IMG/VR virus record: IMGVR_UViG_3300028800_000086
Location: 5,873-69,872 of that record
Strand: one strand, 5' to 3'
DNA from: a virus
Length of the DNA stretch: 64,000 nucleotides
Below the pieces are notes generated by a model. It saw only the letters and a list, made by a program, of their open reading frames with translations, had not been told where the DNA came from and searched no databases. Below are positions 1 through 64,000 of the stretch, one piece after another (position 1 is the first letter of the stretch; each line of letters opens with the position of its first letter). The translations under genes were made by a program, and so were the position numbers.

Positions 1-67
1 TGATCGGCCCGGAAAGCGCCGATGCGGCGTTGTTAGCAGCGATAAACTTCATGACGTCATCCCCTTG

Positions 68-808
68 TTAGTTGATGCTGACGACGAATTCGAATTGAAA
101 AGGAACTTCCAGCACGCCGGCTTCCATAGCCGCCTTGAATATCGGAACTAGCGGACTCACAGGCATCGTGATAGTCCGCGTATCTAGCTCGTTGTAGTAG
201 AACGTGTTGTATCGGCCTGCCCCATAGATCGCGCCGCCCGTCGCGATGCGCCGGGTTGAAAGGAAGTTGATGCCGACGATATTGCCCGCGCCGAACGTCA
301 CTGAGACGGGATAGGTCTGGCCAGTTTCTCCCGCCGTTCCGTTGTCGCCCGTTAGGAAGCGCATGATGCGACGCTTCAACCAACGAATGTTGAAAATCTT
401 TCCGTCGCCTTTCCAAAGGTGCCAGGTTAGCACGCGCTTAAACACGTCGTCGTTCGTCGCGTAAACGTTAGCCGGTCCGTGCCTGTGAATGCCGTTGTAG
501 TCGTGCGTGTCGTAGTCGTACGTGTTGTATGGTCCGTGGAAATGCCCGATGCCTGACGGCAGCACCGGCCGCTCCATTCCGTACAACCCTGCCGCGATCC
601 AATCGAGAAGCGCGCCGGTAATCTGCGCGCCGGTATAGACCGGAAGGCAAATATTGACGAACCAATCGACGTACTGCTGGGTGAATTCGTTGTAGGCATC
701 GACGAACGCCGCCAGGTCGTCGTCGTCGTTGTATTGCTGATAGAGATACGCGTTGATCGTTTGCGTCAGCGTCGTCGGACCGGACGGCGGAAAGCTATTC
801 GGAATCAT
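68..808 (-). CDS. Baseplate wedge/wall protein
   Basis: Follows baseplate J-like gene; LDWIAAGLYGMERP and DDVFKRVLTW motifs typical of myovirus wedge proteins. Confidence 0.7.
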   Translation of the reverse strand: MIPNSFPPSGPTTLTQTINAYLYQQYNDDDDLAAFVDAYNEFTQQYVDWFVNICLPVYTGAQITGALLDWIAAGLYGMERPVLPSGIGHFHGPYNTYDYDTHDYNGIHRHGPANVYATNDDVFKRVLTWHLWKGDGKIFNIRWLKRRIMRFLTGDNGTAGETGQTYPVSVTFGAGNIVGINFLSTRRIATGGAIYGAGRYNTFYYNELDTRTITMPVSPLVPIFKAAMEAGVLEVPFQFEFVVSIN

Positions 809-2478
809 CCTTGCTCCACTACGATGCCTGCTTCGACCGCGAAGAAATAGCTTTCAGGGTCGCCAAATATAAGGTTGGTGTCCGCTTCCGGCGCGGTCCC
901 GATGCCGTTGATCGAGACGGAGAACGTCAGGTTGGACATAAGTTCCGCAGGCAGGATCGACGCCGTCGCGGCCTGGAACGCGTCGCCCATCGTCAGCGTA
1001 TTGATCGGCTTTCCGACGTACACGCCGTTGATATACGCCACGATCGCGGGAATTGCCGCCTGCGAGATCGCGGCGTTGGAAACGAAATTTGGCGAAGTCG
1101 TGTTCCATGTAGCGGTCAACGTTACGATTTGTTGCGGCGGGTTGACGTAGGGAATGACGTACGTGTCCGGATAGTCGTTGATCGTGACGTTGATGTTCCG
1201 GAGGTTCGGCGTTATGTATCCGCCCGAAACCCAGGGAGGAGTGCTAGTGGTATCGACGATCGCGATGCCGGCGACGAGGTTCCCGAGAACCGTGCTAACG
1301 CCCGGGTCAACGACCTGCGTCGCGATGAGCGTCGATCCCGTCGTGCCGGCGAGCGCGATATACGTTCCGTCATAACCAGACGGCGTATTATTTGCCAGGA
1401 CGAACGTCGACCCTTCCGTCACGCCGTGGCCAACGGTCGTCGTCGCGGTAATCTGGCCGCCCGCGGTCGCCGCCCAGCTAATCGCCGTAAGCGGTTGGGC
1501 GGCGAAAGCGATCCCCATGCCGATAGATTTTTCGTTAGGAACCGTCAACACAGTCCAATTATCTTCGTAATCGGGAGGATCAGTATTGTGAACGGTGAAG
1601 GCTTGGCCGACTGAAAATCCGTGATTAAGGAACGTCGATATGACGCCGGGCGAAGCGTTGGTGATACCGGCGATCGACAACGTCGAACCGACTAGCGTCG
1701 AGATATCGAACAACGCTGTCCAGATCGCGTTCGCTACCTGATACGGGTCACCACCACCCACGATTATTTCCCAGCCGCCGCCGTCCTGCTGGAGCGCGGC
1801 GATGAGACGATCTTGAACGCCGTCGACTTCGCTCAGGAACGTCCGGAGATAGCGCGACATGCCTTGGCTGGCCGCGAGATTGGCCTGAAGGACGCGCGCC
1901 CGGTATGACGTTTCGGTTTCGCCGCCCGCTCCGGGCAAGCCTGCCGCGGGATTTGTTACCGTGATCGTATTCGGCGTGGGAAGCGACGTGATGAAATTGA
2001 CGACGGTATTCGCCGGGACCGCCCAGGAACCTTGCTGAGTCGCGAGCGCGAAAAGCTGCGGCGTGTTTCCGTCGCCGCTCGCGACGCCGCCGTCCTGGAT
2101 GACGTACTGATAGGTGCCGTCCGATATCGTGAAGCCGACGCCGATGACGAAGCCCGGCGTGCATCCGCTGAAGACGACGAAGACGCTCGTGTTACTAGAT
2201 TGACCGAGATTTACGCCGAGCATCTGTCCAAGTTGATTGAGCACGAACGCGTTAGCGCCCTGCGGCGAAAGCGAGTTCAGAAGCTCGATGCGCGCCGAAT
2301 CAGTCAGCGACAACGCGTAGACGACCGTGCTGACGATATCCTCGATCAGCGAGCCGGGAAGGTTGTCTGTGAAGCCGGGATTGACCGCCTTGATTTGCGC
2401 CACGAGGATCGCGCGCAACGCAGGCGGCAGGATCGGTTGCGCGCCCGCGGCGGTAACGGTAACAGGAAAGTCAGCCAT
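805..2478 (-). CDS. Baseplate J-like wedge protein with two inserted beta-rich modules
   Basis: N-terminal PGSLIEDI, central ETETSYRARVL motif; synteny in baseplate cluster. Confidence 0.8.
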   Translation of the reverse strand: MADFPVTVTAAGAQPILPPALRAILVAQIKAVNPGFTDNLPGSLIEDIVSTVVYALSLTDSARIELLNSLSPQGANAFVLNQLGQMLGVNLGQSSNTSVFVVFSGCTPGFVIGVGFTISDGTYQYVIQDGGVASGDGNTPQLFALATQQGSWAVPANTVVNFITSLPTPNTITVTNPAAGLPGAGGETETSYRARVLQANLAASQGMSRYLRTFLSEVDGVQDRLIAALQQDGGGWEIIVGGGDPYQVANAIWTALFDISTLVGSTLSIAGITNASPGVISTFLNHGFSVGQAFTVHNTDPPDYEDNWTVLTVPNEKSIGMGIAFAAQPLTAISWAATAGGQITATTTVGHGVTEGSTFVLANNTPSGYDGTYIALAGTTGSTLIATQVVDPGVSTVLGNLVAGIAIVDTTSTPPWVSGGYITPNLRNINVTINDYPDTYVIPYVNPPQQIVTLTATWNTTSPNFVSNAAISQAAIPAIVAYINGVYVGKPINTLTMGDAFQAATASILPAELMSNLTFSVSINGIGTAPEADTNLIFGDPESYFFAVEAGIVVEQG

Positions 2479-2855
2479 TATTGCGGCACCGGGATTTGCG
2501 GGTTGAGCTTAACGCCCTGATGGGTCAGGACGTTGATGTCGTAGACCGGCGTCGGGACGTTTCCCTTGCCGGGAAAAAGAACGTCGCGCTTGGCGAGCGT
2601 GATCACCGAGAAGTACGGCGCAAAACGCTGTTGCGTAATCACCATGAAGATATCCGGCGAAACCTGCTGCATGATCGATTGGTGCGCCGGCAATCCCCAG
2701 TCGGCGAAAAACGGCGACTCATTGATGTTAAGCTTTACGACCTGGCAAAGCGTCGTAAGCATCACCATATCATTGAAGCCGTTCGCGTCGGTCGTGACTT
2801 CCGTCCAGGGTCCTAGCGAACCGTCCTGATTTATTGGCCTTCCATATGTGCGCAT
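2478..2855 (-). CDS. Baseplate gpW/gp25-like protein
   Basis: 125 aa between spike and J; LNINESPFFADWGLP motif. Confidence 0.65.
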   Translation of the reverse strand: MRTYGRPINQDGSLGPWTEVTTDANGFNDMVMLTTLCQVVKLNINESPFFADWGLPAHQSIMQQVSPDIFMVITQQRFAPYFSVITLAKRDVLFPGKGNVPTPVYDINVLTHQGVKLNPQIPVPQ

Positions 2856-2856
2856 G

Positions 2857-3528
2857 CTACGGGTCCGGAATTTGAGGAGGATGAACGGGAAGATTATTAA
2901 TCGTTACGCTCGCGCCCAAAATGTAATTGTCGACGACGTATCCGCCGCCGGTGAAACGCGTCCGCGCGCCGTAGCCTTGCACGTCCGTCGAAATCGACTT
3001 CGCGCCGTAGATTATCACGTTTCCTTTGCCGTCGACTTTTATCGTCACGCCGTTGAAGGTCTGCGACGCGCCGCCGACGACTTCGACGCTGTCCTTATTT
3101 GTTAGGATCGCTCCATCGGGACCGTATAGCACGGCGGCATCCTTATTCGGCGTCGGGAGGTTATCCTTATTGCCGACCGGCATCCAAACGCAATTCGCCA
3201 AGTTCGCCATTCGCGTCAACTGCGCCCGGCCGCCGCCTAGTCCGCTCATTCCACCCATGTAATAATTAGCGGGAACGACGTAACCTTTCATCCCCGCATA
3301 TAGCGGAAGCCTGATGAATTCGGGAAAGCCAATCGGACAGGTGACTTGCGGTATCGTGTAGACACTATCTATTTCGAATTGAATGGTTACGATGGTGTTT
3401 GATTCGTCCATCGACACCAGCGTCGCCGGCATCGCCTTGTCTAAAATCTCCGCGGCTGAACCGATCTTGCCGCGAGTAAATCGGTTTAGCGTATCGACAA
3501 GCGGAGTTTTCTGAACGTTATTTGTCAT
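2857..3528 (-). CDS. Baseplate spike (gpV/Gp138-like)
   Basis: Position after hub; N-terminal OB-like region, AVLYGPDG and beta-repeat C-terminus. Confidence 0.65.
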   Translation of the reverse strand: MTNNVQKTPLVDTLNRFTRGKIGSAAEILDKAMPATLVSMDESNTIVTIQFEIDSVYTIPQVTCPIGFPEFIRLPLYAGMKGYVVPANYYMGGMSGLGGGRAQLTRMANLANCVWMPVGNKDNLPTPNKDAAVLYGPDGAILTNKDSVEVVGGASQTFNGVTIKVDGKGNVIIYGAKSISTDVQGYGARTRFTGGGYVVDNYILGASVTINNLPVHPPQIPDP

Positions 3529-4625
3529 TAGACGCGCGCCACAGAAGGGCCGTTGACCGGAAGCGTATTTATGACCGTCGGCTCCGGAACGAAAACGGCG
3601 TTAAAGATGCTGACCCAGGCTGCGCCGTCAGCCTGCCGGAAATTTCCCATGTGATGAAGCGATACGATCTCAAACTTTCCCTTGAAGGTCGACTGGTTAC
3701 GCGCCGCCGCGCCTGGAAAGGCCGCGGGCGGAAGCGTTATGCCGAGGACGCTCAATTGACTCGGAAGTTTAACATAACTCCCCACGGCGAGATCGGAACG
3801 CATCACCGTCTTGAAGTTGATCACGTTCGGCTGCACCCAAGTCGGTTGTCCCATCAAGTCTTCAAACGCGATATCGATCGGATTGTCATAGGTCGCCAAG
3901 CCGACGTTTGCCGTTCCGTCATACACAAATATCGTCTTGCCGCGTATCGTAATCTTGACGCCGCCGTAGACGCCGCCGCCGAGCGGCTTGATGCCGAGGA
4001 ACTGTTGTTGCCGGGACAAATTAAGGATTTCCGACGCGAACGTCGCCAGCGTCGGATACGGCCCGACTTGATCCGACGCCTGTTTAAGGTCGTCACTGAT
4101 CCCGATCGTTACCGTGTATCCGTTTTGAACGAACGGCAGGAACGCGGCGAGGATCGCTTGACGCAACGGCGTGTTCGCCTTCCAGTCGAGAACCAAATTG
4201 ATCGGCGCGTCGATCCGTCCGGTGCCCGGTTGGAAAACCATCTGTAGCATCATGTTGGTGCCGACCCAATTGCCGAAGCACTGGAAGATTTGTCCCTCCA
4301 TTATCGGATCGACGCTTTGCGCCGGCTTCGCGAGCGGCAGGCCTTTCTTCATCCCCGCGAATAGTTGGACATTGCAACCGACAAGATTTTGTGATTGTTG
4401 TATCTCTTGGATGCTAACGCCATAGATCGATAGCCAGCCGCCCTGTTGCGGAACGGCGTATGTCGAAATCGGAATATCCAATTCGATGTTGAGCGCGCCG
4501 CCGAGCGTCTGGCCGTTGACGAAGCTCGTGTAGCTGGAATCAAACCCTGGGAGGTTCGCGAAATACAGCGGCTTGACCAGCTGTCCCGTCGAAGGGTTCG
4601 TTATCCTTATGTCGTAGTAACGCAT
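3528..4625 (-). CDS. Baseplate hub protein
   Basis: 365 aa, LFAGMKKGLPLA and DLMGQPTW motifs; synteny. Confidence 0.65.
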   Translation of the reverse strand: MRYYDIRITNPSTGQLVKPLYFANLPGFDSSYTSFVNGQTLGGALNIELDIPISTYAVPQQGGWLSIYGVSIQEIQQSQNLVGCNVQLFAGMKKGLPLAKPAQSVDPIMEGQIFQCFGNWVGTNMMLQMVFQPGTGRIDAPINLVLDWKANTPLRQAILAAFLPFVQNGYTVTIGISDDLKQASDQVGPYPTLATFASEILNLSRQQQFLGIKPLGGGVYGGVKITIRGKTIFVYDGTANVGLATYDNPIDIAFEDLMGQPTWVQPNVINFKTVMRSDLAVGSYVKLPSQLSVLGITLPPAAFPGAAARNQSTFKGKFEIVSLHHMGNFRQADGAAWVSIFNAVFVPEPTVINTLPVNGPSVARV

Positions 4626-4626
4626 G

Positions 4627-5118
4627 TCAAGGCGAGATGATGAATTGTTTGTTGGCGTCGCGATAGACTAGCGTCGAGGTGTTGAAGAACCCTCCCACTA
4701 GATTTAGATCATAGTCTGCGTTGCCGATTTGCGTTGCTAGGCCCGGGTTCGCCGCGAGCGGATACGTGAATTGGTCCTTCGAGACGATCAACGACCGGAA
4801 GATGCCGTTGTAAGCGATCGGAACGCAGCCGGAAACCGTTAATGCAATTGTGTCGCCTATCTTATAGCCGTGCGGCGCGGAAACCGTCGCGAGTACCCTG
4901 CCGCCCCACCAAGACAATGCATCGATGGTAAAGCCTATGGGAGAACCGACAAGGGCACGCGCGACGACAAGCGATCCGTCGAGCGCGTTCAGATTGAAGT
5001 AATACCGCGCGCCGAACAGGCTCCAGGTAATCGTCGCCGCGTAAACCTGGCCGTCCAGCGTCGGATTGAACTGAAACGGCGTTCGCGACGTGGGCGTGAA
5101 ATCGATAATCGTGCTCAT
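4627..5118 (-). CDS. Baseplate plug-like protein with inserted beta module
   Basis: PFQFNPTLDG...WSLFGARYY N-terminus; synteny between tube initiator and hub. Confidence 0.55.
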   Translation of the reverse strand: MSTIIDFTPTSRTPFQFNPTLDGQVYAATITWSLFGARYYFNLNALDGSLVVARALVGSPIGFTIDALSWWGGRVLATVSAPHGYKIGDTIALTVSGCVPIAYNGIFRSLIVSKDQFTYPLAANPGLATQIGNADYDLNLVGGFFNTSTLVYRDANKQFIISP

Positions 5119-5858
5119 GTACCGGGTCCGATAACGCCAGGCGCGATCGTTCCTATGCCGCCGATCGAGGAAGCAGGCACCACGGTATTCGGCAACGTCG
5201 CCGGCTGGCCGATAGCGGTCGTCGGCGCACCGGGGAACGTCGGCGGCCCGTTGATCTGCGTTTGGCCGTTGATCCAGCTATTAAGGCTGTTGAGCGCGCC
5301 CGCGGCTTCGGTCAGCGTAATCAGCGGCTGTTCGAAGTCGAGTTGCCAGGCGTACTGCGGTTGTCCCGTTTGGCCTGAGGAAATATCTCGGACCGTTCGA
5401 AGAATGCAATTAGTGTAGATGTGAGAAGGCGTCGCGACGATAAACGTGCCGCCTTGAAGGTTGTGGTTCTTCAGCGCGAGTTGTAGCGCCGACATAATCG
5501 CGAGCTTGGTGAAATAACCGAGTTGGTTCTTGGCCGGACAAACCATCTCCATCGAAACTTGCAACGGCTGCTGGATCGTAGCGTTTGCCGCGATCGCCTG
5601 ATTGGCGAACGGATAGTGGCCGATATCCTGGCTGATAATCGTCGCGCCCGGTAGCGCCCGGAAGTTCGCGAAGAAGCCGTCCATTTCGATATCCTCGCCT
5701 TGCGATAAGACGCCGAACGGAAAGTTGATTGCCTCCGTGATCGCGATGATCGGAAGATAGCCGCCGATGAAATCCGGAACGATACCGCCGACTAGGACGA
5801 TCGGAGATATCTGAAAGGCGAGTTTCCAGGCCGCCAGACCCGCGCTGAACCCCGCCAT
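5115..5858 (-). CDS. Tail tube initiator / baseplate protein
   Basis: Immediately after tape measure; YPFANQAIAANA motif. Confidence 0.55.
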   Translation of the reverse strand: MAGFSAGLAAWKLAFQISPIVLVGGIVPDFIGGYLPIIAITEAINFPFGVLSQGEDIEMDGFFANFRALPGATIISQDIGHYPFANQAIAANATIQQPLQVSMEMVCPAKNQLGYFTKLAIMSALQLALKNHNLQGGTFIVATPSHIYTNCILRTVRDISSGQTGQPQYAWQLDFEQPLITLTEAAGALNSLNSWINGQTQINGPPTFPGAPTTAIGQPATLPNTVVPASSIGGIGTIAPGVIGPGT

Positions 5859-7636
5859 TACTGTGCCGCTCCCATCGCGTTAATCGTCGTGTGCGTCGAG
5901 CCGCCCGTATTCTCGTTGATGTTGAGAATGACCTTAATTTGTTCCGGCGTGTAAAATTTCATTCCCTCCTGACGCGTGATCGAGGACAGGACGCGCGCCG
6001 CGTCGTCGGCGTTACGCATGCTGACGTTCTTATCGCCCAAGCCTGACCATTCCTTAACGTGGGCCTGATAGGCCGATGTGTTGTTTTCGTTCGGTGGCGC
6101 CCAACGACCGATGATGCTGTCGATCGTCTTCCGGCCTTCCTTGTCTTCGTAGTAGCGAAGATTTTCATACGCGGCCTTCAGACCGGCTTCGGGCGACGAG
6201 AATTGCAGAAAGCCTTTTCCTCCCGGACCGCGCATGCCGCCGGGATTATTAATCGGATTACTGCCGACAATGCCGCCGAGAAACGTTTGGCCTGAAGCGC
6301 CGCCGCTAATCGACCCGATGGTGTGATTGCCCAGCCCTTTCAGATATTCCATATACCCTTCTTCGCGGCGTTTTCTGTATCGAGCTTCCGCGACGGGTCC
6401 TACAGGATCGGCTCTCAAGGCCTGTTCAGTTTCCCTATCCCAATCGGCTTTTGACGTCACCTTGATCGGCGCGGCGCTTCCGCTACTGGCGGGCGACGAT
6501 ATGATGCCGAATTTTTGCGCCCAGTACTTGAAGAAATCGAAAATTGCCTGGAGATCGCTTTTGAACTGAGGACTACCGATATATTCAGACAGAGATCGAA
6601 GGCCGTCCGTCAACTTGTCGATGATCCATTTAAAGCCTTCGCCTTCTAGGACCTTCTTCACCATCGCGGAAAAGGCATCGGTCAGCTTCGACAACGGATC
6701 GGTCAGGCCGACCAGCCCTTTGATGAGGGACGATTTGATTTTCTCGCCCGCGGTATCGAGCGTGTAGAGAAATTCCTGCCACTTGTCGAGCGTTCCGCCT
6801 TGCACGTCGATCGCCGCCGAGCGTTCCGCAAATTGTCCTTTCGTCTGGGCGAACTGTTGCGGCGATAGCCGGCGAAGGCGACGAAGCGTGTCCACGTCGA
6901 CATCGATGTTACCGAGTTGCCGGCCGTTGACGATATTACCTAGCTCCAGTTCGTTCGGCGCTTCGCGGGCGAGCTTGTAGAGCGCTTCCATGGTTCGGGT
7001 CGAAACTTCGCCCGAATTACCCTCTCCGGGATTGACGCCGAGCGCCCGTAGAGTGGCATAAGCAGGCGACCCTAGATTACCCCTAGCCTGGCTGATACCG
7101 CCCAGGAAACCGCTGGCATTGACGTATTTGCCGTAAGATAGGCCGAAGGCCTGCTGCTGGCCGTAGCTGATGCCCTGCCCGGAGGAGGATCGCAGGCCGG
7201 CGCTCGCGGAAAGGGCCAGCCGGTCCAACGCGAACATGCCGCCGCCGATCCCGAATATCGAGCCGAGCACCGACGTTATCCCGGTCCAGCGGAGGAGATC
7301 GGTGCCGATGCTCTTGATGTGGGAGGCGGTCGCCTTGACGTTCTCCAAGTGACTTTTGCTATCGCGCGCGATACTCGACCAAAGGCCGGAAGTCGTCCGG
7401 ACATGCTTCGAAATTTCGTTATCGTTGACGGCGACCTTCTTGGTGTTATCGGCAATCGCCAGCAACGAAGAAGCGATGTGCATTAGAAGCACTTCTGTTT
7501 TCTTCGTTTCTGCGTTCAACCCTTTCCAAAGGTCGGGTTGCGCGACGACCGTCTTATTGAACTTGTCGAGATCGGCGGCCAGCGTTTTGAAGCGGGCGTC
7601 GTCGACATCGACCTTGAGGACGGGTCTATTTGCCAT
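5858..7636 (-). CDS. Tape measure protein with C-terminal lysozyme-like domain
   Basis: Helical Ala/Gly/Leu-rich body after tail chaperone; NNPGGMR...FSSPEAG...TIDSIIGRWAPPNENNT motif of virion-associated lysozyme-like domains. Confidence 0.8.
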   Translation of the reverse strand: MANRPVLKVDVDDARFKTLAADLDKFNKTVVAQPDLWKGLNAETKKTEVLLMHIASSLLAIADNTKKVAVNDNEISKHVRTTSGLWSSIARDSKSHLENVKATASHIKSIGTDLLRWTGITSVLGSIFGIGGGMFALDRLALSASAGLRSSSGQGISYGQQQAFGLSYGKYVNASGFLGGISQARGNLGSPAYATLRALGVNPGEGNSGEVSTRTMEALYKLAREAPNELELGNIVNGRQLGNIDVDVDTLRRLRRLSPQQFAQTKGQFAERSAAIDVQGGTLDKWQEFLYTLDTAGEKIKSSLIKGLVGLTDPLSKLTDAFSAMVKKVLEGEGFKWIIDKLTDGLRSLSEYIGSPQFKSDLQAIFDFFKYWAQKFGIISSPASSGSAAPIKVTSKADWDRETEQALRADPVGPVAEARYRKRREEGYMEYLKGLGNHTIGSISGGASGQTFLGGIVGSNPINNPGGMRGPGGKGFLQFSSPEAGLKAAYENLRYYEDKEGRKTIDSIIGRWAPPNENNTSAYQAHVKEWSGLGDKNVSMRNADDAARVLSSITRQEGMKFYTPEQIKVILNINENTGGSTHTTINAMGAAQ

Positions 7637-7923
7637 CACTCACCTTTATCCGCTCGCCGCCGATACTCTGCGGCAGTACTGAATGGCCAATTGAAGCGAT
7701 CAAAGAACGTCGAAAAGCCTTCGCCCAGCGCCCAGTCTAAACTGGCAGAGACGACGGTGTCGCAGCCTTCGCGCCAGTATTCTCGTCCAGCGTCAAGATC
7801 GGCAAGGAAGTTTGAAACTCCGTAAAGCTCGATGATACGATCTGCGCATCGTACCCCTTCAATATTTCGTACATCATTGATCGTTCGTTCGGACGGTAGA
7901 ACCAGGAGGCTAGCGTAAAAAAA
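7636..7923 (-). CDS. -1 frameshift extension of tail assembly chaperone
   Basis: -1 frame is open from T-TTT-TTT to TGA 7638-7636, which overlaps the tape measure ATG (TGATG). Confidence 0.7.
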   Translation of the reverse strand, partial: FFYASLLVLPSERTINDVRNIEGVRCADRIIELYGVSNFLADLDAGREYWREGCDTVVSASLDWALGEGFSTFFDRFNWPFSTAAEYRRRADKGE

Positions 7924-8321
7924 ACTAGCGCATTCATAACCTCCGCGTTGGCATCGTCGCCAAACAACTTTTTGTTGTATGCTTCTTCCAGCGGCAGGTT
8001 TTCCCAGCCGCGCTCGCCGGCAACTCGCACATTGGATAGACGCCTGATCTCTTGGATCAGACTTTCGGCCGCCTTGCCGAAAGTATCGCCGCGGGGACCG
8101 TCCATCTCGCCCGCGACGTCACGAAGGTTGTACATGGCGACGCGCGTCATCGCTCCCATGCCCAGATCGTCGGTCACCATCCGCACCATCGTGCGCGTTA
8201 GCAATCTGTGGTTCGCCTCATACGTCTCCCGCATGATCGGTACAGAATGAACGTATGCCATATTGCCTTCGTCGTCCTGTGGAACGGCGAGAACCAAATT
8301 CAAACGCTTGTCGATCTTCAT
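7737..8321 (-). CDS. Tail assembly chaperone (0-frame product)
   Basis: Between tube and tape measure; AAGGAAG RBS before ATG 8321; T8 run at 7917-7924. Confidence 0.75.
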   Translation of the reverse strand: MKIDKRLNLVLAVPQDDEGNMAYVHSVPIMRETYEANHRLLTRTMVRMVTDDLGMGAMTRVAMYNLRDVAGEMDGPRGDTFGKAAESLIQEIRRLSNVRVAGERGWENLPLEEAYNKKLFGDDANAEVMNALVFFTLASWFYRPNERSMMYEILKGYDAQIVSSSFTEFQTSLPILTLDENTGAKAATPSSLPV

Positions 8322-8390
8322 GACTGGCTTCCTTCTTCTTCGGGCTAATCGATCCTGCGAGGTATATACCTCGCAGGACGCCATCGCTGG

Positions 8391-8834
8391 CTAGTTGAAC
8401 AGGTTCGAGTTGATGATGTAGTAACCTCCGAACATGATCGTGAAGCCTTCTTCCGTACCGTTGAATACGAAGGCATTGACGTTCTGGATACCGCAGTTCG
8501 TGATCTGATAGGGACTGATGCCGCCCGCGACGGTATCAGGGCGGATGATCCCGCCGCCCATGTTCGAATCAGTCTCCATCCGCGTCTTGTAGAGATCGGC
8601 CAGCTGCTGCGTCCGCAGAAGATGCGCGGTCATCGTCATCTTCTGGTAGACTTCTTGCGACTGGACCGCGCCGGTCATCGTCGGCAACCAGTTAGTCGCC
8701 GGTCCTTCCGGCGACATACTGATGCCGTTTCGTCCGAGATACGGCGCGGTAATGTTGAACGCAGGTAACGCATCCCAGGTCAACGCAGCCTTAACCCGGT
8801 TAAGAACGCCCTGCGGGACTAGAGGATTGCCCAT
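8391..8834 (-). CDS. Tail tube protein
   Basis: 147 aa directly downstream of sheath. Confidence 0.75.
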   Translation of the reverse strand: MGNPLVPQGVLNRVKAALTWDALPAFNITAPYLGRNGISMSPEGPATNWLPTMTGAVQSQEVYQKMTMTAHLLRTQQLADLYKTRMETDSNMGGGIIRPDTVAGGISPYQITNCGIQNVNAFVFNGTEEGFTIMFGGYYIINSNLFN

Positions 8835-8845
8835 TGTGCGGCTCC

Positions 8846-10489
8846 TTACACGAAGTCGGTTGCGTTGATGTTGACGATAATGCTTTCGAACCCGCGCAGC
8901 GGCGGATAGGAAATCGCGAAGCCGGCGTATCGCCCGATCTTGTAGTCGCCGGGATTTGCCGCGGTATAGGTCGTGAACGGGATAGCGTTGATCACGACGT
9001 TTCCGAGATATAGCCCCGCGTTGAAGTTGTTGATGAACGTCTGGCTATCGAGCGATGTGAGGACGACCGATCCCAACGCCAACCCGAAGGTGATCGCGCT
9101 CTGCGCCGTCGCCTGAAGGTTCTGTTGGAGACGATCGATGCCCTGCTGGTTGTAGTAAAGCGGGTTGATTGGATCGTTCGAACCGTTGATGACGGCGTTC
9201 GCCAAGTTCTCCGCGGCGTTGATCTGTATCCAGTCGACCGAGTACCAGTAGTTGAACGGTCGCCCGTCCATCACGTGGCCCCAATAGAGAAGGTTCTGCT
9301 GGATGCCGCCTTCGTTTCCGACGCCGACATAGTTGACGTCGGCCGCCTTTAGCGTTGAAAGCAGAGCGCCGTTGCCGCGCGTCGGAAACGCCGTTACGCC
9401 GAACAGGAATGAGAAGCCGAGTTGGGGCACCTTATTCGTGTTGCTGGGAGCGTAGTTCAACGTCACGAAGAAATCCGACGCGTTGGTGAATTCCGCGGCA
9501 GGAATTCCCGCCGAAGAATATAGGCTAGCGACAAGCGACGCGCCGCTAACGTACGATCCCGGATCGCTGGCGACGTTATAGATCAGCGTCGATCCCGTCG
9601 TTCCCGGTTGCGCTAGGAACGTTCCGTTGTATCCGGACGGCGTTCCTCCGCTGACCTTGAAGAACTGACCGGGCTTAACGGTGTGAGCATTTGTCGTCGT
9701 CGCGGTGACGACGCCGCCTGACCAGGTCGCGGCAGAGATCGTATCCGCCGGCCAAGCTCCATAGCGCGGCGCTTCGATCAAGGCGAGCACGCACTTCATT
9801 CCGCCATACAACGTATAGTTCGGAAGCGTTGTGGTGACGAAGAAGTATGTTTTCGCCGTCGTGCTTTCGAAGCCGGCGAGGAAGGTAAGGAACGACGGAA
9901 CGCCGTCCCAATCGCGCGGCGTGAGATAGCTATAGAACAGGCCCGGGTTGGCCGTGATGAACGTGCCGAGCGCGGAAACGCCGGCCGCCGCTTCGCCCGC
10001 GCCGAGCTCAAGCGCGTAGACCGCTTGCTGCGCGCCTTGGGCGAAGAAGGTCGTGACCATCGATTGAAGTTCGGCAACGCCGCGAGCGGTGTACGTTCCC
10101 GCAACGGTCGCGGGCGACGTGCCCGGGTTCGTCGGGAGATAGTACGTGAACGCGGTACTGCTGGACGCCGTCGCGATGACGGTGCCGTTGTATCCTGCGG
10201 GCGTCGCGCCTTCGATATCCGTGGTGAACTGTTCACCCACGGTGACGCCGTGCGCGGCTGACGCCGTTGCGGTCGCCAGGCCGCCGTAGGTGCTCGCCCA
10301 AGTAATCGACGTGAGCGCGAGCGGCGCGGGAAGAAGCGCCGTCAGGTCCGCGGGCTGCGTTAGCAACCCGTAATTGTAGGCACCGAGATTGGTGCCGCCT
10401 TGCGAGATCAACGCACCCATCTTCTGCAGCGCGTTCGGCGTCGGCGCTACAGACTGGGTGACGTTGACTGTGACGATCGGGTTGGTCAT
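8846..10489 (-). CDS. Tail sheath protein with two inserted beta modules
   Basis: NPIVTVNVTQ N-terminus; FNYWYSVDWIQ...LYYNQQGIDRL C-terminal sheath motifs. Confidence 0.85.
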   Translation of the reverse strand: MTNPIVTVNVTQSVAPTPNALQKMGALISQGGTNLGAYNYGLLTQPADLTALLPAPLALTSITWASTYGGLATATASAAHGVTVGEQFTTDIEGATPAGYNGTVIATASSSTAFTYYLPTNPGTSPATVAGTYTARGVAELQSMVTTFFAQGAQQAVYALELGAGEAAAGVSALGTFITANPGLFYSYLTPRDWDGVPSFLTFLAGFESTTAKTYFFVTTTLPNYTLYGGMKCVLALIEAPRYGAWPADTISAATWSGGVVTATTTNAHTVKPGQFFKVSGGTPSGYNGTFLAQPGTTGSTLIYNVASDPGSYVSGASLVASLYSSAGIPAAEFTNASDFFVTLNYAPSNTNKVPQLGFSFLFGVTAFPTRGNGALLSTLKAADVNYVGVGNEGGIQQNLLYWGHVMDGRPFNYWYSVDWIQINAAENLANAVINGSNDPINPLYYNQQGIDRLQQNLQATAQSAITFGLALGSVVLTSLDSQTFINNFNAGLYLGNVVINAIPFTTYTAANPGDYKIGRYAGFAISYPPLRGFESIIVNINATDFV

Positions 10490-10517
10490 GCGTGGCTCTC
10501 CTTATCGCTAGGCGTTT

Positions 10518-11486
10518 TTAGGAAGCGAGCACGCCAATGCTGGAGGTTCCGGCAGTCGGCACCGCGCCGTTGACATAGACCGGACCAGCCGCGGAAATCT
10601 TGCCCGCGCCGACGCTCATGCCGCCGTTGACCATTACGTCGCCGCCGGCTGACGCATGGACCGAGAAGTCGGCCGTTAGAGATGTTCCGCCGCCGCCCGT
10701 GAAGTTGTGGAAGGTGCAGTTGTCCATATTGAGGACGCGATCGATGCCGCCCGAACCGATCAGAACGTGCACATCCGCCGCGTCGCTGCACCAGGAACGG
10801 AACTTGGTGTTGGAGAAGGAATTGCGCGGCGATCCGCCCGCGATTTCGAGCGAAGCGTTGTTCCCGGTCGCACGAAGGACCGTATCCAGGCCGATGACGC
10901 AGTTGTTGAACTCGTTTTCGCCCGTGCTCCCGGAGAGGAGAAGCGACCGCATGCCGGCGTGCGCAGCTGCTGTCGCGTTACCGCCGCCAAAGAACTGGAC
11001 GCCTTCATAACCGTTTCGGCCGCCTTCGTCCTTCCAGCAGATTTGTGCCGACGCGTCCGCGAAGCCGTGGAACGTCGCGAAGTTCTCGAACCGATTTCCC
11101 TGGCCCGTAACGTCGACCAGCGGGCTGAAGACGGTCGACCCGGTCTGGCTGATACGCGCTCGGTTGTTGTTCGACGGCGAATTCAGACCGATGATGCGGC
11201 AGTTGTTCTTGGAAAAGGTGAGCGTCGCGGAGACGTGAGCGGTGCCGGTGATGAAGAGCAGATCACCGTCGACCATCAGTGCAACCGCCGTGGCCAGCGT
11301 CTTATAGGGCGTGTACGGTCCGCCCACACCGGCTTGCGTGTCGTTGCCGTTCGTCTCGTCGACGAAGTACGTGTTGCCGGGCTTTCCGACCGACATCGGC
11401 AAACCTTGCGGGCTGGCCCATAGCGCGACGGGATAGCCCTTGGCGGAAGTGCGGGCGTTCGGGAACAGAATTGCAGTCTGCGGCAT
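10518..11486 (-). CDS. Right-handed beta-helix (pectin lyase-like) virion protein
   Basis: YFVDETNGND...PYKTLATAV motif followed by Asn/Gly-rich beta-helix repeats. Confidence 0.6.
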   Translation of the reverse strand: MPQTAILFPNARTSAKGYPVALWASPQGLPMSVGKPGNTYFVDETNGNDTQAGVGGPYTPYKTLATAVALMVDGDLLFITGTAHVSATLTFSKNNCRIIGLNSPSNNNRARISQTGSTVFSPLVDVTGQGNRFENFATFHGFADASAQICWKDEGGRNGYEGVQFFGGGNATAAAHAGMRSLLLSGSTGENEFNNCVIGLDTVLRATGNNASLEIAGGSPRNSFSNTKFRSWCSDAADVHVLIGSGGIDRVLNMDNCTFHNFTGGGGTSLTADFSVHASAGGDVMVNGGMSVGAGKISAAGPVYVNGAVPTAGTSSIGVLAS

Positions 11487-11533
11487 TGTGCGTATCCTTC
11501 TTCGTGGACAGGACTTATTTAGCGATGCGCCCG

Positions 11534-12598
11534 CTATAACATCGGTGGAGGTAGTGGAGCGTCGGAAATCAGGATGCCGTTGACCGGATCGAGCAAGGCA
11601 CTGACGATAAGCTGTCGCGCAATATTGCGCATCGAAGATTGATAGTAGTTCACATCAAACCTAATCCGCTTCTTCATCGCGATAACGGACAGTTCGCTTT
11701 GCGTCCTCTTATCGTCCAGGACGATCGGAATATTGCTGATGCCGAAGCGCGCCGTGTCCAACGTATATTGCGAGATGTTATCGAGAAGCGTCAGCGCAAC
11801 GTCGTTATTCACGCCGTAAAGCGTAAGCGTGACGCGCTCCCTCGTGAACTGATCGTGCGTCATCGTCGGGCCAAGCGTCGGAGCCGCGGCAATCCCTTCG
11901 GTCGTCTCCGGATCAATATGAACCGTTCCATAAGGAGGCGGCAGGTTCGACGGCGACAAGTACGACGAAAACAACGGGATGCGGACCCGCGGCAGGAAAG
12001 TCGGATAGGGCGGATTGTAGTTGTTGAGCGCGAGCCAGGCCGGAAGGCTATTCGAGACGATAAGCTGATTGACGTTGAGCAACGCGGGGTTGTCGATGAC
12101 CTGCGTATCCATCACCGAATAGATCGCGTTGCCGACGTAGTGGTGAAGGTTCGATTGCTTGTAGTAGGAACCGCGAGCCGAGAAGGCGAACCGGATGCCG
12201 TCGAACGACGCTATGTACAATTCGTCTGGAGCGATCTGGTTGAAGTCTGTGACCGGATTTTCCGCCGTAAACACCACGCGGTTGATCGCATAGGTCGCGT
12301 CTTCTTCCTGCGCCTGGTTCGTCGCGTAATGCAACGACCCCATCACGGTCAACGTCGTCGTCGCTGTAGCTTCCTCCGATTGATTGTAAGTCGCCGTATT
12401 GAACACCATCGCGTTGTAGACGGCGGATGATGCCGGCGCTCCGCTCCTTACCCAGAACACGAAACCGTCGAGCGGCAGGGCGACGCGGCGGTAAAGCTCA
12501 AACGTGATCTTTTGATTCAGTGATAACGTATCGACGCCGGCCTTGAGCGTCGATCCCAGCGGCGTGCGGCCGGCTACAGCATCGTCTACCGTCGACAT
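11534..12598 (-). CDS. Neck/head-tail connector protein (possibly closure plus terminator fusion)
   Basis: Synteny between head completion genes and sheath; YRRVALPLDGFVFW motif. Confidence 0.55.
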   Translation of the reverse strand: MSTVDDAVAGRTPLGSTLKAGVDTLSLNQKITFELYRRVALPLDGFVFWVRSGAPASSAVYNAMVFNTATYNQSEEATATTTLTVMGSLHYATNQAQEEDATYAINRVVFTAENPVTDFNQIAPDELYIASFDGIRFAFSARGSYYKQSNLHHYVGNAIYSVMDTQVIDNPALLNVNQLIVSNSLPAWLALNNYNPPYPTFLPRVRIPLFSSYLSPSNLPPPYGTVHIDPETTEGIAAAPTLGPTMTHDQFTRERVTLTLYGVNNDVALTLLDNISQYTLDTARFGISNIPIVLDDKRTQSELSVIAMKKRIRFDVNYYQSSMRNIARQLIVSALLDPVNGILISDAPLPPPML

Positions 12599-13072
12599 TT
12601 AATCCTCGACCCACGCGATGAAAGACGCGTCGTAAAGTCCTGTGTCGACAAACGAAGGCCGATCCTTGCGACGCTTCGACGCGCGCTTGAACCGTTTCGA
12701 GCGGCCCGACTTAGCGGCTTCCGTCGGCACGCCGGCGACCCGCCCATCCATCTCGCGGTTCTGAAGAAATTCGTGGAAGCGATGCTGGATCGTGCTTATC
12801 GCGGCACCGGCCGGATCGAACGTCGGCGGCGCTCCATCGAGGATCGCGTTCAGCGCCTTAGCGAAGCTGTCCTGAAGATCGCCGCTAATCTGGTCGGCGT
12901 GAAGCTCGACAAAGTTCCCCATCACGTGGTAATGTTCTTCGAGGATTTCCGCAACGTCTCCCGTCGTGACGGAACTGTTGCGGACTTCCTTCGGCTTCCG
13001 CGCGCGGACTTCCTTGTAGCTCGCCGCGTCGGCATAGGGCAGGTCGATGACGCCGAAGACGATCGTGGTCAT
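12599..13072 (-). CDS. Neck/tail completion protein
   Basis: C-terminal RPSFVDTGLY motif; ATGA overlap with upstream stop. Confidence 0.6.
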   Translation of the reverse strand: MTTIVFGVIDLPYADAASYKEVRARKPKEVRNSSVTTGDVAEILEEHYHVMGNFVELHADQISGDLQDSFAKALNAILDGAPPTFDPAGAAISTIQHRFHEFLQNREMDGRVAGVPTEAAKSGRSKRFKRASKRRKDRPSFVDTGLYDASFIAWVED

Positions 13073-13458
13073 TTGACGCCATCCACGAGTGTACTTCCTA
13101 GCCACGTATATGCACCGTCTTTACGAAACGGCAGGTCGGGCAAGTCGACGGTCTGTCCTTTCATATCGTGCGTGCAATCACCGAGAAACTGAATGCGACC
13201 TTCTTTCAGAAAATAATGACAGACGTCCAAGTGACCATCAGGCATCGGTCCGGTTCGCACGTTCATGCTCGGAGAAAACGTCGGTCGATCAACGTCGCCA
13301 TCAAACGACCACTTAGCTCCATTATTGAAGGGTTGATCGACCGCGAAGTCGTGTGGTTCCTTGCACGCCGGACACCAGTGTGTGATCGTGGGAACGACGC
13401 GCCAACCGACGCGGCGAATTAACTTGTTGCTCATCCACGTCTGTGCAAATTCGCTCAC
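13069..13458 (-). CDS. DUF6527-like Cys/His metal-binding protein
   Basis: CPAC..H, W.FDGD..RPTFSPS, CH.F...G.IQFLGDCTH motifs. Confidence 0.65.
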   Translation of the reverse strand: MSEFAQTWMSNKLIRRVGWRVVPTITHWCPACKEPHDFAVDQPFNNGAKWSFDGDVDRPTFSPSMNVRTGPMPDGHLDVCHYFLKEGRIQFLGDCTHDMKGQTVDLPDLPFRKDGAYTWLGSTLVDGVK

Positions 13459-13916
13459 GAGAACCCCCAAATGCTTGGGCCATAGTCCTGGATAAACTCC
13501 AGGTATTGGCGACCCCAGGGCGTCTTGAGCCGCTGCAGATCGCTCATCGTCAAGTTCTCCGCGAACTTCGGAACCACGAGGCTTTCGCCAGTGCTTTCGT
13601 CGTTCGACGAAGTGATGATGCCGCCGACGAAGCCTGTAAGGTTAAGTTCCTTGCGAAGGTCCTGGAAGTAAGTCAACGGTGGAATGTCTTGTGCATAGTT
13701 CACGAGACGATCGCCCGCCAGGTTATAGACGGCCAGCGCATAGATGCTAGGTTGCGCCGGGTCGGGATTGCGAACACGGCAGAGCGCCCGGTTAACCAGA
13801 GCCAAAGACGTGTTGTATGAGGTAGCGATCACCGCCGAGTTATCCGGCAACGCGCCGGTCGGAACGGCCATAACGTTTCGGATGAAGCTAAGATATCCGG
13901 CGAGCGTCGGTCCCAT
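13455..13916 (-). CDS. Head-tail adaptor (DUF4054-like)
   Basis: YALAVYNLAG and LKTPWGRQYL motifs. Confidence 0.7.
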   Translation of the reverse strand: MGPTLAGYLSFIRNVMAVPTGALPDNSAVIATSYNTSLALVNRALCRVRNPDPAQPSIYALAVYNLAGDRLVNYAQDIPPLTYFQDLRKELNLTGFVGGIITSSNDESTGESLVVPKFAENLTMSDLQRLKTPWGRQYLEFIQDYGPSIWGFS

Positions 13917-14152
13917 TAGGCGTGCCCGTTCTTTAGCGGTCGAATGACTTGCGTCGTTGCGCCCGCGGAATTCTCGATGTAAGCGACGTCAAACGGCGCA
14001 GTCGCAAGGCTGCTCACCGAGAACCGATCTGATTTGTCATCCTTGTGTGCGACAATATCGAAGTCGCCGCCGTTCGGAATGACGTCAATCAAGCCGCACT
14101 CGATAATCTTGAGGCGGCTTGATTTGGTGTTCTTGAGTTTGAGCGTGAGCAC
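13916..14152 (-). CDS. Hypothetical protein
   Basis: 78 aa ORF fills the gap, coupled to both neighbours. Confidence 0.55.
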   Translation of the reverse strand: MLTLKLKNTKSSRLKIIECGLIDVIPNGGDFDIVAHKDDKSDRFSVSSLATAPFDVAYIENSAGATTQVIRPLKNGHA

Positions 14153-14153
14153 G

Positions 14154-14720
14154 CTACGCCGCCGGCTGGTCCGAAGTCTTTTTGCCCTTTTTCCCGCCCG
14201 TCGCTTTCTTATCGACGCGCAGTCCTTCAGTCAGTCGGTTGCCGACCGGATCGGGTTCGCCCGGCTCCGGGTCCTGCTGCTCGATCTCGACTTCAAACGT
14301 TTGAAGCTTCGCCTGCGCTTGGACGGCGTTCTCAACGGCTTCATTGGCGACGACCGCCGCCGTCTCGCGACGCTTGCGGCCTTCCGAGGAGAGAACGCCC
14401 TTGTTGTGCTTGAACACGTCGGCAATAAGCTTCGCCGGCACGTCCTTGTCGATCGACACCAGATAGGGAACGACTGCGCGCGGCAGCCGCCCCATCTGTG
14501 AAATGTCGATCGCGCCGTAGACTTCCAGCTGCTTGATGATAGACTTCACCTGCTGCTCGTGCAGATCGCCGCCGACCACCACTTGCCTTCCCGCTAGGAC
14601 GTTGATGCTCTTGGCGGTCCGGAAACGGTCGCCCGCATCCGGCTCGCCAAAAAAGTTATAGTCCAAGCGATAGAAAACCTGCTGCTGCTGCGGCAGGCAG
14701 TTCGCGACCTTGAGCCTCAT
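14154..14720 (-). CDS. Head-associated hypothetical protein
   Basis: AAGGAG RBS; directly follows major capsid gene. Confidence 0.6.
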   Translation of the reverse strand: MRLKVANCLPQQQQVFYRLDYNFFGEPDAGDRFRTAKSINVLAGRQVVVGGDLHEQQVKSIIKQLEVYGAIDISQMGRLPRAVVPYLVSIDKDVPAKLIADVFKHNKGVLSSEGRKRRETAAVVANEAVENAVQAQAKLQTFEVEIEQQDPEPGEPDPVGNRLTEGLRVDKKATGGKKGKKTSDQPAA

Positions 14721-14756
14721 TTCGTTTCTCCTTCGGGCTGTATGAGGTTTGTTGGC

Positions 14757-15773
14757 TTACTGGAACGCCATCGAGACGACGGTGACGGCCTGACCGCGCG
14801 GGCACCAGCCGGGGCTGAGACGCCATTCGCTCATCGAGTCAGTAGCGCCGCCCGGGAGCGGCGAAATGATTTCGACGGGCGCTGCGGTCGAGCAGTACGC
14901 AGTGACGCAAACGTCGCTGCCGGGCGTGACCGTAGCGAAGATGTTGGTGTCGATGCGATCGCCCTTCGGCTTGCTGACCTGGGGCATATCGATGATGACC
15001 GCGTCGGTTCCGTTGGCTCCAGCGCCAATCAGAGTGTCGTCATAGCACCAGTTGATCTTGTCGCCGTTCTCCTGCACGATGCTCTTCAGAGTTTCGGCGG
15101 TCGACGCGGTGCCTGCGCCTTCGCGCTGGAACTGCACCAACTGGACCACGTTGTACTCGAACATGCCGAGAATACGCTGCGGACCGAGAATGGTGAATTC
15201 CTTGCCGATGCCCAGTTGCAGCGTCCGGGTCTTAATGCCCAGGATGATCTGCGCGAGGTAGAACGCCATCTGACCGTTGTCGTAGGTGCTGGCCGTTGTG
15301 GCGCCGTTGCTATCGGGCGGAAGGTTCGTTTTCAGGATGTTCGGAGAATTCAGAATGCCTTCGCCGTTCTGCGGCTGCATTCCGAACAGGGTTGCGTCAC
15401 GCGCGAGTTGGAAGTTGGCCTGGCGCATTCCGAGCCGGTAGACTTCCGGCACCGAGAAGCCCCAACGGCCACCGGCCGCCACGTCGTGATGATCGTACTG
15501 CGAACGCGTCTTGAACAGATACGTCGGCGTGCTGATCATCGACGCCGCGATATCGACGCCGGGCAGTTCGTTCATCGAAGACTGGCCCGCGGCCATCTTG
15601 GTCCGCAGGTTCAGTTGCTTCATATAGACCAGCAGATCATCTTCCGCCAGCCGAATACGAAGCTCGCCACCGGCAAGCGTGTCCATGAAGCCGGACGCCT
15701 GCGAGTACTGCAGCAGGATTTCCGGCTCGATGAACGACGGGTTGAGTGTGACGAATGCATTAGCCTGGATCAT
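14757..15773 (-). CDS. Major capsid protein
   Basis: 338 aa, strongly biased codons, follows protease and decoration genes; LFG...GEGILN motif. Confidence 0.8.
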   Translation of the reverse strand: MIQANAFVTLNPSFIEPEILLQYSQASGFMDTLAGGELRIRLAEDDLLVYMKQLNLRTKMAAGQSSMNELPGVDIAASMISTPTYLFKTRSQYDHHDVAAGGRWGFSVPEVYRLGMRQANFQLARDATLFGMQPQNGEGILNSPNILKTNLPPDSNGATTASTYDNGQMAFYLAQIILGIKTRTLQLGIGKEFTILGPQRILGMFEYNVVQLVQFQREGAGTASTAETLKSIVQENGDKINWCYDDTLIGAGANGTDAVIIDMPQVSKPKGDRIDTNIFATVTPGSDVCVTAYCSTAAPVEIISPLPGGATDSMSEWRLSPGWCPRGQAVTVVSMAFQ

Positions 15774-15791
15774 TGTCCTATGTCCCCTTGC

Positions 15792-16691
15792 TCAGATTTG
15801 TATGACGGCGCAGCAGCCGTCGAAGTTGTAGGTGGCGAATCCGGTATCGACATCGTAGTCGACGGTCATGCAGTTGGTTTCCTGAATGTCCAGGACCTTG
15901 ACCGGCAGGATCGTCGTCGAGCCGGTTCCGGAACCGGGAGTGACCGTGCCGCCCGTGATCGAGGAGATCGTCAGGCCGGTGGCGATCGCGTAAGTGATCG
16001 TATCGGCGGCCGGCTTGGTGAGAACGGTATAGGTGCCGTTCGCCGTGGCCAGATCGCCGCCCGTTCCGGTCAGCGCCGAAACGACGATCGCGTCGCCCGG
16101 ATCGACCGTGGTCAGCGCCGCCGTCGCCTTGAGCGTAACGATGCCTGTGCCGCTGTCGTACGACGACCCAGTCGCGTTGACCGTGTAAGCCGCCGCCGAG
16201 TAGGGCACCAGCAGCTGGTTGACGTAGTCCCAGCTGACGCTCGAACCGATCGGATCACCGATCAGATCAATCAACGCCGGATCGCACTTGACCGCGATGC
16301 GAGCGCGCGAGCCAAGCGCGTAACTCATCACGGTGTTTCCGGAACCGGCGAGCGGCACCGGCGATTGCGGCGACGTGACCATGTTGTAGGCCTGGTCGAA
16401 CACCGAGAAGCCGGCGAGCGCCTTCGACCCGGTGGGTCCTGTGGCGCGGCCGACGATCACGCCGAGCGTCGGGTTGGGACCGCCCGAAGCGCCAGGAATG
16501 TTCTCATAGATGCCGACACCGCCCCACATCGGAAGCGTTTCGGTATCGTCGAGCAGTCCCTGGCGCAGAGCGTAGCGCGTCGCCGGGTCGGGATAGGCAG
16601 TGCCCTGCCGAAGGCCGCGCGACTGCGTGTTGAAAAGTCCGTCGTTGCCAACGGTGACGACGAACGGATTGAAAGCGATTGACGCGGTCAT
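15792..16691 (-). CDS. Capsid decoration/cement protein with inserted beta module
   Basis: Between protease/scaffold and capsid; PMWGGVGI motif; insert duplicated in tail fibre. Confidence 0.7.
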   Translation of the reverse strand: MTASIAFNPFVVTVGNDGLFNTQSRGLRQGTAYPDPATRYALRQGLLDDTETLPMWGGVGIYENIPGASGGPNPTLGVIVGRATGPTGSKALAGFSVFDQAYNMVTSPQSPVPLAGSGNTVMSYALGSRARIAVKCDPALIDLIGDPIGSSVSWDYVNQLLVPYSAAAYTVNATGSSYDSGTGIVTLKATAALTTVDPGDAIVVSALTGTGGDLATANGTYTVLTKPAADTITYAIATGLTISSITGGTVTPGSGTGSTTILPVKVLDIQETNCMTVDYDVDTGFATYNFDGCCAVIQI

Positions 16692-18745
16692 TAGCGGTCA
16701 CCCCTGTTGCTGCGGTTGTCGGTCAGGAACTTCGTCGCCGCCTGCTTGACGGGACCGGCGAAGCTGTCCATCCAGGCCGAAGGCCGGCCGATGAACTCGT
16801 TGCGGATATGACCTGAGTCCATCCGGATCGTGCGCATGCGAAGTTCGCCCGGCTTGGTCGTGGCCGGGGAACGCGCCGTTGCTTCGGCTTCGTTCATGAT
16901 CTGCTCCTCCACGGTCGCGAAGACCGCGTCGTTGGCGGCGACCACGGACAGGTCCTTGTCCTTCCAGGTCGTGCTGTATTGCTTCAGGTCGTTGATGAAG
17001 TGCCGGCGATAAGCCAGCAGGCTTTCGCCCTGGAGCGGAGCGCGAGCGCGCGAGCCGAGCGCCGAATAGACCGAGTCAGCGCGCGACTGAACCTTGCCGA
17101 ACGCGTTGATGTCGGCGTCGGTCAGCGGGCGCGAAGCGGTTTCGAAGGCTTCGAGCTTCGCCTTCAACGCATTGAAGGCGTCGATCGACACACTGTCGGC
17201 CCGGCTATCAGCCTTCTTGTCCTTCTCGTCTTTGTCGGCATCCTTCTTCGCGTCGCTACCGGGCTGCGAACTGGTGGTGACGTTTCCGTCCTTTTTCGCG
17301 TCCTTCTTCTTCATGAAGTCGGGCATCTCGCCGTCCGCCTTCTTGTCCTTGTCCGGATCGTCGGCGTCCTTCTTGCCCTTGTCGGCCGCGGCCTTCATCT
17401 CCGCTTCCTCCTCGGCTTCGGCGTCCTTGCGCTTGTCCTTGGCGGATTTCTCGGCTTCCGACTTCTCTTTGCCGGCTTCCTCCTCATCCTTCGCCAGTTC
17501 CTTCTCCTCGGCATCGTGCCGGGAAATGTAAGTGGCCATCGCCTCGCCGTCCGCGCGACGCGAGAAAGCGAACGACGCGACGCGAGCGCTTGCGTCGGAT
17601 CGCGTATTGCGCCGCTCGATGCTGTCCTGTCGAGCGGAAATGCTCTTCAGTTCCAGACCGAGCGCCTGGATGCCGGCCAGGATGGCCGACGTGTCCAGAA
17701 GCTCATTCTTGTTTTCGACCTTGTCGGCCATAGCTTCGTCTCCTCTGACTGTTGATACACCGATCGGTTCGCCGTCTTTGTCCCAAACGCCTTGCCAGCA
17801 GACGGCGAGATGGTCTAGCAGGCTAGGCTTACCCTCAATGAAGAAACGCTTTCCGTCCTTGAGCGTGCCCGAAGCGTTCACTTCAGGATCGTTCCAGACT
17901 ACCGATGGACTTGTCGATAACTGGTTTTCCGTCATCATCTGCGCGGCCGGCTTATCGAGGATGCGGGCGATCGCCCACACATCGCCTTCCGTCTCGCTGG
18001 TCATCTCGACCCACGCGAACATTAACGCGCCAATGACTCGTTTCTTGAATTCGGTCGTCGTCAGCATCTCGCCTTTAGGATGATCTAGGATCACCGGAAC
18101 GCCCGCGCACCGTTGGCAGAATTCGTCGTTCAGATAGATAGACGGATCACGCCAAACGACTTCTTCCTCTTGGATGACCTTTCCGGCCGCGTCGATCTTC
18201 TCGCTGCGAACGGCGCGCCCGGTCCCGGTCACGCGCATCTTAAACAACGTCAAATTCTCGTACTGCTGGGGAGACACTAGCTCCCCTGCAGCTATGGCCT
18301 TAGCGATGCCTAATTCGTCCATCGATAGCCGCGCTAAGGCGACGGCGCAGCCCGGGTGCAACGGTTGCGGCGGATCGGTAGGAGGAGCCCAAGCGAACGC
18401 CGTATGCTCCGGAGCGCCTTCCGGACCAAGCTCCGGCACAAATTCCTCCACGTCTCGAACGATGAACGTCGAGAAGTCAACGCCAGTTGGCGCCACGTCA
18501 CCCGGGGGAGATTGGGGCGTGGCGCCAACACGACGGGTCCAGGGTGTGAGTGAACCCGCCGCAAACTTCTTTCCGGCTTCTTCGACGGTTTCGCGGATAG
18601 CAGCATCCATGGCGCTTTCGTCGCCGTCGATCCTGCCGCCCGGAAAACACCAAGCTCCAGGCGCGTCGCCGCCCGGGCCGCGTTTCAAAAAAAGAACATT
18701 GTTCTTTTTTGAAATGGCGAGGATGCCTGCGGCGCGAATAATCAT
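16691..18745 (-). CDS. Nudix hydrolase - DUF2213 prohead protease - scaffold fusion
   Basis: Nudix box GRIDGDESAMDAAIRETVEEAG; PVILDHP, LSTSPSV, LDHLAVC..GVWD protease motifs; K/D/E-rich scaffold region. Confidence 0.8.
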   Translation of the reverse strand: MIIRAAGILAISKKNNVLFLKRGPGGDAPGAWCFPGGRIDGDESAMDAAIRETVEEAGKKFAAGSLTPWTRRVGATPQSPPGDVAPTGVDFSTFIVRDVEEFVPELGPEGAPEHTAFAWAPPTDPPQPLHPGCAVALARLSMDELGIAKAIAAGELVSPQQYENLTLFKMRVTGTGRAVRSEKIDAAGKVIQEEEVVWRDPSIYLNDEFCQRCAGVPVILDHPKGEMLTTTEFKKRVIGALMFAWVEMTSETEGDVWAIARILDKPAAQMMTENQLSTSPSVVWNDPEVNASGTLKDGKRFFIEGKPSLLDHLAVCWQGVWDKDGEPIGVSTVRGDEAMADKVENKNELLDTSAILAGIQALGLELKSISARQDSIERRNTRSDASARVASFAFSRRADGEAMATYISRHDAEEKELAKDEEEAGKEKSEAEKSAKDKRKDAEAEEEAEMKAAADKGKKDADDPDKDKKADGEMPDFMKKKDAKKDGNVTTSSQPGSDAKKDADKDEKDKKADSRADSVSIDAFNALKAKLEAFETASRPLTDADINAFGKVQSRADSVYSALGSRARAPLQGESLLAYRRHFINDLKQYSTTWKDKDLSVVAANDAVFATVEEQIMNEAEATARSPATTKPGELRMRTIRMDSGHIRNEFIGRPSAWMDSFAGPVKQAATKFLTDNRSNRGDR

Positions 18746-19329
18746 CGACCGGCCCTGACCGCAGCGTCGATCTCAGGCTGCGTGTCGCCTGATTGGATAA
18801 TCTTGCAACGGTTTTTCGGAATACCGCGGCTGTCGCATTCGTCTTCCATTTCCTGCTTGACCACGTTGCGGTCGTAATCACCGAAGTGAATTTGGCCGTC
18901 GACTAGCAGCGTGTAATACTTTCGCGCATCCGCCGCCGAGACGCGCTTGCCGAGCTTGTTGACTTCCTCGACCAGTGAGTCCATTGCGGATAGGCAATCT
19001 TCAGCGGTCGCTTCATGCGGTCCCGGTCCCTTTCCCTGCAGCGGCTCGCCCGGAAACGCGTCTCCGCGCTTGCGTTTCGACAACGACTTTTCGTTTTGAA
19101 AGGCGGCAACGGCTTCTTCAACATAACGCTTCGATGCGCCTTCTTGATCGAGCGCGCGACGCAATGCTTGTTCGCTTCCCGTCCAAGTCGAACCGAGATC
19201 AGCCGCGGGCATTGACAAGGCATCACCACGCTCCTCCTTAAGCGCGATCGCAACGGCCTGTTTCTGCGGACGACCGCTGTCGATCAACTCCGGGATATCA
19301 TGCGAAGGCTTTCCGGTAAGGGGCATCAC
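18742..19329 (-). CDS. Putative internal head protein (modular)
   Basis: N-terminal I.EL..SG.PQKQAVAIAL motif common in small head-gene ORFs; RGD-delimited segments. Confidence 0.55.
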   Translation of the reverse strand: MMPLTGKPSHDIPELIDSGRPQKQAVAIALKEERGDALSMPAADLGSTWTGSEQALRRALDQEGASKRYVEEAVAAFQNEKSLSKRKRGDAFPGEPLQGKGPGPHEATAEDCLSAMDSLVEEVNKLGKRVSAADARKYYTLLVDGQIHFGDYDRNVVKQEMEDECDSRGIPKNRCKIIQSGDTQPEIDAAVRAGR

Positions 19330-19406
19330 TACCTCGCGAAGATTATCGTGAAGAAAAGAAGCAGCCAGGGCGCTATGGCGATCGTAATCAGGAAGCCGCG
19401 GATCAT
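19329..19406 (-). CDS. 25-aa hydrophobic micro-protein MIRGFLITIAIAPWLLLFFTIIFAR
   Basis: Not in ORF track; ATGA overlap upstream and stop overlapping next start; single TM-like. Confidence 0.55.
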   Translation of the reverse strand: MIRGFLITIAIAPWLLLFFTIIFAR

Positions 19407-19909
19407 CCGCGTATGCCCATCGGGAAAAGCGTGCCGCCGGTTAGGTTACCGCCCGCGCTCAACTGAATGCGGAAGCCATCGTAGGCGACTTGCGCTGGGA
19501 CATCGCCTAGGTAGCCGTTAGCTAGGGTTGCGCTTGTTGCGTTGTTCTTTCGACCGCCCTCGATGTCGGCGTTTACCGGGACAAGGTTGTTGAAGTTGTT
19601 CAACGTAACCAACCAACCCGTCAAGGTAGCGGCTGGGACGACCGCCGATCCGCCAATGCTCCAGGCTGTCGTTATGCCGCCGTTTGTCGATCCGTTGCGA
19701 TTGTATTGGGCGGTAATCCAGGTGTTGGAAACCAACTCGTGAAGCTGCAACGTATAAAGCTGGTCCGCACCATCGTGGGTAAAGTCGTAACCGAACAAGC
19801 TGATGGCCTGAAACGCCGACAGGTTAAGCATGGAGATGTTTGTCGTCGGCGCCGAAACAGTAATCGGATTGCCGTCGGGCGTAATGATCGGCCCAGCCTT
19901 GATTTGCAT
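19403..19909 (-). CDS. Fibre-associated protein homologous to fibre C-terminal domain
   Basis: TGATG coupling to fibre; YDGFRIQLSAGG C-terminus resembles FNAFCILPSAG of the fibre. Confidence 0.6.
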   Translation of the reverse strand: MQIKAGPIITPDGNPITVSAPTTNISMLNLSAFQAISLFGYDFTHDGADQLYTLQLHELVSNTWITAQYNRNGSTNGGITTAWSIGGSAVVPAATLTGWLVTLNNFNNLVPVNADIEGGRKNNATSATLANGYLGDVPAQVAYDGFRIQLSAGGNLTGGTLFPMGIRG

Positions 19910-22900
19910 CAGATATCTCCCAACGGCAAACCCTGCACCGAGATTAAACCAGCAATGGCGTTGCCGGCACTCGGCAGGATGCAGAAAGCATTGAACACCG
20001 TATTGCCGTCGTAATATCCCGGATACATAATGTTGTTTGGATCGTTTTTCGTGCCGCCCTTCAACCGAACTGGCGTGCGCCAAGGTTGATTGAAGTTCAA
20101 CACTACTGCTTCGAAACCTATGGATACGTTGCCGGCAACGCTGCCCGAAAACAGGAGTTTGCTGGTACCTGACGTCCCACCAATCCGATTGTAGTTCGAG
20201 GTAGCAAACGTAACGCCGTTATCGGCGGAAAATTCAATACCCCAATTTTGGTTAGACAGACTGTCGTGCATCAGGCCCGTGCCCGAAATGATGAGCGTCG
20301 AGCACCAATCGAGATTACCGAAGATAATTTTTGTCATCGGGAACGGCACGGCGTAAGCGACCTTGCCGGGCGTGATAAGCGGCCCTATTCCGCGCCCGTT
20401 GATTATGTGCGGAGCCTGAACGATATCCGCGATGACCTCGCGCGGCGCGGGCGAAATGCCGGTCGCGTCCCATATCGTGTTTAGCCCCATGTCGCGAACG
20501 ACTTGCGTTACCGGCACGACAGGATCGACGACCAGCCCGGAAATTGAAGCGAAGCTCGACAGTCCTACCGCGTCGCCGTCCGAATTGCCGAGATCGAAGG
20601 CGTACTGAAAGCGACTGTCCGGCGTGATATTGTTGTTGAACAACACCTTCGGGCTTATGTAGGTGTTGCCGTAGGTAGATTGATTCTGGCCGTCAGTGCG
20701 AGCGTCCATGCTGTCGCCGCCAAACGGATCGAGGTTCGTCGCGCCCGGCGAGCCATCGGCGTTGATCGTGAAGCTGAACTGATCAACGATGCCGGTAATG
20801 CTGTACGGTCCGCCAATGTTGGGCGTACGGATAACGATGCCATTGTTGGTGTTGATGACGTGCGACAGCCTGACGTTCGCGCCGATATGGAAGCCCGCTG
20901 GCAATCCTTCCGAAGCACTGACGAGAACCTGAATGCCGCCGAGTTGTTGCGGCTCCAGGCCGTCGACGTTAAGCGAGACGGCGTCCTGTTGCTGGGCACC
21001 GTTATCGACAAAGCCCTTGATAATCGGGTTGATCGCGAAGTTGCCAGAGAGAGTGCCGTAACGACCTTGGTTCAGGTAGCAGACATCGAAACCCGTAACG
21101 GTATTCCCGGCGACGTAGAACCCGGTCGCCTCCGCGCCGATGTTGATTGCCTTTCCTCCTACTCGATTGAGCGAGGTAAACGTATTGTTAACGACGCGCC
21201 CACCAATCGACAAAAGCGTCGCGCCGCCACGGCACTTCGCCGTCGAGTCAGCAAGCGTGCCGATCCATGCGGGCGAGGTATCAACGAACGAACAACCACT
21301 GATGACGCAGTACTCGCCGCCGACCTGCGCATTGGATAGGCCGGAACCTACGCGCTGATAGTAACCGTTGCGTTTGTTGGCCCAACCTTCCGCCGCGCAG
21401 TTGGTCGCGCGGAAGTTAAGACCGCGCATGTCGATGATACGGTCGCCCACCGATATCCCGGCGTTGAACACCGAGACGGCGGAACCGCCGCCGTTGCCAC
21501 TTGCGTTGGCCGTCTGCCCATTTAGATCGAACTTCAACTGGCCGTCTTCGTCGGTCACGCCCAGGATGTTGAACGATCCGTTGAACGTACAACCGTTGAA
21601 GCCGGGCGTGCCGATAAAGCTAATGCGTTCGCCCGCGCCCGCGTTAAGCAGCGGCTTCTGGTAGGTCGGGCTGACCGGAGTCAGGACGTTGATGTTTATC
21701 GAAGCGTAGGTCTTGCCTGAGTAGGTGCGGATAGGATTGGTGCCGTTCGTTCCGGTCGTCGTGCCGCCCGTGATCGAGTTGATGGTCAGGCCCGTCGCTA
21801 TCGCGTAAGTGATCGTATCAATCCCGGGCTTCGACGCTACGGTAAAGGTGCCGTCCGCTGACGCCAGATCGCTGCCCGTTCCGGTAAGCGCCGATACGAC
21901 GATAACGTCGCCCGTCGCGAAAGTATTCGTTGCGGTCGTCTTCAAGGTAACGACGCCGGTCGTGCTGTTATAGCTGGAGCCGGTCGACTTAACCGCGAAC
22001 ACCGCGTTAACCAGCGGGCAATAGTAGTCCGTGCCCGTGCTGCGCGCCCCGTTCCGGTTATTCCACGACAGGTTCGTGCCCTGCCCACCCAACGCCCAAT
22101 ACTTGAACGTCATGTCGGTGTTGTAGATCGTCGTGTTCGATGACAGGCGGTTCTTAACGTCCTCGCAATCGCCGTCCGTTCCCCAATGGCCGCCGCCGCT
22201 CCAATAGATCATATTCTTGGAGTTGTAGCCGCCTAGGCTCGCGCCGTAACCCGGCGAGCCGAAATTGTAAACGTCGATCAGCTTGACCAGCGACAACGGG
22301 ACGTTGGTGTCGGTATCTCCTCCAAGATCGATGTTGTGGAAACCGTGCTGATAACCGGAGCGACTGCGGTTGCCGTGGAGGCACATTCCGCGAATAGTGA
22401 CGGATACGACGTTGGGGTAGTTTGGCGAAGCCCCCGCTGCACCGTTCGAAATCATGTGAGCGACGCCGTTCGACCCGTCCGGGCTTGCGCCCGTCTGATC
22501 GACCTTGTCCGCTAGGAATATCCAACTATTGGAACTTCCGCCGCCGTCGAACTCGACGCAACCCGGGACGCGAAGGATGGCTGTCTTCTGGTACTTGCCG
22601 CCCGGGGGCAACAGCATGACCGTCGTGCCGCCCGCCGTAAAGCCGTAAGAAAGCAGTCGATTGATTTCCGCCGCCGCGTCGAAGATCGTCCCGATCTGGT
22701 ACGCGTGACCGATGACGAATATCGATCCGTCGTCGACCCAAGGACAATCGTTCAGAACCCAAGTAAACGGGTCAGGTCCCGCCGAGACGTTCGACCAGTC
22801 CCCGTCCGCTCGATGAGCACCGTACGTCGTCCCGTTGATGCCCAAGTCACATCGTACGGCCAAATTTGTCGGCGCAATCTTGGCCTTTTGTCGGAAGCGA

Positions 22901-23703
22901 ACCGCCGTCAATCCACCGACGTTGAGGATGTCGCGAACCTGATACGACTGCGTCGAGACGATTGGTAGCGTCTGCTTATAACTGCCATCGGCGTAGTAGG
23001 CGACCGCCGCACCGACCGCCGCGCCGGTGAAGTTGGCCAGCGCGCCCCACAGGTACGACGGGTTTACCGCGCTTTCGGTATCGTCATGGGCTACGTCGGG
23101 CGGCGCAGGCGCAAGACCCTGTAACAACAGGATCGAGCCATTCCACTTTAGTTCCGCAATGGCTCCCGTGATCAGTTCGTTGCCGATAAGGGGCGAGCCG
23201 TCGCGCCGCCTTATCGGTACGTCAACACCCCATCCGTTGAACGTCGAAGGTCCGGAGTTGTCTTCCGGTATCTTAAAAGAGACGGTCAGTCCCGGTTCTG
23301 GCGCAACGATCGTCGGGTTGTAGACCGCCGTGTATTCGTTCGCGTTTGTCGCCGTCGCCTCGGCATAACTGTAGGCCTGGTTCTGCGCCTCTACCGTTTG
23401 CGGGAAGCGCGCCATCGTGCCAGCGGTGACCAGCTGTTCGAAGCCCGATCCTTCAGGCCAGTTCTGCGCGATCGTTCCTTCCTGGGCGCGAACGATAGTC
23501 AGCGTGTCGCCGTCGCGCGCCGTCACCAGGACGATTTCATTAAGCGGACCGAGCGCCAACGTGCCGTAAAATTCCGAACTTACTCCCGGTTGCGGAAACA
23601 ACGCGCCTTGGCCCAGGCTCAAAATGAGCGTGGTACCGTCCGTCTCCAGAAGATCGGCGGTTTCCGCGACGGCGTTGTTGGCGAATTGAAGAAGCTTCGT
23701 CAT
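19909..23703 (-). CDS. Tail fibre/tailspike with beta-helix region
   Basis: Start MTKLLQFANNA (ATGA overlap); EIVLVTARDGDTLTIVRAQEGT baseplate-anchor motif; LLPPGGKY beta-helix entry. Confidence 0.75.
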   Translation of the reverse strand: MTKLLQFANNAVAETADLLETDGTTLILSLGQGALFPQPGVSSEFYGTLALGPLNEIVLVTARDGDTLTIVRAQEGTIAQNWPEGSGFEQLVTAGTMARFPQTVEAQNQAYSYAEATATNANEYTAVYNPTIVAPEPGLTVSFKIPEDNSGPSTFNGWGVDVPIRRRDGSPLIGNELITGAIAELKWNGSILLLQGLAPAPPDVAHDDTESAVNPSYLWGALANFTGAAVGAAVAYYADGSYKQTLPIVSTQSYQVRDILNVGGLTAVRFRQKAKIAPTNLAVRCDLGINGTTYGAHRADGDWSNVSAGPDPFTWVLNDCPWVDDGSIFVIGHAYQIGTIFDAAAEINRLLSYGFTAGGTTVMLLPPGGKYQKTAILRVPGCVEFDGGGSSNSWIFLADKVDQTGASPDGSNGVAHMISNGAAGASPNYPNVVSVTIRGMCLHGNRSRSGYQHGFHNIDLGGDTDTNVPLSLVKLIDVYNFGSPGYGASLGGYNSKNMIYWSGGGHWGTDGDCEDVKNRLSSNTTIYNTDMTFKYWALGGQGTNLSWNNRNGARSTGTDYYCPLVNAVFAVKSTGSSYNSTTGVVTLKTTATNTFATGDVIVVSALTGTGSDLASADGTFTVASKPGIDTITYAIATGLTINSITGGTTTGTNGTNPIRTYSGKTYASININVLTPVSPTYQKPLLNAGAGERISFIGTPGFNGCTFNGSFNILGVTDEDGQLKFDLNGQTANASGNGGGSAVSVFNAGISVGDRIIDMRGLNFRATNCAAEGWANKRNGYYQRVGSGLSNAQVGGEYCVISGCSFVDTSPAWIGTLADSTAKCRGGATLLSIGGRVVNNTFTSLNRVGGKAINIGAEATGFYVAGNTVTGFDVCYLNQGRYGTLSGNFAINPIIKGFVDNGAQQQDAVSLNVDGLEPQQLGGIQVLVSASEGLPAGFHIGANVRLSHVINTNNGIVIRTPNIGGPYSITGIVDQFSFTINADGSPGATNLDPFGGDSMDARTDGQNQSTYGNTYISPKVLFNNNITPDSRFQYAFDLGNSDGDAVGLSSFASISGLVVDPVVPVTQVVRDMGLNTIWDATGISPAPREVIADIVQAPHIINGRGIGPLITPGKVAYAVPFPMTKIIFGNLDWCSTLIISGTGLMHDSLSNQNWGIEFSADNGVTFATSNYNRIGGTSGTSKLLFSGSVAGNVSIGFEAVVLNFNQPWRTPVRLKGGTKNDPNNIMYPGYYDGNTVFNAFCILPSAGNAIAGLISVQGLPLGDI

Positions 23704-25520
23704 CCGCGACATCCGACGCGAAAGTTGCCTGCCGCGAAGGTGCTGGCGCTGGGCGCGAACCGGATAGCATTCACCTGCGCTGCGGGGGCGAACATGACCG
23801 TGCGCGGTCCAGCGGTCGAGACGTTTGGGGTCGAATTGGGATTGCCCGTCGTGCTTTCGCCGCCGAATGCTCTTACATATCCGCCGCGCAATCCGGTGAT
23901 CCACTCGGTCAGGTAAACGGCCGACGTCGTCAGCGCCGAAGCCGTTACGTTGATGCGCGAAGCGCTGGTGTAAGTACTCCCGTTGTTGGTCGAAAAGAGG
24001 ATGTTCAGATCGGCAGTGCTGGTCGTGATCGTGACGCCATCGACGTAAATCAGCACGTCTTCGCAAGACAAACTGGTGAAGGAAACCGTCGAACCTGACG
24101 CTGCAGAACTCGACCAGACATAGCTCGCTTGGTTCCCGGTCAGACCAGCAATGGGCAGGCCGGTCGCGTTGGTAAGCGTGAGCGAAGAAGGAGTGCCGCC
24201 CGCCCCGTTGAACAGCACCGGAGCGCCAGCCGATCCGACGTTGACGCCGAGCGCCGTGGCGATGCCAGTGCCCAGGCCCGTAATCGAGCCAACCGCGGGC
24301 GTTACCGTGACATTGGCCGCGGCTGTGATCAACCCCTTGGCGTTGACCGTGAACGTGCTCGCCTGAGTCGCGGAGCCGAATGAACCTACATTGCTATTGA
24401 CCGTCGCCAGCGTCGTGCCAAGAGCGCCCGCGCTGGTCGTAACGTCGCCCGTCAACGCGGGAAACTGTCCCGCTTGTAGTGTGCCCGTCAATCCGGTCGT
24501 CGGAATTCCGGTAAGATTGGTGCCTATGCCGGACGACGGCGTGCCGAGCGCGCCCCCATTCACTACGAACGACCCCGCCGTGCCGACGTTGACCGCAAGC
24601 GCCGTAGCGACGCCTGTTCCGAAACCCGTAACGCCGGAAAGCGGAACCGCGGCAGCAGTAATCGAGCTATTGCAGCCGAACCCAGTATTGGTCGTCCAAT
24701 TTAAGGCGCTCCCGGCGACGCTACAGGACGCCATCGCCAACGCGGTCGGGGATGCCGCGCCGGAAGTAGCATTACCAACGACCGTATTAGCGGCTTCGGT
24801 AGCCAATCCTGAAAGCGGCAGTGAAGAACCGTTCGTCAACGCAATTGACGACGGCGTGCCGCCCGCGCCATCGAAAATAACCGGAGCGCCCGCCACACCG
24901 ACGTTAGTCGCGAGCGCGGTGGCAACGCCCGTACCGAACCCGCTGATGCCCGCAATAGGAAGACTGTTGCCGTTGGTCAAGTTGACCGCAGACGGCGTTC
25001 CCAAATTCGGCGTCGTTGTACTCTTGAGCAACTTGCCGGTCGTTCCGTCGAACGTCGCGACGAGGTTATCGGTCGATGACGCCGGGCCGACTACGTCGCC
25101 TGAGCTTGATGGAATGCTGTGACAGAGAAAGCCTGTGCCCGAAGTCCAGCCCAGCGCGTCGAGCGTGCCGCTGCAGGAGGGAACCGCGAGCGCTTGAGGC
25201 GTCGTGCTGCCCGCCGTCCCATTACCCATCAACGTGTTCGCGGCGATCGACGCCATCGATGAGAGATTAAGATTGCCGGCGAGGACGACCGCGCCCGTTG
25301 TCGGCGTGTTGGGAGTAAATCCTGTCGAGCCGCCCGACCACGTAGTAACCGCGCCCGCAAGGCAAGGCGCGTCGGTCAACGTACTACTGCCAATCTTGAG
25401 GCAATGACCGTTTGTACCGCCGATGACCGCTGTGCCGTTAACGTAAAGAGCGTTTTGCGCGTCGACCGGAAGTCCGATCAGGCACGCGATGACGATGAAA
25501 AGGGTGGAAAAGAAACGCAT
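23700..25520 (-). CDS. Low-complexity G/T/A/S-rich fibre-like protein
   Basis: Repeats of GTPSS..LTN.T.LP and GTGVATAL..NVG; hydrophobic signal-like N-terminus. Confidence 0.65.
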   Translation of the reverse strand: MRFFSTLFIVIACLIGLPVDAQNALYVNGTAVIGGTNGHCLKIGSSTLTDAPCLAGAVTTWSGGSTGFTPNTPTTGAVVLAGNLNLSSMASIAANTLMGNGTAGSTTPQALAVPSCSGTLDALGWTSGTGFLCHSIPSSSGDVVGPASSTDNLVATFDGTTGKLLKSTTTPNLGTPSAVNLTNGNSLPIAGISGFGTGVATALATNVGVAGAPVIFDGAGGTPSSIALTNGSSLPLSGLATEAANTVVGNATSGAASPTALAMASCSVAGSALNWTTNTGFGCNSSITAAAVPLSGVTGFGTGVATALAVNVGTAGSFVVNGGALGTPSSGIGTNLTGIPTTGLTGTLQAGQFPALTGDVTTSAGALGTTLATVNSNVGSFGSATQASTFTVNAKGLITAAANVTVTPAVGSITGLGTGIATALGVNVGSAGAPVLFNGAGGTPSSLTLTNATGLPIAGLTGNQASYVWSSSAASGSTVSFTSLSCEDVLIYVDGVTITTSTADLNILFSTNNGSTYTSASRINVTASALTTSAVYLTEWITGLRGGYVRAFGGESTTGNPNSTPNVSTAGPRTVMFAPAAQVNAIRFAPSASTFAAGNFRVGCRG

Positions 25521-25523
25521 CGA

Positions 25524-26840
25524 TCAGGCCGGTGTAAACGTGACGGTCTGAACGGGCGACGTATCGGTCGGGATGACGAAACCGCCCGTCACGGTCTGCG
25601 CCGTCAAGTCTGTTTCGCCGCTGACGCGAACAATTGCGATGTCATAGACGCCGTCAGGAACGTCAATGGTGCAGATGTCTTCGGCGCGCGTCGCCTGCGT
25701 CAGATCGGTCGAGCGAATGTAGCTGCTGAGATCGCCTGCCTCGATCTGGATGCCGTAAAGCAGGCCGTCCCAGCTGAAGTTAGGAGCAAAGTTCGCCTTG
25801 TACCCGTCGTTCGAAAAGAACGGGGGATCAGTCGACGGAGGAGGGTTCCAACCCGTGGCGGGAATTCCCATTGTAACGAGGACTTGCGGCGTGGGCATCG
25901 TCGCACTGACAACCAAACCTTCGATAACGCAGCGAAACCACCCTGGGCTGCTTGGATTGCCGGGAGGATTGTAAGGGCCTGAGATGGTAGAACTGTCGAA
26001 CCCCGCTTGGCTGGTCGAGCCGCTATCCGCCGTTGTGCCCGCCTGAACGTCGAAGATCGCCGTTAAGCCCACGCCGTCATCGTTATTGAAGTTGACGATT
26101 AGGGCCGGATAGCCGCCGCTGCTGTGGTATTTGCCGAAGATGCTGAGCGTGTAGTTGATATCTCTTTCCGGCGTGACGGGATTGGGAGGATCGATGGCTG
26201 ATCCAAACATTTGATAAACGCCATAGACAGCAGGATCGGAAGCGAACGTGTAGATTTGTGTTGCGCTGTCCGTGTTGTCCGGTCCTTGGGGGTTGTCAGA
26301 GGCAGGGAAACCCACTGATGTTCCGCTCAAGGCTTGCCAGCCTCGGTTCGTCGCGCCACTGGCAGCGAAATCCTGCGTCGATACCGCAATGTTGGTGCGC
26401 GCGGGCTCAACGAGAAGGCCCAAGATATCGTGGGACACCGGATCGCAGGTAAATCTGGCTGTGTCGTTCGATGCAAATTGCAACACGGCGCTGTTGTCGA
26501 CGTAGCTTCCTTCGGAAGCGCGCGTCAGCCCGGCCCCTCCGGGCAATGTGCCGAGAGTGAAATCGAACGTAAGGACGTGAGGATAAGAGGCGCTGAAAAA
26601 ACCGACCGCGTCGCCGGGCGCACTCGTTACGTTACGAACGCAAAGGGGCAGAACGGTCGACGGAGCGACGTTACTAAACGTCACAGGGCTATCGTCGCCC
26701 GCCAAGGTGACGACAAACTCGCCGCCCGCACCCGACCAGATATAACGCGTCAGGCGTTTCAGATCGCCGGTCGGGAGCGTCAGCCCGTGTGTCGCGGGAC
26801 CGGGTCCTACTGTCGCGGCGGGAGGAATAAAACCGGGCAT
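25524..26840 (-). CDS. Head spike base + head spike fibre fusion (RcGTA Rcc01079/Rcc01080-like)
   Basis: N-terminal copy of spike-base domain, then LTRASEGSYVD...ARF...GLLVEPARTN and QIEAG..SSYI....ATRAED fibre motifs. Confidence 0.7.
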   Translation of the reverse strand: MPGFIPPAATVGPGPATHGLTLPTGDLKRLTRYIWSGAGGEFVVTLAGDDSPVTFSNVAPSTVLPLCVRNVTSAPGDAVGFFSASYPHVLTFDFTLGTLPGGAGLTRASEGSYVDNSAVLQFASNDTARFTCDPVSHDILGLLVEPARTNIAVSTQDFAASGATNRGWQALSGTSVGFPASDNPQGPDNTDSATQIYTFASDPAVYGVYQMFGSAIDPPNPVTPERDINYTLSIFGKYHSSGGYPALIVNFNNDDGVGLTAIFDVQAGTTADSGSTSQAGFDSSTISGPYNPPGNPSSPGWFRCVIEGLVVSATMPTPQVLVTMGIPATGWNPPPSTDPPFFSNDGYKANFAPNFSWDGLLYGIQIEAGDLSSYIRSTDLTQATRAEDICTIDVPDGVYDIAIVRVSGETDLTAQTVTGGFVIPTDTSPVQTVTFTPA

Positions 26841-26841
26841 C

Positions 26842-27102
26842 TTACCAAAGCCCCACAAGAGCACTCGCGCTCGACGCCGTCATGACGCGCCGCGCACAAA
26901 CTTCAATGAAGTTTCCCTGTAGCGCAGGAAGCGTGACAGGGTCGTCGTCGCCCGCAAGGATGACGACGAGATTGCCTGACGAACCGACGTAGATCATCCG
27001 CGTCAGATGCGGCAAGTCATTAGCGTCATCCGGCGTGATAGAGAAGCCGTGCGCGGCAGGACCAGGCGATACCGATGCAGCGGGAGGCTTGAAATACGTC
27101 AT
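26842..27102 (-). CDS. Head spike base protein (RcGTA Rcc01079-like)
   Basis: PA....ITPDDANDLP..TR.IYVG..GNL.V motif, 86 aa. Confidence 0.75.
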   Translation of the reverse strand: MTYFKPPAASVSPGPAAHGFSITPDDANDLPHLTRMIYVGSSGNLVVILAGDDDPVTLPALQGNFIEVCARRVMTASSASALVGLW

Positions 27103-27440
27103 ACGGTAATCCCCAATGGCGGAAGACGAAGCGGAGCGCGATGCGGCTGGCCCGTACCGCGCATCAACAATGCCTTATCGACGACCTGGACGCGAGGCGT
27201 TGCGTCGTTACGTTGCGGCCGCGGCTTACGACGCTCGACCGCGAGAACTTCACGACGCTTACGCTGCAGCGACTTGTAATGCTCGACGCCTTCGCAACCC
27301 AGCACGTAATAGATGGCGGCGCGAGACGAACCGTATTCCGTCGCCATCGTCGAAATGATTTCCGATCTCGCCGCGCGCGTCTCGGCCGCCTTCCAGCGCG
27401 CCGCGATCGTGATGTAATCGGTTTTCGGTATCTTGTTCAT
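27099..27440 (-). CDS. Hypothetical basic protein, possible HTH
   Basis: Start MNKIPK with ATGA overlap; MATEYGSSRAAIYYVL HTH-like. Confidence 0.5.
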   Translation of the reverse strand: MNKIPKTDYITIAARWKAAETRAARSEIISTMATEYGSSRAAIYYVLGCEGVEHYKSLQRKRREVLAVERRKPRPQRNDATPRVQVVDKALLMRGTGQPHRAPLRLPPLGITV

Positions 27441-27643
27441 CGCAGGAGATGGCCGCTCGTCAGCGCCGGGCCGATCATGCGCCAGACCAGCAAAATGCAA
27501 ACGAGCGCGACGACGACCCACAGTATCTTGATCACCTGGGCGGGGAGCGGAACGCCGATCTGATTGAGGACCCAGATGATAAGGAACCCGACCGCGACGG
27601 CAAGACAAATGTAGATAAGTAAAACGATGATCGCTTCGAACAT
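27437..27643 (-). CDS. Small two-TM membrane protein
   Basis: 68 aa, two hydrophobic helices separated by PLPAQ; GGAG RBS. Confidence 0.7.
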   Translation of the reverse strand: MFEAIIVLLIYICLAVAVGFLIIWVLNQIGVPLPAQVIKILWVVVALVCILLVWRMIGPALTSGHLLR

Positions 27644-27644
27644 G

Positions 27645-28460
27645 TTATGCTCTCCTCTTCATGGCTTCGCGACCCGCCGCGGTAAGCATTTCCTTCGGCA
27701 GGTCGTCGATCGAATAGATGTATTGATAGTAGCACCGGCAATAGACTTCTTCGCCGGGCTGAGTAATCTGATCCGTGTACTGGTGACCGTCGAGCTTGAT
27801 CAGTCCCTTCTGCATTGCCCAGTTATCGCGAACCACGTACAGGTCCTTGTCGCGCTCCTTGTGGTCTTCGCGGTAATCGTAATTCGCCTGCCGCCAGTGA
27901 CTGTGCCAGATAGCGGCGATCGCCCCGCCGCCCACCGCGACAACGTCGTTGAGCGTCGAGGTAAGCTTGATGCCCTGATCGGTCATCACCCGGCGTTCCC
28001 GGAACGACAATCCCGATAGCGACTTGCGGATGTCGACCTTCGCCGCCTTCTTGTCCGTCGCCTCGCTGCCTCCGGGCGGCACTGAAGTCGCCCAACCGTA
28101 GAACCGGCGAACCATCGCCGTCATCTCCTGATCGCGATTGAGCCGAATCAGTCCGATGCTCGCCATGATGCGGCGGTCTAGCTCCGCTTTCAATTCCGGG
28201 CGAAGGCGGTCGATCGTATAGCGATTGACTCCCTTGTGCATCGAGACGATACCGCCGCGCTCGATCAGCCGCCGATACAAGGCCGTCAACCCCTCGCGCA
28301 ACATCTTCTCCATCCGATCTCGCGGCATCATGTCGGCTTCGGCCGCCCGGCGCAAACGCTCGCTCCACATCTCGACGCGTTCGTTGCTGTCGAAACCGTT
28401 TTCAGCCAAGTCGTCGATCGCGGCTTGCAGCACGGCGTAGAAGGAAGCTGTGTTGGGCAT
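27645..28460 (-). CDS. Head morphogenesis protein (MuF/SPP1 gp7 family)
   Basis: REDHKERD and PGEEVYCRC motifs; near portal. Confidence 0.8.
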   Translation of the reverse strand: MPNTASFYAVLQAAIDDLAENGFDSNERVEMWSERLRRAAEADMMPRDRMEKMLREGLTALYRRLIERGGIVSMHKGVNRYTIDRLRPELKAELDRRIMASIGLIRLNRDQEMTAMVRRFYGWATSVPPGGSEATDKKAAKVDIRKSLSGLSFRERRVMTDQGIKLTSTLNDVVAVGGGAIAAIWHSHWRQANYDYREDHKERDKDLYVVRDNWAMQKGLIKLDGHQYTDQITQPGEEVYCRCYYQYIYSIDDLPKEMLTAAGREAMKRRA

Positions 28461-29261
28461 CTATTCCATCGCCCGAAGCGTCTTCAAGTCTTCTTCGGTA
28501 ACGACGCCGATGCCCTTGCTTTCGAGCCAAGACGCCTGTCGATCCATTTCGATGGCTTCCTTTATCGAAAATTCATTAACGTATAATCCTTTGTCTTTGG
28601 CTCTGCTCACAGACGCCATGTTCCCTCTGGCGGCGGCGCGAAGTTGCGCGGCGAGTTGCTTGTAGGTTTTGCCGGCCGATACCGATACGTCCGCGCGCCA
28701 CCCGACATCCGACCGGGCGACCCGTTGTCCCAGGTCGTTGATCGCTTCCACGAGCGCGCTGAAGGTCGCGGGGATATCGTCGGCGCGGCCTGCCGTTTTT
28801 TTCGCTTCCTCGACAACTTTGATAGCCGTAGCTTGGGCACGCGTTAATCCGAGACTTTCCGCCATAGTGAAAAACCAAGAGTGGCCCGCGTTCGCCATCA
28901 CTTGGTTTATGATGTACGGACTAGAATTGGCGTGGAAGGCAATTTGCCATTTCGTCGGGTCAGCCGCGTCTAAACGAGAATTCGCGGACTCAAATCGCGC
29001 GAGAATATCGTCGGCGCGCTTTCGAACGTACGATGACCCCAGGCGTTCGCGATCGCGCATGTGATCGACGACCTTCTGAAATTCATCCCAATAGGCTTGA
29101 AGCTTGCGCGATAGCGGATCGGATTTCGTCCTGGTCTCATTCGGCCTTTCCGTGCCGCGGCCTGTATTGATCATCTCGTCGAGAAGCGGTCGACCTTTCG
29201 AAAGCAACTTTTCGTAGTGCGCCTTCAATGCGTTGTCGCTTAGGTTTCGAAGATCAACCAT
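28461..29261 (-). CDS. Putative internal head protein (modular)
   Basis: Between portal and MuF; segments delimited by RAD/RLD/RSD motifs. Confidence 0.5.
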   Translation of the reverse strand: MVDLRNLSDNALKAHYEKLLSKGRPLLDEMINTGRGTERPNETRTKSDPLSRKLQAYWDEFQKVVDHMRDRERLGSSYVRKRADDILARFESANSRLDAADPTKWQIAFHANSSPYIINQVMANAGHSWFFTMAESLGLTRAQATAIKVVEEAKKTAGRADDIPATFSALVEAINDLGQRVARSDVGWRADVSVSAGKTYKQLAAQLRAAARGNMASVSRAKDKGLYVNEFSIKEAIEMDRQASWLESKGIGVVTEEDLKTLRAME

Positions 29262-29460
29262 CGCGCGCCATCCTATGCATCGTCGCTACGTGATCGAAGA
29301 ACGCATCCAGCGCATCCTTCGCCTTGACGCGCTCTATCTCGCTGCGCGCCCATTGACCGGAAACGCACGCCGCCTGAAAGCCGACTAAGGCGCTATCGAG
29401 CATCGAGCGCGCCGTGTGGGCGCTGCGAATAACGGCGATCGCGTCGGTGGCGAAGGTCAC
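29254..29460 (-). CDS. Hypothetical protein
   Basis: 68 aa ORF coupled to portal stop. Confidence 0.5.
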   Translation of the reverse strand: MTFATDAIAVIRSAHTARSMLDSALVGFQAACVSGQWARSEIERVKAKDALDAFFDHVATMHRMARDG

Positions 29461-31034
29461 TACGCGCGCTTCCTTCCGTCGATCACCCGCAGCCGCCGAT
29501 CCTCCTTGATGCCGCGGAGACGGGAGACGGCGGCTTGTAGCGCCTCAATGCCCTTCTCGACGCTGTCGGCCTTCGACAACTTGAACTTGTCCGCGCCCGT
29601 CTCCGGATCGTCGCTTTCGTCGCCGCCCATCGCGCCTAGCTCCTGGCGATCCTTGTCGGCCTGGGCGTTCTCGCGCATCAAGTCGTAATCGAAGTGCAGC
29701 GGCGAGCCGAACAGCAGGCGCATCTCGTTGATGTTGTCCGCGACGAACTGCGCGAGCGTGACTAGGTTCTCCGGGTCCATCAGCGGCGTGTAGACCTGAA
29801 GCACGGCGATCAACGCCCTTAGCTTCACGTCGTCGACCTTGACCTTTTCGCTGTCCGGCTCCTCAAGCAGGTTCGGCCATTCGGCCTTGAAGCTGTTAGA
29901 CCAACGATAGAACGCCGCGTCAAAATCGATCTTGCCGTACTCGGCCTTGAACTCGGTCTTGATCGTCTCATAGAATTCCGGTGTCCAGGCGAGATGTTGG
30001 ACGATCGTTGTGAAGTATTCGTAAAGCGGCTCCATCCATTCGCGGATATCCGCGACGAACCGCGCCTGCGCCTTCGCGTCCTCAGTGCCTTCCCCGAAAC
30101 CCTCCACAAAGCTTTCTTCGGTCAGCATCTGCGCCGGCATTGACGCGCCGCTCGCGATGTTCTCGATGATATCGTCGCGCGCCTGCTTGAACGGCGCTTC
30201 AAGGTTCTGCAGGTTGATGCTTTCGATCTCCTCGCCGTCAGTGCCGATCGAAATGACGTTGCCGACGACCGCTTCCTTGACGACGTTCCGCTTCATCCCG
30301 AACATCGTGATCATCGCCTCAGTGATCATCGCCCCGGCCTGCTTGATCTTCGCGACCAGCGTGCCGGCCTTAATCGATACCATATCGTCCGTCCGCATTG
30401 TCTGGATAAACGACTTGAGCGGATAGAGCGGACGCTGATAGACCGATCGGCCGGTGAAGCCGAACGTTGACGGCGTGTAACTGATGTAGATCGGGAATTC
30501 GTTGATCAGTATGCAGGTCCTTGACCGATGGAACGTCTTACCGTTGACGACGATCTCCTGGGCGTGCTGGAAGTCCATCGCTAGCGGGTCCTGGTTCAGC
30601 ACCAGCGAACCCGCGGTGTTCAACGGATCGTAGACGTTGAAGGCGTACTTCTTCTTCCAAAGCTCCTTGAGCTTGAGCGCGGTATTCGGCTGTTCCCCTT
30701 CGACCAGCGTGCCGATCGACGCGATGCCGTAGACGCGAGCCTGGGAGGCAACGCGGAAAATGTGCTTGTCTGCGCCGATTAGCTTCCAGGTCTTGACGAA
30801 CTGCTCCTTGACGCGATCGCCGGGCGATTCAGGGATGGTAATCTTGCGAGGCTGGCTCTGGGCGATCTTCAACGGCTTCTCGGCCATCTTCGCGCCGAGC
30901 GGATGATACAGATAGAGCAGCTTGCAGATTTCGTAGCTCGGGTCATCGCCCGGCTGGATATCGGCCGCGCCGATGATCGTGGTGAAGGCGTTACCGATCG
31001 ATGAAGCGCCGACAAGGTTGAGCGTTGCGGTCAT
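29460..31034 (-). CDS. Portal protein (DUF1073-like)
   Basis: 524 aa after terminase; YLYHPLGAKMAEKP, ARVYG, GRSVY, IASGASMP, GTED motifs. Confidence 0.8.
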   Translation of the reverse strand: MTATLNLVGASSIGNAFTTIIGAADIQPGDDPSYEICKLLYLYHPLGAKMAEKPLKIAQSQPRKITIPESPGDRVKEQFVKTWKLIGADKHIFRVASQARVYGIASIGTLVEGEQPNTALKLKELWKKKYAFNVYDPLNTAGSLVLNQDPLAMDFQHAQEIVVNGKTFHRSRTCILINEFPIYISYTPSTFGFTGRSVYQRPLYPLKSFIQTMRTDDMVSIKAGTLVAKIKQAGAMITEAMITMFGMKRNVVKEAVVGNVISIGTDGEEIESINLQNLEAPFKQARDDIIENIASGASMPAQMLTEESFVEGFGEGTEDAKAQARFVADIREWMEPLYEYFTTIVQHLAWTPEFYETIKTEFKAEYGKIDFDAAFYRWSNSFKAEWPNLLEEPDSEKVKVDDVKLRALIAVLQVYTPLMDPENLVTLAQFVADNINEMRLLFGSPLHFDYDLMRENAQADKDRQELGAMGGDESDDPETGADKFKLSKADSVEKGIEALQAAVSRLRGIKEDRRLRVIDGRKRA

Positions 31035-31237
31035 CGGCTTCCGATCTTCGCCTTGCGGCGACGCTCGCGACGGTTACGCGGCGGGTCGCGTTCCTCGGTT
31101 GCGATCGTCGCGCAATTGCCCCAGCCAGCCGTCGTCGTCGCAATGACCGTCGCAATGACCGTCGCATTGCCGTATTCGAAACCGCCAAAGCGATTGCCGT
31201 CGATCGACGGCGTCGTCCTCGGTTGCGGAACCATCAC
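31031..31237 (-). CDS. Hypothetical protein
   Basis: Coupled small ORF between terminase and portal. Confidence 0.45.
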   Translation of the reverse strand: MMVPQPRTTPSIDGNRFGGFEYGNATVIATVIATTTAGWGNCATIATEERDPPRNRRERRRKAKIGSR

Positions 31238-31425
31238 GCCTCACCCATAACCGGCTCGTTGAACATCGCGTTAGCTCCCATCACCATCGCCATATCCTCC
31301 AACGGTACGTGCTCGCAAAAGCCGAGCGATCGCCGGTCACGCAGCTTCAGGCGATCGACCATCGACGCCAGCATCTCCGGGCTGATGTAAAAGCGGAAGC
31401 CGTTGCTATACGTCGCGACGCGCAT
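31234..31425 (-). CDS. Hypothetical protein
   Basis: Start overlaps terminase stop. Confidence 0.5.
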   Translation of the reverse strand: MRVATYSNGFRFYISPEMLASMVDRLKLRDRRSLGFCEHVPLEDMAMVMGANAMFNEPVMGEA

Positions 31426-33038
31426 TATTTGCCGTCCTTGTCTCCGAACATCACCGCCGCCCCGTAGCAGAACGTATCAAACAGTTCGTCTTCGTCGTGC
31501 GGCGTGCCGTGGCCAACGCGGAACGTCGTAACCTGATCCAGCAGATGGTTCTTCAACCGGCCTTTGTAGACTAGCGTCTTGTCGAACGCGGCCTGCGTAA
31601 TCTTCAATAGCTTCCGGTTGATGTAGCCAGAGACGGATACCGCGCGACCTTCCTTGCCCATCGCGACTAGATCGCCGGTCAACGGCTTCATCTTACCGGG
31701 CCACTTGGTGCGACCTTTCTGCAGCAATATCTGGCCGCTGTCCTTGTCCTCGATATAGACGGCGGCGAAGCCCGATCGGCTATGGCATTCGCGCGCTAGC
31801 TCCTCGCCGCGCTTCAGGACGTTGGGGAAATCAATTTCTAGGAACTGGGCTTCGATCTGCTTCAGGTCCCAGTCGAGAATGAAGCCGTGAGGCTTCGGAT
31901 GCATATTGAAACCGAAGTACGTCACGCCCGTCCCGTCGTTCTTCTTCCCCGTCTTCGTCGCGCTATCGATCACCGCGAACACGGCGTCGAGACGTTCGGG
32001 CTTGGGCGCGGGTTCGTACGTGCTTTCGCCGTTCGCTGTCTTCTTCTCGACCATGATCTGGGACCGGGAGAAGAAGTACGCGCCGTCACGCGCCCGCGGT
32101 TGTTGCTGGTACTGGGTCGCCCAGCCGTGCTCCATCACCTCAATTTTCTTTTCTTCGACGTTCGCCCGTCCCATGAACGCGGGATGTAGCAATTCGCCTT
32201 CTTCGGTCCGCGGATCGGTAAACCAAGGTGTCTTGACCGATAGGCTGCGAACGTACTCCATCGGTAGGATCAGCTTAACGTAGGGCAGCGCCGCCTGCTC
32301 GATGACGCCGCAAAGATCGTCGGGGTTGAGCCGCTGCATCACTACGATGATCGCGTCGCGCTCCTGATCGTTCAATCGGCTCGATGCCGACTCGCGAAAC
32401 ATTCTTGTCGCCTTAGCGCGCTCCAATTCGCTTTCCGCGCCTTCCGTGCTGTGCGGATCGTCGATCATCAACCGATTGCCGCGACCCGCCGTCAGTCGCT
32501 TGAAGGGGACGGCCTTGCGTCCGCCTTTCATCGTGTTCTCGAAATCGTCTTCCGCGAACTTCGTCAGCGTGATGTCGGGCCACAACGTCTGGTACCACTC
32601 GCTCTGCACCAGATCGCGATGCTTCCGGCTATCTCGCCGCGCATAGCTCGCTTCGTACGAAGTCGAGAAGTACCGCAACCAGGCTTCCGTCGTCCACTCC
32701 CACGCGGGAAACATCACTGATATCGTCGTCGACTTCATCATGCCCGGAGGCATATTGCAGAGAAACCTCGTGATCTGGCGTTTCTTAATCGCCTCTAGGT
32801 GCTCCCCGATCGCGTCGATATGCCAGTTGGGGAGATACTTGATGCCCGGCTCTGGAATATGCCAGGCGTTCTTAACGAAGCCGGTAAACCGCTCGCATTC
32901 CTTCCGTACCGCATCGGCGTCTTCCGCGACGCGCCTCATATGCGCCGCTCGCTCGCGACGCTTCGTCAACTCCGCTTCGATCATCGACTTGACGCGGATC
33001 GCGTTGAGCCGCGCCGTCTCGGTGAGGACTAAGGTCAA
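31425..33038 (-). CDS. terL: Terminase large subunit
   Basis: Walker A NMPPGMMKST, Walker B LMIDDPH, nuclease DSA.K...ND and DELFD; start uncertain (TTG 33038 overlaps upstream stop). Confidence 0.9.
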   Translation of the reverse strand: MTLVLTETARLNAIRVKSMIEAELTKRRERAAHMRRVAEDADAVRKECERFTGFVKNAWHIPEPGIKYLPNWHIDAIGEHLEAIKKRQITRFLCNMPPGMMKSTTISVMFPAWEWTTEAWLRYFSTSYEASYARRDSRKHRDLVQSEWYQTLWPDITLTKFAEDDFENTMKGGRKAVPFKRLTAGRGNRLMIDDPHSTEGAESELERAKATRMFRESASSRLNDQERDAIIVVMQRLNPDDLCGVIEQAALPYVKLILPMEYVRSLSVKTPWFTDPRTEEGELLHPAFMGRANVEEKKIEVMEHGWATQYQQQPRARDGAYFFSRSQIMVEKKTANGESTYEPAPKPERLDAVFAVIDSATKTGKKNDGTGVTYFGFNMHPKPHGFILDWDLKQIEAQFLEIDFPNVLKRGEELARECHSRSGFAAVYIEDKDSGQILLQKGRTKWPGKMKPLTGDLVAMGKEGRAVSVSGYINRKLLKITQAAFDKTLVYKGRLKNHLLDQVTTFRVGHGTPHDEDELFDTFCYGAAVMFGDKDGK

Positions 33039-33247
33039 TGGACGACCTTGCTTTTCGGAACGTCGAGACGATAACCGTCGCTCATCATGTCCTTTACGAT
33101 CCGGCGACAACGCGCCTTCCCCACGTCGACCTGCTTCGCGATCTGATCGTATGAAACGCCGTACGTTCTCAACACGAATATCTTCACGTCGCGATCGGAC
33201 GGCAACGGCTTGCCGCGAGGAATGTTGAATATAAGTCGATCAGTCAT
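33035..33247 (-). CDS. Small HTH protein
   Basis: GVSYDQIAKQVDVGKARCRRIV HTH. Confidence 0.6.
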   Translation of the reverse strand: MTDRLIFNIPRGKPLPSDRDVKIFVLRTYGVSYDQIAKQVDVGKARCRRIVKDMMSDGYRLDVPKSKVVH

Positions 33248-33704
33248 TCTCGATCTGCCGCGGTATCGAATAGCTTCCGTCCGGTCCCTTCGCCGCTTCT
33301 AGGACGCCTGTGATGCGACCGAGTGCCGCAAGCAACTGCTCCTCTGACATCGCGCCGAAATCGAGCGCCGTGCCGTCAGGGTTCGCGTGAACGTTAATCG
33401 GGTTGCCCCAAGCGCGCTTGAGCAGCATGTCGGCCGCCGCGAGACGAACCATTGGAGTGTTATTCGTGTTGTGCATGATCACAGCCGCGGTCGCGATCGA
33501 TTGCCGAGTGAAGCGACGCGCCAACATCTTCACATCTAGCTCGGTCGACGTTTTCATAGCGTGCGCCATCCACGACGCGCCGCCATTCGGATTTCCGCTC
33601 TGGCCGGGCTTCCATGTAGTGCCGTTGCGCTTCGAATTCGGAGAAGCCATTGCCTTACGTTCCTTGTAAAGGGCAATCATCTCCTTCCTCGATTTACGCG
33701 CCAT
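33240..33704 (-). CDS. terS: Terminase small subunit
   Basis: WKPGQSGNPNG motif, RLAAADMLLKRAWG; upstream of terL. Confidence 0.75.
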   Translation of the reverse strand: MARKSRKEMIALYKERKAMASPNSKRNGTTWKPGQSGNPNGGASWMAHAMKTSTELDVKMLARRFTRQSIATAAVIMHNTNNTPMVRLAAADMLLKRAWGNPINVHANPDGTALDFGAMSEEQLLAALGRITGVLEAAKGPDGSYSIPRQIEND

Positions 33705-33722
33705 CAGATGCCTGCTCTGGAC

Positions 33723-34349
33723 CTAAGTGATTGAGACAATTTCGACGTCATCAGATTTCGTAGGCACAATCATCAGCCGCCCCAACATCTTCCCTAAAAC
33801 GACATCGATCCGCTCGCGATCGGAGAATTGCACCCGGCCTTCGCGCCCGGCGAATAGTCCGCTCGATATTCGAACCTTTGCGCCGACCGGGACGAAGCGC
33901 GCTAACGCGTCATCAACCTCCTCGGCGTCTACAATTCCGTCTCGGCTACAACGCCCCAGAAGGATCGCCATAACCTCATCACTTATCCGCGTCGGGCATT
34001 CCGGGCCGGTAGAAAGAAGTCGCTGAACGCCCGGCTGATCATTGATGTATCGCCAGGGCGTTTCCTCCACGTCGAAGTTCACGAAGATATAGCCGCAGAT
34101 ATACTGACGCTCGTGTATCACTTTTCGGCCGCGCTGTATTCGCGTAACTCGGTATCGAGGATTGAATGGCTGGATGCCGCGAAGGCGTCCTAGATAGGCT
34201 TCCGCAGTCAACTCGGCGCGAGGCTCCGTTGTAGCGACGTACCAACGTGTAGCTATGATCGTTCTCCCCGAACGGTCCCCGCGTACCGCTGGTTTCCCGC
34301 GGCATGCCGAGAGAGTTTGCCTAGAGTTCGATGCCCGAATCAAGCGCAA
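33723..34349 (-). CDS. NusG/RfaH-family transcription antiterminator
   Basis: NGN motifs WYVATT, GYIFVNF, INDQPGV; KOW GAKVRISSGLFAGREG; start uncertain. Confidence 0.85.
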   Translation of the reverse strand: MRLIRASNSRQTLSACRGKPAVRGDRSGRTIIATRWYVATTEPRAELTAEAYLGRLRGIQPFNPRYRVTRIQRGRKVIHERQYICGYIFVNFDVEETPWRYINDQPGVQRLLSTGPECPTRISDEVMAILLGRCSRDGIVDAEEVDDALARFVPVGAKVRISSGLFAGREGRVQFSDRERIDVVLGKMLGRLMIVPTKSDDVEIVSIT

Positions 34350-34390
34350 TAATCGAGAACACGTTTTAGCCGCCCGTCGCCGGTTACCAA

Positions 34391-34621
34391 CGGTCCTTCG
34401 GGTCCCACGCTTTCTATTGTAAATCGCTTTTTCTCGTATCTATTTGATTTATAACGATACTCAGTGTTATTTGAACACTCTTATTCTTCTTTCTCATATT
34501 CTAATGGCTTTTATTGATTTATAGGCCGCGCTAGTGTTCGTTTTACACTGCGTATCTTTATCTTTCAAAGACTTAACGTCTTTTTCCTTTTCTATAAGGA
34601 AAGCGTAGGACCGAAGGACCG
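34391..34621. repeat. Inverted repeat flanking an AT-rich core; candidate origin/divergent control region
   Basis: 34391-34414 CGGTCCTTCGGGTCCCACGCTTTC vs reverse complement of 34599-34621 (1 mismatch, 1 indel); TTGATTTATA twice inside. Confidence 0.7.
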
Positions 34622-34733
34622 AAGGGTATCGAAAAGACTTCCCCGCGGCGAGAACGCGCGGCCCGGTTTTCGTTGGGCACGTTTCTTCGTTAAGCTCCGT
34701 CTCCCTTCGCGCGGCATCGAGGAGCATCGCAGT

Positions 34734-34946
34734 ATGGAAAAGACGCAGCAAGACAGCGCCTTAGAACGCGTCTACAAGCTGAAAGAGCTACCGCAATTTG
34801 TCGGACTGCGGGCGACGGCGATCCATCGCATGATCCGGGACGGCGAATTCCCGAAGCCGATCCGCATCACAAAGGACCGCCGCGCGATCGGCTGGCTGGA
34901 GAGCGACCTGCGGCAGTGGCAGCAAGCCCGGGCGGCTGCGCGATGA
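34734..34946 (+). CDS. AlpA-family DNA-binding protein
   Basis: VGLRATAIHRMIRDGEFPKPI...IGWLESDL motif. Confidence 0.85.
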   Translation: MEKTQQDSALERVYKLKELPQFVGLRATAIHRMIRDGEFPKPIRITKDRRAIGWLESDLRQWQQARAAAR

Positions 34947-35347
34947 TTCATAAAACGCAACTCAGCTATTTTCTCGACCTTCCGAAAAAAGAAATTGTCG
35001 CCGCGATCCAGGCAGGAACGTTTCCCGCGCCTTCCCATACGGCGATCGGCGGTGAATATTGGACGGAAAAAGATTTGCGGGAATGGAAAGACGGATACAA
35101 ATTGCCTATTGTGGTATCGTCGGATGGCATTATTCGACGTAATCGATTGGCAGCTTTTCTCGGAATGAACAAGCCTGATATTTCGAAACTCATCAACGCT
35201 GGAAAATTCGCGCAGCCTATCTATCTTCGAACCGGCGAGAAGGTCTGGATGGTCGCGGACGTAGCACGCTGGAAGGCGACGGAAAAGAAGCGATCGGAAA
35301 TCCGCGCGATGCAGCAAACGATTGACGACCGGAGGAAACAACCATGA
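34943..35347 (+). CDS. Tandem AlpA-like winged-HTH protein
   Basis: Two repeats of I.AG.F..P......W...D...W. Confidence 0.65.
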   Translation: MIHKTQLSYFLDLPKKEIVAAIQAGTFPAPSHTAIGGEYWTEKDLREWKDGYKLPIVVSSDGIIRRNRLAAFLGMNKPDISKLINAGKFAQPIYLRTGEKVWMVADVARWKATEKKRSEIRAMQQTIDDRRKQP

Positions 35348-35448
35348 TCCGTCTCCCTCTCCTTCTCCTTCTCGCGTTACCGCTCGCCGGTTGCGAAAAA
35401 TATTTCGACATTGTCGCTTTTGCGGCGTTCGTTACGGGAGGCTTTTGA
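35344..35448 (+). CDS. 34-aa putative lipoprotein
   Basis: Not in ORF track; MIRLPLLLLLALPLAGC lipobox; GGAGG RBS; coupled both ends. Confidence 0.6.
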   Translation: MIRLPLLLLLALPLAGCEKYFDIVAFAAFVTGGF

Positions 35449-35654
35449 TGACTGATGCCGAAATGATCGTCGCTCTTGGTGTAGGATTGATCGTCGGCGC
35501 GATCTGTGGCCGCTGGGTCGAAGCCCGAAGGTGGAGAGGCAAGTGCGATGAGGGATACGCGGACCGCGCGCCCGTGTGCAGCAGCGGGCGTTTCTTTTAC
35601 GTCGTCACCGAGCGCGAGTATGTGCGTGCGTGTCTCGACGGGAGGAAACAATAA
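35448..35654 (+). CDS. Small membrane-anchored protein
   Basis: MTDAEMIVALGVGLIVGAICG; TGATG coupling. Confidence 0.55.
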   Translation: MTDAEMIVALGVGLIVGAICGRWVEARRWRGKCDEGYADRAPVCSSGRFFYVVTEREYVRACLDGRKQ

Positions 35655-36628
35655 TGAACACCGACGCTGACCGCTTCCTCTCCGCGCTCGCGCGCGGGAT
35701 GCCGGCCGACGAACGCCTAATCATGTGCGGCTTCGAAGGCGATCCGAATAAGGCCGATCGTCGATCGTGGAAGCCTTGGCCCTGGTCGCCCGGGAAAGAC
35801 ATTCCCTTCGGCCGCCGCGCTAACGGTTACGTGACCGTCGCTTCGTTCGGCAAGGCCCCAGATGCGACTTTCCGAAGACGGACAGCCACATTCGCGGCCG
35901 GCCGCGCACTGATGGTCGACGATATCGGAACGAAGATCGACGCGGCCCAGACGACCGGCTGGCCCGCGCCTAGCGCGATCGTCGAGACCAGCCCGGGGAA
36001 CCATCAATGGTGGTACATGCTGAAGGCTCCGGAACGCGATCGCTTGCGCTTCGACGGCGTGATCCGTGCCTTTATCGCGTCCCAACTTCTCGGTAAGGAC
36101 CCGGGAATGGCGGGAGTGACGCGTGTCGGTCGTCTCCCGGGATATACGAACGCGAAGCCGCAACACGACGGTTGGCTTTGTAAGCTACACGATCTTAACG
36201 CTTCGCGTTTCTCGATTGACGATCTTCTAAAGGCATTCGGCTTAACGATCCCGGGCGTCGTCGCGCCTCTCATGATAGTCGAACCGGGCGTTGCGCGCGA
36301 TCGCATGGAGGCTTTTAAGGTCGTTCGACAATGGCTATACGAGCGCGACATGTTACGCCGTTTCAATCCGGACCTGGGCGGCTGGATAGAAGGGACTTGT
36401 CCTTGGATCGGTAATCACACGGACAGCGCCGACACCGGCTTCGCTATCCGGGTGCCGGCCGCCGACAACGGCTATTACGGCGCGGCCCGCTGCCATCACG
36501 GACACTGCGAAGGTAAGGGCTGGCGCGAGCTAACCGAATGGATAGCTAACGCGGTCGCTGAAGAGCTTCAAGCCGTCAACGCCGCCGCTCCCGCGACCCT
36601 CGCGGAACTTCGACGGGGGCATCATTGA
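35654..36628 (+). CDS. RepB-type (AEP) DNA primase
   Basis: ALMVDDIG, IVETSPGNHQWWY, RVGRLPG motifs; C-terminal CPW..H...CHHGHC zinc site. Confidence 0.85.
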   Translation: MNTDADRFLSALARGMPADERLIMCGFEGDPNKADRRSWKPWPWSPGKDIPFGRRANGYVTVASFGKAPDATFRRRTATFAAGRALMVDDIGTKIDAAQTTGWPAPSAIVETSPGNHQWWYMLKAPERDRLRFDGVIRAFIASQLLGKDPGMAGVTRVGRLPGYTNAKPQHDGWLCKLHDLNASRFSIDDLLKAFGLTIPGVVAPLMIVEPGVARDRMEAFKVVRQWLYERDMLRRFNPDLGGWIEGTCPWIGNHTDSADTGFAIRVPAADNGYYGAARCHHGHCEGKGWRELTEWIANAVAEELQAVNAAAPATLAELRRGHH

Positions 36629-36846
36629 TCTCCTCCTCCCAAATGCATCTCCTAAAGCTCGCCGCGCCCGACGTAATCGTCCAAGGGCACGTCGACGACG
36701 CGATCGCGCTTCATCTCGGCGGCTATATCCGTCTCATCGATCGTTCGAATCACCCGAACAAGTCGCACTGCCGATACACCTATCGAATAACCGAACGCGG
36801 CAGCGCCGTCCTCAAAGCGGAGCAGCAACATGCTAGAACTAGCTAA
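36625..36846 (+). CDS. Hypothetical protein
   Basis: Coupled ORF; YRITERG winged-helix-like end. Confidence 0.45.
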   Translation: MISSSQMHLLKLAAPDVIVQGHVDDAIALHLGGYIRLIDRSNHPNKSHCRYTYRITERGSAVLKAEQQHARTS

Positions 36847-37177
36847 CGAAAGCCCGCTGCCGTTCGTCGCGCTCTACCTGACGGGCGGCGAGGAATTCGC
36901 GGTTGTCGACCGCGATCTATTCCCGCGTCTCATCGAGGAGAGATGGTATCTACACAAGGCGCGTAAATGCCTGTACGTTCGTTCGTGGAGCGCGCGTCAC
37001 GCCCGAACCTATCTTCACCACGCGGTCCAGCGGCTGCTGAAGCGTCGCCGGCCTTCCCCTAATCACGTCGTCCGTCATCTAAACGGTAACACGTTCGATT
37101 GCCGCGGGTCGAACTTGCGCTGGGGCACTCGCACTACCAACTCCCGCTGCGCGCCATATGTAGAAAGGAGAACGTGA
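36830..37177 (+). CDS. HNH endonuclease
   Basis: VRHLNGNTFDCRGSNLRW.T..N motif. Confidence 0.8.
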   Translation: MLELANESPLPFVALYLTGGEEFAVVDRDLFPRLIEERWYLHKARKCLYVRSWSARHARTYLHHAVQRLLKRRRPSPNHVVRHLNGNTFDCRGSNLRWGTRTTNSRCAPYVERRT

Positions 37178-37404
37178 TGCCTAATTACAATCAGGCCCAT
37201 CGTCCATCAGTCCTATTCCGCCCGCGCCTTTGGTTCCATGACGGCGACGGGTTGATCGTAGACCCTTGGGGCAATACCGGACTTCACGTCTCGATACCTT
37301 GTTGGTGCGCGCAATACGATCAGGGAAGTCACGCCGTCATGGGCACCGGCTATACACCGGACGAAGCGATGCGCGACTTCGATAAGCGCTGGGTGGCGAA
37401 ATGA
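37177..37404 (+). CDS. Hypothetical protein
   Basis: AGAAAGGAG RBS; G.G.TPDEAMRDFD motif. Confidence 0.55.
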   Translation: MPNYNQAHRPSVLFRPRLWFHDGDGLIVDPWGNTGLHVSIPCWCAQYDQGSHAVMGTGYTPDEAMRDFDKRWVAK

Positions 37405-37730
37405 GTCGACCTAACAACGGCTGGGCGACCGATCGCTTTTACGAAATATTGACCGATACCGAACTGAAGGAGATACAAGCGCTCGACGTTATTCTAGTCC
37501 ACACGAAAGCCGCTCTAACGGCGGCCAGCCGGCGTCGCGAATTCCTCGCACGCCGCGCCTATTCCCGTTTCCAGTATCACAACACGAAAGGCAAACCCAA
37601 TGGACAGCCAAGCGCGAGAAGTCAGCCCGGGCGAGATGCGACTGGCGGCGGAGAACGAACTGCGGAAGTTTCCGAACGACAACCTAACCTGGTTGCAAGC
37701 ACAGCGGGACTTCGCGGCGGCCGACGCTAA
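37401..37730 (+). CDS. Hypothetical protein
   Basis: ATGA-coupled; 3' part overlaps next gene. Confidence 0.4.
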   Translation: MSRPNNGWATDRFYEILTDTELKEIQALDVILVHTKAALTAASRRREFLARRAYSRFQYHNTKGKPNGQPSARSQPGRDATGGGERTAEVSERQPNLVASTAGLRGGRR

Positions 37731-38115
37731 GGAAGCCTTCGCGCTCGACGACAAGATCAGGGCGAACGCGGCGGCGGATAAGGCGGACCGCTTCGCTAAG
37801 GCCACGGAGGAGCTTCGCGTTATTCGCGAGAAGATCGCCGTGGCGGAGCAGCTTCTGTTTAACCGGCTCGTCGTGGCGTTAAATAACGCCAAGTCGCCGC
37901 CTTGGTCCCCGACCCATCGACACTACAAGGGCGCTCTTTATCGCGTCACAGGCACCAAGCGACAGAACGCCGAACACGACGAACCCATCGACGGTATCGA
38001 GTACGACGACGCCGAAGGCCATCAGTGGTGGCTCCCGCGGCAACGTTGGGAAAGCTTCAACGGTGCGGGCAAGCCGCGTTACGCGGCGATCTTGCCGGGC
38101 GATCGCGATGACTAA
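37600..38115 (+). CDS. Coiled-coil + DUF1653-like domain protein
   Basis: HRHYKGALYRV...EY......W.P motif. Confidence 0.55.
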   Translation: MDSQAREVSPGEMRLAAENELRKFPNDNLTWLQAQRDFAAADAKEAFALDDKIRANAAADKADRFAKATEELRVIREKIAVAEQLLFNRLVVALNNAKSPPWSPTHRHYKGALYRVTGTKRQNAEHDEPIDGIEYDDAEGHQWWLPRQRWESFNGAGKPRYAAILPGDRDD

Positions 38116-38242
38116 GCTCTGCGACGATTGCCTGTTTCGGCACGCCGACTTATATGGCGACGATCATCCTCGCGCAAAATGCGGTCCGACCGGCCGCTGG
38201 TTCGAGGAAAGCCATCCCAAACGGAAAGGTCTATTTCAATGA
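38108..38242 (+). CDS. 44-aa Cys-rich protein
   Basis: Not in ORF track; MTKLCDDCLFRH...CGPTGRWFE, coupled both sides. Confidence 0.5.
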   Translation: MTKLCDDCLFRHADLYGDDHPRAKCGPTGRWFEESHPKRKGLFQ

Positions 38243-38634
38243 TCAAGAAAACTCTCCTTGCGCTCGCCGCCCGCTGCGAAGCGGAACGACCTTCAAGCGA
38301 TCTCGACGACGCGATCGCTGAAGCGTTGGGTTGGGTGAACTTAAATCCGACGAAGATGGCGTTGATCGGTCTTCGTTGGCGCGCGCCGAACGGCGATACG
38401 TGTTATGGTTGCGGTCCTCCCGCATACACGTCCTCCTTCGACGCCGCCTTCACGCTAAAGCCCGAAGGATGGACCGTCGTTAACGTCTCCGATATCGCCG
38501 GCCAGGAAGGCAACCCGATGGTCGAGCTAGGCAACTCGACGCTAACGACGTACGGCAACGGACCGAAGGGCGCGTCGCTCGCGATCGTATTCGCGGCGGC
38601 GGCGTTGCGTGCCGCTTCTCTAGCACAGTTATAA
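38239..38634 (+). CDS. Phage hypothetical protein, paralog of 62020-62436
   Basis: LD.AIAEALGW...YTSSFDAA...AAAALRA. Confidence 0.6.
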   Translation: MIKKTLLALAARCEAERPSSDLDDAIAEALGWVNLNPTKMALIGLRWRAPNGDTCYGCGPPAYTSSFDAAFTLKPEGWTVVNVSDIAGQEGNPMVELGNSTLTTYGNGPKGASLAIVFAAAALRAASLAQL

Positions 38635-38669
38635 AGCGTATCCTTGACGGTCCTGCGCGGGAGTAGGGT

Positions 38670-40175
38670 ATGCCGAAGAAGAAAAAAGATGACGTTGAGG
38701 AGTGGGAGAAAAAGGCCAATGAAAACCTAGACAACATACAGCCTAGCTCGCGTCTCGAAGACTTCGTTTGGGACGCGAGCGGCGGCGTCTACTGGCGGAT
38801 GGACGGACGTTGCATCAAGACCGAGAAAGGCGTGGACTCACTCATCCATCCCGATCTCTGGCCGATGAATGCGCGCACCGAGAAAGTAATCAAGCCATCT
38901 CGCTTCCTCGCCAACAAGGCGAACGGTCGCGTGGTCGACGCGATCACCTATCGCCCGGGGTTCGATCCCGTCATCCGCGGTTACAAGGATATCTCCGGCA
39001 TCATCAGCGCCGATCCGTCCGGCATCCTTCTCAACTTCTATCGGCCGCCCGTCTTCGACGATAAGCTTTGCAAGATCAATTCCGATTTCTTCACCAACCA
39101 CGTCAAGAAAATCTATCCCGGCGAAGGCGATTACGATCACCTGTTCGATTACTGCGCCCACATGATCCAGAAACCGGAGGAGAAGCCGAACCACGGCATA
39201 ATGCTTTCCGGTGAGCAAGGCATCGGCAAGGATTTTATCCTTGAGACGCTTCGTCTTTGCGTCGGCTTCGATAATCAGCGGACCGTATGGCCGCACGAAC
39301 TTCTCGCCGCCGCGAAAGGCGGCTTCAACGCGCATTACCTTCCCTGTATCATGCTCGTCGTTAACGAGACGAAGGAGGAAGGCGAAGTGCAGCCTGTCTC
39401 CTTCTACAACGCGCTCAAGCCGTTCCTCGCCGGTCCGCCGAATACTCTCCCGGTCAACGGTAAGAACCGCGACGTGATCCAAGTTCCGAACCTCGTTAGG
39501 GGTTTCGTTCTTACCAACAAGCCGATGTCGCAATACATCGACCCGAATGACCGGCGCATCTATCCGATGCACTCGACGAAGCTCGCGGAAAATCTCGGCG
39601 GCGGCGAATACTTTAAGAAGCTCTACGGCCACCTGGAGAAAGATCACGGCTATATCGCCGTCTACCACTGGCTGAAAGGCCGCGACATTTCAAACTTCAA
39701 CGCCAAGCAGCCGCCGCCGATGAACGAGGCGAAATCGATGATGGTCGGAAACTTCCGCGTTGATCAGGGCGGCGCGATCCTCCAGGCGCTCGATACGATC
39801 GGCGAACGCGTCATTAATCAGGACGGCAGCGAGACGATCAAGCATCCTGACTTCTTCTTCGTTAATGAGCTTTCATTTCACGAATTCGACGGCAAGGAGG
39901 AGCTTGAACGGCTCCGCAAGTCGAACCGCATCCGCTACGTGATGGAGGAGCTTGATTATTTCGCCTACAATTTCGAGCCTCGTCTAATCCGCAAGGGGAA
40001 GTATCCGTTGAAGGCGTCGAAGGCGTTTATCCGAAAGGAGCTATTCGACGATATCCCGGCGATCGTCGCCGCTCTAAAGGAGCGCGCCCTAGTCTACGTC
40101 CGCGGCGATCTCCCGTACCAGAAGGCCGAAGCTCCGGCATCGAACGTAGTGCCGTTAAAAGGTGGCGGTTTTTGA
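38670..40175 (+). CDS. Primase-associated P-loop helicase (DUF5906-like)
   Basis: Walker A GEQGIGKD, Walker B LVVNE, TN and DRR motifs. Confidence 0.85.
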   Translation: MPKKKKDDVEEWEKKANENLDNIQPSSRLEDFVWDASGGVYWRMDGRCIKTEKGVDSLIHPDLWPMNARTEKVIKPSRFLANKANGRVVDAITYRPGFDPVIRGYKDISGIISADPSGILLNFYRPPVFDDKLCKINSDFFTNHVKKIYPGEGDYDHLFDYCAHMIQKPEEKPNHGIMLSGEQGIGKDFILETLRLCVGFDNQRTVWPHELLAAAKGGFNAHYLPCIMLVVNETKEEGEVQPVSFYNALKPFLAGPPNTLPVNGKNRDVIQVPNLVRGFVLTNKPMSQYIDPNDRRIYPMHSTKLAENLGGGEYFKKLYGHLEKDHGYIAVYHWLKGRDISNFNAKQPPPMNEAKSMMVGNFRVDQGGAILQALDTIGERVINQDGSETIKHPDFFFVNELSFHEFDGKEELERLRKSNRIRYVMEELDYFAYNFEPRLIRKGKYPLKASKAFIRKELFDDIPAIVAALKERALVYVRGDLPYQKAEAPASNVVPLKGGGF

Positions 40176-40357
40176 TGACCCGGGAAGAAGCGAAGAAGGA
40201 ATTGGCGGCGCTTCGTAAGCTGCCGCACCAAAGCAATATCGGCTCATCCTTCGCCCGGATCGATCTGCGCCGTGCGGCGATGCCGCCGCGCGAGCCGAAC
40301 GACGCTGATCTGAACGACGAAGGCGGCAGGCGTAAGGTGCCCATCCGGTACGACTGA
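40172..40357 (+). CDS. Hypothetical protein
   Basis: Coupled to helicase stop. Confidence 0.4.
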   Translation: MMTREEAKKELAALRKLPHQSNIGSSFARIDLRRAAMPPREPNDADLNDEGGRRKVPIRYD

Positions 40358-40385
40358 CCCCACATTCTACTGTCGATATTCGGTG

Positions 40386-40414
40386 TTGCCGGGCAGACCA
40401 TAAAGAGCGATATT
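40386..40414 (+). promoter_or_regulatory. Putative early sigma70-type promoter
   Basis: TTGCCG-N17-GATATT. Confidence 0.55.
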
Positions 40415-40453
40415 CTGTCCAGGCAATTTCGCCCAGCCCGAAAGGATATCACA

Positions 40454-40813
40454 ATGTCTGAAGTTTCCACTGAAGTCGTCGCTCCCGTCGTCGCTCCCGT
40501 CGTCGCTCCCGCGAAGAAGCGCGCCGCGAAGAAGAAGGTCGCGAAGAAGAAGGCGGCTCCAAAGACCGACGCCGATCGCTCCAAGCAGGTCGCGAAGACA
40601 TGGAAGGACCCGAAGGTGGCGAAGGCCCGTTCCACCCGCCACAAGGTCAAGGCCGACGGCAAGGAATTCTCCTCGGTCATCACGGCCTTCGCCGCGCTCC
40701 GGCTCCCCCCGGGCCAGGCGATCTCCTTCCGCCTCAAGCTCAAGAAGGCCGGCAAGCTCACTTTCGAGACGGACACCGGCCGCAAGGTCGCCTTCGCGAT
40801 CGTCAAGGACTAA
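40454..40813 (+). CDS. Lys/Ala-rich histone-H1-like protein with C-terminal globular domain
   Basis: AKKRAAKKKVAKKKAAPK; GAAAGGA RBS; strong codon bias. Confidence 0.7.
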   Translation: MSEVSTEVVAPVVAPVVAPAKKRAAKKKVAKKKAAPKTDADRSKQVAKTWKDPKVAKARSTRHKVKADGKEFSSVITAFAALRLPPGQAISFRLKLKKAGKLTFETDTGRKVAFAIVKD

Positions 40814-40852
40814 CCGCCCGATCGGCTTAGACCGGCCACGCGGAAACCGACA

Positions 40853-40884
40853 AAGGGGCGGCCTTCGGGTCGCCCTTTTTTGTT
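40853..40884 (+). terminator. Intrinsic terminator
   Basis: GGGCGGCC-TTCG-GGTCGCCC then T6. Confidence 0.9.
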
Positions 40885-41045
40885 GTCCCACGCTAGGCCA
40901 CGGAATTTGGCCATAGGACACATTCGCCGTTTCCTGGGACCTTCGCCCATCCCTGTACAGAGTTAGCGAATGTTCTCTATCAGTTCTACACTCGTTCTAT
41001 CCACCAAACCCCTACAGAAATAATGCTGGATATGATGAATATATG

Positions 41046-41075
41046 TTGCCGAAGTGTACGGCGATCGACGATACT
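41046..41075 (+). promoter_or_regulatory. Putative early sigma70-type promoter
   Basis: TTGCCG-N18-GATACT. Confidence 0.55.
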
Positions 41076-41109
41076 TTCTGTGTCGAGAAACCCAGAAAGG
41101 ATAACCGCC

Positions 41110-41568
41110 GTGGCTAAGATTAAGACCGTCGCTTCCTCTGATACCTTCAACGCTCTTTTCGCCGAGGCTCGCGCGGCCGGCGAGCGCAACGATTGTGCCG
41201 TCAAGGCGATCGTTCTCGCCACCGGCGTTTCCTACGAAGTCGCCCGCGCGGCGCTCGCGGTTCGCGGGCGGAAGACGGGTCATGGAGCTTGGCCCAGCGA
41301 CATCAACGCGGTCATCCGCTCCTTCGGCTTCCGTCTCGACTTCGTCATGCAGAGCGAGTTCATCCGGGCGTATCCGCTCCCCCACCGGCACGTCGCGTCT
41401 TGCGTCACGACCCACCATCCCCGCCGCTTCGCGAAGGTCTGGCCGAAGGGCACCTTCCTCATCTACACTCGCGGCCACGTCCTGACCTGCATCGACGGCG
41501 TCGTCCACGATTGGACGATTAACAAGGCGAAGCGCGTCACTGAAATCTTCCGGGTCGTCAAGGAGTAG
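41110..41568 (+). CDS. Small papain-like fold protein (Cys-His-Asp)
   Basis: NDCAVKAI...SY, RGHVLTCIDGVVHDW; GTG start after AGAAAGGA. Confidence 0.6.
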   Translation: MAKIKTVASSDTFNALFAEARAAGERNDCAVKAIVLATGVSYEVARAALAVRGRKTGHGAWPSDINAVIRSFGFRLDFVMQSEFIRAYPLPHRHVASCVTTHHPRRFAKVWPKGTFLIYTRGHVLTCIDGVVHDWTINKAKRVTEIFRVVKE

Positions 41569-41590
41569 TCCCCACCCGGGCGATCGAAAC

Positions 41591-41619
41591 GGGCGGCCTT
41601 CGGGCCGCCTTTTTTATTT
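41591..41619 (+). terminator. Intrinsic terminator
   Basis: GGCGGCC-TTCG-GGCCGCC then T6. Confidence 0.9.
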
Positions 41620-41674
41620 CAGAACGCTTCTAATCGAGCACCGATCGCCCAAGGAAAATCGGGGAATTCGCTAG

Positions 41675-41703
41675 TTGCCTAGCTGCCCGAAATCCCCGAT
41701 AAT
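41675..41703 (+). promoter_or_regulatory. Putative early sigma70-type promoter
   Basis: TTGCCT-N17-GATAAT. Confidence 0.6.
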
Positions 41704-41739
41704 CGACGGGCGCAACTGCCCTTAGAAAGGATAACCGCT

Positions 41740-42666
41740 ATGAACACGAACGATCTCAACGACGATCTCTCCGACCTGCTGGGCCTTCCCGCGGGCACCG
41801 CGAAGCCGCTTCCGATCGATCCGGGCTTCGCCCGCATCCGCGACGCGGTTCCCGACTTCACCGAGACGTGCCCGAAGTGCCGCGGTCGCGGTCGCTTCAT
41901 TTCCTACGCCGGGCGCGACTGCGGTTCTTGCTTCGGCTGCAAGGGGAAGGGCAAGCTGACGTTCCGGACCGCTCCCGAAGCCCGGGCGAAGGCGAAGGCC
42001 GCGCGCGACGCGCTCCCGGGCAAGCGCTGGGCAGCGTGGACGGAAGCCAACCCTATCGAGGCAGCGTGGCTCGCGGCGAAGATCGCGGATAGCCGGGTGC
42101 CGGCCGGCTATCGCGAATTCCTGACGAAGATGCGCAGCGCCGTCGAGGCGTACGGCGATCTCACGCCGGGCCAGCTAGAAGCCGTCCGCAAGGGCGTGGC
42201 CCGGGACGCGTCCTATGCCGAGACGAAGGCGCAGGCGGCCACCGTATCCAATCCCCGGTCCCAGGAAGTCGACGCGTCGAAGATCGTCGAGGCGATCGCG
42301 AAGGGCAAGGCGTCCGGTCTGAAGTGGGTGTGCCTTCGCTTCGTCGGCGCGGTCATCAGCGAGGCGAAGCGCCATCCCGGAACGCTCTACGTCAAGGGCG
42401 ACGGCGTCTATCTCGGCAAGATCGCCAACGGCGTCTTCTCACCGTCGCGCGACTGCACGCCGGAACAGCAGGCGGCGATCGTCCTGATCGCTTCCGATCC
42501 GGCCGCGGCGGCGAAGGTCTACGGCATGGCGACGAATTCCTGCTGCGTGTGCGGTCGGGAGCTTACCAACGCAGAGAGCGTCACGACCGGCATCGGGCCG
42601 ATCTGCTCCGGTCGTCTCGGCTTCACGCCGGGCGGCATCAAGGTCTTCCCCGCGATTGAAGGATAA
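41740..42666 (+). CDS. Zinc-finger protein (CxxCxGxG repeats + DUF6011-like C-terminus)
   Basis: CPKCRGRG, CFGCKGKG, CCVCGRELT..ES...GIGPIC. Confidence 0.7.
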   Translation: MNTNDLNDDLSDLLGLPAGTAKPLPIDPGFARIRDAVPDFTETCPKCRGRGRFISYAGRDCGSCFGCKGKGKLTFRTAPEARAKAKAARDALPGKRWAAWTEANPIEAAWLAAKIADSRVPAGYREFLTKMRSAVEAYGDLTPGQLEAVRKGVARDASYAETKAQAATVSNPRSQEVDASKIVEAIAKGKASGLKWVCLRFVGAVISEAKRHPGTLYVKGDGVYLGKIANGVFSPSRDCTPEQQAAIVLIASDPAAAAKVYGMATNSCCVCGRELTNAESVTTGIGPICSGRLGFTPGGIKVFPAIEG

Positions 42667-42807
42667 CGACCGTGAACACAATCTGGAACGCGCTTTCTCA
42701 TATCGCTCGCGAAAGCGTCCGATACACCCACTTCCAAATCATCCCCGACGTTCGGCTTGATCCCTTCGGACGGCATTGGACGGTAGACCGCGGAGCGTTC
42801 CGCAAAT

Positions 42808-42865
42808 AGCCGAAACGCGCTTCGGCGCGTCTGCCGGATCACCGGCACTGATGAGGCTTGTGGTC
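42808..42865 (+). ncRNA. Type II hammerhead ribozyme
   Basis: AGCC-GAAA-CGCGC(TTCG)GCGCG-TC-TGCCGG(ATCA)CCGGCA-CTGATGA-GGCT: full core, three perfect stems, GUC cleavage triplet. Confidence 0.93.
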
Positions 42866-42898
42866 CGTTTCGGACCGACAATAGAAAGGATAACGACT

Positions 42899-43210
42899 AT
42901 GAACAACGATCGACGCAAGCGTATCGACGCTATCTTGGAAGACTTGGCCAAGTTGACGGCGGCCATCGACGCGCTGCCTGATTCCGGCGACATTTCGTCC
43001 GCCATCGAGGAGATCGCGGGCGAGGAACGCGAATACTACGACAACATGCACGAGAACCTGCAGGGCGGCGAGCGCGGCGAGATCGCGGAGCAGGCCGCGT
43101 CAAACCTGGAAGAAGCGCAAGGCGAGATGGATGAACTAGGGGTTTCGGAACTTTCCGACAAGTTGGCGGAAATCGTTGCGAAGCTCGAAGCCGCGCGCGA
43201 TGGAGGGTGA
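42899..43210 (+). CDS. Acidic helical hypothetical protein
   Basis: MNNDRRKRI...EEREYYDNMHENLQGGERGE; strong RBS. Confidence 0.7.
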   Translation: MNNDRRKRIDAILEDLAKLTAAIDALPDSGDISSAIEEIAGEEREYYDNMHENLQGGERGEIAEQAASNLEEAQGEMDELGVSELSDKLAEIVAKLEAARDGG

Positions 43211-43211
43211 G

Positions 43212-43397
43212 ATGACCGAGCACGAAAAGCTAATGTTGAGGCGGCATCTCTACGCCGCCGCGCGGTACTACGCCGCGACGATCGCGACGCTGCAGGACGC
43301 GAACACGATGAGCGGTAACGTCCCGCAAGCCCTGATCGAAAATCTGCGGGCTTCGCGTATCGATGCCCTCGCGATCGCGGAGAGGCTCAATGGTTAA
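43212..43397 (+). CDS. Hypothetical protein
   Basis: GGAGG RBS; fills gap. Confidence 0.5.
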   Translation: MTEHEKLMLRRHLYAAARYYAATIATLQDANTMSGNVPQALIENLRASRIDALAIAERLNG

Positions 43398-44112
43398 GGT
43401 CGCGAAGAAACTGATGAGCCGGCCGACCGTCGTCAAGGCGGTCGCGGCCTTCTTAGGAACGACGGTTAAGACGATCGAAGCGACGCAGGCCGCCGCCGTT
43501 CCCGAAGAACCGATAATTGTTGTCGACGGTATCGACATCACCATCCCGAAGTTCCTTCGCCGCACCACGCGACTAACGCCTGTGCAGATTAAGTACCTAA
43601 CGTCTAAGAACATTCCATGGGCACCGTTCAAGAAGAAAGGAGAAACCGACATGGCTAAGATCAACACCGTAATCGTTAACCGCGAAGCTCCCGTCGAAGT
43701 CAATATGCGCGACGCGAGGGACAACACTAAGCAGGTTTGCTTCGCCAACATGGACGAATTCGAAGCCTGGTACAACCCGAAGCATCATCACTTCATCGGC
43801 GGCCGAACCAGCGAGAAGTATAACCTGATCGGCATCGACGTGAAGTCGTTCGACGACGCCACTTCGAAGAAGCCTGCAATATCCCCCGCGAAGCCGGGTG
43901 ATGAGAAGCCCGCGAAGCCGAGCAACAACGCGCGGGGCGGCAAGGCGACCGTTTGGGCGGACGGAAAGGAACACGGATCAGTTCCCGTCGCCTTCACGAC
44001 GCTTCGTCTTCCGATGAACAAGATGAAGAAGTTTCGTAGCGCGCTCAAGGCCGCTCGCAAGCTCGACTTCATCGACGGTAAGCGCACCGTCAAGTTCGAG
44101 TATCGGCCGTAA
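43390..44112 (+). CDS. Hypothetical protein with internal in-frame start at 43651
   Basis: AGAAAGGAG before ATG 43651; C-terminus paralogous to 40454-40813. Confidence 0.6.
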   Translation: MVKVAKKLMSRPTVVKAVAAFLGTTVKTIEATQAAAVPEEPIIVVDGIDITIPKFLRRTTRLTPVQIKYLTSKNIPWAPFKKKGETDMAKINTVIVNREAPVEVNMRDARDNTKQVCFANMDEFEAWYNPKHHHFIGGRTSEKYNLIGIDVKSFDDATSKKPAISPAKPGDEKPAKPSNNARGGKATVWADGKEHGSVPVAFTTLRLPMNKMKKFRSALKAARKLDFIDGKRTVKFEYRP

Positions 44113-44124
44113 AGGAGAGATGTT

Positions 44125-44310
44125 ATGAACGAAGCAGACAAGAAGATCGTCGCTGCGCGAGCCATGCTCGCCGCACTGGTAGTTGTCCAATCATCGGGCG
44201 GAAACTCGGCGCGGATCGGTGACAAATACGACGACGTGATAATCGCCCGCTCGGCATGGGACGACGTGCTGGCCGCCATCGCCCAAGCCAAGGCCGCAGG
44301 CATATCGTGA
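44125..44310 (+). CDS. Hypothetical protein
   Basis: AAGGAG RBS. Confidence 0.55.
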   Translation: MNEADKKIVAARAMLAALVVVQSSGGNSARIGDKYDDVIIARSAWDDVLAAIAQAKAAGIS

Positions 44311-44561
44311 AAACGACGATCGACATTAAGACGCTCGCCGCCCGGTTCATCGACCGGGCGGGTTCCCGCGTCCTCCTTTACGGGAAGGCGCGCGACGAAG
44401 CCGCCCTAGAATACTTCATTGGTGCCGCGACGCTCGCGGAACTCACGGGCCAGAATTCCCTGGCCACTCGTCTCACTAAGGTCTGCGCCCATATGATCGC
44501 TGTTCGCGGGTTCGCCGCGGTTCGCGAGCTAGCGGATGCCGATATCATCGTGGAGGACTAG
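44307..44561 (+). CDS. Hypothetical protein
   Basis: GTGA-coupled start. Confidence 0.5.
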   Translation: MKTTIDIKTLAARFIDRAGSRVLLYGKARDEAALEYFIGAATLAELTGQNSLATRLTKVCAHMIAVRGFAAVRELADADIIVED

Positions 44562-44562
44562 C

Positions 44563-44952
44563 ATGCAACGCGTTCTAGTATGTGGCGGACGCCACTATAA
44601 CGATCGGGCGAAGGTCTATTCGATCCTCGATGCCCTATCGCCCGAACCCGCCGACAATCCTGATCCGGGTTGTTGGCTCCCCAAGGACGTGACGATTATC
44701 AGCGGAGCTTGCCCGACCGGAGCGGATCGCATCGCGATCGATTGGGCGATCGTCAACTGGACAGGCCTGGAGGAATACCCGGCCGATCACGCGCTCGACG
44801 GTCCTTGGCCCGGCGCGGGTCCGCGCCGCAACGCGCGGATGCTAGAGAAGTCGCGGCCGACGAAAGGCATCGCCTTCCCGGGCGGACGCGGAACGGCGGA
44901 CATGGTTCGCCGGCTCAAGGCGGCCGGCGTTCCCGTCATCGAAGTGAAATAG
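44563..44952 (+). CDS. SLOG/YspA-like (DUF2493) protein
   Basis: RVLVCGGRHY, IISGACPTGAD, AGPRRNARM, AFPGGRGTADM motifs. Confidence 0.85.
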   Translation: MQRVLVCGGRHYNDRAKVYSILDALSPEPADNPDPGCWLPKDVTIISGACPTGADRIAIDWAIVNWTGLEEYPADHALDGPWPGAGPRRNARMLEKSRPTKGIAFPGGRGTADMVRRLKAAGVPVIEVK

Positions 44953-44966
44953 AAAGGAGAACAAAA

Positions 44967-45296
44967 ATGAAAATCGCCAAGCAGTCTCCACTGACCGGAG
45001 ATTTTAACACCATGGACCTTCCGGTAACGCAGGAGCAACTAGACCGTTGGAAGAAGGGCCGCGAGCTTATCCAGAACGTCTTCCCGCATCTCACGAAAGA
45101 ACAGCGGGAATTCCTAATGACCGGATACACGCCGGCCGATTGGGCGGTGATCTTCCCGCCGCGTTGCGGTAACTGCGAGCATTGGAAGCTCGACGCCGAA
45201 GACGACTATCAATGCGCTAACAAGGTGTCGCTGTTTTTCGGTAAGGTCACCGAGGAAGAAGCGACTTGCGGCGCTTGGACGGAGGAGACGTCATGA
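44967..45296 (+). CDS. Hypothetical protein with Cys-rich C-terminus
   Basis: LIQNVFPHLTKEQREFLMTG.TP..W; CGNCEHW. Confidence 0.6.
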   Translation: MKIAKQSPLTGDFNTMDLPVTQEQLDRWKKGRELIQNVFPHLTKEQREFLMTGYTPADWAVIFPPRCGNCEHWKLDAEDDYQCANKVSLFFGKVTEEEATCGAWTEETS

Positions 45297-45520
45297 CGCT
45301 CAAGCAACTGCGCTCCGCGCTCGCGGCGCTCGATACGAAGTATGACGATTGCCGCGTCGTCGTCTGGCTTCCCGGATCGCGCATCGATCTGGGCAGCGCG
45401 TTCATGAACGAGGGATTGCTACCCTACGTTGACGCGCACTTCTTCGAAGCCGAAGGCACCGGAAGCGTCTTCCTCATCGAGGGAAACGTGCGACCGGGCA
45501 GCGCTCTTTCGAGCGAGTAG
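45293..45520 (+). CDS. Hypothetical protein
   Basis: GGAGG RBS, ATGA coupling. Confidence 0.5.
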   Translation: MTLKQLRSALAALDTKYDDCRVVVWLPGSRIDLGSAFMNEGLLPYVDAHFFEAEGTGSVFLIEGNVRPGSALSSE

Positions 45521-45599
45521 AAACGGGCATCGTCCAAGCGTAAAATTTTCGTAGTCCCTCCTGCCCTCCGGCAGGCGGTCAATCAGAAAGGATAATGTT

Positions 45600-46007
45600 A
45601 TGGAAAAGAAGACGGTCAACAGGGTGACTCAGGCGCAGCAGGCCGCGGTGTTCATCCTTCTCCACGCGCACTGCCGAAAGGTCGACGGCTTCGCGGTCTA
45701 CGATCCTGAATGGGATGATCATCGAGTGCTTGCCGAAGTCAACGCCGCGCATCCCGATGACACGCCGCTGATTCTGTCGAGCGTCGCCTATCGTCGCAGC
45801 AACGTCTACGGCCCGATCACGACGACCGGAAAGCCGTCGTCCACAGTCGAAGTCCGGCTGATGAAGACCGAACGCAATCTGAATGTCCTTCAGTCGAAGG
45901 TCGACGCGTTGGTTGATCAGGTCGCCGCGCTTATCGAGGCGATCAACAACCGGGCGAAGTACGTCGCCCCTCCCGGTCGTCCCGTTTCCGTTCCCCCGTC
46001 CGTCTAG
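45600..46007 (+). CDS. Hypothetical protein with coiled-coil C-terminus
   Basis: AGAAAGGA RBS. Confidence 0.6.
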   Translation: MEKKTVNRVTQAQQAAVFILLHAHCRKVDGFAVYDPEWDDHRVLAEVNAAHPDDTPLILSSVAYRRSNVYGPITTTGKPSSTVEVRLMKTERNLNVLQSKVDALVDQVAALIEAINNRAKYVAPPGRPVSVPPSV

Positions 46008-46023
46008 CAGAAAGGAATACGTC

Positions 46024-47124
46024 ATGTTGAAAGGTGTTTCGTTGCAGGAGCTTGCTTCGAAGATCGAAGCGAACGCCAAGGCCAAGTTCGACTTCGTCGC
46101 GGATACTACGGCAATGAAGATGAAGCTGACCGACGACAAGCAGCCTGTCCTCGCCGTTCCGAAGTCGAAGGGTTTCGCGGGCGGGCAGTGGGCGATCCGG
46201 CCGCTGGCGCACGATCAGATCGGCGCGCGGCTCAACATTCCGTCGAAGTATTACGACCGGATGCTGAAGGAACAGCCGGAACTTCTGACGACGAACGTCA
46301 ACACCTGGTTCGCGAAGAACCCGGAGAAGCGGATGGTGCGGACGATCCACAACGAGGCTCGCGCCTTCCTGTCGAACCGCTATCAACGTATCGACAACGA
46401 TCATTACGCCGAGATCGCGCTGCCGATCCTCTACGAACAGAAGGACGTGAAGGTGGTGTCGTGCGAAATCACCGAACGCCGTCTGTATATTCAGGCGGTA
46501 TCCCCCTCGCTGGAGGCGAAGATCAACGGTTCTCGCCGCGTCGGGGATATCGTCCAAGGCGGCGTGATCATCTCCAACTCCGAAGTCGGTTGCGGCGCGG
46601 CGAGCGTCGCGGACATGGACTACTTCCTGGCTTGCCTTAACGGGATGATTTCCGGCAAGGCGTTCCGCACCTACCACGTCGGCAAGAACATCGAAGACAA
46701 TTCGGCGTTGTGGGCCGACGATACGGTCGCGGCCGACGATAAGGCCGTGATGCTGAAGCTGCGCGACATGATCCGGGCGGCGTTCGACGGAAAGCGCTTC
46801 CGCGAACGCGTCGAGAAGATGGAAGGACTGACGCAGATCGAAGTCAGCGGCAATCCGGTATCGGCGGTCGAAGTGCTGTCGCAGCGGATCGGCGCGACCG
46901 ACGCCGAGGCAGGCTCCATCCTGCGATCGCTGATCGAAGGCGGCGACCTGAGTGCCTGGGGCATGGTTAACGCCGTAACTGCCCAGGCTCACAAGGCGTC
47001 GTCCTACGATCGCGCCGTCGAATTCGAAGCCGCGGGCGGTTCGCTCCTTGATCTCTCAAGGAGTGAATGGACTGAAGTCCTGGAGAGCGAGAAGCCGCGT
47101 CGGCGTCTCCTCAAGGCGGCCTAA
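46024..47124 (+). CDS. DUF932-family protein
   Basis: ARAFLSNRY..IDN, ISNSEVG, CLNGMI, WGMVNAVT motifs. Confidence 0.8.
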   Translation: MLKGVSLQELASKIEANAKAKFDFVADTTAMKMKLTDDKQPVLAVPKSKGFAGGQWAIRPLAHDQIGARLNIPSKYYDRMLKEQPELLTTNVNTWFAKNPEKRMVRTIHNEARAFLSNRYQRIDNDHYAEIALPILYEQKDVKVVSCEITERRLYIQAVSPSLEAKINGSRRVGDIVQGGVIISNSEVGCGAASVADMDYFLACLNGMISGKAFRTYHVGKNIEDNSALWADDTVAADDKAVMLKLRDMIRAAFDGKRFRERVEKMEGLTQIEVSGNPVSAVEVLSQRIGATDAEAGSILRSLIEGGDLSAWGMVNAVTAQAHKASSYDRAVEFEAAGGSLLDLSRSEWTEVLESEKPRRRLLKAA

Positions 47125-47223
47125 CTCAACAAGGGGAATTGCCGGGAGGCAATTGGCCCGCGCGCAGGCCCGCAGGGAATTGAAACGCCCTAGCGGGCTT
47201 TCGCGGTGAAAGGATAAACGTCC

Positions 47224-48150
47224 ATGAACAATCAACCTGTCCAGATCATCGGTGCCGGCCTAGCCGGCCTTCTCGCGGCCCACGCGTGGCCTAACATCCC
47301 GATCATCGAAGAAGCCGCCCGCGACGATCTTGTCGGCCACAACGCCCTGCTACGCTTCCGCGGCGACGCCGTATCGCGGTTAACCGGGATACCATTTCGC
47401 GAAGTCACTGTGCGTAAGGGCATCTGGTTCCGGAACGCCTATCAGCCGCCGTCGATCGACATGGCTAACCGATACAGCCGCAAGGTCCTGGGCCGCGTCG
47501 TCTCCGATCGTAGCATCTGGAACGTCCACGCTGCCCAGCGCTTCATCGCGCCGGAAGACTTCTATGAACGGCTCATCGAATACGCTGGCTCACGTATCAG
47601 CTGGGGCGAGAAGTACGACTTCAAGGGCGCTCCTTCCGTCCCGACGATTAGCACCGCTCCCCTTCCGGTCGTTATCAAGGCGATCATCGGTCACGAACCG
47701 AAAGAAGAATTTGCGCGTGCGCCGATTATCGTTCAGCGTTACCGAATTCCGCAAGCCGACGTTTTCCAAACGATCTATTTCCCCGACGAAGGTCTGCCGA
47801 TTTATCGCGCTTCGATCACCGGCGATCTTCTAATCGTCGAAAGCGTTTTCTCCGCGCAGATCGACGTGACGGATTTACGCGAGCTTGGATCGGCGTTCGG
47901 CATGCCCGTTCGAAAAGCCGAGCTTATCGATACAGTGAGCCAGAAGTACGGCAAGATTATTCCCCTGCCCGATAACGTCCGCAAAGACCTGCTCTTTAAG
48001 CTGACGACGCAGAAGGGCATCTATAGCCTGGGGCGGTTCGCGCAATGGAGAAACATTCTTTTGGATGACGTAGTCGACGACATAGCGGTCATCAAGCGTC
48101 TCCTTCAATCCGGATCATCTTACGATGCCGCCCGGGTTCGGGCCTCTTGA
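47224..48150 (+). CDS. FAD-dependent oxidoreductase
   Basis: IIGAGLAGLLAA Rossmann motif; C-terminal SLGRFAQW. Confidence 0.75.
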   Translation: MNNQPVQIIGAGLAGLLAAHAWPNIPIIEEAARDDLVGHNALLRFRGDAVSRLTGIPFREVTVRKGIWFRNAYQPPSIDMANRYSRKVLGRVVSDRSIWNVHAAQRFIAPEDFYERLIEYAGSRISWGEKYDFKGAPSVPTISTAPLPVVIKAIIGHEPKEEFARAPIIVQRYRIPQADVFQTIYFPDEGLPIYRASITGDLLIVESVFSAQIDVTDLRELGSAFGMPVRKAELIDTVSQKYGKIIPLPDNVRKDLLFKLTTQKGIYSLGRFAQWRNILLDDVVDDIAVIKRLLQSGSSYDAARVRAS

Positions 48151-48175
48151 CTCGGGCATCTTCCCGGGAGATAAA
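48147..48175 (+). promoter_or_regulatory. Putative promoter of Y RNA/Ro60 cassette
   Basis: TTGACT-N17-GATAAA, ending 5 nt before the first RNA stem. Confidence 0.6.
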
Positions 48176-48180
48176 GCGAA

Positions 48181-48258
48181 CGGTTTCGACGGTAGCGTAG
48201 GGCGCGGTTACTTCTTTGGATGAACAATACCGCTTCCGTTCTTTCTCCGTCGAAGCCG
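48181..48258 (+). ncRNA. Y RNA-like unit 1 (short, no tRNA domain)
   Basis: 48181-48192 pairs with 48247-48258; GGTAGCGTAG motif; inner GCGGT/ACCGC stem. Confidence 0.7.
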
Positions 48259-48266
48259 CAGAATTT

Positions 48267-48330
48267 GTCGGTGGCGTAGTCGTCCGTTGCATCTCTTTTG
48301 TAGCAGTGCGGACAGCGATAGTTCCCCGGC
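48267..48330 (+). ncRNA. Y RNA-like unit 2 (short)
   Basis: GTCGG/CCGGC ends; GGTGGCGTAG motif; inner GTCCG/CGGAC stem. Confidence 0.6.
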
Positions 48331-48338
48331 TTCGTGAC

Positions 48339-48478
48339 ATGATGGGTGGCGTAGGGTTCGGTTACTTCAGGGAGCGAAAGGCCGCGGGTTCAAATCCCGT
48401 CGTCCCGGGCAATCCGGGACGTAGCGCAGTCCGGTAGCGCGTTCGCAGCAAGTCCGGTCCCGATTTTTCCCCCATCAT
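48339..48478 (+). ncRNA. yrlA: YrlA-type Y RNA with circularly permuted tRNA-like domain
   Basis: ATGATGGG/CCCATCAT closing stem; T arm GCGGG-TTCAAAT-CCCGT, loop-closed acceptor stem, D arm GCGC-AGTCCGGTA-GCGC; next to Ro60. Confidence 0.88.
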
Positions 48479-48529
48479 TCACAAGCCGGATCAAGCGCAT
48501 CAGTCAATTCTGACTGATGAAGAAAGGAA

Positions 48530-49873
48530 ATGATCATGGCTCGTGTTAATCGAAAGAACTCAATCACTGCCGAGACGGCGGAAGGCGGCCCGGCGTTCGC
48601 TCATATGAAGCCGCTCGCCGCGCTGCGGCGTTCGGTCATGTCGTGCTTCCTGTGGGAAGACGAATTCTATGAGGACGGCATATCGATCGCGGAACGCATA
48701 GACTCGCTCGCGGAGAAGGTTGCGCCGGCCGATCTAGCCGCGCTCGCGATCCAGGCCCGCAACCAGTTCAACTTGCGGCACGTTCCCCTGTTATTGCTAG
48801 TTGTCCTAGCAAGAACGGGAAGCGGCACGCCGATCCTCAGCAATACGATGCCGCACGTCCTCAAGCGTGTCGACGATATGACGGAACTTCTCGCCTTGTA
48901 TTGGAAGGCGAACCCGCGCACCGCCAAGCAGGCGGCGGCGAAGTCCGGGCGCGGCCTTTCGGCCCAGATGAAGAAGGGGTTGGCCGCGAGCTTCGCCAAC
49001 TTCAATGAATATCACTTCGCGAAGTACGATCGCGAAGACGCGGTCAAGCTTCGTGATGTTCTTTTCCTCGCGCATCCCGATCCGGGCGGCGCGCGTCTCG
49101 ACTTGTTCAAGAAGATCGCGACGCGTACGCTGGAAACTCCGGATACCTGGGAAGTCGGACTGTCCGCGGGCGGCGACAAGAAGGCGACGTTTGAAAGGTT
49201 GCTACGCGAAGGTAAGCTAGGATACCTCGCGCTGCTGCGGAACCTCCGCAACATGGCTACGGCCGGCTGCGACGACGGTCTAGTCCGGGCCGCGATCGTT
49301 GCCCGCAAAGGCGGCGCGGAGCGCGTCTTGCCGTTCCGCTACGTCGCGGCGGCCCGCGCGGCTCCGCAATACGAACGCGAGCTAGATACGGCGCTCATGA
49401 TGGCGATACGGGATATGCCGGGAATGTCCGGGACGACCGTGGGCCTGATCGACGTTTCCGGCTCGATGGGCGATCCGCTTTCCGCGAAGTCGGATATGCG
49501 CCGTGTCGACGCGGCGGCGGCGCTCGGATCGATGATCCCGGGCGACGTTCGTCTGTTCACGTTCAGCGACAAACTCGTCGAAGTTCCGCCGCGTAAGGGA
49601 ATGGCGGGCGTCGATGCGATTATAAATTCGCAGCCGCATCGGTCCACCTATCTCGGTCGCGCGCTCGCGGAGATCGACGCTAAGGTCAATTACGATCGGA
49701 TCATCGTAGTGACCGACGAACAGACGGCCGACAAGGTCAAGGAGCCGAAGGGCCGCGGCTACATGATCAACGTCGCCTCGAACAAGAACGGCGTCGGTTA
49801 CGGCGGACGCTGGACGCAAATCGACGGCTTCTCCGAAGCGATCTTCAACTTTATCCGGGAGATCGAACGCTAA
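48530..49873 (+). CDS. rsr: Ro60/Rsr TROVE + vWA domain RNA-binding protein
   Basis: EDEFYE, LRDVLFLAHP, TWE..LS, YLALLRNLRN, RVLPFRY TROVE motifs; MIDAS DVSGSM and VVTDEQ. Confidence 0.93.
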   Translation: MIMARVNRKNSITAETAEGGPAFAHMKPLAALRRSVMSCFLWEDEFYEDGISIAERIDSLAEKVAPADLAALAIQARNQFNLRHVPLLLLVVLARTGSGTPILSNTMPHVLKRVDDMTELLALYWKANPRTAKQAAAKSGRGLSAQMKKGLAASFANFNEYHFAKYDREDAVKLRDVLFLAHPDPGGARLDLFKKIATRTLETPDTWEVGLSAGGDKKATFERLLREGKLGYLALLRNLRNMATAGCDDGLVRAAIVARKGGAERVLPFRYVAAARAAPQYERELDTALMMAIRDMPGMSGTTVGLIDVSGSMGDPLSAKSDMRRVDAAAALGSMIPGDVRLFTFSDKLVEVPPRKGMAGVDAIINSQPHRSTYLGRALAEIDAKVNYDRIIVVTDEQTADKVKEPKGRGYMINVASNKNGVGYGGRWTQIDGFSEAIFNFIREIER

Positions 49874-49895
49874 CGCTGCCCGCAAAATTTCTACG

Positions 49896-49926
49896 AACGG
49901 CCTGCCAACCTCAACGGCAGGCCGTT
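49896..49926 (+). terminator. Hairpin after rsr (possible terminator/processing site)
   Basis: 11-bp perfect stem AACGGCCTGCC/GGCAGGCCGTT; weak U tract. Confidence 0.55.
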
Positions 49927-49954
49927 TGCGTTAAGCAGCGAAACGCGTCAAACT
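49926..49954 (+). promoter_or_regulatory. Putative promoter of ThyX-like operon
   Basis: TTGCGT-N17-CAAACT. Confidence 0.4.
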
Positions 49955-49978
49955 ACCGCTTTAGAAAGGATACCAACC

Positions 49979-50731
49979 ATGCTCGTCAATCTTATCTCTT
50001 ACACTGGCCACGGCCATCCCGATCCGCTCTATGCCGCGCGGCTTCTCGCTTACACGAAGTCGACCCGTCTGGAGCAAGGCGCGGCGACCCGCGAAAAATT
50101 CGCTTCAATGGGCGAAGACGAACTGGCGAAAGAACTAGACTACATATCGAAGACAATACGCAGTTCGTGGGAGATGGTCGACTATACTTTCGAGATCATC
50201 GGCGTCACCCGCGCCTTCACCCATCAGCTAGTCCGGACGCGGACCGGCTCCTACGCCCAACAAGCCCAACGCGTCGTCGACATGTCGAGCTTTTCGACGA
50301 CGATGCCTGATACGATCGCGGGCAATGATCCCGCCGCGGAAGCGTGGAACGACTTGATGGGCCGCATCGCGACGACGTATGCCCATTTAAGTGAATTGGG
50401 AATTCCCGCCCAGGATCGGCGCGGCATCCTTCCGACGAACGTTCACACGAACATTATCGCGAAGTTCAACCTTCGCACCCTCGCGGACGTTCTGGCGAAG
50501 CGAAAGAACCTCCGCGCCCAAGGCGAATACGCCGACGTGGCGAGGGGCATGGAAGCCGCGGCGCTCGCGGTCCATCCCTGGATTAAGCCGTTCATCGATC
50601 CCGATCGGCTAGCTACTCCCGCGCTCGACGCGATCCTAGCCGAAGCGCTAGGCGCTCGCGGACCGCTCGACCAGCCGCGGGTGAATGCGGCACTCAAGGA
50701 GCTAGACGCGCTCAAAGGAGTTTGGGGCTAA
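49979..50731 (+). CDS. ThyX-fold flavoprotein with non-canonical active site
   Basis: YTFEI.GVTRAFTHQLVR, QD.RGILP, NLRTL, AQGE motifs; signature reads RTRTGSYAQQAQR. Confidence 0.85.
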   Translation: MLVNLISYTGHGHPDPLYAARLLAYTKSTRLEQGAATREKFASMGEDELAKELDYISKTIRSSWEMVDYTFEIIGVTRAFTHQLVRTRTGSYAQQAQRVVDMSSFSTTMPDTIAGNDPAAEAWNDLMGRIATTYAHLSELGIPAQDRRGILPTNVHTNIIAKFNLRTLADVLAKRKNLRAQGEYADVARGMEAAALAVHPWIKPFIDPDRLATPALDAILAEALGARGPLDQPRVNAALKELDALKGVWG

Positions 50732-51111
50732 TGAAACCGATCCTTTGCCTGGACTTCGACGGCGTGATCCACAGCTACACCAGCGGATGGATGGGCGCGC
50801 ACTTGATACCGGACCCGCCATTGCCGGGCGCGATCGCCTTTCTGCGCCGCGCGTCGCTCGCCTTTCGCATCGTTATTTTCTCCAGCCGCTCTAATCAACC
50901 GGGCGGCTTAGAGGCGATGCGCGCTTGGCTAAACCTTTTCGCCTTCAAGGAAGACGAAGACGCTAACGAATGGTTGCCGCAGGTCGAATTCGCGACCGAG
51001 AAGCCGCCCGCGTTCGTCACGATCGACGATCGCGCGTTGACATTTAACGGCGATTGGAACGCCTATCCGGTCGACTATCTCCTCGCGTTCAAGCCGTGGA
51101 ACAAGAAATGA
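50731..51111 (+). CDS. HAD-superfamily phosphatase-like protein
   Basis: LDFDGVIHSY, FSSR, KPP, IDDRA. Confidence 0.8.
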   Translation: MKPILCLDFDGVIHSYTSGWMGAHLIPDPPLPGAIAFLRRASLAFRIVIFSSRSNQPGGLEAMRAWLNLFAFKEDEDANEWLPQVEFATEKPPAFVTIDDRALTFNGDWNAYPVDYLLAFKPWNKK

Positions 51112-51404
51112 AAACCCCTGCAGACATCCTCGCGGAAATGGCGACGACGTATCGCGAGCGCAACGCCATGTACTGCGACAATTACAAGCTCGTTGGCCCG
51201 GTGATGATGGCGTTGTTCCCGGAAGGCGTCGCGCTTCGCACCGCGGAGCAGATTACCCTCTGGCATCTATTCGAATTGATCGTCGTGAAGATGACGCGCT
51301 TCGGCGTTAGCAACCTCACGCACGTTGATTCGATCCACGACATCGCCATCTATGCGGCGATGATTGAAGGTCTTCTACAAGAGAGAAAGGAAAAGTCGAA
51401 ATGA
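51108..51404 (+). CDS. All-helical nucleotide-modification-associated/pyrophosphatase-like protein
   Basis: ERN..Y.D, K..R, DS..D...Y pattern. Confidence 0.55.
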   Translation: MKTPADILAEMATTYRERNAMYCDNYKLVGPVMMALFPEGVALRTAEQITLWHLFELIVVKMTRFGVSNLTHVDSIHDIAIYAAMIEGLLQERKEKSK

Positions 51405-52081
51405 GCACGATAATGATTACCGGGTCCGGGTCCGGGCTGGGCCTTACCCTATCGGCCCACCTAGAGGCGTACGGCCACACAGTGCTTCCCTTCGATCACG
51501 ACCAGGGAAACGACGTTCGCGATCCTTATTATAAAGGCGGACTTTTCCCGCCCGGAATGGACGTTCTCATCAACTGCGCCGGCATCAACCGGATCGATTG
51601 GTTGGAGAACTTCAGCGACGCCGATTGGGACGACGTGATGGATACGAACGCAAAGGGCATCTTCAAGATGAGCCAATGGGCGCTTCCGTCCCTCATCGAA
51701 AGCCGCGGCACGATCGTCAACATCGTATCGAATGCCGCGCATATCCCGATGACCGGATCGCTCGCCTATAACGCGAGCAAGGCCGCCGCCCACATCATGA
51801 CGCTCCAACTCGCTCGCGAGCTAACGAAGAAACACGGCATCACCGTCTTCGGTATCGCTCCGAACAAGCTCGCCGGAACCGGAATGAGCCGGTATATTGA
51901 GAAGCGCGTGCCGATAACCCGCGGCTGGACCGCGGAACAAGCTCGCGACTATCAATTGGCGGCACTGCTTCCCGGCGAGGAAACGCCGCCCGACGCTATC
52001 GCGGAATTCCTCGCCTTCCTCCTGGCCAATAAGGAGCGCCACCGCTTCCTTTCCGGCTGCATCCTGCCCTATGGAGCGTGA
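51401..52081 (+). CDS. Short-chain dehydrogenase/reductase
   Basis: TGSGSGLG, INCAG, catalytic S and YNASK. Confidence 0.9.
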   Translation: MSTIMITGSGSGLGLTLSAHLEAYGHTVLPFDHDQGNDVRDPYYKGGLFPPGMDVLINCAGINRIDWLENFSDADWDDVMDTNAKGIFKMSQWALPSLIESRGTIVNIVSNAAHIPMTGSLAYNASKAAAHIMTLQLARELTKKHGITVFGIAPNKLAGTGMSRYIEKRVPITRGWTAEQARDYQLAALLPGEETPPDAIAEFLAFLLANKERHRFLSGCILPYGA

Positions 52082-52082
52082 T

Positions 52083-52505
52083 ATGGACAAACGAAGCGGC
52101 ATCGATATTCCGGCGACGGCACCGTCCCGGTTCGATCCGGAAGGGTTGAAATTTTCCGACGTTACCGCGATTAACGTCGCTCGCTGCCTTCGTTGGCACG
52201 GCGCGGCAGGCGTCGACGATTGGTCGCCGGAACGATGGATGGTGGCGACCATGGGCGAGCTAGGCGAAGCCGCCAACGTCCTGAAGAAAATGTTTCGCGT
52301 TATGGACGGCATCGCGAACATTAACGACGCCGATCGAAACGTCGCTACGATCGGCGCGGCGACCGCGAAGCTAGGCGAGGAATGCGCCGACACGTTCCTT
52401 TACCTCAACCTGTTCTGCGCGAGGACGGGCATCAACCTCGCCTCCGAGATCATCAAGAAGTTCAACGCCACCAGCGAACGCTACGGCTTTCCAGAAAGGT
52501 TGTAA
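52083..52505 (+). CDS. MazG-like nucleotide pyrophosphohydrolase
   Basis: GELGEAANVLKK...EECADTFLYL. Confidence 0.85.
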   Translation: MDKRSGIDIPATAPSRFDPEGLKFSDVTAINVARCLRWHGAAGVDDWSPERWMVATMGELGEAANVLKKMFRVMDGIANINDADRNVATIGAATAKLGEECADTFLYLNLFCARTGINLASEIIKKFNATSERYGFPERL

Positions 52506-52506
52506 A

Positions 52507-52992
52507 ATGCAATTCAAGATTGAACAAATCGCGATCGCTCCGCGCGATCCGATCAAGGCGGTTCAGTTGATGATGGTTCTCGGATTGACCGATTGGGTCA
52601 ATGACGACGTTATCGCGATCGGCACCGTCTGGGGCGGCGCGGCGAAGAACGAAGCTCAATTGAGCTTCAACTACCAGGCCGAACCCGCGGGCAAGTTGGA
52701 GCTAGAAATGCTCCAATACAAGAACGGCCTTAACTGGCTGGCGCTGCGCGGCGGCGGCGCGGTCGTCTCGCATATCGGGATGCACTGCACCGAAGAAGAA
52801 CTGGGCGAGTGGCACGTGAAGTTGAGCGAGATCGGCGTAATGGTCGCCCAATCGGTCGATACCGTATCGCACTCGAACCCGAACATAGCCGGCAAGCGCT
52901 GGTATCGGTACGTCGTCTATTCGACCAATGAGATCATCGGTTGCGATCTCAAGTTCATTGTGCGTCGCTTCGAACCGCCGAAGGTTCCGTGA
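52507..52992 (+). CDS. VOC/glyoxalase-fold protein
   Basis: IEQIAIA, LELEML, VSHIGMH beta-alpha-beta-beta-beta pattern. Confidence 0.65.
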   Translation: MQFKIEQIAIAPRDPIKAVQLMMVLGLTDWVNDDVIAIGTVWGGAAKNEAQLSFNYQAEPAGKLELEMLQYKNGLNWLALRGGGAVVSHIGMHCTEEELGEWHVKLSEIGVMVAQSVDTVSHSNPNIAGKRWYRYVVYSTNEIIGCDLKFIVRRFEPPKVP

Positions 52993-53378
52993 TGCGCGAT
53001 CTTCGACTACTCGACAAGGCCCGCGTCATCGATCCTAAGCTGTTGGCCTTTTCGAAAGGTTGGCCGGGCGATTACAGTTGCGGCATGTTCGTGTTCGCCT
53101 CGCCGACCGACGGAAAGGCGTTGCGCTGTATCGCGGCGGCCGGCGAGGACTGGGACCACGTATCGGTCAGCCGCGGAGATCGCATCCCCGACTGGACCGA
53201 GATGGAAGCCGTTGCGCGGCTATTCTTCAAGCCCGACGAATACGCGATGCAACTTCATGTCCCGAAGAACGATCATATCAACTTCCATCCGTTCTGCCTT
53301 CACTGGTGGCGGCCGCAAAACGTCCCGATCCCGCTGCCACCGTCCGATCTTGTTTGGCTGGAGAAAATGGGGCGATGA
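52992..53378 (+). CDS. Conserved phage hypothetical protein
   Basis: WDHVSVS...P.W.EM, HVP...HIN.HPFCLH.WRP. Confidence 0.65.
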   Translation: MRDLRLLDKARVIDPKLLAFSKGWPGDYSCGMFVFASPTDGKALRCIAAAGEDWDHVSVSRGDRIPDWTEMEAVARLFFKPDEYAMQLHVPKNDHINFHPFCLHWWRPQNVPIPLPPSDLVWLEKMGR

Positions 53379-53905
53379 TCCTCGTATGGGACACTGAGAC
53401 GACCGGCTTGACGCTGCACCCGCAAGCGCCGCTCGATATGCAACCGCACGTTATCGAATTCGCCGGCGCGCTTCTCTCCCCGAAGACGGGAAAGGTCGTC
53501 GAGAAATTCGACTTCCTTATCAACCCGGGCATACCGATCCCGGAGGAAGCGTCGAAGATTAACAAGATCACTGACGAGACGGTAAAGGACAAGCCGTCGT
53601 TCGCCGCGACATGGCCGAAGATCGCCGCCGTCTTCGACGAAACCAAGGCGGCGATCGCCCACAACGCGCCGTTCGATTACTCGGTGCTGCAATTCGAGCT
53701 TGCCCGGGCGAACCTAAAGCATCGCTTTCCCGCGATGCTCGATACGATCGGCCTATACCGGGCGGAATTCGGCTATGACCCGCGGTTGACCGATCTTTAC
53801 GAGCACGTGATGAAAAAGAAACTGAAGCAGGAGCACCGCGCCGGGAGCGACGTGGCGGCGCTCGTCGAGATCGTTCGGAAAACGAAATTGTGGAGAGTGC
53901 TGTGA
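53375..53905 (+). CDS. dnaQ: DnaQ-like DEDDh 3'-5' exonuclease
   Basis: DTETTG, AHNAPFD, HRAGSD. Confidence 0.9.
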   Translation: MILVWDTETTGLTLHPQAPLDMQPHVIEFAGALLSPKTGKVVEKFDFLINPGIPIPEEASKINKITDETVKDKPSFAATWPKIAAVFDETKAAIAHNAPFDYSVLQFELARANLKHRFPAMLDTIGLYRAEFGYDPRLTDLYEHVMKKKLKQEHRAGSDVAALVEIVRKTKLWRVL

Positions 53906-56682
53906 TCCAACTCCGTGTTCGCACCGAATTCTCCTTCCGTCAGGTCTATGGGCCGATACCGAAGGTCGTTGAGACGCTGGCCGCGATCGGGACGAAGTCG
54001 GCCGCGATCGTCGACCCGTCAACATGGGGGCACGTTCGCTTTATGGAAGCCTGCAACAAAGCTTCCATAAAGCCGATGTTCGGAACCGAAGTCAAGGTAT
54101 CGACGACGGATGGACGCGAGCCGATCGCCTGGGCGATCGCGGAGGACACGCGCGCCTTCTATCGCTTTTCGTCGGAGGTTCGGAAGGAAGGCGCGAACGT
54201 CATCGACCTTCTTCGAAACGTCAAGGGCGTTATCCGGTTCGCTGGCGCGGCACTAACCGATCCGGACACGTTCGACTATATCGACCTGAACCCGTCGAAC
54301 CCGCTCGCCTTCCTCAACTCGTTGAAGCTGCACGAGGCGACCGGCAAGCCGTTAGTGGTGACCGGCGACAACTACTATCCTCGCATCGAAGACTACGAAA
54401 TTTTCCTGGCGATGGGCGGTCGTGAACGAATGACGCCGCAGCATATTCTTTCCTCAGTCCAGCTTCGGACTGCGCTGGGCCGGCTCAGTGATAAGCGCTG
54501 GAAAGCCGCTATCAAGACCGGCGACGAGATCGCGGAGCGCGCGGCCCACAAGCTCGCGACCGCTCCCCTTATTCAGGTCAAGGGCGATTTCCGCAAGATG
54601 GTTGAGGATGGCAAACGGTCGCGCTTAAAGCGCGGCCATCTGACAAGCTGGCCGAAGGAATACGCCGCGCGGCTCAAGCGCGAGATCGAGACGATTGAGG
54701 AGAAGAAATATCAAAGCTACTTCCTCGTTGTCGCGGACCTAGTCCAATGGGCTAAGACGCGGATGCTTGTCGGTCCCGGCCGCGGCTCCAGCGCGGGTTC
54801 GTTGCTCTGCTATCTCGCGGGCATCACAGAGGTAGACCCTATCCCGCACGGCCTTCTGTTCGAGCGCTTCGTTGACCTTAACCGAAGCGACCTTCCCGAC
54901 ATCGACATCGATTTTTCCGACGTGAAGCGCGACGAAGTCTTCGAATATCTCGCGACCAAGTACGGCGCGGAGAACGTATCCCGCATCGGCAACATCTCGA
55001 CGCTCCAGGCGAAATCCGTCCTGGCGCAGGTTTGTAAACGTCTCGGCATCCCCGACTACGAACGCTTCAACTTACTGAACGTTCTAGTCGAGCATTCATC
55101 CGGCGACGAACGCTATGGCAAGGGTATCGAAGATACCTTCCTCAACACCGATATCGGCAAGTCGTTTATCCGGCGCTACCCTGCCGCCGCCCTAGCGACC
55201 GCGCTAGAGAACCACGCCAACCACACGTCAGTGCACGCCGCGGGCGTTATCGTCTCGATGGAACCCGTCATTGAATTCTGCACCGTCGGCCCGGACGGCG
55301 TCGCGCATATCGATAAGCCCGACGCCGAGAAACTGAACCTTTTGAAGATCGATGCGCTGGGGTTGCGGACGTTAGGCATCATCGAGGACGCGGGCGTAGT
55401 CACTAACGAGGAATTATATGCGCTCAAGCTCGACGATCCGGGCGTGCTCGATATCTTCAACCGCGGGCGCTTCGCCGCCGTGTTCCAGTTTGAAGGCGCG
55501 GCGGTCCGTCAGATCAGCGCGCAGGTAAAGGTGACCGACTTTAGCACCATCGATAACCTGATTGCGCTCGCCCGGCCGGGACCGTTAGGCGGCGGCGCGG
55601 CCGATCACTACATCAAGCGGAAGGCCGGAACCGAAGCGATCACAACGCGCCATCCGCTGATGACCGAAATTCTCGACGAGACGTATGGCGTCGTGCTCTA
55701 CCAGGAACAAGTGATGCGGATCGTCCGCGAGCTAGGCGGCTTCTCCTGGGAAGACACGTCGACCATCCGCAAGGCGATGAGCGGACGTAAGGGCGAAGAA
55801 TACTTCAACAAGATGGGCGAGCTATTCATTAAGGGCGCGAAGGCGCGCAAGATCGACGCCGAGACGGCGGACGGCATTTGGCGTGAGATTTGTACCTTTG
55901 GAGCGTGGGGCTTCAATAAGTCGCACAGCGTTTCCTACGGCATCATCTCGTATTGGACCGCCTATCTCAAGGCGTATCATCGCCTGGAGTTCGCGGCGGC
56001 ATGTTTGCGCGGCGCGAAAGACGATAACAGCGTCACCGATACGCTGCGCGAGATGACCGACGAAGGCGTCGATTATACCGCCTTCGATATAGACAAATCC
56101 GAAATGGATTGGACCGTTCAAGACGGCAAACTGCTCGGCGGCTTCCTCAACCTAGTCGGCATCGGCCCGGCGAAGGCCCAGATGGCGATCGAAGCGCGAG
56201 CCGCAGGAAGGCTGGACCGGGAAAAGTTCGGCGCGATGGAAGTGAAATTTTCTGAGCTCTATCCGCTCAAGAAGAAATACGCCGCGATCTACGCTAACCC
56301 GGAGGCGTTCGGTTGCGCGGAAGGTTCGCGCGTTCTGACGTCAAACGAATTCCCGGAGGAAGGCGGCAACGTCCTATACATCGGCAAGCTCCAACGCAAA
56401 AGGCCGTCCGACGCGAACGAAGCGGTGCGCGTCCAAAAGCGCGGCGGCAAGGTCTACAAGGGCAATACGCTGTTCGTCGACTTCGAATGCCGCGACGATA
56501 TGGGCGAGAAGATATTGTGTCGGGTCGATCGCCAAGACTGGGAGGACTTCGGCAAGCACGCCAACGATCGCCTGGTGGTGGGAGATGATCTGATGATCCG
56601 CGGCCGGCGTATTCCGGGATACTCGATGATAAAGGTGATCCGGATACGTTGTCTCAATCGACCTGACGCGCTGGAGGTTTAA
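53902..56682 (+). CDS. dnaE: DNA polymerase III alpha (family C, DnaE-like)
   Basis: GPGRGSSAGS, PDIDID, HAAGV, KIDALGL, YQEQVM, FNKSH; PHP metal ligands degenerate. Confidence 0.95.
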   Translation: MIQLRVRTEFSFRQVYGPIPKVVETLAAIGTKSAAIVDPSTWGHVRFMEACNKASIKPMFGTEVKVSTTDGREPIAWAIAEDTRAFYRFSSEVRKEGANVIDLLRNVKGVIRFAGAALTDPDTFDYIDLNPSNPLAFLNSLKLHEATGKPLVVTGDNYYPRIEDYEIFLAMGGRERMTPQHILSSVQLRTALGRLSDKRWKAAIKTGDEIAERAAHKLATAPLIQVKGDFRKMVEDGKRSRLKRGHLTSWPKEYAARLKREIETIEEKKYQSYFLVVADLVQWAKTRMLVGPGRGSSAGSLLCYLAGITEVDPIPHGLLFERFVDLNRSDLPDIDIDFSDVKRDEVFEYLATKYGAENVSRIGNISTLQAKSVLAQVCKRLGIPDYERFNLLNVLVEHSSGDERYGKGIEDTFLNTDIGKSFIRRYPAAALATALENHANHTSVHAAGVIVSMEPVIEFCTVGPDGVAHIDKPDAEKLNLLKIDALGLRTLGIIEDAGVVTNEELYALKLDDPGVLDIFNRGRFAAVFQFEGAAVRQISAQVKVTDFSTIDNLIALARPGPLGGGAADHYIKRKAGTEAITTRHPLMTEILDETYGVVLYQEQVMRIVRELGGFSWEDTSTIRKAMSGRKGEEYFNKMGELFIKGAKARKIDAETADGIWREICTFGAWGFNKSHSVSYGIISYWTAYLKAYHRLEFAAACLRGAKDDNSVTDTLREMTDEGVDYTAFDIDKSEMDWTVQDGKLLGGFLNLVGIGPAKAQMAIEARAAGRLDREKFGAMEVKFSELYPLKKKYAAIYANPEAFGCAEGSRVLTSNEFPEEGGNVLYIGKLQRKRPSDANEAVRVQKRGGKVYKGNTLFVDFECRDDMGEKILCRVDRQDWEDFGKHANDRLVVGDDLMIRGRRIPGYSMIKVIRIRCLNRPDALEV

Positions 56683-56683
56683 C

Positions 56684-56899
56684 ATGGCTGGATGGATTGG
56701 CCACGTCGTTAACGATAAATCGGAATACATCGGTCTTGAACTTCTCGCAAACCGGGGAGCGGTCGAAGCCGTCGAGGAATTGGTTTTCGTTTTGCTTCTG
56801 ACGACGACGAAGGCCCAGAGGAAAAAAGCACTAGACAGATTTTACACCTGCCGGCGCGGCGAAAAGCCGTGGCCTAAATTCTGGAAGCCTGAAGAATGA
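56684..56899 (+). CDS. Hypothetical protein
   Basis: GGAGG RBS. Confidence 0.55.
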   Translation: MAGWIGHVVNDKSEYIGLELLANRGAVEAVEELVFVLLLTTTKAQRKKALDRFYTCRRGEKPWPKFWKPEE

Positions 56900-57318
56900 G
56901 AAAGCCCGAACAACGGCTGTGGGACGCGATGCGTCGAAACATCGGGCCGCAGGTCCTGATGAAGCGCGTCGAGAATTACCTGGAAGCCGGAATGCCTGAT
57001 ACGATCGCCCTATCGCGCGGTCATGTAACCTGGATTGAAACGAAAGTCGGCCATTGGCCTGCGCGGGCGACGACGCGCATCCAATGGAATCATCCGCTAC
57101 AAATCGAGCAATGCAACTTTCATCTCGACTGGCGTCAACAAGATGGTCATTCGATTATCGTCGCGGGCATCGGCGACGAAATTTTCATGATACCGGGTTC
57201 GAACGCCGACGATTTCAATAATTTGAAAGGCCATCACATGATTCATCATCGTTGCGATTGGCGGCATCTCGCCAAATATCTGAAAGGCGATCGCCTTTTA
57301 AGGAGCGCTGTGAAATGA
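56896..57318 (+). CDS. PD-(D/E)XK nuclease (VRR-NUC/resolvase-like)
   Basis: E...GMPD...WIETK...Q motif before SNF2 helicase. Confidence 0.75.
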   Translation: MRKPEQRLWDAMRRNIGPQVLMKRVENYLEAGMPDTIALSRGHVTWIETKVGHWPARATTRIQWNHPLQIEQCNFHLDWRQQDGHSIIVAGIGDEIFMIPGSNADDFNNLKGHHMIHHRCDWRHLAKYLKGDRLLRSAVK

Positions 57319-58823
57319 AAACGACAGGGATGGCGCATCAGCTTACCGCCTTGCGCCGGATGAACGGCCGCAAGGGCTTCGGTTTGTTCATGGAGCAAGG
57401 GACGGGCAAAAGCTGGACGATGCTAGCGGACGGCGAACGTCTTTATAGCGCCGGCCTAATCGACGGCATGCTAGTCTTCGCGCCGAAAGGCGTCCATACC
57501 AACTGGATACTCCGCGAGATACCCACACACATGAGCGAGCCCGTTATCGCCCGGGCGTGGGCGAGCGGAATGGGGATGGCGCAGAGACGGAAGGTGATGG
57601 AGCTATTCAAGCAGCGAGACGAAGACGAGCAACCGCCGCTCCGCATCCTGGCGATGAATTACGACGCTATCAACACCAACGACGGCTTCGCCTTCGCCAA
57701 GCAGTTCCTTTTATCGACGAAGGCGATGATCGTCGCGGACGAAAGCTCGCGCATCAAGAACCCGAAATCCGAACGCACCAAGGCGCTGATGAAGCTTCGT
57801 GACTTGGCCGTTTATCGCCGGATCGGAACCGGCACGCCGATCCCGAACGCGCCGACCGACGTTTTCGCACAGATGGAATTCCTCGAAGACGGACTTTGCG
57901 GCACGTCGAATTATCGCGCCTTCGTCGCGGAGTACGCGAAGGTCATCCCGCCCGATCATCCGATGATGCGAAAGATGATCCAGAAGAACCCGCGCATGGC
58001 CTGGGCGCAGATCGTCGAGAAGGACCCGGAGACGGGCCGTCCAATCTGGCGCAACATCGATAAGCTCCAACGTATCCTGGAGCCGCACACCTATCGCATC
58101 CTGAAGAAGGATTGCTTGAAGGATTTGCCGGAGAAGATACCGCCGAAAAATATCTATTTCGAAATGACGCCGTCCCAGCGTAAGGCGTACAAGCTCATGG
58201 ACAGTAAGTTCCGCATCGAGATGGAAGACGGATCGATAAAGACCGTCAGCAAACTCAACTCGATTAACAAGCTTCAGCAGATCACGTCGGGCTTCGTCCT
58301 AGTCGACGGCAAGGCGATCTACGTCGAAGATAAGAACCCGCGATTGAAGGCGCTCCTCGAATTCAACGAGTATCAGGACGCGCCCTATATCGTCTGGGCG
58401 CAATTCCGCGAGGAGCTACGCGCGATCGCCGCCGCGTTGCGCGAGGCAGGACGCCGCGTCGTCGAGTATCACGGCGGCATCACCGACCAGCGTCAACGCG
58501 ATAAAAATGTCGACGACTTTCAGAGCGGAAAGGCCGACACGTTCGTCGGCCAGCCGCAATCCGGCGGCATCGGGTTGACGCTGACCGCGGCGGAAGCGGT
58601 CGTCTTTTATTCGAACGGATACAATCTCGAAACCCGGTTGCATGCCGAGGATCGGCCGCATCGCATCGGGCTGCGGCATCCCGTCGCTTATTATGATATC
58701 GTGGCCGCGGGCACCGTTGACGAGCCGATAGCATGGGCGCTGCAGTCGAAGAAAGACGTTGCGCATGCTATCCTCGATCCGGCTTTCCAACGGCATCTTC
58801 TGCGACTATCGTTAGCCGCCTAA
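57315..58823 (+). CDS. SNF2-family helicase
   Basis: EQGTGKS, ADESS, TGTP, GIGLTL, EDRPHRIG. Confidence 0.9.
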   Translation: MKTTGMAHQLTALRRMNGRKGFGLFMEQGTGKSWTMLADGERLYSAGLIDGMLVFAPKGVHTNWILREIPTHMSEPVIARAWASGMGMAQRRKVMELFKQRDEDEQPPLRILAMNYDAINTNDGFAFAKQFLLSTKAMIVADESSRIKNPKSERTKALMKLRDLAVYRRIGTGTPIPNAPTDVFAQMEFLEDGLCGTSNYRAFVAEYAKVIPPDHPMMRKMIQKNPRMAWAQIVEKDPETGRPIWRNIDKLQRILEPHTYRILKKDCLKDLPEKIPPKNIYFEMTPSQRKAYKLMDSKFRIEMEDGSIKTVSKLNSINKLQQITSGFVLVDGKAIYVEDKNPRLKALLEFNEYQDAPYIVWAQFREELRAIAAALREAGRRVVEYHGGITDQRQRDKNVDDFQSGKADTFVGQPQSGGIGLTLTAAEAVVFYSNGYNLETRLHAEDRPHRIGLRHPVAYYDIVAAGTVDEPIAWALQSKKDVAHAILDPAFQRHLLRLSLAA

Positions 58824-58841
58824 GAAGAAAGGATAACGAGC

Positions 58842-59171
58842 ATGCCCAACGTCTACGTTCCTCAAGTCCCTAGCCGGATGAAATCAGGCATCTGGGTGCC
58901 GCAAGTCGACATTAGCGCCGCGCGAAAGTTCGGTGACGTGATCGAGCTTCTACCGCCAGAGGCGAGCCGGCTTCATGTCGCGCCGTTGATCAGCGTGATC
59001 CGCGAGAAGATGAAGAACTACACGAGCGACGATTACATCGTTGCTCTAGGCGATCCGTCGATCATCGCGATCGTCGCCTGTTTCGCGTATGCGAATGCCG
59101 GCTCGACGCTTCGCATCCTGAAATGGGATCGCCAGACCGGCGACTATATCCCTGTGGAGGCGCGGCTATGA
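58842..59171 (+). CDS. Conserved hypothetical protein
   Basis: A.KFG, DYIVALGDP, LKWDR motifs. Confidence 0.65.
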   Translation: MPNVYVPQVPSRMKSGIWVPQVDISAARKFGDVIELLPPEASRLHVAPLISVIREKMKNYTSDDYIVALGDPSIIAIVACFAYANAGSTLRILKWDRQTGDYIPVEARL

Positions 59172-59674
59172 GCGCGCAGATCGCGAAGATGGCGCGTCTT
59201 CTCGTGGCCGCGCTCGCGGACGTAAAGGATTGCGAAGCCGCGTTGGCGAAAGCGGAGGAGAAGAAGAAGCGACTGGAGCGCCAATCGCTTCCGGACCTAA
59301 TGAAAGAGTTCGACATGACTTCGACTAAGCTTAGAGATGGCACTAAGGTCGACATCTATGAAGACCTAGAGTGCGCGATCACCGAGGCGAACCAGGAAGC
59401 GGCGCTGAAATGGCTCAAGTCTAACGATTGTGGCGGCATTATCAAGACCGTCATCAGCATCGAATTCGGTCGTGACGAATTGGAAGCCGCCGAAGCGTTA
59501 GCGGCGCAGATAAGGAGGTTGACAAATCAGCCGATCAACGTCAGCGAGAAAGTTCATTGGCAGACGTTGAAGTCGACGATCCGTGAGTTGCGTGAGAAGG
59601 GCGTAAACGTTCCGTTGAATCTTTTTTCGATCTTTCCCTTTTCCAGGGCGAAGATCACACCACCGAAGAAGTGA
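59168..59674 (+). CDS. Replication-module protein (coiled coil + VHWQTLK motif)
   Basis: LPDLM, A..WL....GGIIK; upstream of SSB-like gene. Confidence 0.6.
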   Translation: MSAQIAKMARLLVAALADVKDCEAALAKAEEKKKRLERQSLPDLMKEFDMTSTKLRDGTKVDIYEDLECAITEANQEAALKWLKSNDCGGIIKTVISIEFGRDELEAAEALAAQIRRLTNQPINVSEKVHWQTLKSTIRELREKGVNVPLNLFSIFPFSRAKITPPKK

Positions 59675-59681
59675 AAGGAGA

Positions 59682-60545
59682 ATGACTATGGCTACGAAGA
59701 AAACGACCGGAAAGGCACTCGCGCCGTCCGGAGGAAAGTCGGTCACAACGACGAAAGGCTTTCGCGCCGACGCGGGGCGAGGCTTGGAAGGGGCGACGCA
59801 GGAAGCGTTCGCCGTCCCGTTCCTGATCGTCCTGCAGAAAGGATCGCCGCAGGTCGACGAAGCGTCACCCGAAATGATCAAGGGCGCGAAGGCCGGCATG
59901 TTCTTCGAAAGCGTCAGCAAGAAATTCCACGACGGCAAGAAGGGCATCATTTTCATTCCCTGCGCCTATCGCTGGGTCTTTCTTCGCTGGGGACCGCGCG
60001 GCACCGACAACGCCGGCTTCAAGGGCGAACTGAAACCGGCCGATGTGGAGGAGATGCGCGCCAAGGGCGAGATCAAGGAAGGCGACCGCGGCCGGCTCTA
60101 CGTGCCGCTCGAAAACGGCACGATCAACGAGAAGAAGTGTGATCGCGTCTCCGACACGCGCAATCACTACGGCCTGCTGGTCGACCCGGAAGCCGAGGAA
60201 TACATTCGCATTCTCCTGTCAGTGTCCTCGACGCAGATCAAAAAGAGCCGGAACATGAACACTGCGCTCGACAACATCCGCGCCCAGGACGAAGAAGGCC
60301 GGTACAAGCCGCCCACCTTCTCCCAGAAGGTCAAGTTGACGACGGTCGCGGAAGCCAACGACCTGGGTTCCTGGTTCGGCATCGACTACGCGCTGGCGGG
60401 CGGTCTGGACCCTGACAACGAATTCGAAGCCGGTCTGTACGCAGCCGGCCGCGCATTCAACCAGACGGTAAGCAAGGGCCAGGTCGTCGCGAACTACGAT
60501 CAGGCCGGCGAAGGCGGCGCCACCGAAGATCGGAAGGGGTTCTAG
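59682..60545 (+). CDS. Putative ssDNA-binding protein
   Basis: PFLIVLQKGSPQV, STQIKKSR, N..GSWF; acidic tail ending in F; high codon bias. Confidence 0.55.
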   Translation: MTMATKKTTGKALAPSGGKSVTTTKGFRADAGRGLEGATQEAFAVPFLIVLQKGSPQVDEASPEMIKGAKAGMFFESVSKKFHDGKKGIIFIPCAYRWVFLRWGPRGTDNAGFKGELKPADVEEMRAKGEIKEGDRGRLYVPLENGTINEKKCDRVSDTRNHYGLLVDPEAEEYIRILLSVSSTQIKKSRNMNTALDNIRAQDEEGRYKPPTFSQKVKLTTVAEANDLGSWFGIDYALAGGLDPDNEFEAGLYAAGRAFNQTVSKGQVVANYDQAGEGGATEDRKGF

Positions 60546-60555
60546 CAGTCAACTC

Positions 60556-60607
60556 ACACTGCCGGTCCGGAACCCGCTTCCCTCCTCCGGACCGGCAGTG
60601 TATTTTT
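60556..60607 (+). terminator. Intrinsic terminator / 16-bp hairpin
   Basis: ACACTGCCGGTCCGGA / TCCGGACCGGCAGTGT then ATTTTT. Confidence 0.75.
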
Positions 60608-60622
60608 CAGAAAGGATAGAAG

Positions 60623-60967
60623 ATGAATCACGCAGTGGTAATGATATGCGCGGAAAGCGTTCGTCAAGAAATCAAGGACGAACCCGATTTGATCAAGCGC
60701 ATCGAGAAGGCTTTCGCCGCCGCGAAGGGCTTTTTCATGTCGACTGATGAAAACATTCGCTTCAACGGTGCGCTCGCCGCCGTTCTCCTGGAGACGATCG
60801 ACGAAGCCGAGAAGGCGCGCGTCATCGCTTCCAAGAAATCCCTCGACAAGCTGAACGCAGTCTTCGTCGCGGCTCGCGCCGGGATGGCTGTCGACCTGAC
60901 GGCCGCCGATATGCCCGCGAAGGATAACATCCCGCTTCTTCGACTGTGGCAAGATGCCGCGGCTTGA
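60623..60967 (+). CDS. Hypothetical protein
   Basis: AGAAAGGA RBS. Confidence 0.6.
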   Translation: MNHAVVMICAESVRQEIKDEPDLIKRIEKAFAAAKGFFMSTDENIRFNGALAAVLLETIDEAEKARVIASKKSLDKLNAVFVAARAGMAVDLTAADMPAKDNIPLLRLWQDAAA

Positions 60968-60978
60968 GGAGATAGAGC

Positions 60979-61185
60979 ATGGCGATTAGCGACAACTGCG
61001 AGACGGAGCGCGCGTTGCTTGAAGCGCTGTTCGACGTAGGCCAGCGTTGCGGCGCGGGCGGCGGCTTCGATCGGCTTCCCTGGTTGCGTTGGCAGCGCGA
61101 CGTAATTCAAGCGGTCGTCTTCCACGAACCTATCATCCAGCGATCGCTGCTCGCGGATTACAAAAAGGAATTTTCCAATGGCTGA
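60979..61185 (+). CDS. Hypothetical protein
   Basis: GAGGAG RBS. Confidence 0.5.
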   Translation: MAISDNCETERALLEALFDVGQRCGAGGGFDRLPWLRWQRDVIQAVVFHEPIIQRSLLADYKKEFSNG

Positions 61186-61411
61186 ACTTCCTCCGACGCC
61201 GACTTGCCCCTACTGCGGCAAGACCCATCACCTTCAGAAACCTCAGTCGGAAATCATCTGTACGCGCATCAAGTCGCTAGAATACGAATTCGATCAGCGC
61301 GGCGCGACACGCGTCATCAAGCGTATCGAATTCCATCCCATGGACATCCAAGGGAATTTCATAAGCGTGCCGACGATGTTCGTATCGGGAGGCGACGATG
61401 AAAGTCGGTGA
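61178..61411 (+). CDS. Small zinc-binding hypothetical protein
   Basis: CPYCGKTH...C. Confidence 0.55.
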   Translation: MAELPPTPTCPYCGKTHHLQKPQSEIICTRIKSLEYEFDQRGATRVIKRIEFHPMDIQGNFISVPTMFVSGGDDESR

Positions 61412-61832
61412 TGAACTAGATTTGACCTTGGCGGGAAATGAAACGGTCGGAATTCGCGTCACCCGTTCGTTCGCCCTGCCGACGATCGAATACGATTGGC
61501 GCGATCGGAAGGCGGAAGGTCTAACGCCACTTACGGCGAATTGGTTCAGGCGGGCGACGACGCCGCGCGCGGACGGATTGCGCGTCTTGACGCCGCCGCG
61601 TCGCCGCGAACGGTTCACGAAGTTGACGCGCGTCCTCGCCGTCGTCGTCGTGACGCTTTTCGTCTTGTGCGTCGCGGCCTACGCCCAATCCGGCACCGTC
61701 GCCTTCTGCCACAACGCCATCCGCCTATTCGTCGGCGGCAAGGTCGTCTTCGATTGGGTCGCGATCGCGAGTTACGCGATGAACCCTAACGAACACATTT
61801 GCCAGATCGCCTGGGCGGCGAGGCAGTCATGA
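61398..61832 (+). CDS. Hypothetical membrane protein
   Basis: GGAGG RBS; one TM segment. Confidence 0.5.
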   Translation: MKVGDELDLTLAGNETVGIRVTRSFALPTIEYDWRDRKAEGLTPLTANWFRRATTPRADGLRVLTPPRRRERFTKLTRVLAVVVVTLFVLCVAAYAQSGTVAFCHNAIRLFVGGKVVFDWVAIASYAMNPNEHICQIAWAARQS

Positions 61833-62023
61833 CCGCCTGGATACTCACCATCGTGATCGCCACAAGCGGCGGTTTTAACGGTAGCCCCGCGATCACGTCA
61901 CAGGCGATGATCTACCCCGACCGCGAGCTTTGCGACAAGGCGCTCGCCGCCCACGTCAAGATGATGGGGGACGCGGCGCGCGTCTTCGGGACCTGCACCG
62001 AAAGCTGGAGGAGGTTGCCGTGA
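61829..62023 (+). CDS. Hypothetical protein
   Basis: MTAWILTIV...C...C; ATGA coupling. Confidence 0.55.
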   Translation: MTAWILTIVIATSGGFNGSPAITSQAMIYPDRELCDKALAAHVKMMGDAARVFGTCTESWRRLP

Positions 62024-62436
62024 AACAGCGTGACGCCCTACTGGCACTGGCCGCTCGATGCGAAGCGGAGGGGCCGAGCCGCGAATTGGACTGTTACATC
62101 CATGCGGCCCTGATCGTGAAGGGAGCGGTTCGTGTTGTCGATCCTCCGATCTTCATAGAGCGCAGATATTACGCGCTGCCAGATGGAAGCACGGCAGACT
62201 GGATCGGTTACGATTTGCTGAACATCTCGGCGCGTTACACCACCAGCCTAGACGCCGCCGTGACGCTCATTGTCGATGGCGTCGAGTGGTCGGTGAGCAA
62301 TCTGTACCACGTAGCCCGCGCCGAGGTTGGGTTGAACCTCAACGGAGGGCCGAACTATGGCGAACACAAAGGGGCGTTGATGGCGCTCGCCCTGTGCGCC
62401 GCCGCCTTGCGCGCTCGTGCGGAGGAGGGGGCATGA
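62020..62436 (+). CDS. Phage hypothetical protein, paralog of 38239-38634
   Basis: LLALAARCEAE.PS..LD...YTTSLDAA...AAALRA. Confidence 0.6.
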   Translation: MKQRDALLALAARCEAEGPSRELDCYIHAALIVKGAVRVVDPPIFIERRYYALPDGSTADWIGYDLLNISARYTTSLDAAVTLIVDGVEWSVSNLYHVARAEVGLNLNGGPNYGEHKGALMALALCAAALRARAEEGA

Positions 62437-62660
62437 CCAAGAAGAAGGGCGATCACGAAATTGATTTCGGCGGCATCGACATCACGATCAAGGATGTCGT
62501 CGTCGCCGCCAGCGGTGGCTACGACATCAGGCGCGATCCTGTGACGGGCAAGTGGCTGCGTCGCGACACCAGAACCGAGTTGATCAACGGCGTCCTCGTC
62601 ACAACTGACAGCGGCGAATACGAGGTCCCAAGCCTATTCGGTGACGAGGAGGGGGCATGA
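62433..62660 (+). CDS. Hypothetical protein
   Basis: GGAGG RBS; coupled both sides. Confidence 0.5.
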   Translation: MTKKKGDHEIDFGGIDITIKDVVVAASGGYDIRRDPVTGKWLRRDTRTELINGVLVTTDSGEYEVPSLFGDEEGA

Positions 62661-63043
62661 CCAAAGACATCGAAGCCGAACTTGAGGCGCTGCTGAAGAA
62701 GGCAACGCCGGGGCCGGTTGTAGTTCATCGTCGCGACGGCGAGGATGGCAGCATCAACTACGAAGTGTGGACGGAGAGTGCCGAGAATTACGAGCGGCAT
62801 TTCACGATATACGAGGCATACGACTCCAAACGCGGCAAGCATGATGCCGAATTGTACGCCGCCGCCCGGAACCACCTCCCCTCCCTCCTCGCAGACCTGA
62901 AACGGATGCGGGAGGCGCTGGAGCAATGCTCGGCTGAGTGGATGTCGCCGCCATGCACGGTCGCAGAAGGGGCTGCCTATCTATATGAAGAATTTGCTCG
63001 ACGCGCAGAGGTCGCGCGCGCAGCACTGGGGAGCACAGGATGA
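62657..63043 (+). CDS. Ead/Ea22-like protein
   Basis: L..KATPGP...DAELYAAARNHLPSLL. Confidence 0.6.
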   Translation: MTKDIEAELEALLKKATPGPVVVHRRDGEDGSINYEVWTESAENYERHFTIYEAYDSKRGKHDAELYAAARNHLPSLLADLKRMREALEQCSAEWMSPPCTVAEGAAYLYEEFARRAEVARAALGSTG

Positions 63044-63363
63044 CACAGGATAGCCTTCTGCCGTGCCCGTTTTGCTCGAGCACTGATGTGAAGCCGCGCA
63101 ACGATGATGTGGCCTATTTGCCGCCAGCAACACGCTACGTTCTTTGCCGGGGATGCGGTGCGTCCGGCGCGAATGTAGAGACGGAAGCCGAAGCCATCGC
63201 CGCCTGGAACCGCCGTGCCCCGGATGCCGCACTGGAAGCGCTGGAGAAGATCGACAAGTTCATTGAGGCGTTGAAGCCGAGCAAGCCGGCCAAGGAAATG
63301 TTGGCAATTCAAGCCGAGGTCCGCGCCGCCCTCTTCCTCTACCGCCAGCGGAGCAAGACATGA
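63040..63363 (+). CDS. Lar-family restriction alleviation-like protein
   Basis: LLPCPFC...C..CGA...EAIAAWNRR. Confidence 0.75.
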   Translation: MTQDSLLPCPFCSSTDVKPRNDDVAYLPPATRYVLCRGCGASGANVETEAEAIAAWNRRAPDAALEALEKIDKFIEALKPSKPAKEMLAIQAEVRAALFLYRQRSKT

Positions 63364-63647
63364 GAACAGCAACCATGATTGATCGAAAGCGTCTATGGTT
63401 GGCAAGCGCCCTAACGTGGGTGGCGGCTTTCGTTGCGCCTCGTCCGATGGGGCCAATTTGCCGCGCTTACGGCAAGATGCTCCAAGCCTTCCCCGTCCAA
63501 CTCAAACAGGGGCGAACTTTTGGCGTCATCACTATTCCGTGGGCCCTTGGCAGTAACGACAGGGGCAAGGCAATGACGATGCAAGAGCGCGCCATCGAAG
63601 CCGCCACCCGTGCTCGCGAAGGCATCGAGACTATTTCACGTGACTGA
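63360..63647 (+). CDS. Hypothetical protein
   Basis: ATGA-coupled ORF. Confidence 0.4.
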   Translation: MRTATMIDRKRLWLASALTWVAAFVAPRPMGPICRAYGKMLQAFPVQLKQGRTFGVITIPWALGSNDRGKAMTMQERAIEAATRAREGIETISRD

Positions 63648-63668
63648 TAACTGAAAGGAGCTTTTGCA

Positions 63669-64000
63669 ATGAACTTCGATCACATCTTCAACTGGAAACT
63701 TCTCGCCGGCAGTCACGACTTCCCGGGACCGGATGGCGGCACCTGTATCAACGAGGCGGCGATCATCGCGGCTGGCTTCGAGTACAAGAAGGTCCGAGAC
63801 GCCGCGGACTGCCCGCCATGCTTCTCGCCGGTCCTGTCGGCTTACCTGATTGGCATCAACGACATGATGCCGCACGGTGAGCGCCAGAAGCTCATGCGCT
63901 TCGTCATGCGGTTGTCGGGCTCGGCGGATACGCCCGTGATCGAGCAACAGCGCATTGAATTGATCGTGCTGCGGACGGTGCAACTAATCGTCTCGTCGGC
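63669..64000 (+). CDS. Hypothetical protein, truncated by window end
   Basis: GAAAGGAG RBS; MNFDHIFNWKLLAGSH...CINEAA...CPPCFSPVL open to end. Confidence 0.65.
   Translation, partial: MNFDHIFNWKLLAGSHDFPGPDGGTCINEAAIIAAGFEYKKVRDAADCPPCFSPVLSAYLIGINDMMPHGERQKLMRFVMRLSGSADTPVIEQQRIELIVLRTVQLIVSS

Follow-up and report, generated by a model that had tools for sequence, protein, structure and literature searches.

Results

Genomic context of the ribozyme locus

The window analyzed here is a 64,000-nucleotide stretch of phage DNA (bases 5873–69872 of a 69,872-base IMG/VR virus record rated 100% complete by CheckV), and its GC content is 58.7%. The phage DNA was found in rhizosphere metagenome runs, and there was no RNA run carrying the phage among the 18 runs listed. 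Structural genes, including those for Baseplate_J-like and major-capsid-like proteins, are located on the minus strand. The plus strand from ~35.5 kb onward carries replication and nucleotide-metabolism genes, which encode a primase, a DUF5906 primase/helicase-like protein, ThyX, an RNase_T-type exonuclease, DNA polymerase III alpha, an SNF2 helicase, and a TROVE (Ro60-like) protein (48530–49873). No tRNA genes were found.

The ribozyme is located on the plus strand between the stop codon of one reading frame and the RBS of the next gene, as in most of its relatives (Table 1). Upstream of this gene unit, an intrinsic-terminator-like hairpin may close the preceding transcription unit, to judge from its sequence. 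A sigma-70-like promoter match further downstream is a candidate for the start of the ribozyme-carrying transcript; promoter-like sites in the region are no more numerous than in shuffles, and this one is a consensus match only. No T-run terminator was found between the promoter-like match and the ribozyme.

Table 1. Features of the ribozyme locus and of the TROVE region, in window positions.
Feature	Position	Strand	Details
Intrinsic-terminator-like hairpin	41591–41610	+	8 pairs, 7 of them G-C, then T-run TTTTTTATTTC
Sigma-70-like promoter match	41675–41703	+	TTGCCT-17-GATAAT; 9 of 12 hexamer positions
First gene of unit, 308 aa	41740–42666	+	DUF6011 C-terminus; phrog_4046
Putative 45-aa ORF, GTG start	42672–42809	+	TAG stop at 42807–42809
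Stem II, 3' strand (11.4–11.1)	42808–42811	+	AGCC
Core G12 A13 A14	42812–42814	+	
Stem III hairpin, with A15.1-U16.1	42815–42830	+	6 pairs; CGCGC 42816–42820, loop TTCG 42821–42824, GCGCG 42825–42829
Predicted cleavage site, C17/U1.1	42831–42832	+	GUC triplet 42829–42831; hammerhead numbering
Stem I hairpin	42832–42847	+	6 pairs; TGCCGG 42832–42837, loop ATCA 42838–42841, CCGGCA 42842–42847
Core C3–A9	42848–42854	+	CUGAUGA
Stem II, 5' strand (10.1–10.4)	42855–42858	+	GGCT
Possible pseudoknot strand	42860–42865	+	GTGGTC; complementary to GATCAC 42837–42842 at the stem I apex
Downstream hairpin	42862–42876	+	GGTCCG-TTT-CGGACC; arms 42862–42867/42871–42876; no T-run after
Recurrent phage SD and spacer	42886–42897	+	AAGGATAACGAC; SD-like AAGGA 42886–42890
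Downstream gene, 103 aa, ATG start	42899–43210	+	phrog_4068; further plus-strand ORFs after
YrlA-like tRNA-mimic element	48376–48444	TROVE gene's strand	86 nt upstream of the TROVE gene

The first gene of the unit is followed by a putative 45-aa ORF whose TAG stop codon shares 2 nt with the 5' end of the hammerhead. The 12-mer AAGGATAACGAC occurs 1 nt upstream of the GTG start codon of this ORF, and the same exact 12-mer precedes the ATG at 42899. There are 19 sites of this type at up to two mismatches, as compared to 4.5 expected, and several are located just upstream of start codons. The codon-position GC of the 45-aa ORF (0.60/0.44/0.64) is coding-like, if weakly so, and the protein family scans gave no family match for it. 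The ORF is plausible because of the upstream AAGGATAACGAC and the coding-like codon-position GC. Homologues of the 103-aa protein encoded downstream align from residue 1, which identifies the ATG at 42899 as the start codon and the ribozyme as noncoding. A longer, TTG-started frame running through the ribozyme was considered as the gene and ruled out by the same alignment.

Architecture of the hammerhead

All elements of a type II hammerhead can be read directly from the plus strand at 42808–42858. Stems I, II, and III are perfect (6, 4, and 6 pairs, respectively), and every invariant position of the core is unsubstituted. The topology is type II, since stems I and III each end in a loop and stem II is left open. 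The sequence of stem I is identical to the Rfam type II consensus (ugCCgg/ccGGca). The core-adjacent pairs are the standard ones (U1.1-A2.1, U42832-A42847; G10.1-C11.1, G42855-C42811; and A15.1-U16.1, A42815-U42830); a mispair at these positions was grounds for rejection in Perreault et al. 2011 (PMC3088659). The GUC triplet conforms to the N-U-H rule (H not G) for the cleavage triplet 5' of stem I.

An earlier note on this DNA had proposed an intact type II hammerhead cut after 42831, and each of its elements was found where the note had put it. The motif is located on the coding strand of a co-directional gene block in the replication and nucleotide-metabolism region, which supports the note's reading of it. 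The phage genome has one hammerhead copy. No further hammerheads and no other classes of self-cleaving ribozyme were detected in the window at E≤1 in a search with 4227 Rfam families.

Support against chance

The Rfam model RF02276 (Hammerhead_II) aligned to 42808–42862 over its full length (model positions 1–66 of 66) with a score of 31.6 bits. The E-value is 5.7e-5 for 201 nt, 0.018 for the 64-kb window searched with 4227 families, and 4.8e-6 for this one family and the 69.9-kb record. The Rfam search suggested in the earlier note thus returned a full-length match, but one whose score is below the gathering score of 37 bits, and a default Rfam scan therefore lists nothing at this position. 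In comparison with the RF02276 consensus, the ribozyme has a loop I of 4 nt rather than ~10 and a stem II of four pairs rather than two or three, and it has no AGCC-type tail pseudoknot. The shortfall of 5.4 bits is due to the absence of this consensus pseudoknot. Scores below the threshold are ordinary for these ribozymes. Among 50 virus records carrying the hammerhead class, 47 were detected at E≤0.01; the best match exceeds 37 bits in 33 of the 50 and lies under it in 17, and short-loop members score 24.9–40.2 bits.

The score under the gathering threshold might be taken to mean that a hammerhead consensus has been matched by chance in GC-rich DNA, and RF02276 does find matches in 11 of 14 control genomes at E≤10. 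At E≤0.01, however, it matches none of the control genomes, as against an E-value of 4.8e-6 per genome for the phage. A relaxed hammerhead descriptor (core plus at least four, two, and four pairs in stems I, II, and III) gave a single match in both strands of the window and a single match in total across 300 dinucleotide shuffles, and the stems of the actual motif are far longer than the minimum demanded. The motif is also located exactly in an intergenic gap and on the coding strand. We consider a chance match to be extremely improbable. By its sequence, 42808–42858 belongs to the hammerhead type II family.

The minimum free energy (MFE) fold of the 86 nt at 42800–42885 is the hammerhead three-way junction followed by the downstream hairpin (−35.4 kcal/mol, z = −2.41; 3 of 200 shuffles fold as well). 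When 32 nt or more of upstream sequence is added, the MFE fold exchanges stems II and III for pairing to ~42777–42803. The fold containing the hammerhead is then 1.2–2.9 kcal/mol worse and the probability of stem II is at most 0.04, such that thermodynamic folding does not keep the hammerhead in contexts of 110–401 nt. The same penalty has a median of 2.9 kcal/mol in 107 listed family members, 79 of which fare no better than the window. As most members of the family are penalized to the same extent or more, we treat this result as a limitation of the energy model and not as evidence against the ribozyme.

Relatives in viral contigs

The pattern formed by stem I and the core (GTCTGCCGG, 3–20 nt, CCGGCACTGATGAG) is found in at least 126 viral-contig stretches. 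Among the 127 distinct instances listed, the window included, 108 are type II by a strict rule, 11 resemble a type III permutation, and 8 are either bulged type II or truncated. Stems II and III keep their pairing through many pair types in the 102 distinct type II sequences listed; the 15.3/16.3 pair, for example, is GC in 54, CG in 31, AT in 11, and TA in 4. The type II parser demanded at least four consecutive pairs, so that the percentage of pairing is set by this rule and the information lies solely in the diversity of pair types.

The relatives are similar in their placement. In 92 of the 108 listed type II instances (32% for random positions), the end of an upstream ORF with 40 codons or more falls between −40 and +8 nt of the ribozyme start, with −1 or 0 being the commonest values. 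An SD and start codon occur within 80 nt downstream in 93 of the 108 (33% for random positions), mostly at 17–32 nt. A typical listed relative thus begins at the stop codon of one gene and ends ~20–30 nt before the start codon of the next. The window matches this pattern, with its 2-nt overlap of stop codon and ribozyme and its ATG 40 nt past stem II. This 40-nt spacer was read from the sequence, since the automatic start rule chose a spurious GTG within it; it is longer than that of the typical relative and accommodates the extra hairpin.

Two subclasses are evident. The first has a long loop I (>7 nt) and comprises 81 listed instances, in which stem II mostly has two or three pairs. The loop and the tail downstream of stem II pair over 5.25 bp in this subclass, as compared to 3.86 ± 0.10 bp for swapped tails; it is this pairing that Perreault et al. 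described as a pseudoknot (PMC3088659). The second has a short loop I and comprises 27 listed instances, with a four-pair stem II in 23 of these. No loop-tail pairing signal was detected in these 27 (2.56 versus 2.62 bp). A full scan for a loop I of 4–6 nt gave 40 viral-contig stretches and, from these, 36 instances parsed as type II, and again there was no signal in these 36 (2.89 bp versus 2.97 ± 0.10 bp for swapped tails). The ribozyme of the window, whose loop I is short and whose stem II has 4 bp, belongs to this rarer subclass. No other instance has its ATCA loop, the three other loops of 4 nt all being TAGA. The short-loop subclass might already be present in the alignments of Perreault et al. 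2011 (Dataset S1).

Pseudoknot versus downstream hairpin

In the majority of type II members, but not in all, loop I forms a pseudoknot of at least four pairs with the tail, and this pseudoknot has been reported to be critical for fast cleavage (Perreault et al. 2011, PMC3088659). The short-loop subclass lacks a loop-tail signal, so that cleavage at cellular Mg2+ concentrations may be slow. In the window, GATCAC and GTGGTC can form six pairs (one of them G-U), with the outer two requiring that the closing G-C pair of stem I be opened; AUCA and UGGU by themselves form four pairs, which take up the entire 4-nt loop. The GTGGTC strand begins 1 nt past the end of stem II, the position at which the pseudoknot strand begins in the long-loop relatives. 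None of the 107 other tails listed for the family, and 0.47% of random 12-mers from the window, can form six pairs with the apex, figures that apply to a hexamer picked after the sequence had been seen.

The pseudoknot and the downstream hairpin are mutually exclusive, as both use 42862–42865. The predicted energy of the hairpin is −8.2 kcal/mol (−9.9 kcal/mol with its extension, 42860–42879), and that of the pseudoknot duplex is −5.5 kcal/mol, with a predicted cost of 2.7 kcal/mol for opening the closing pair of stem I. The hairpin is thus predicted to win over the pseudoknot at equilibrium. A transient pseudoknot may have a role during transcription. The competition between pseudoknot and hairpin put forward in the earlier note is plausible, and the complementarity behind it is real and rare; the hairpin is, however, much the stronger of the two, and the subclass to which the ribozyme belongs shows no signal for such pairing.

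These features could be taken to describe a gated ribozyme, which cleaves fast only while the GUGGUC-GAUCAC pseudoknot is transiently paired in the course of transcription. The interval for cleavage would end once the 3' arm of the hairpin (42871–42876) has been made and captures the strand. Ribosomes at the TAG codon overlapping stem II, or those translating the 45-aa ORF (with the competitor at ~42781–42791), could modulate folding. Along with the rare complementarity and the strand shared by the two structures, such gating draws on the genuine loop-tail pairing of the long-loop class and on the stop codon, which abuts or overlaps stem II in most listed family members; regulated cleavage of phage hammerheads was also raised as a possibility by Perreault et al. 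(PMC3088659). The energetics run counter to it, as does the post hoc choice of the hexamer. Only one of the 36 other short-loop members reaches six pairs, and the compactness of phage intergenic regions explains the adjacency of the stop codon equally well. We regard gating of this kind as doubtful. The complete version of this idea, a natural kinetic switch in which a transient 6-bp pseudoknot licenses cleavage, the hairpin takes over, and ribosomes at the stop codon set the folding, appears a little more doubtful still.

Conservation at the locus

No close relatives of the phage were found in viral, metagenome, and genome collections, and blastn matches to 50,697 phage records extend over only ~100 nt at 74–75% identity. 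Homologues of the 308-aa gene occur at two viral and eight metagenome loci (38–57% identity), and those of the 103-aa gene at ten viral and two genome loci (33–50% identity). The two flanking gene families are never adjacent at the 20 viral and metagenome loci. The hammerhead is absent from the same 20 loci. Contigs from four other DNA metagenome runs (42300–43400) have no differing letters over the ribozyme. This identity means only that the same strain is present, rather than that selection has acted, and it is uninformative as to covariation, which appears only when the wider family is compared.

The ribozyme could on these grounds be a neutral or decaying passenger, perhaps derived from a mobile intergenic cassette, that is inconsequential or too slow in vivo. 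Its single copy in the genome and its absence from the 20 distant-homologue loci scanned are consistent with this, as is the lack of a predicted strong tertiary contact. The intact core and perfect stems described above count against it, as does a placement that is the same in at least 80 relatives. A passenger is in our estimation unlikely.

Relation to the TROVE (Ro60) gene

The TROVE assignment is supported by matches to Pfam (2e-15) and phrog_850 (5e-49). The YrlA-like element upstream of the gene had a score of 31.1 bits, where the gathering score is 69, and an E-value of 5.7e-5 for 411 nt. An arrangement of TROVE gene and YrlA-like element is known for 22 bacteriophages (PMC4201824).

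The earlier note had suggested a test for co-occurrence of hammerheads and Ro60, and such co-occurrence fails in both directions as a general rule. TROVE was found in none of 50 hammerhead-bearing virus records, including none of the 24 with a completeness of 90% or more; the 50 were drawn from the records behind the ≥126 loci and are mostly longer contigs. Conversely, 21 TROVE-bearing viral loci led to 20 records to be searched, and a hammerhead (RF02276, E≤0.01) was detected in one of these, ~86 kb from the TROVE gene, by a search that recovers 47 of the 50 records known to be positive. On these records, hammerheads and TROVE are not coupled in general, and a weak enrichment is possible.

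A tie between the ribozyme and the Ro60 and Y-RNA-like genes would have the ends produced by cleavage feed a Ro60/RtcB-type pathway of RNA quality control or repair. The 2',3'-cyclic phosphate and 5'-OH ends of hammerhead cleavage match the substrates of RtcB. The same phage does encode a TROVE protein, with the YrlA-like element on the same strand just upstream of its gene, and the one TROVE-bearing record with a hammerhead has one of type II. Apart from the counts in the two sets of records, the distance here speaks against such a tie, as 5.7 kb and ~10 ORFs separate the ribozyme from the TROVE gene, and an RtcB domain was not found in the 62 ORFs scanned against Pfam. We find this tie very unlikely.

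Discussion

We propose that 42808–42858 is a catalytically competent type II hammerhead ribozyme of the UGCCGG/CCGGCA class that cuts an operon mRNA ahead of the gene at 42899, a reading to which we assign a probability of about 0.75. From the observed motif, family membership, and placement, we infer cleavage in vivo along with its consequences, as follows. The ribozyme would be transcribed as part of a plus-strand operon mRNA, which probably starts near 41710, after the terminator-like hairpin at 41591–41610. It would fold locally and then self-cleave between C42831 and U42832. The upstream RNA, carrying the 308-aa gene and the 45-aa ORF, would have the stem III hairpin and a 2',3'-cyclic phosphate at its 3' end. 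The downstream RNA, carrying the 103-aa gene and the later cistrons, would open with a 5'-OH sequestered by complete pairing within the stem I hairpin, and the second hairpin and an exposed RBS would come next. Only the 4-bp stem II would hold the two halves together after the cut, and they would therefore separate. RNase E and RNase J gain access only poorly through 5'-terminal hairpins and 5'-OH ends, and exonucleases are hindered by hairpins at the 3' end. Overall, the downstream cistrons would be uncoupled from the upstream ones in both stability and translation, in a manner resembling RiboJ.

Several known systems bear on this proposal. Bacteria and prophages commonly carry type II hammerheads (PMC3088659). 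Tandem prophage hammerheads were cleaved in ~2-kb transcripts made in vitro (Perreault et al. 2011, PMC3088659), and the processing of long phage transcripts has been proposed for prophage hammerheads (PMC3088659). The processing of the early polycistron put forward in the earlier note is in keeping with this proposal, and the note's interpretation as a whole is supported in part. The ribozyme of the window has the same core, topology, stem I consensus, and short stem II as RF02276 and the hammerheads of Perreault et al. 2011 (PMC3088659), and like them is intergenic between co-directional phage genes; it differs from the prophage set in being a single copy rather than one of a tandem series. 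In Desulfovibrio vulgaris, three type II hammerheads next to phage-like genes cleave both in vivo and in vitro (PMC8782182), the activity in vivo having been demonstrated by cyPhyRNA-seq (PMC8782182). Type II hammerheads are found beside hypothetical and phage-like genes in both cases, a likeness that is one of description and that involves another organism.

RiboJ consists of the sTRSV hammerhead and a 23-nt hairpin upstream of a regulated 5' UTR (PMC8794103). The layout of the window is similar, with the hammerhead extending to 42858 and the hairpin (42862–42876), SD (42886–42890), and ATG (42899) following in order. In both, a hammerhead is immediately followed by an extra hairpin and a translation start region; cleavage removes the upstream context in RiboJ and would do so in the phage. 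RiboJ differs in being engineered, in having a hammerhead from a plant satellite RNA, and in being located at the 5' end of the transcript. The likeness is offered for how the phage ribozyme may work and not as a statement of membership. Few relatives have such a hairpin, with tails that fold at −11.4 kcal/mol or lower in 7 of the 27 listed short-loop instances, and some of these are inside the next ORF.

The HHphage hammerhead of haloviruses HF1 and HF2 precedes the start codon of an early gene by 13 nt (PMC3088659), and the 5' end of the HF1/HF2 transcript was mapped to within 3 nt of the cleavage site (PMC3088659). HHphage, which is compared here by description, differs in being a hammerhead variant whose core and salt requirement are unusual and in coming from an archaeal virus.

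The ribozyme is an ordinary new example of a class that was described in 2011 and is known to be common in phage operons. It is a well-formed addition to a class whose benefit to phages is putative, and the negative result for Ro60 removes an attractive but unsupported link. Were the kinetic switch to be true, cleavage of the operon would report on translation of the upstream ORF, and the short-loop group with its 4-bp stem II would constitute a mechanistically distinct subclass of type II hammerheads. The locus provides a compact test case, with a single ribozyme, a defined cut site, alternative pseudoknot and hairpin structures, and a RiboJ-like layout ahead of a gene. For the family, the tallies reveal the packing of stop codon, ribozyme, and RBS in ~85% of the 108 listed type II instances, along with two structural subclasses, and give a sharper form to the hypothesis that cutting between cistrons is what these ribozymes are for.

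Organization of the early region

Two strong hairpins resembling intrinsic terminators occur in the early region of the window. They have in common the motif GGGCGGCC-TTCG-GG(T/C)CGCC followed by a T-run, and as terminators predicted from sequence they would split this region up, leaving transcription units that are short. A translation-initiation cassette is also repeated in the window, consisting of AAGGATAAC, a few bases, and then a start codon. Allowing up to two mismatches, AAGGATAAC has 19 matches, as compared with 4.5 ± 2.1 in shuffled sequences.

In two distant relatives (L002 and L003), a long perfect hairpin rather than a hammerhead comes immediately after the homologue of the 308-amino acid gene that precedes the window ribozyme. 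A match of this hairpin to the Rfam family mir-5681 (E 0.51) was rejected as spurious.

Coordinates of features in the window and in two related loci
Feature	Position	Strand	Remark
Terminator-like hairpin	40852–40879	+	T-run follows
Terminator-like hairpin	41591–41610	+	T-run follows
AAGGATAAC cassette (sites among others)	41727–41738, 42659–42670, 42886–42897, 49966–49977, 58829–58840, 59675–59686		
Long perfect hairpin	L002 3399–3446		directly after 308-amino acid gene homologue
Long perfect hairpin	L003 393–440		directly after 308-amino acid gene homologue
YrlA-like element (Y RNA, tRNA mimic)	48376–48444	+	86 nt upstream of TROVE gene
TROVE (Ro60-like) gene	48530–49873	+	
684-amino acid protein	16691–18745	-	N-terminal NUDIX domain; among structural genes
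NusG-like protein	33723–34349	-	Pfam NusG, 1e-14; among structural genes

Other genes and RNA elements

The phage-encoded NusG-like protein and the NUDIX protein both lie among the structural genes. The YrlA-like element scored 31.1 bits, where the gathering score is 69 (E 5.7e-5 for the 411 nt searched), and the match is partial, covering model positions 23–85 of 114. The pairing of Ro60 with a Y RNA is already known from phage (PMC4201824). ARAGORN found no tRNA genes in the window.

Related hammerheads

The tail just 3' of stem II opens with ATCA(G) in nine of the 36 type II instances with a short loop I (4–6 nt), and this motif lies a few bases further on in others. Examples of these short-loop relatives are L177, L186, L198–L202, and L206. 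Because ATCAG is complementary to CUGAU of the hammerhead core, an inactive alternative hairpin could form in these relatives, as judged from base complementarity. Many of these instances share stem III sequences, and thus they may represent a single clade.

The 64.8-kb viral contig containing L075 (G035) has 20 Hammerhead_II matches (E≤0.01) within ~16 kb (about 42.6–58.8 kb), all on a single strand, and is an extreme example of single genes flanked by hammerheads.

Eleven instances with the same stem I and core (L031, L042, L044, L045, L046, L049, L050, L063, L078, L087, and L121) appear to be type III permutations, having a tiny closed stem II with GAAAC downstream of it. In several of these, the Shine-Dalgarno sequence of the next gene, GGAGG, constitutes the 3' strand of stem III, such that the ribosome-binding site would stay paired until cleavage or unfolding.

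Follow-up and report, generated by a model that had tools for sequence, protein, structure and literature searches.

In a soil phage, the plus-strand stretch 48147-49928 holds a promoter-like site, then three stem-loop units, a TROVE+vWA gene (rsr) and a 13-bp hairpin. This order raises the question of what the stem-loops are, and whether they and the protein belong to one system. Phage Rsr proteins with upstream Y RNAs are already known in the published accounts (PMC4201824, PMC12135203). Table S2 of Chen et al. 2014 (PMC4201824) lists phage Rsr proteins that have between one and three YrlAs upstream, and the Ro60 of Thermus phage phiLo, whose structure dates from 2025, is described as binding two upstream Yrls and forming ternary complexes with host PNPase in vitro (PMC12135203). 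According to Chen et al., the species studied have at least two Y RNAs each, one tRNA-like and one hairpin, with a GNCGAA motif; a single precursor yields the Y RNAs, and a YrlA with a 7-bp acceptor stem is cleaved by RNase P (PMC4201824).

The first-pass annotation of the window (the whole 64-kb stretch of DNA analysed) had seen in the locus a phage Ro60/Rsr gene and three units like Y RNAs, and had taken the third unit for a permuted mimic of tRNA-Pro. This identity was upheld by a covariance model, by TROVE/vWA matches and by matches to tRNA-Pro genes. The locus is very probably a phage-borne Ro60/Rsr-Y RNA system, with the three Y RNAs and, after them, their partner protein encoded in one transcription unit. 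It adds a new and well-supported case to a kind of system known from both bacteria and phages. The coordinates are collected in Table 1.

Table 1. Features of the rsr cassette, in window coordinates
Feature	Position	Strand	Details
Promoter-like site	48147-48175	+	TTGACT 48147-48152, 17 nt, GATAAA 48170-48175
Y RNA unit 1, short type	48181-48258	+	R1 match 48185-48254, 59.3 bits, E 7e-14
Y RNA unit 2, short type, weakest	48264-48333	+	R1 match, 40.3 bits, E 1e-8
Y RNA unit 3, YrlA type	48326-48492, core 48339-48478	+	R1 match 48339-48478, 48.9 bits, E 5e-11
tRNA-like module of unit 3	48374-48446	+	permuted tRNA-Pro without anticodon loop
Hairpin between unit 3 and the rsr ribosome-binding site	48498-48519	+	9 bp, 4-nt loop; from folding
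rsr (Ro60 orthologue)	48536-49873	+	445 aa from ATG, AGGA 7 nt upstream
Probable terminator hairpin, 3' of rsr	49894-49928	+	GC-rich, 13 bp, 9-nt loop, then weak U tract; from folding

The protein is a Ro60 orthologue

The rsr product matched Pfam TROVE (2e-15, 57.4 bits against a cut-off of 23) and, over residues 10-445, phrog_850 (5e-49); an alternative start at 48530 would give 447 aa. Its nearest solved relative by sequence was the Ro60 of phage phiLo (PDB 9KOP/9L5Y; E 6e-21, residues 15-405), with which its MIDAS motif DVSGS (residues 308-312, starting at 49451) aligned; D308, S310 and S312 were invariant in 19 sequences. When an AF2 model (pLDDT 81.4) was used with Foldseek, all 13 matches at E ≤ 0.001 were Ro60 proteins, with a TMq of 0.59-0.70 to the phiLo, human, Xenopus and Deinococcus proteins, and the next matches were vWA structures. 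As modelled, Rsr has the Ro60 ring plus a vWA/MIDAS fold.

The stem-loops belong to a conserved, covarying RNA family

The covariance model, R1, rests on 20 units taken from other viral contigs and contains no window sequence. In the window and in the whole phage it gave exactly three matches below E 1e-7, and the next best in the whole 69.9-kb phage scored 14.8 bits (E 0.09). Since a model made without the window sequence picks out exactly the three units, they stand far beyond chance. Three bacterial genomes gave no match at E ≤ 0.01, with 150 candidates scored per genome.

In the alignment, 86.6% of the cells were paired as against 57.8% in shuffles, basal-stem pairing being partly selected by the way the units were picked, and the covariation score was 0.771 as against 0.207, a value that none of 500 shuffles reached. 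Helix 2, which had not been used in picking, was 80.9% paired, with double changes in six of its seven pairs. For 16 units of the YrlA type, RNAalifold recovered the basal stem, helix 2, the T arm and the D arm, with compensatory changes in 23 of 25 pairs. A long stem formed by the paired 5' and 3' ends and enclosing a bulged helix is a feature of Y RNAs, and it is found here.

R1 had 68 matches at related viral loci, where every locus (21/21) held one to eight units and 19 held two or more. The units form an RNA family that is conserved and covaries; its members share the strand of the genes of this viral rsr clade (68/68) and lie upstream of them (67/68), the one exception being downstream of rsr at locus L015. 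YrlA models and covariation had been named in the first-pass annotation as one way to check the units: the stems do covary across viral rsr loci, whereas the Rfam YrlA match stays below its gathering score. A coding reading of the ORF at 48216-48437 was rejected; it has no Pfam family, and stem covariation and a variable number of units do not fit a protein.

Two short units and one YrlA-type unit share a one-base variant of the Rsr-site motif

Together the three units span 48181-48492 (+), and 44 nt separate the end of the array from the start of rsr. As the first-pass annotation had noticed, they share a 5' strand motif (GGTAGCGTAG at 48191, GGTGGCGTAG at 48270 and 48345) and similar 3' strands (CGTTCTTTCTCC, CGATAGTTCCCC and CGATTTTTCCCCC). 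Elsewhere on the plus strand of the window, the loose motif GG[TC][AG]G[CT]G[TC]A occurs only at 23099 and 60594. All three units read G(G/A)GCGUAG, as compared with the GNCGAAN0-1G of Chen et al. 2014, U replacing the first A. Related units have GGCGAAG and GGCGUAG interchangeably at one position, so that the window motif is a one-base variant of GNCGAAN0-1G and not an exact copy.

Unit 1 consists, in order, of a 12-bp basal stem, a bulged U, AG/CU pairs, a GCGUAG loop, helix 2, GGUUACUUC and a small apical stem-loop; alone it folds at -33.6 kcal/mol (z -3.88). Unit 2 has a basal stem of just 5 bp (48267-48271/48326-48330), a pyrimidine-rich apical loop, GUUGCAUCUC at the place of GGUUACUUC and a folding z-score of only -1.19. 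CCGGC, the 3' strand of unit 2, doubles as part of an extended stem of unit 3: the dual use of 48326-48330 that had been proposed is borne out by the minimum-energy fold of the whole leader, in which the basal stem of unit 3 runs over 48326-48346/48471-48492 (19 bp, two bulged C). Because it is weak and its 3' strand competes with this extended stem, unit 2 may be decaying. Units 1 and 2 resemble the YrlB class only as hairpins with small pyrimidine-rich loops; a Rfam scan of 48100-48560 at E ≤ 10 listed YrlA, tRNA, nuoG and mir-92, with no sequence match to Salmonella YrlB.

The leader could also act in cis on rsr

The sequence TTGACT-N17-GATAAA, which the first-pass annotation had called promoter-like, is present, although it failed the rule of a consensus scan because its -10 element lacks the final T. 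Judged by these hexamers, it would act as a promoter, with a predicted start about 6-8 nt 3' of GATAAA, at the first base of the unit 1 stem. A TTGAC hexamer lies 30-50 nt 5' of the first unit at 8 of 20 related loci. At the other end, the hairpin that had been described after the TROVE+vWA gene was also found (-25.9 kcal/mol, z -3.60) and is probably the terminator of the cassette, although the terminator scan did not call it; nor did that scan show a clear terminator between the units and rsr. The intervening hairpin (-20.2 kcal/mol, z -3.85) is a candidate processing site or a candidate element of translational control, and in the fold an outer pairing, 48485-48493/48531-48540, would mask the rsr start codon.

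We considered the possibility that the three structures are mainly a cis-acting leader, controlling rsr by attenuation or start-codon masking, rather than separate trans-acting RNAs. Their place in the 5' leader without a clear terminator ahead of rsr is consistent with this, as are the hairpin directly ahead of the ribosome-binding site and the two alternative partners of 48485-48493, namely the extended stem of unit 3 and the rsr start region. Yet the stems are free-standing and closed, their number varies from one to eight per locus, one unit lies downstream of rsr, and the related RNAs of M. smegmatis and phiLo are, in the published accounts, discrete Rsr ligands. We regard control in cis as an improbable main role. 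It is compatible with trans-acting Y RNAs, the reading that we prefer, and the two are not mutually exclusive.

The cassette is probably self-contained

Neither RtcB, whose absence from the window had been pointed out earlier, nor RtcA was found anywhere in the 69.9-kb phage. ARAGORN found no tRNA gene in the window, and the Rfam tRNA model had no match in the whole phage; at related loci, ARAGORN miscalls some units as tRNAs. No PNPase or other recognisable RNA-decay partner is encoded in the window. ThyX and replication genes adjoin the cassette. Among relatives, a Pfam scan of 25 of the 44 ORFs downstream of rsr at 20 loci revealed no recurrent neighbour family, the sole matches being one Metallophos, one weak DnaG_N and one GIY-YIG. 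The variation of rsr neighbours between relatives fits the earlier description of a self-contained cassette. The matching sequencing runs were 17 rhizosphere DNA runs, with no RNA run among them. Contigs from four of them were identical, with zero variants in the Y RNA region, and thus offer no usable population-level covariation.

Unit 3 carries a permuted copy of tRNA-Pro arms

As had been proposed, the arms of unit 3 are in permuted order: GCGAA (48374-48378), T arm (48384-48400), closed acceptor stem (48401-48421), D arm (48424-48440) and TTCGC (48442-48446), the last pairing with GCGAA and closing the module. The acceptor stem has the full 7 bp of a tRNA plus one closing pair, and a 5-nt loop connects its two strands directly; CCA and spacer are absent. 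Only unit 3 has such a module in YrlA order, with T arm, acceptor-like hairpin, D arm and a closing stem to the Rsr site. The 5' acceptor strand and D arm (48415-48440) matched at least 120 genome loci, and agree with tRNA-Pro genes at 26 of 26 bases. A test of the first 40 loci found a tRNA-Pro gene at 39, with its 5' end at the match or 1 nt before it. The T arm and 3' acceptor strand agreed at 23 of 24 bases with tRNA-Pro genes among the matches listed. By its sequence, the module of unit 3 is of the YrlA type and reproduces three parts of tRNA-Pro: the T arm, the acceptor stem and the D arm. Among the matches listed, the exact 5' half is spread over many phyla, but only 7 of 301 sampled genomes of one class have it. 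The best 3' matches among those listed came mostly from Gemmatimonadota and Actinomycetota; given how conserved tRNAs are, the copy cannot name a host.

The Rfam YrlA model (RF02553) matched 48376-48444 over model positions 23-85 (31.1 bits, E 6.4e-5). The gathering score of 69 was not reached because the stem sequences differ from those of Salmonella YrlA; scores at related loci were 32-46 bits. No complete cloverleaf with an anticodon arm was found, the Rfam tRNA model giving 16.4 bits against a cut-off of 29, and no Rfam family reached its gathering threshold anywhere in the window.

The order of T arm, 3' acceptor, spacer, 5' acceptor and D arm is also what a junction of two tandem tRNA-Pro genes, the 3' half of one and the 5' half of the next, would yield. 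The tRNA-like part might accordingly be a dead remnant of such a pair, as its very high identity to real tRNA-Pro halves would allow, and Chen et al. 2014 warn of this false positive (PMC4201824). Here, however, a 5-nt loop joins the halves, with neither CCA nor spacer between them, the flanking sequences pair as the GCGAA/TTCGC stem and as a conserved Y stem with Rsr-site motifs, the phage has no tRNA gene, and the same T-arm/acceptor/D-arm architecture recurs with other sequences at 14 of 20 related loci. We give next to no credence to a dead remnant.

Related rsr/Y arrays still sit in phage tRNA clusters, the proposed source of a tandem-tRNA junction. This was the case for rsr and its Y array at 5 of the 16 related loci scanned.

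The first-pass annotation had further suggested that these RNAs, and the tRNA-Pro mimic in particular, may serve as decoys or adaptors against tRNA-cleaving defences such as PrrC, RloC and PARIS. The almost exact copying of a real tRNA-Pro by a phage with neither tRNA genes of its own nor RtcB would suit such a role, and so would the related arrays within phage tRNA gene clusters, which are often linked to tRNA-directed conflict. The fit to anticodon nucleases is poor, however, since the anticodon stem-loop, the part that these enzymes cut, is missing from the module, and a loop closes the module's acceptor end. To our knowledge, PrrC, RloC and PARIS target tRNAs other than tRNA-Pro. Moreover, most related YrlA-type modules have generic D arms and short artificial-looking acceptor hairpins, and nothing ties the cassette to any defence or counter-defence gene. 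A decoy or adaptor function is in our view unlikely. We also hold as a tentative idea, with the odds against it, that the cargo is no generic tRNA shape but a near-exact copy of a single species, tRNA-Pro(GGG), perhaps from a tandem-tRNA junction. It may be retained because it directs the Rsr particle to one specific target, or directs RNase P, the CCA-adding enzyme or some other host factor that binds tRNA-Pro to it.

Proposed mechanism and implications

From the sequence we infer how the RNAs are processed, how they bind Rsr and what the cassette does. Transcription would begin at the TTGACT/GATAAA site, near 48182, and host RNases would cut the leader into separate Y RNAs, as in M. smegmatis. 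RNase P may also cleave unit 3, between 48414 and 48415, because unit 3 has a 7-bp tRNA-Pro acceptor stem like that of M. smegmatis YrlA. The conserved bulged helix of each Y RNA (stem, U, GG or AG, CGUAG ... UUCC or UUCU, stem), a presumed variant of the GNCGAAN0-1G Rsr site, would be the part that docks on Rsr, while the apical modules, which differ, might connect Rsr with different host factors. Host PNPase would be the likeliest partner, to go by D. radiodurans, S. Typhimurium and Thermus phage phiLo. The Rsr particle could then feed structured RNA to the exonuclease during infection and, with ThyX and replication genes adjoining, might help to recycle host RNA into nucleotides.

The locus offers a clean and compact example, in a 70-kb phage that lacks both tRNAs and RtcB, of what is the rule in one viral Ro60 clade, an upstream row of Y RNAs (21/21 loci). 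Standard tools miss such units, Rfam at gathering thresholds and ARAGORN both being empty here; the clade model and the motifs GGCGUAG, GGUUACUUC and CGCUUGUUCC could serve in the annotation of phage Y RNAs. A sharp handle on the purpose of the tRNA-like domain of Y RNAs is offered by the exact copy of tRNA-Pro. Were the copy indeed kept for its specificity, the arrays of bigger phages would be panels of different tRNA mimics.

Comparison with known systems

The proposed mechanism is likened to the Rsr-Yrn1-PNPase particle (RYPER) of Deinococcus radiodurans, in which the Y RNA holds Rsr with its stem and tethers PNPase by its apical part. According to PMC4201824, the tRNA-like part of Yrn1 is arranged otherwise, and the link to PNPase is made here by analogy alone. 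The rsr-yrlBA-rtcBA locus of Salmonella Typhimurium likewise combines Rsr with a tRNA-like Y RNA (T arm, acceptor-like stem, D arm) and a simpler hairpin Y RNA (YrlB), and its 5' motif is related to GNCGAAN0-1G, as is ours; it is a sigma-54 stress operon, whereas the present cassette is set in a phage and has neither RtcB nor RtcA. In M. smegmatis (YrlA/YrlB) and in Bxz1-like mycobacteriophages, Y RNAs also lie upstream of rsr, as listed by Chen et al. 2014. The M. smegmatis YrlA has a 7-bp acceptor stem, is cleaved by RNase P and has CCA added (PMC4201824); unit 3 shares the 7-bp stem, its cleavage being only predicted. The mycobacteriophage Ro belongs to a different clade (552 aa as against 445 aa here).

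Caulobacter phage CcrColossus has a 57% identical Rsr and the same unit architecture and motifs. It is a 280-kb jumbo phage with eight R1 units: the three YrlAs given by Chen et al. (PMC4201824), at 495, 667 and 996 of locus L002, and five beyond that list. The present phage, of 70 kb, has three units, one of them tRNA-like.

Thermus phage phiLo differs in having two RNAs, Yrl1 and Yrl2, which were found through CGAA, as compared with three units with GGCGUAG here. The available part of the phiLo account mentions no tRNA-like module in these RNAs (PMC12135203), whereas one unit here is a tRNA-Pro mimic, and RNA binding has been demonstrated for phiLo, whereas our units are predicted ligands. 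Although the two proteins are only about 26-27% identical, phiLo Ro60 has the nearest fold (TM 0.70) and an aligned MIDAS motif, and in both phages the gene of a short Ro60 is immediately preceded, on its own strand, by several Y RNA-like genes (PMC12135203).

Conservation and folding of the Y RNA units

The three Y RNA-like units upstream of rsr, the Ro60 orthologue gene, are members of a structured RNA family that is conserved and linked to one clade of viral Ro60. When folded alone, units 1-3 follow the same plan. Its outer part consists of a basal stem, a bulged U and two base pairs (GG with CC; in unit 1, AG with CU), and its inner part of an internal loop (5′ CGUAG, 3′ U-rich run), a second helix and a variable apex.

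The relatives sampled were 21 viral loci encoding Rsr proteins with 39-60% identity to that of the window over the best matching segment. The shared structure was written from 20 short units picked in these relatives, the window units being excluded to avoid circularity. In the resulting alignment, 86.6% of the cells were paired, versus 57.8% in shuffles, and the covariation score was 0.771 versus 0.207 (as high in none of 500 shuffles), pairing in the basal stem being partly selected by the unit-picking rule. Helix 2, which is free of such selection, reached 80.9% pairing, and 6 of its 7 pairs showed double changes. Sliding the registers lowered pairing to 40-52%. At columns 10/108, 15 units have G-C and 5 have A-U, and unit 1 carries the same AG/CU variant of the two pairs as is seen in units of the relatives.

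A covariance model (R1) built from these 20 units matched only units 1-3, whether run on the 64-kb window or on the whole phage, before a next best hit of 14.8 bits (E 0.09; R1 E-values are rough because calibration was shortened). This next hit, at 40175-40263 on the minus strand, lies far from rsr and on the opposite strand, and is probably a chance match. No match was obtained at E ≤ 0.01 in three bacterial genomes (150 candidates scored per genome).

Positions of R1 matches and of selected phage genes
Feature	Position	Strand	Remarks
R1 match, unit 1	48185-48254	+	59.3 bits, E 7e-14 (rough)
R1 match, unit 2	48264-48333	+	40.3 bits
R1 match, unit 3	48339-48478	+	48.9 bits
ThyX	49979-50731	+	replication/nucleotide block
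Primase, ThyX, SDR, DnaQ-like exonuclease, DNA polymerase, helicase		+	replication/nucleotide block
Three consecutive Pam3 gp32/gp33/gp34-like proteins and Lar restriction-alleviation protein	58842-60542 and 63040-63360	+	plus-strand block
Sheath, baseplate, portal, terminase		-	

Unit 3 as a mimic of tRNA-Pro

The first-pass annotation was correct in describing unit 3 as a permuted tRNA-Pro mimic. The Rfam YrlA model aligned with it over 48376-48444 (T arm, then acceptor-like hairpin, then D arm), scoring 31.1 bits (E 6.4e-5), below the gathering score of 69 and with the stem part of the model uncovered. The stem consensus in Rfam YrlA differs from that of this viral clade.

The 5′ acceptor strand and D arm (26 bases, the D-loop triplet being left free) were present in at least 120 bacterial genome loci. 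ARAGORN, applied to the first 40, called a tRNA-Pro in 39 of them, with a 5′ end coinciding with the match or lying 1 nt upstream and with GGG (31), CGG (6) or TGG (2) as anticodon; the fortieth locus was cut by a contig end. When the T arm and 3′ acceptor strand were compared with the 121 matched tRNAs listed, the best agreed at 23 of 25 positions, the two differences being a T-stem G-C pair changed to G-U and the discriminator position. Some of the matched tRNAs also have the D-loop triplet of unit 3. The match of both halves to tRNA-Pro genes identifies the module, as judged from sequence, as a rearranged tRNA-Pro, whose ends are joined by a 5-nt loop and whose anticodon loop gives way to the Y RNA body, attached via the GCGAA/TTCGC stem. 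RNAalifold recovered the basal stem, helix 2, the T arm and the D arm from 16 YrlA-type units (that of the window and 15 from relatives), with compensatory changes in 23 of the 25 consensus pairs.

We considered the possibility, also raised by the annotation, that the Y RNAs are decoys against host tRNA-cleaving defences. This found no support here, and it fits anticodon nucleases poorly because the unit 3 module has no anticodon loop.

The Rsr protein

The open reading frame 48530/48536-49873 matched Pfam TROVE (2e-15) and phrog_850 'RNA-binding protein' (residues 10-445, 5e-49). The ATG at 48536 is the likely start, because AGGA lies 7 nt upstream and the alignments of relatives also begin at residue 3 of the longer form. 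The only solved relatives found by sequence at E ≤ 0.01 were the Ro60 entries of Thermus phage phiLo, 9KOP and 9L5Y (6e-21, residues 15-405), in which the MIDAS motif DVSGS of Rsr is aligned. An AlphaFold2 model of Rsr (19 sequences; pLDDT 81.4, pTM 0.75) was submitted to Foldseek. All 13 matches at E ≤ 0.001 were Ro60 proteins, followed by vWA domains; TMq was 0.70 for phiLo Ro60 and 0.59-0.66 for the human, Xenopus and Deinococcus proteins. Of 50,697 phage records, 95 encode a homologue; these include Caulobacter and Brevundimonas jumbo phages, 43-kb Xanthomonas phages, and crAss001-like, Rhizobium, Vibrio, Streptomyces and Gordonia phages.

Y RNA arrays in related viral loci

Over 1.5 kb on each side of rsr, the 21 related loci, of which L010 and L021 are duplicates, yielded 68 R1 units, all on the rsr strand, 67 upstream of the gene and one downstream. 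Every locus had at least one unit, 19 had two or more and 16 three or more; within the 1.5 kb examined, Caulobacter phage CcrColossus (L002) has eight upstream of rsr (260-1457). Motif-based typing of 68 units (3 from the window and 65 from relatives, duplicate L021 left out) classed 31 as short and 19 as YrlA-type; 9 had a T arm alone and 2 showed tRNA arm order, and the remaining 7 calls were 'D arm only', several of these being spurious. At least one YrlA-type unit was present in 14 of 20 related loci, and sub-threshold Rfam YrlA matches in 14 of the 16 loci scanned. In five of these 16 (L004, L008, L012, L014 and L015), rsr and its array are embedded in a phage tRNA cluster, at least four tRNA genes lying within 1.5 kb. 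The first Y unit of L004 and of L015 directly follows a tRNA gene.

Two matches to the Rfam tRNA model were not permuted, with the D arm first, then the anticodon arm and the T arm. One, L016:1229-1289 (positions 6-65, 48 bits), lacks the acceptor ends and lies inside an R1 match (1178-1319), so that the Y stem stands where a tRNA would have its acceptor stem; the other, L006:1358-1417 (positions 7-64, 47 bits), lies outside the R1 matches of its locus. The ARAGORN 'tRNAs' at L005:1295-1374, L009:1200-1271, L012:1312-1381 and L014:1273-1342 each combine the 5′ strand of a Y RNA stem with the T arm of the module, so that some tRNA genes annotated in phages at rsr loci may be false. The two CcrColossus units closest to rsr (1155 and 1330) combine T arms with unusually long D arms, which presumably resemble those of class II tRNAs.

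Genome context and expression signals

The 69,872-base IMG/VR record, most of which is covered by the window, is rated complete by CheckV and encodes a tailed phage. Neither tRNA genes nor RtcB were found in the whole phage, and the downstream neighbours of rsr are not conserved between related loci. The Y array and rsr thus behave as a self-contained cassette, as the first-pass annotation had proposed; the sequence features that it listed were all present where it had placed them. Rfam at gathering thresholds listed no family anywhere in the window. No sequence variants were found in the Y RNA region among contigs from 4 of 17 rhizosphere DNA runs. The second gene downstream of rsr (50722-51108, plus strand) gave a sub-threshold match to PF18143, the HAD domain of 'Swiss Army Knife' RNA repair proteins (23.1 bits, cut-off 27.5, E 1e-4).

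The promoter-like site before unit 1 has a good -35 (TTGACT) and a -10 (GATAAA) without the final T, which is why the promoter consensus scan did not list it; the predicted transcription start is the first base of the unit 1 stem. In 8 of 20 relatives the first unit is preceded by a TTGAC hexamer at a distance of 30-50 nt; two others have a tRNA gene immediately before the array. A 13-bp hairpin after rsr (-25.9 kcal/mol, z -3.6) has a weak U tract and was not called by the terminator scan; a 9-bp hairpin lies between unit 3 and rsr. Folding bore out the suggested dual use of 48326-48330, which form the 3′ strand of unit 2 and also the first five bases of the extended stem of unit 3; in the full-leader fold, unit 3 wins them. 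On the 3′ side of that stem, 48485-48493 can pair with the extended stem of unit 3 or with the rsr start-codon region (48531-48540), the latter pairing being one that would mask the start codon. These competing pairings possibly link Y RNA folding or processing to rsr translation.

Proposed mechanism and comparison with known systems

We propose that the array would be transcribed as a single precursor and cut by host RNases into separate RNAs, each of which may dock on Rsr via its bulged helix; the 5′ strand of this helix, G(G/A)GCGUAG, differs by one base from the Rsr site GNCGAAN0-1G. Through their apical modules, the RNAs would then contact different host factors. By analogy, the best precedent for such a role is PNPase tethering, which Chen et al. 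2014 (PMC4201824) report for D. radiodurans and S. Typhimurium; complexes of phiLo Ro60, its two Yrls and host PNPase in vitro are reported in PMC12135203.

Chen et al. 2014 (PMC4201824) report 254 bacteria and 22 phages with YrlA-like RNAs close to Ro60, and the species that they studied have at least two Y RNAs each, one tRNA-like and one hairpin, a composition also found in the window. The three CcrColossus YrlAs of Table S2 in that paper are the R1 units at 495, 667 and 996, to which R1 adds five. A phage Ro60 with two upstream Y-like RNAs was described for phiLo in 2025 (PMC12135203), and TROVE proteins are mentioned for some phages in a survey of jumbo phages. The literature searched, outside which lie some reviews that may cover these points, yielded no description of arrays as the rule in this viral clade, of the clade-specific motifs GGUUACUUC and CGCUUGUUCC, or of a Y RNA module copying one specific tRNA nearly base for base. 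Because the work of Chen et al. and that on phiLo already describe phage Ro60 with Y RNAs, a phage Ro60 with upstream Y RNAs is a known kind of system, to which the present locus adds an example.
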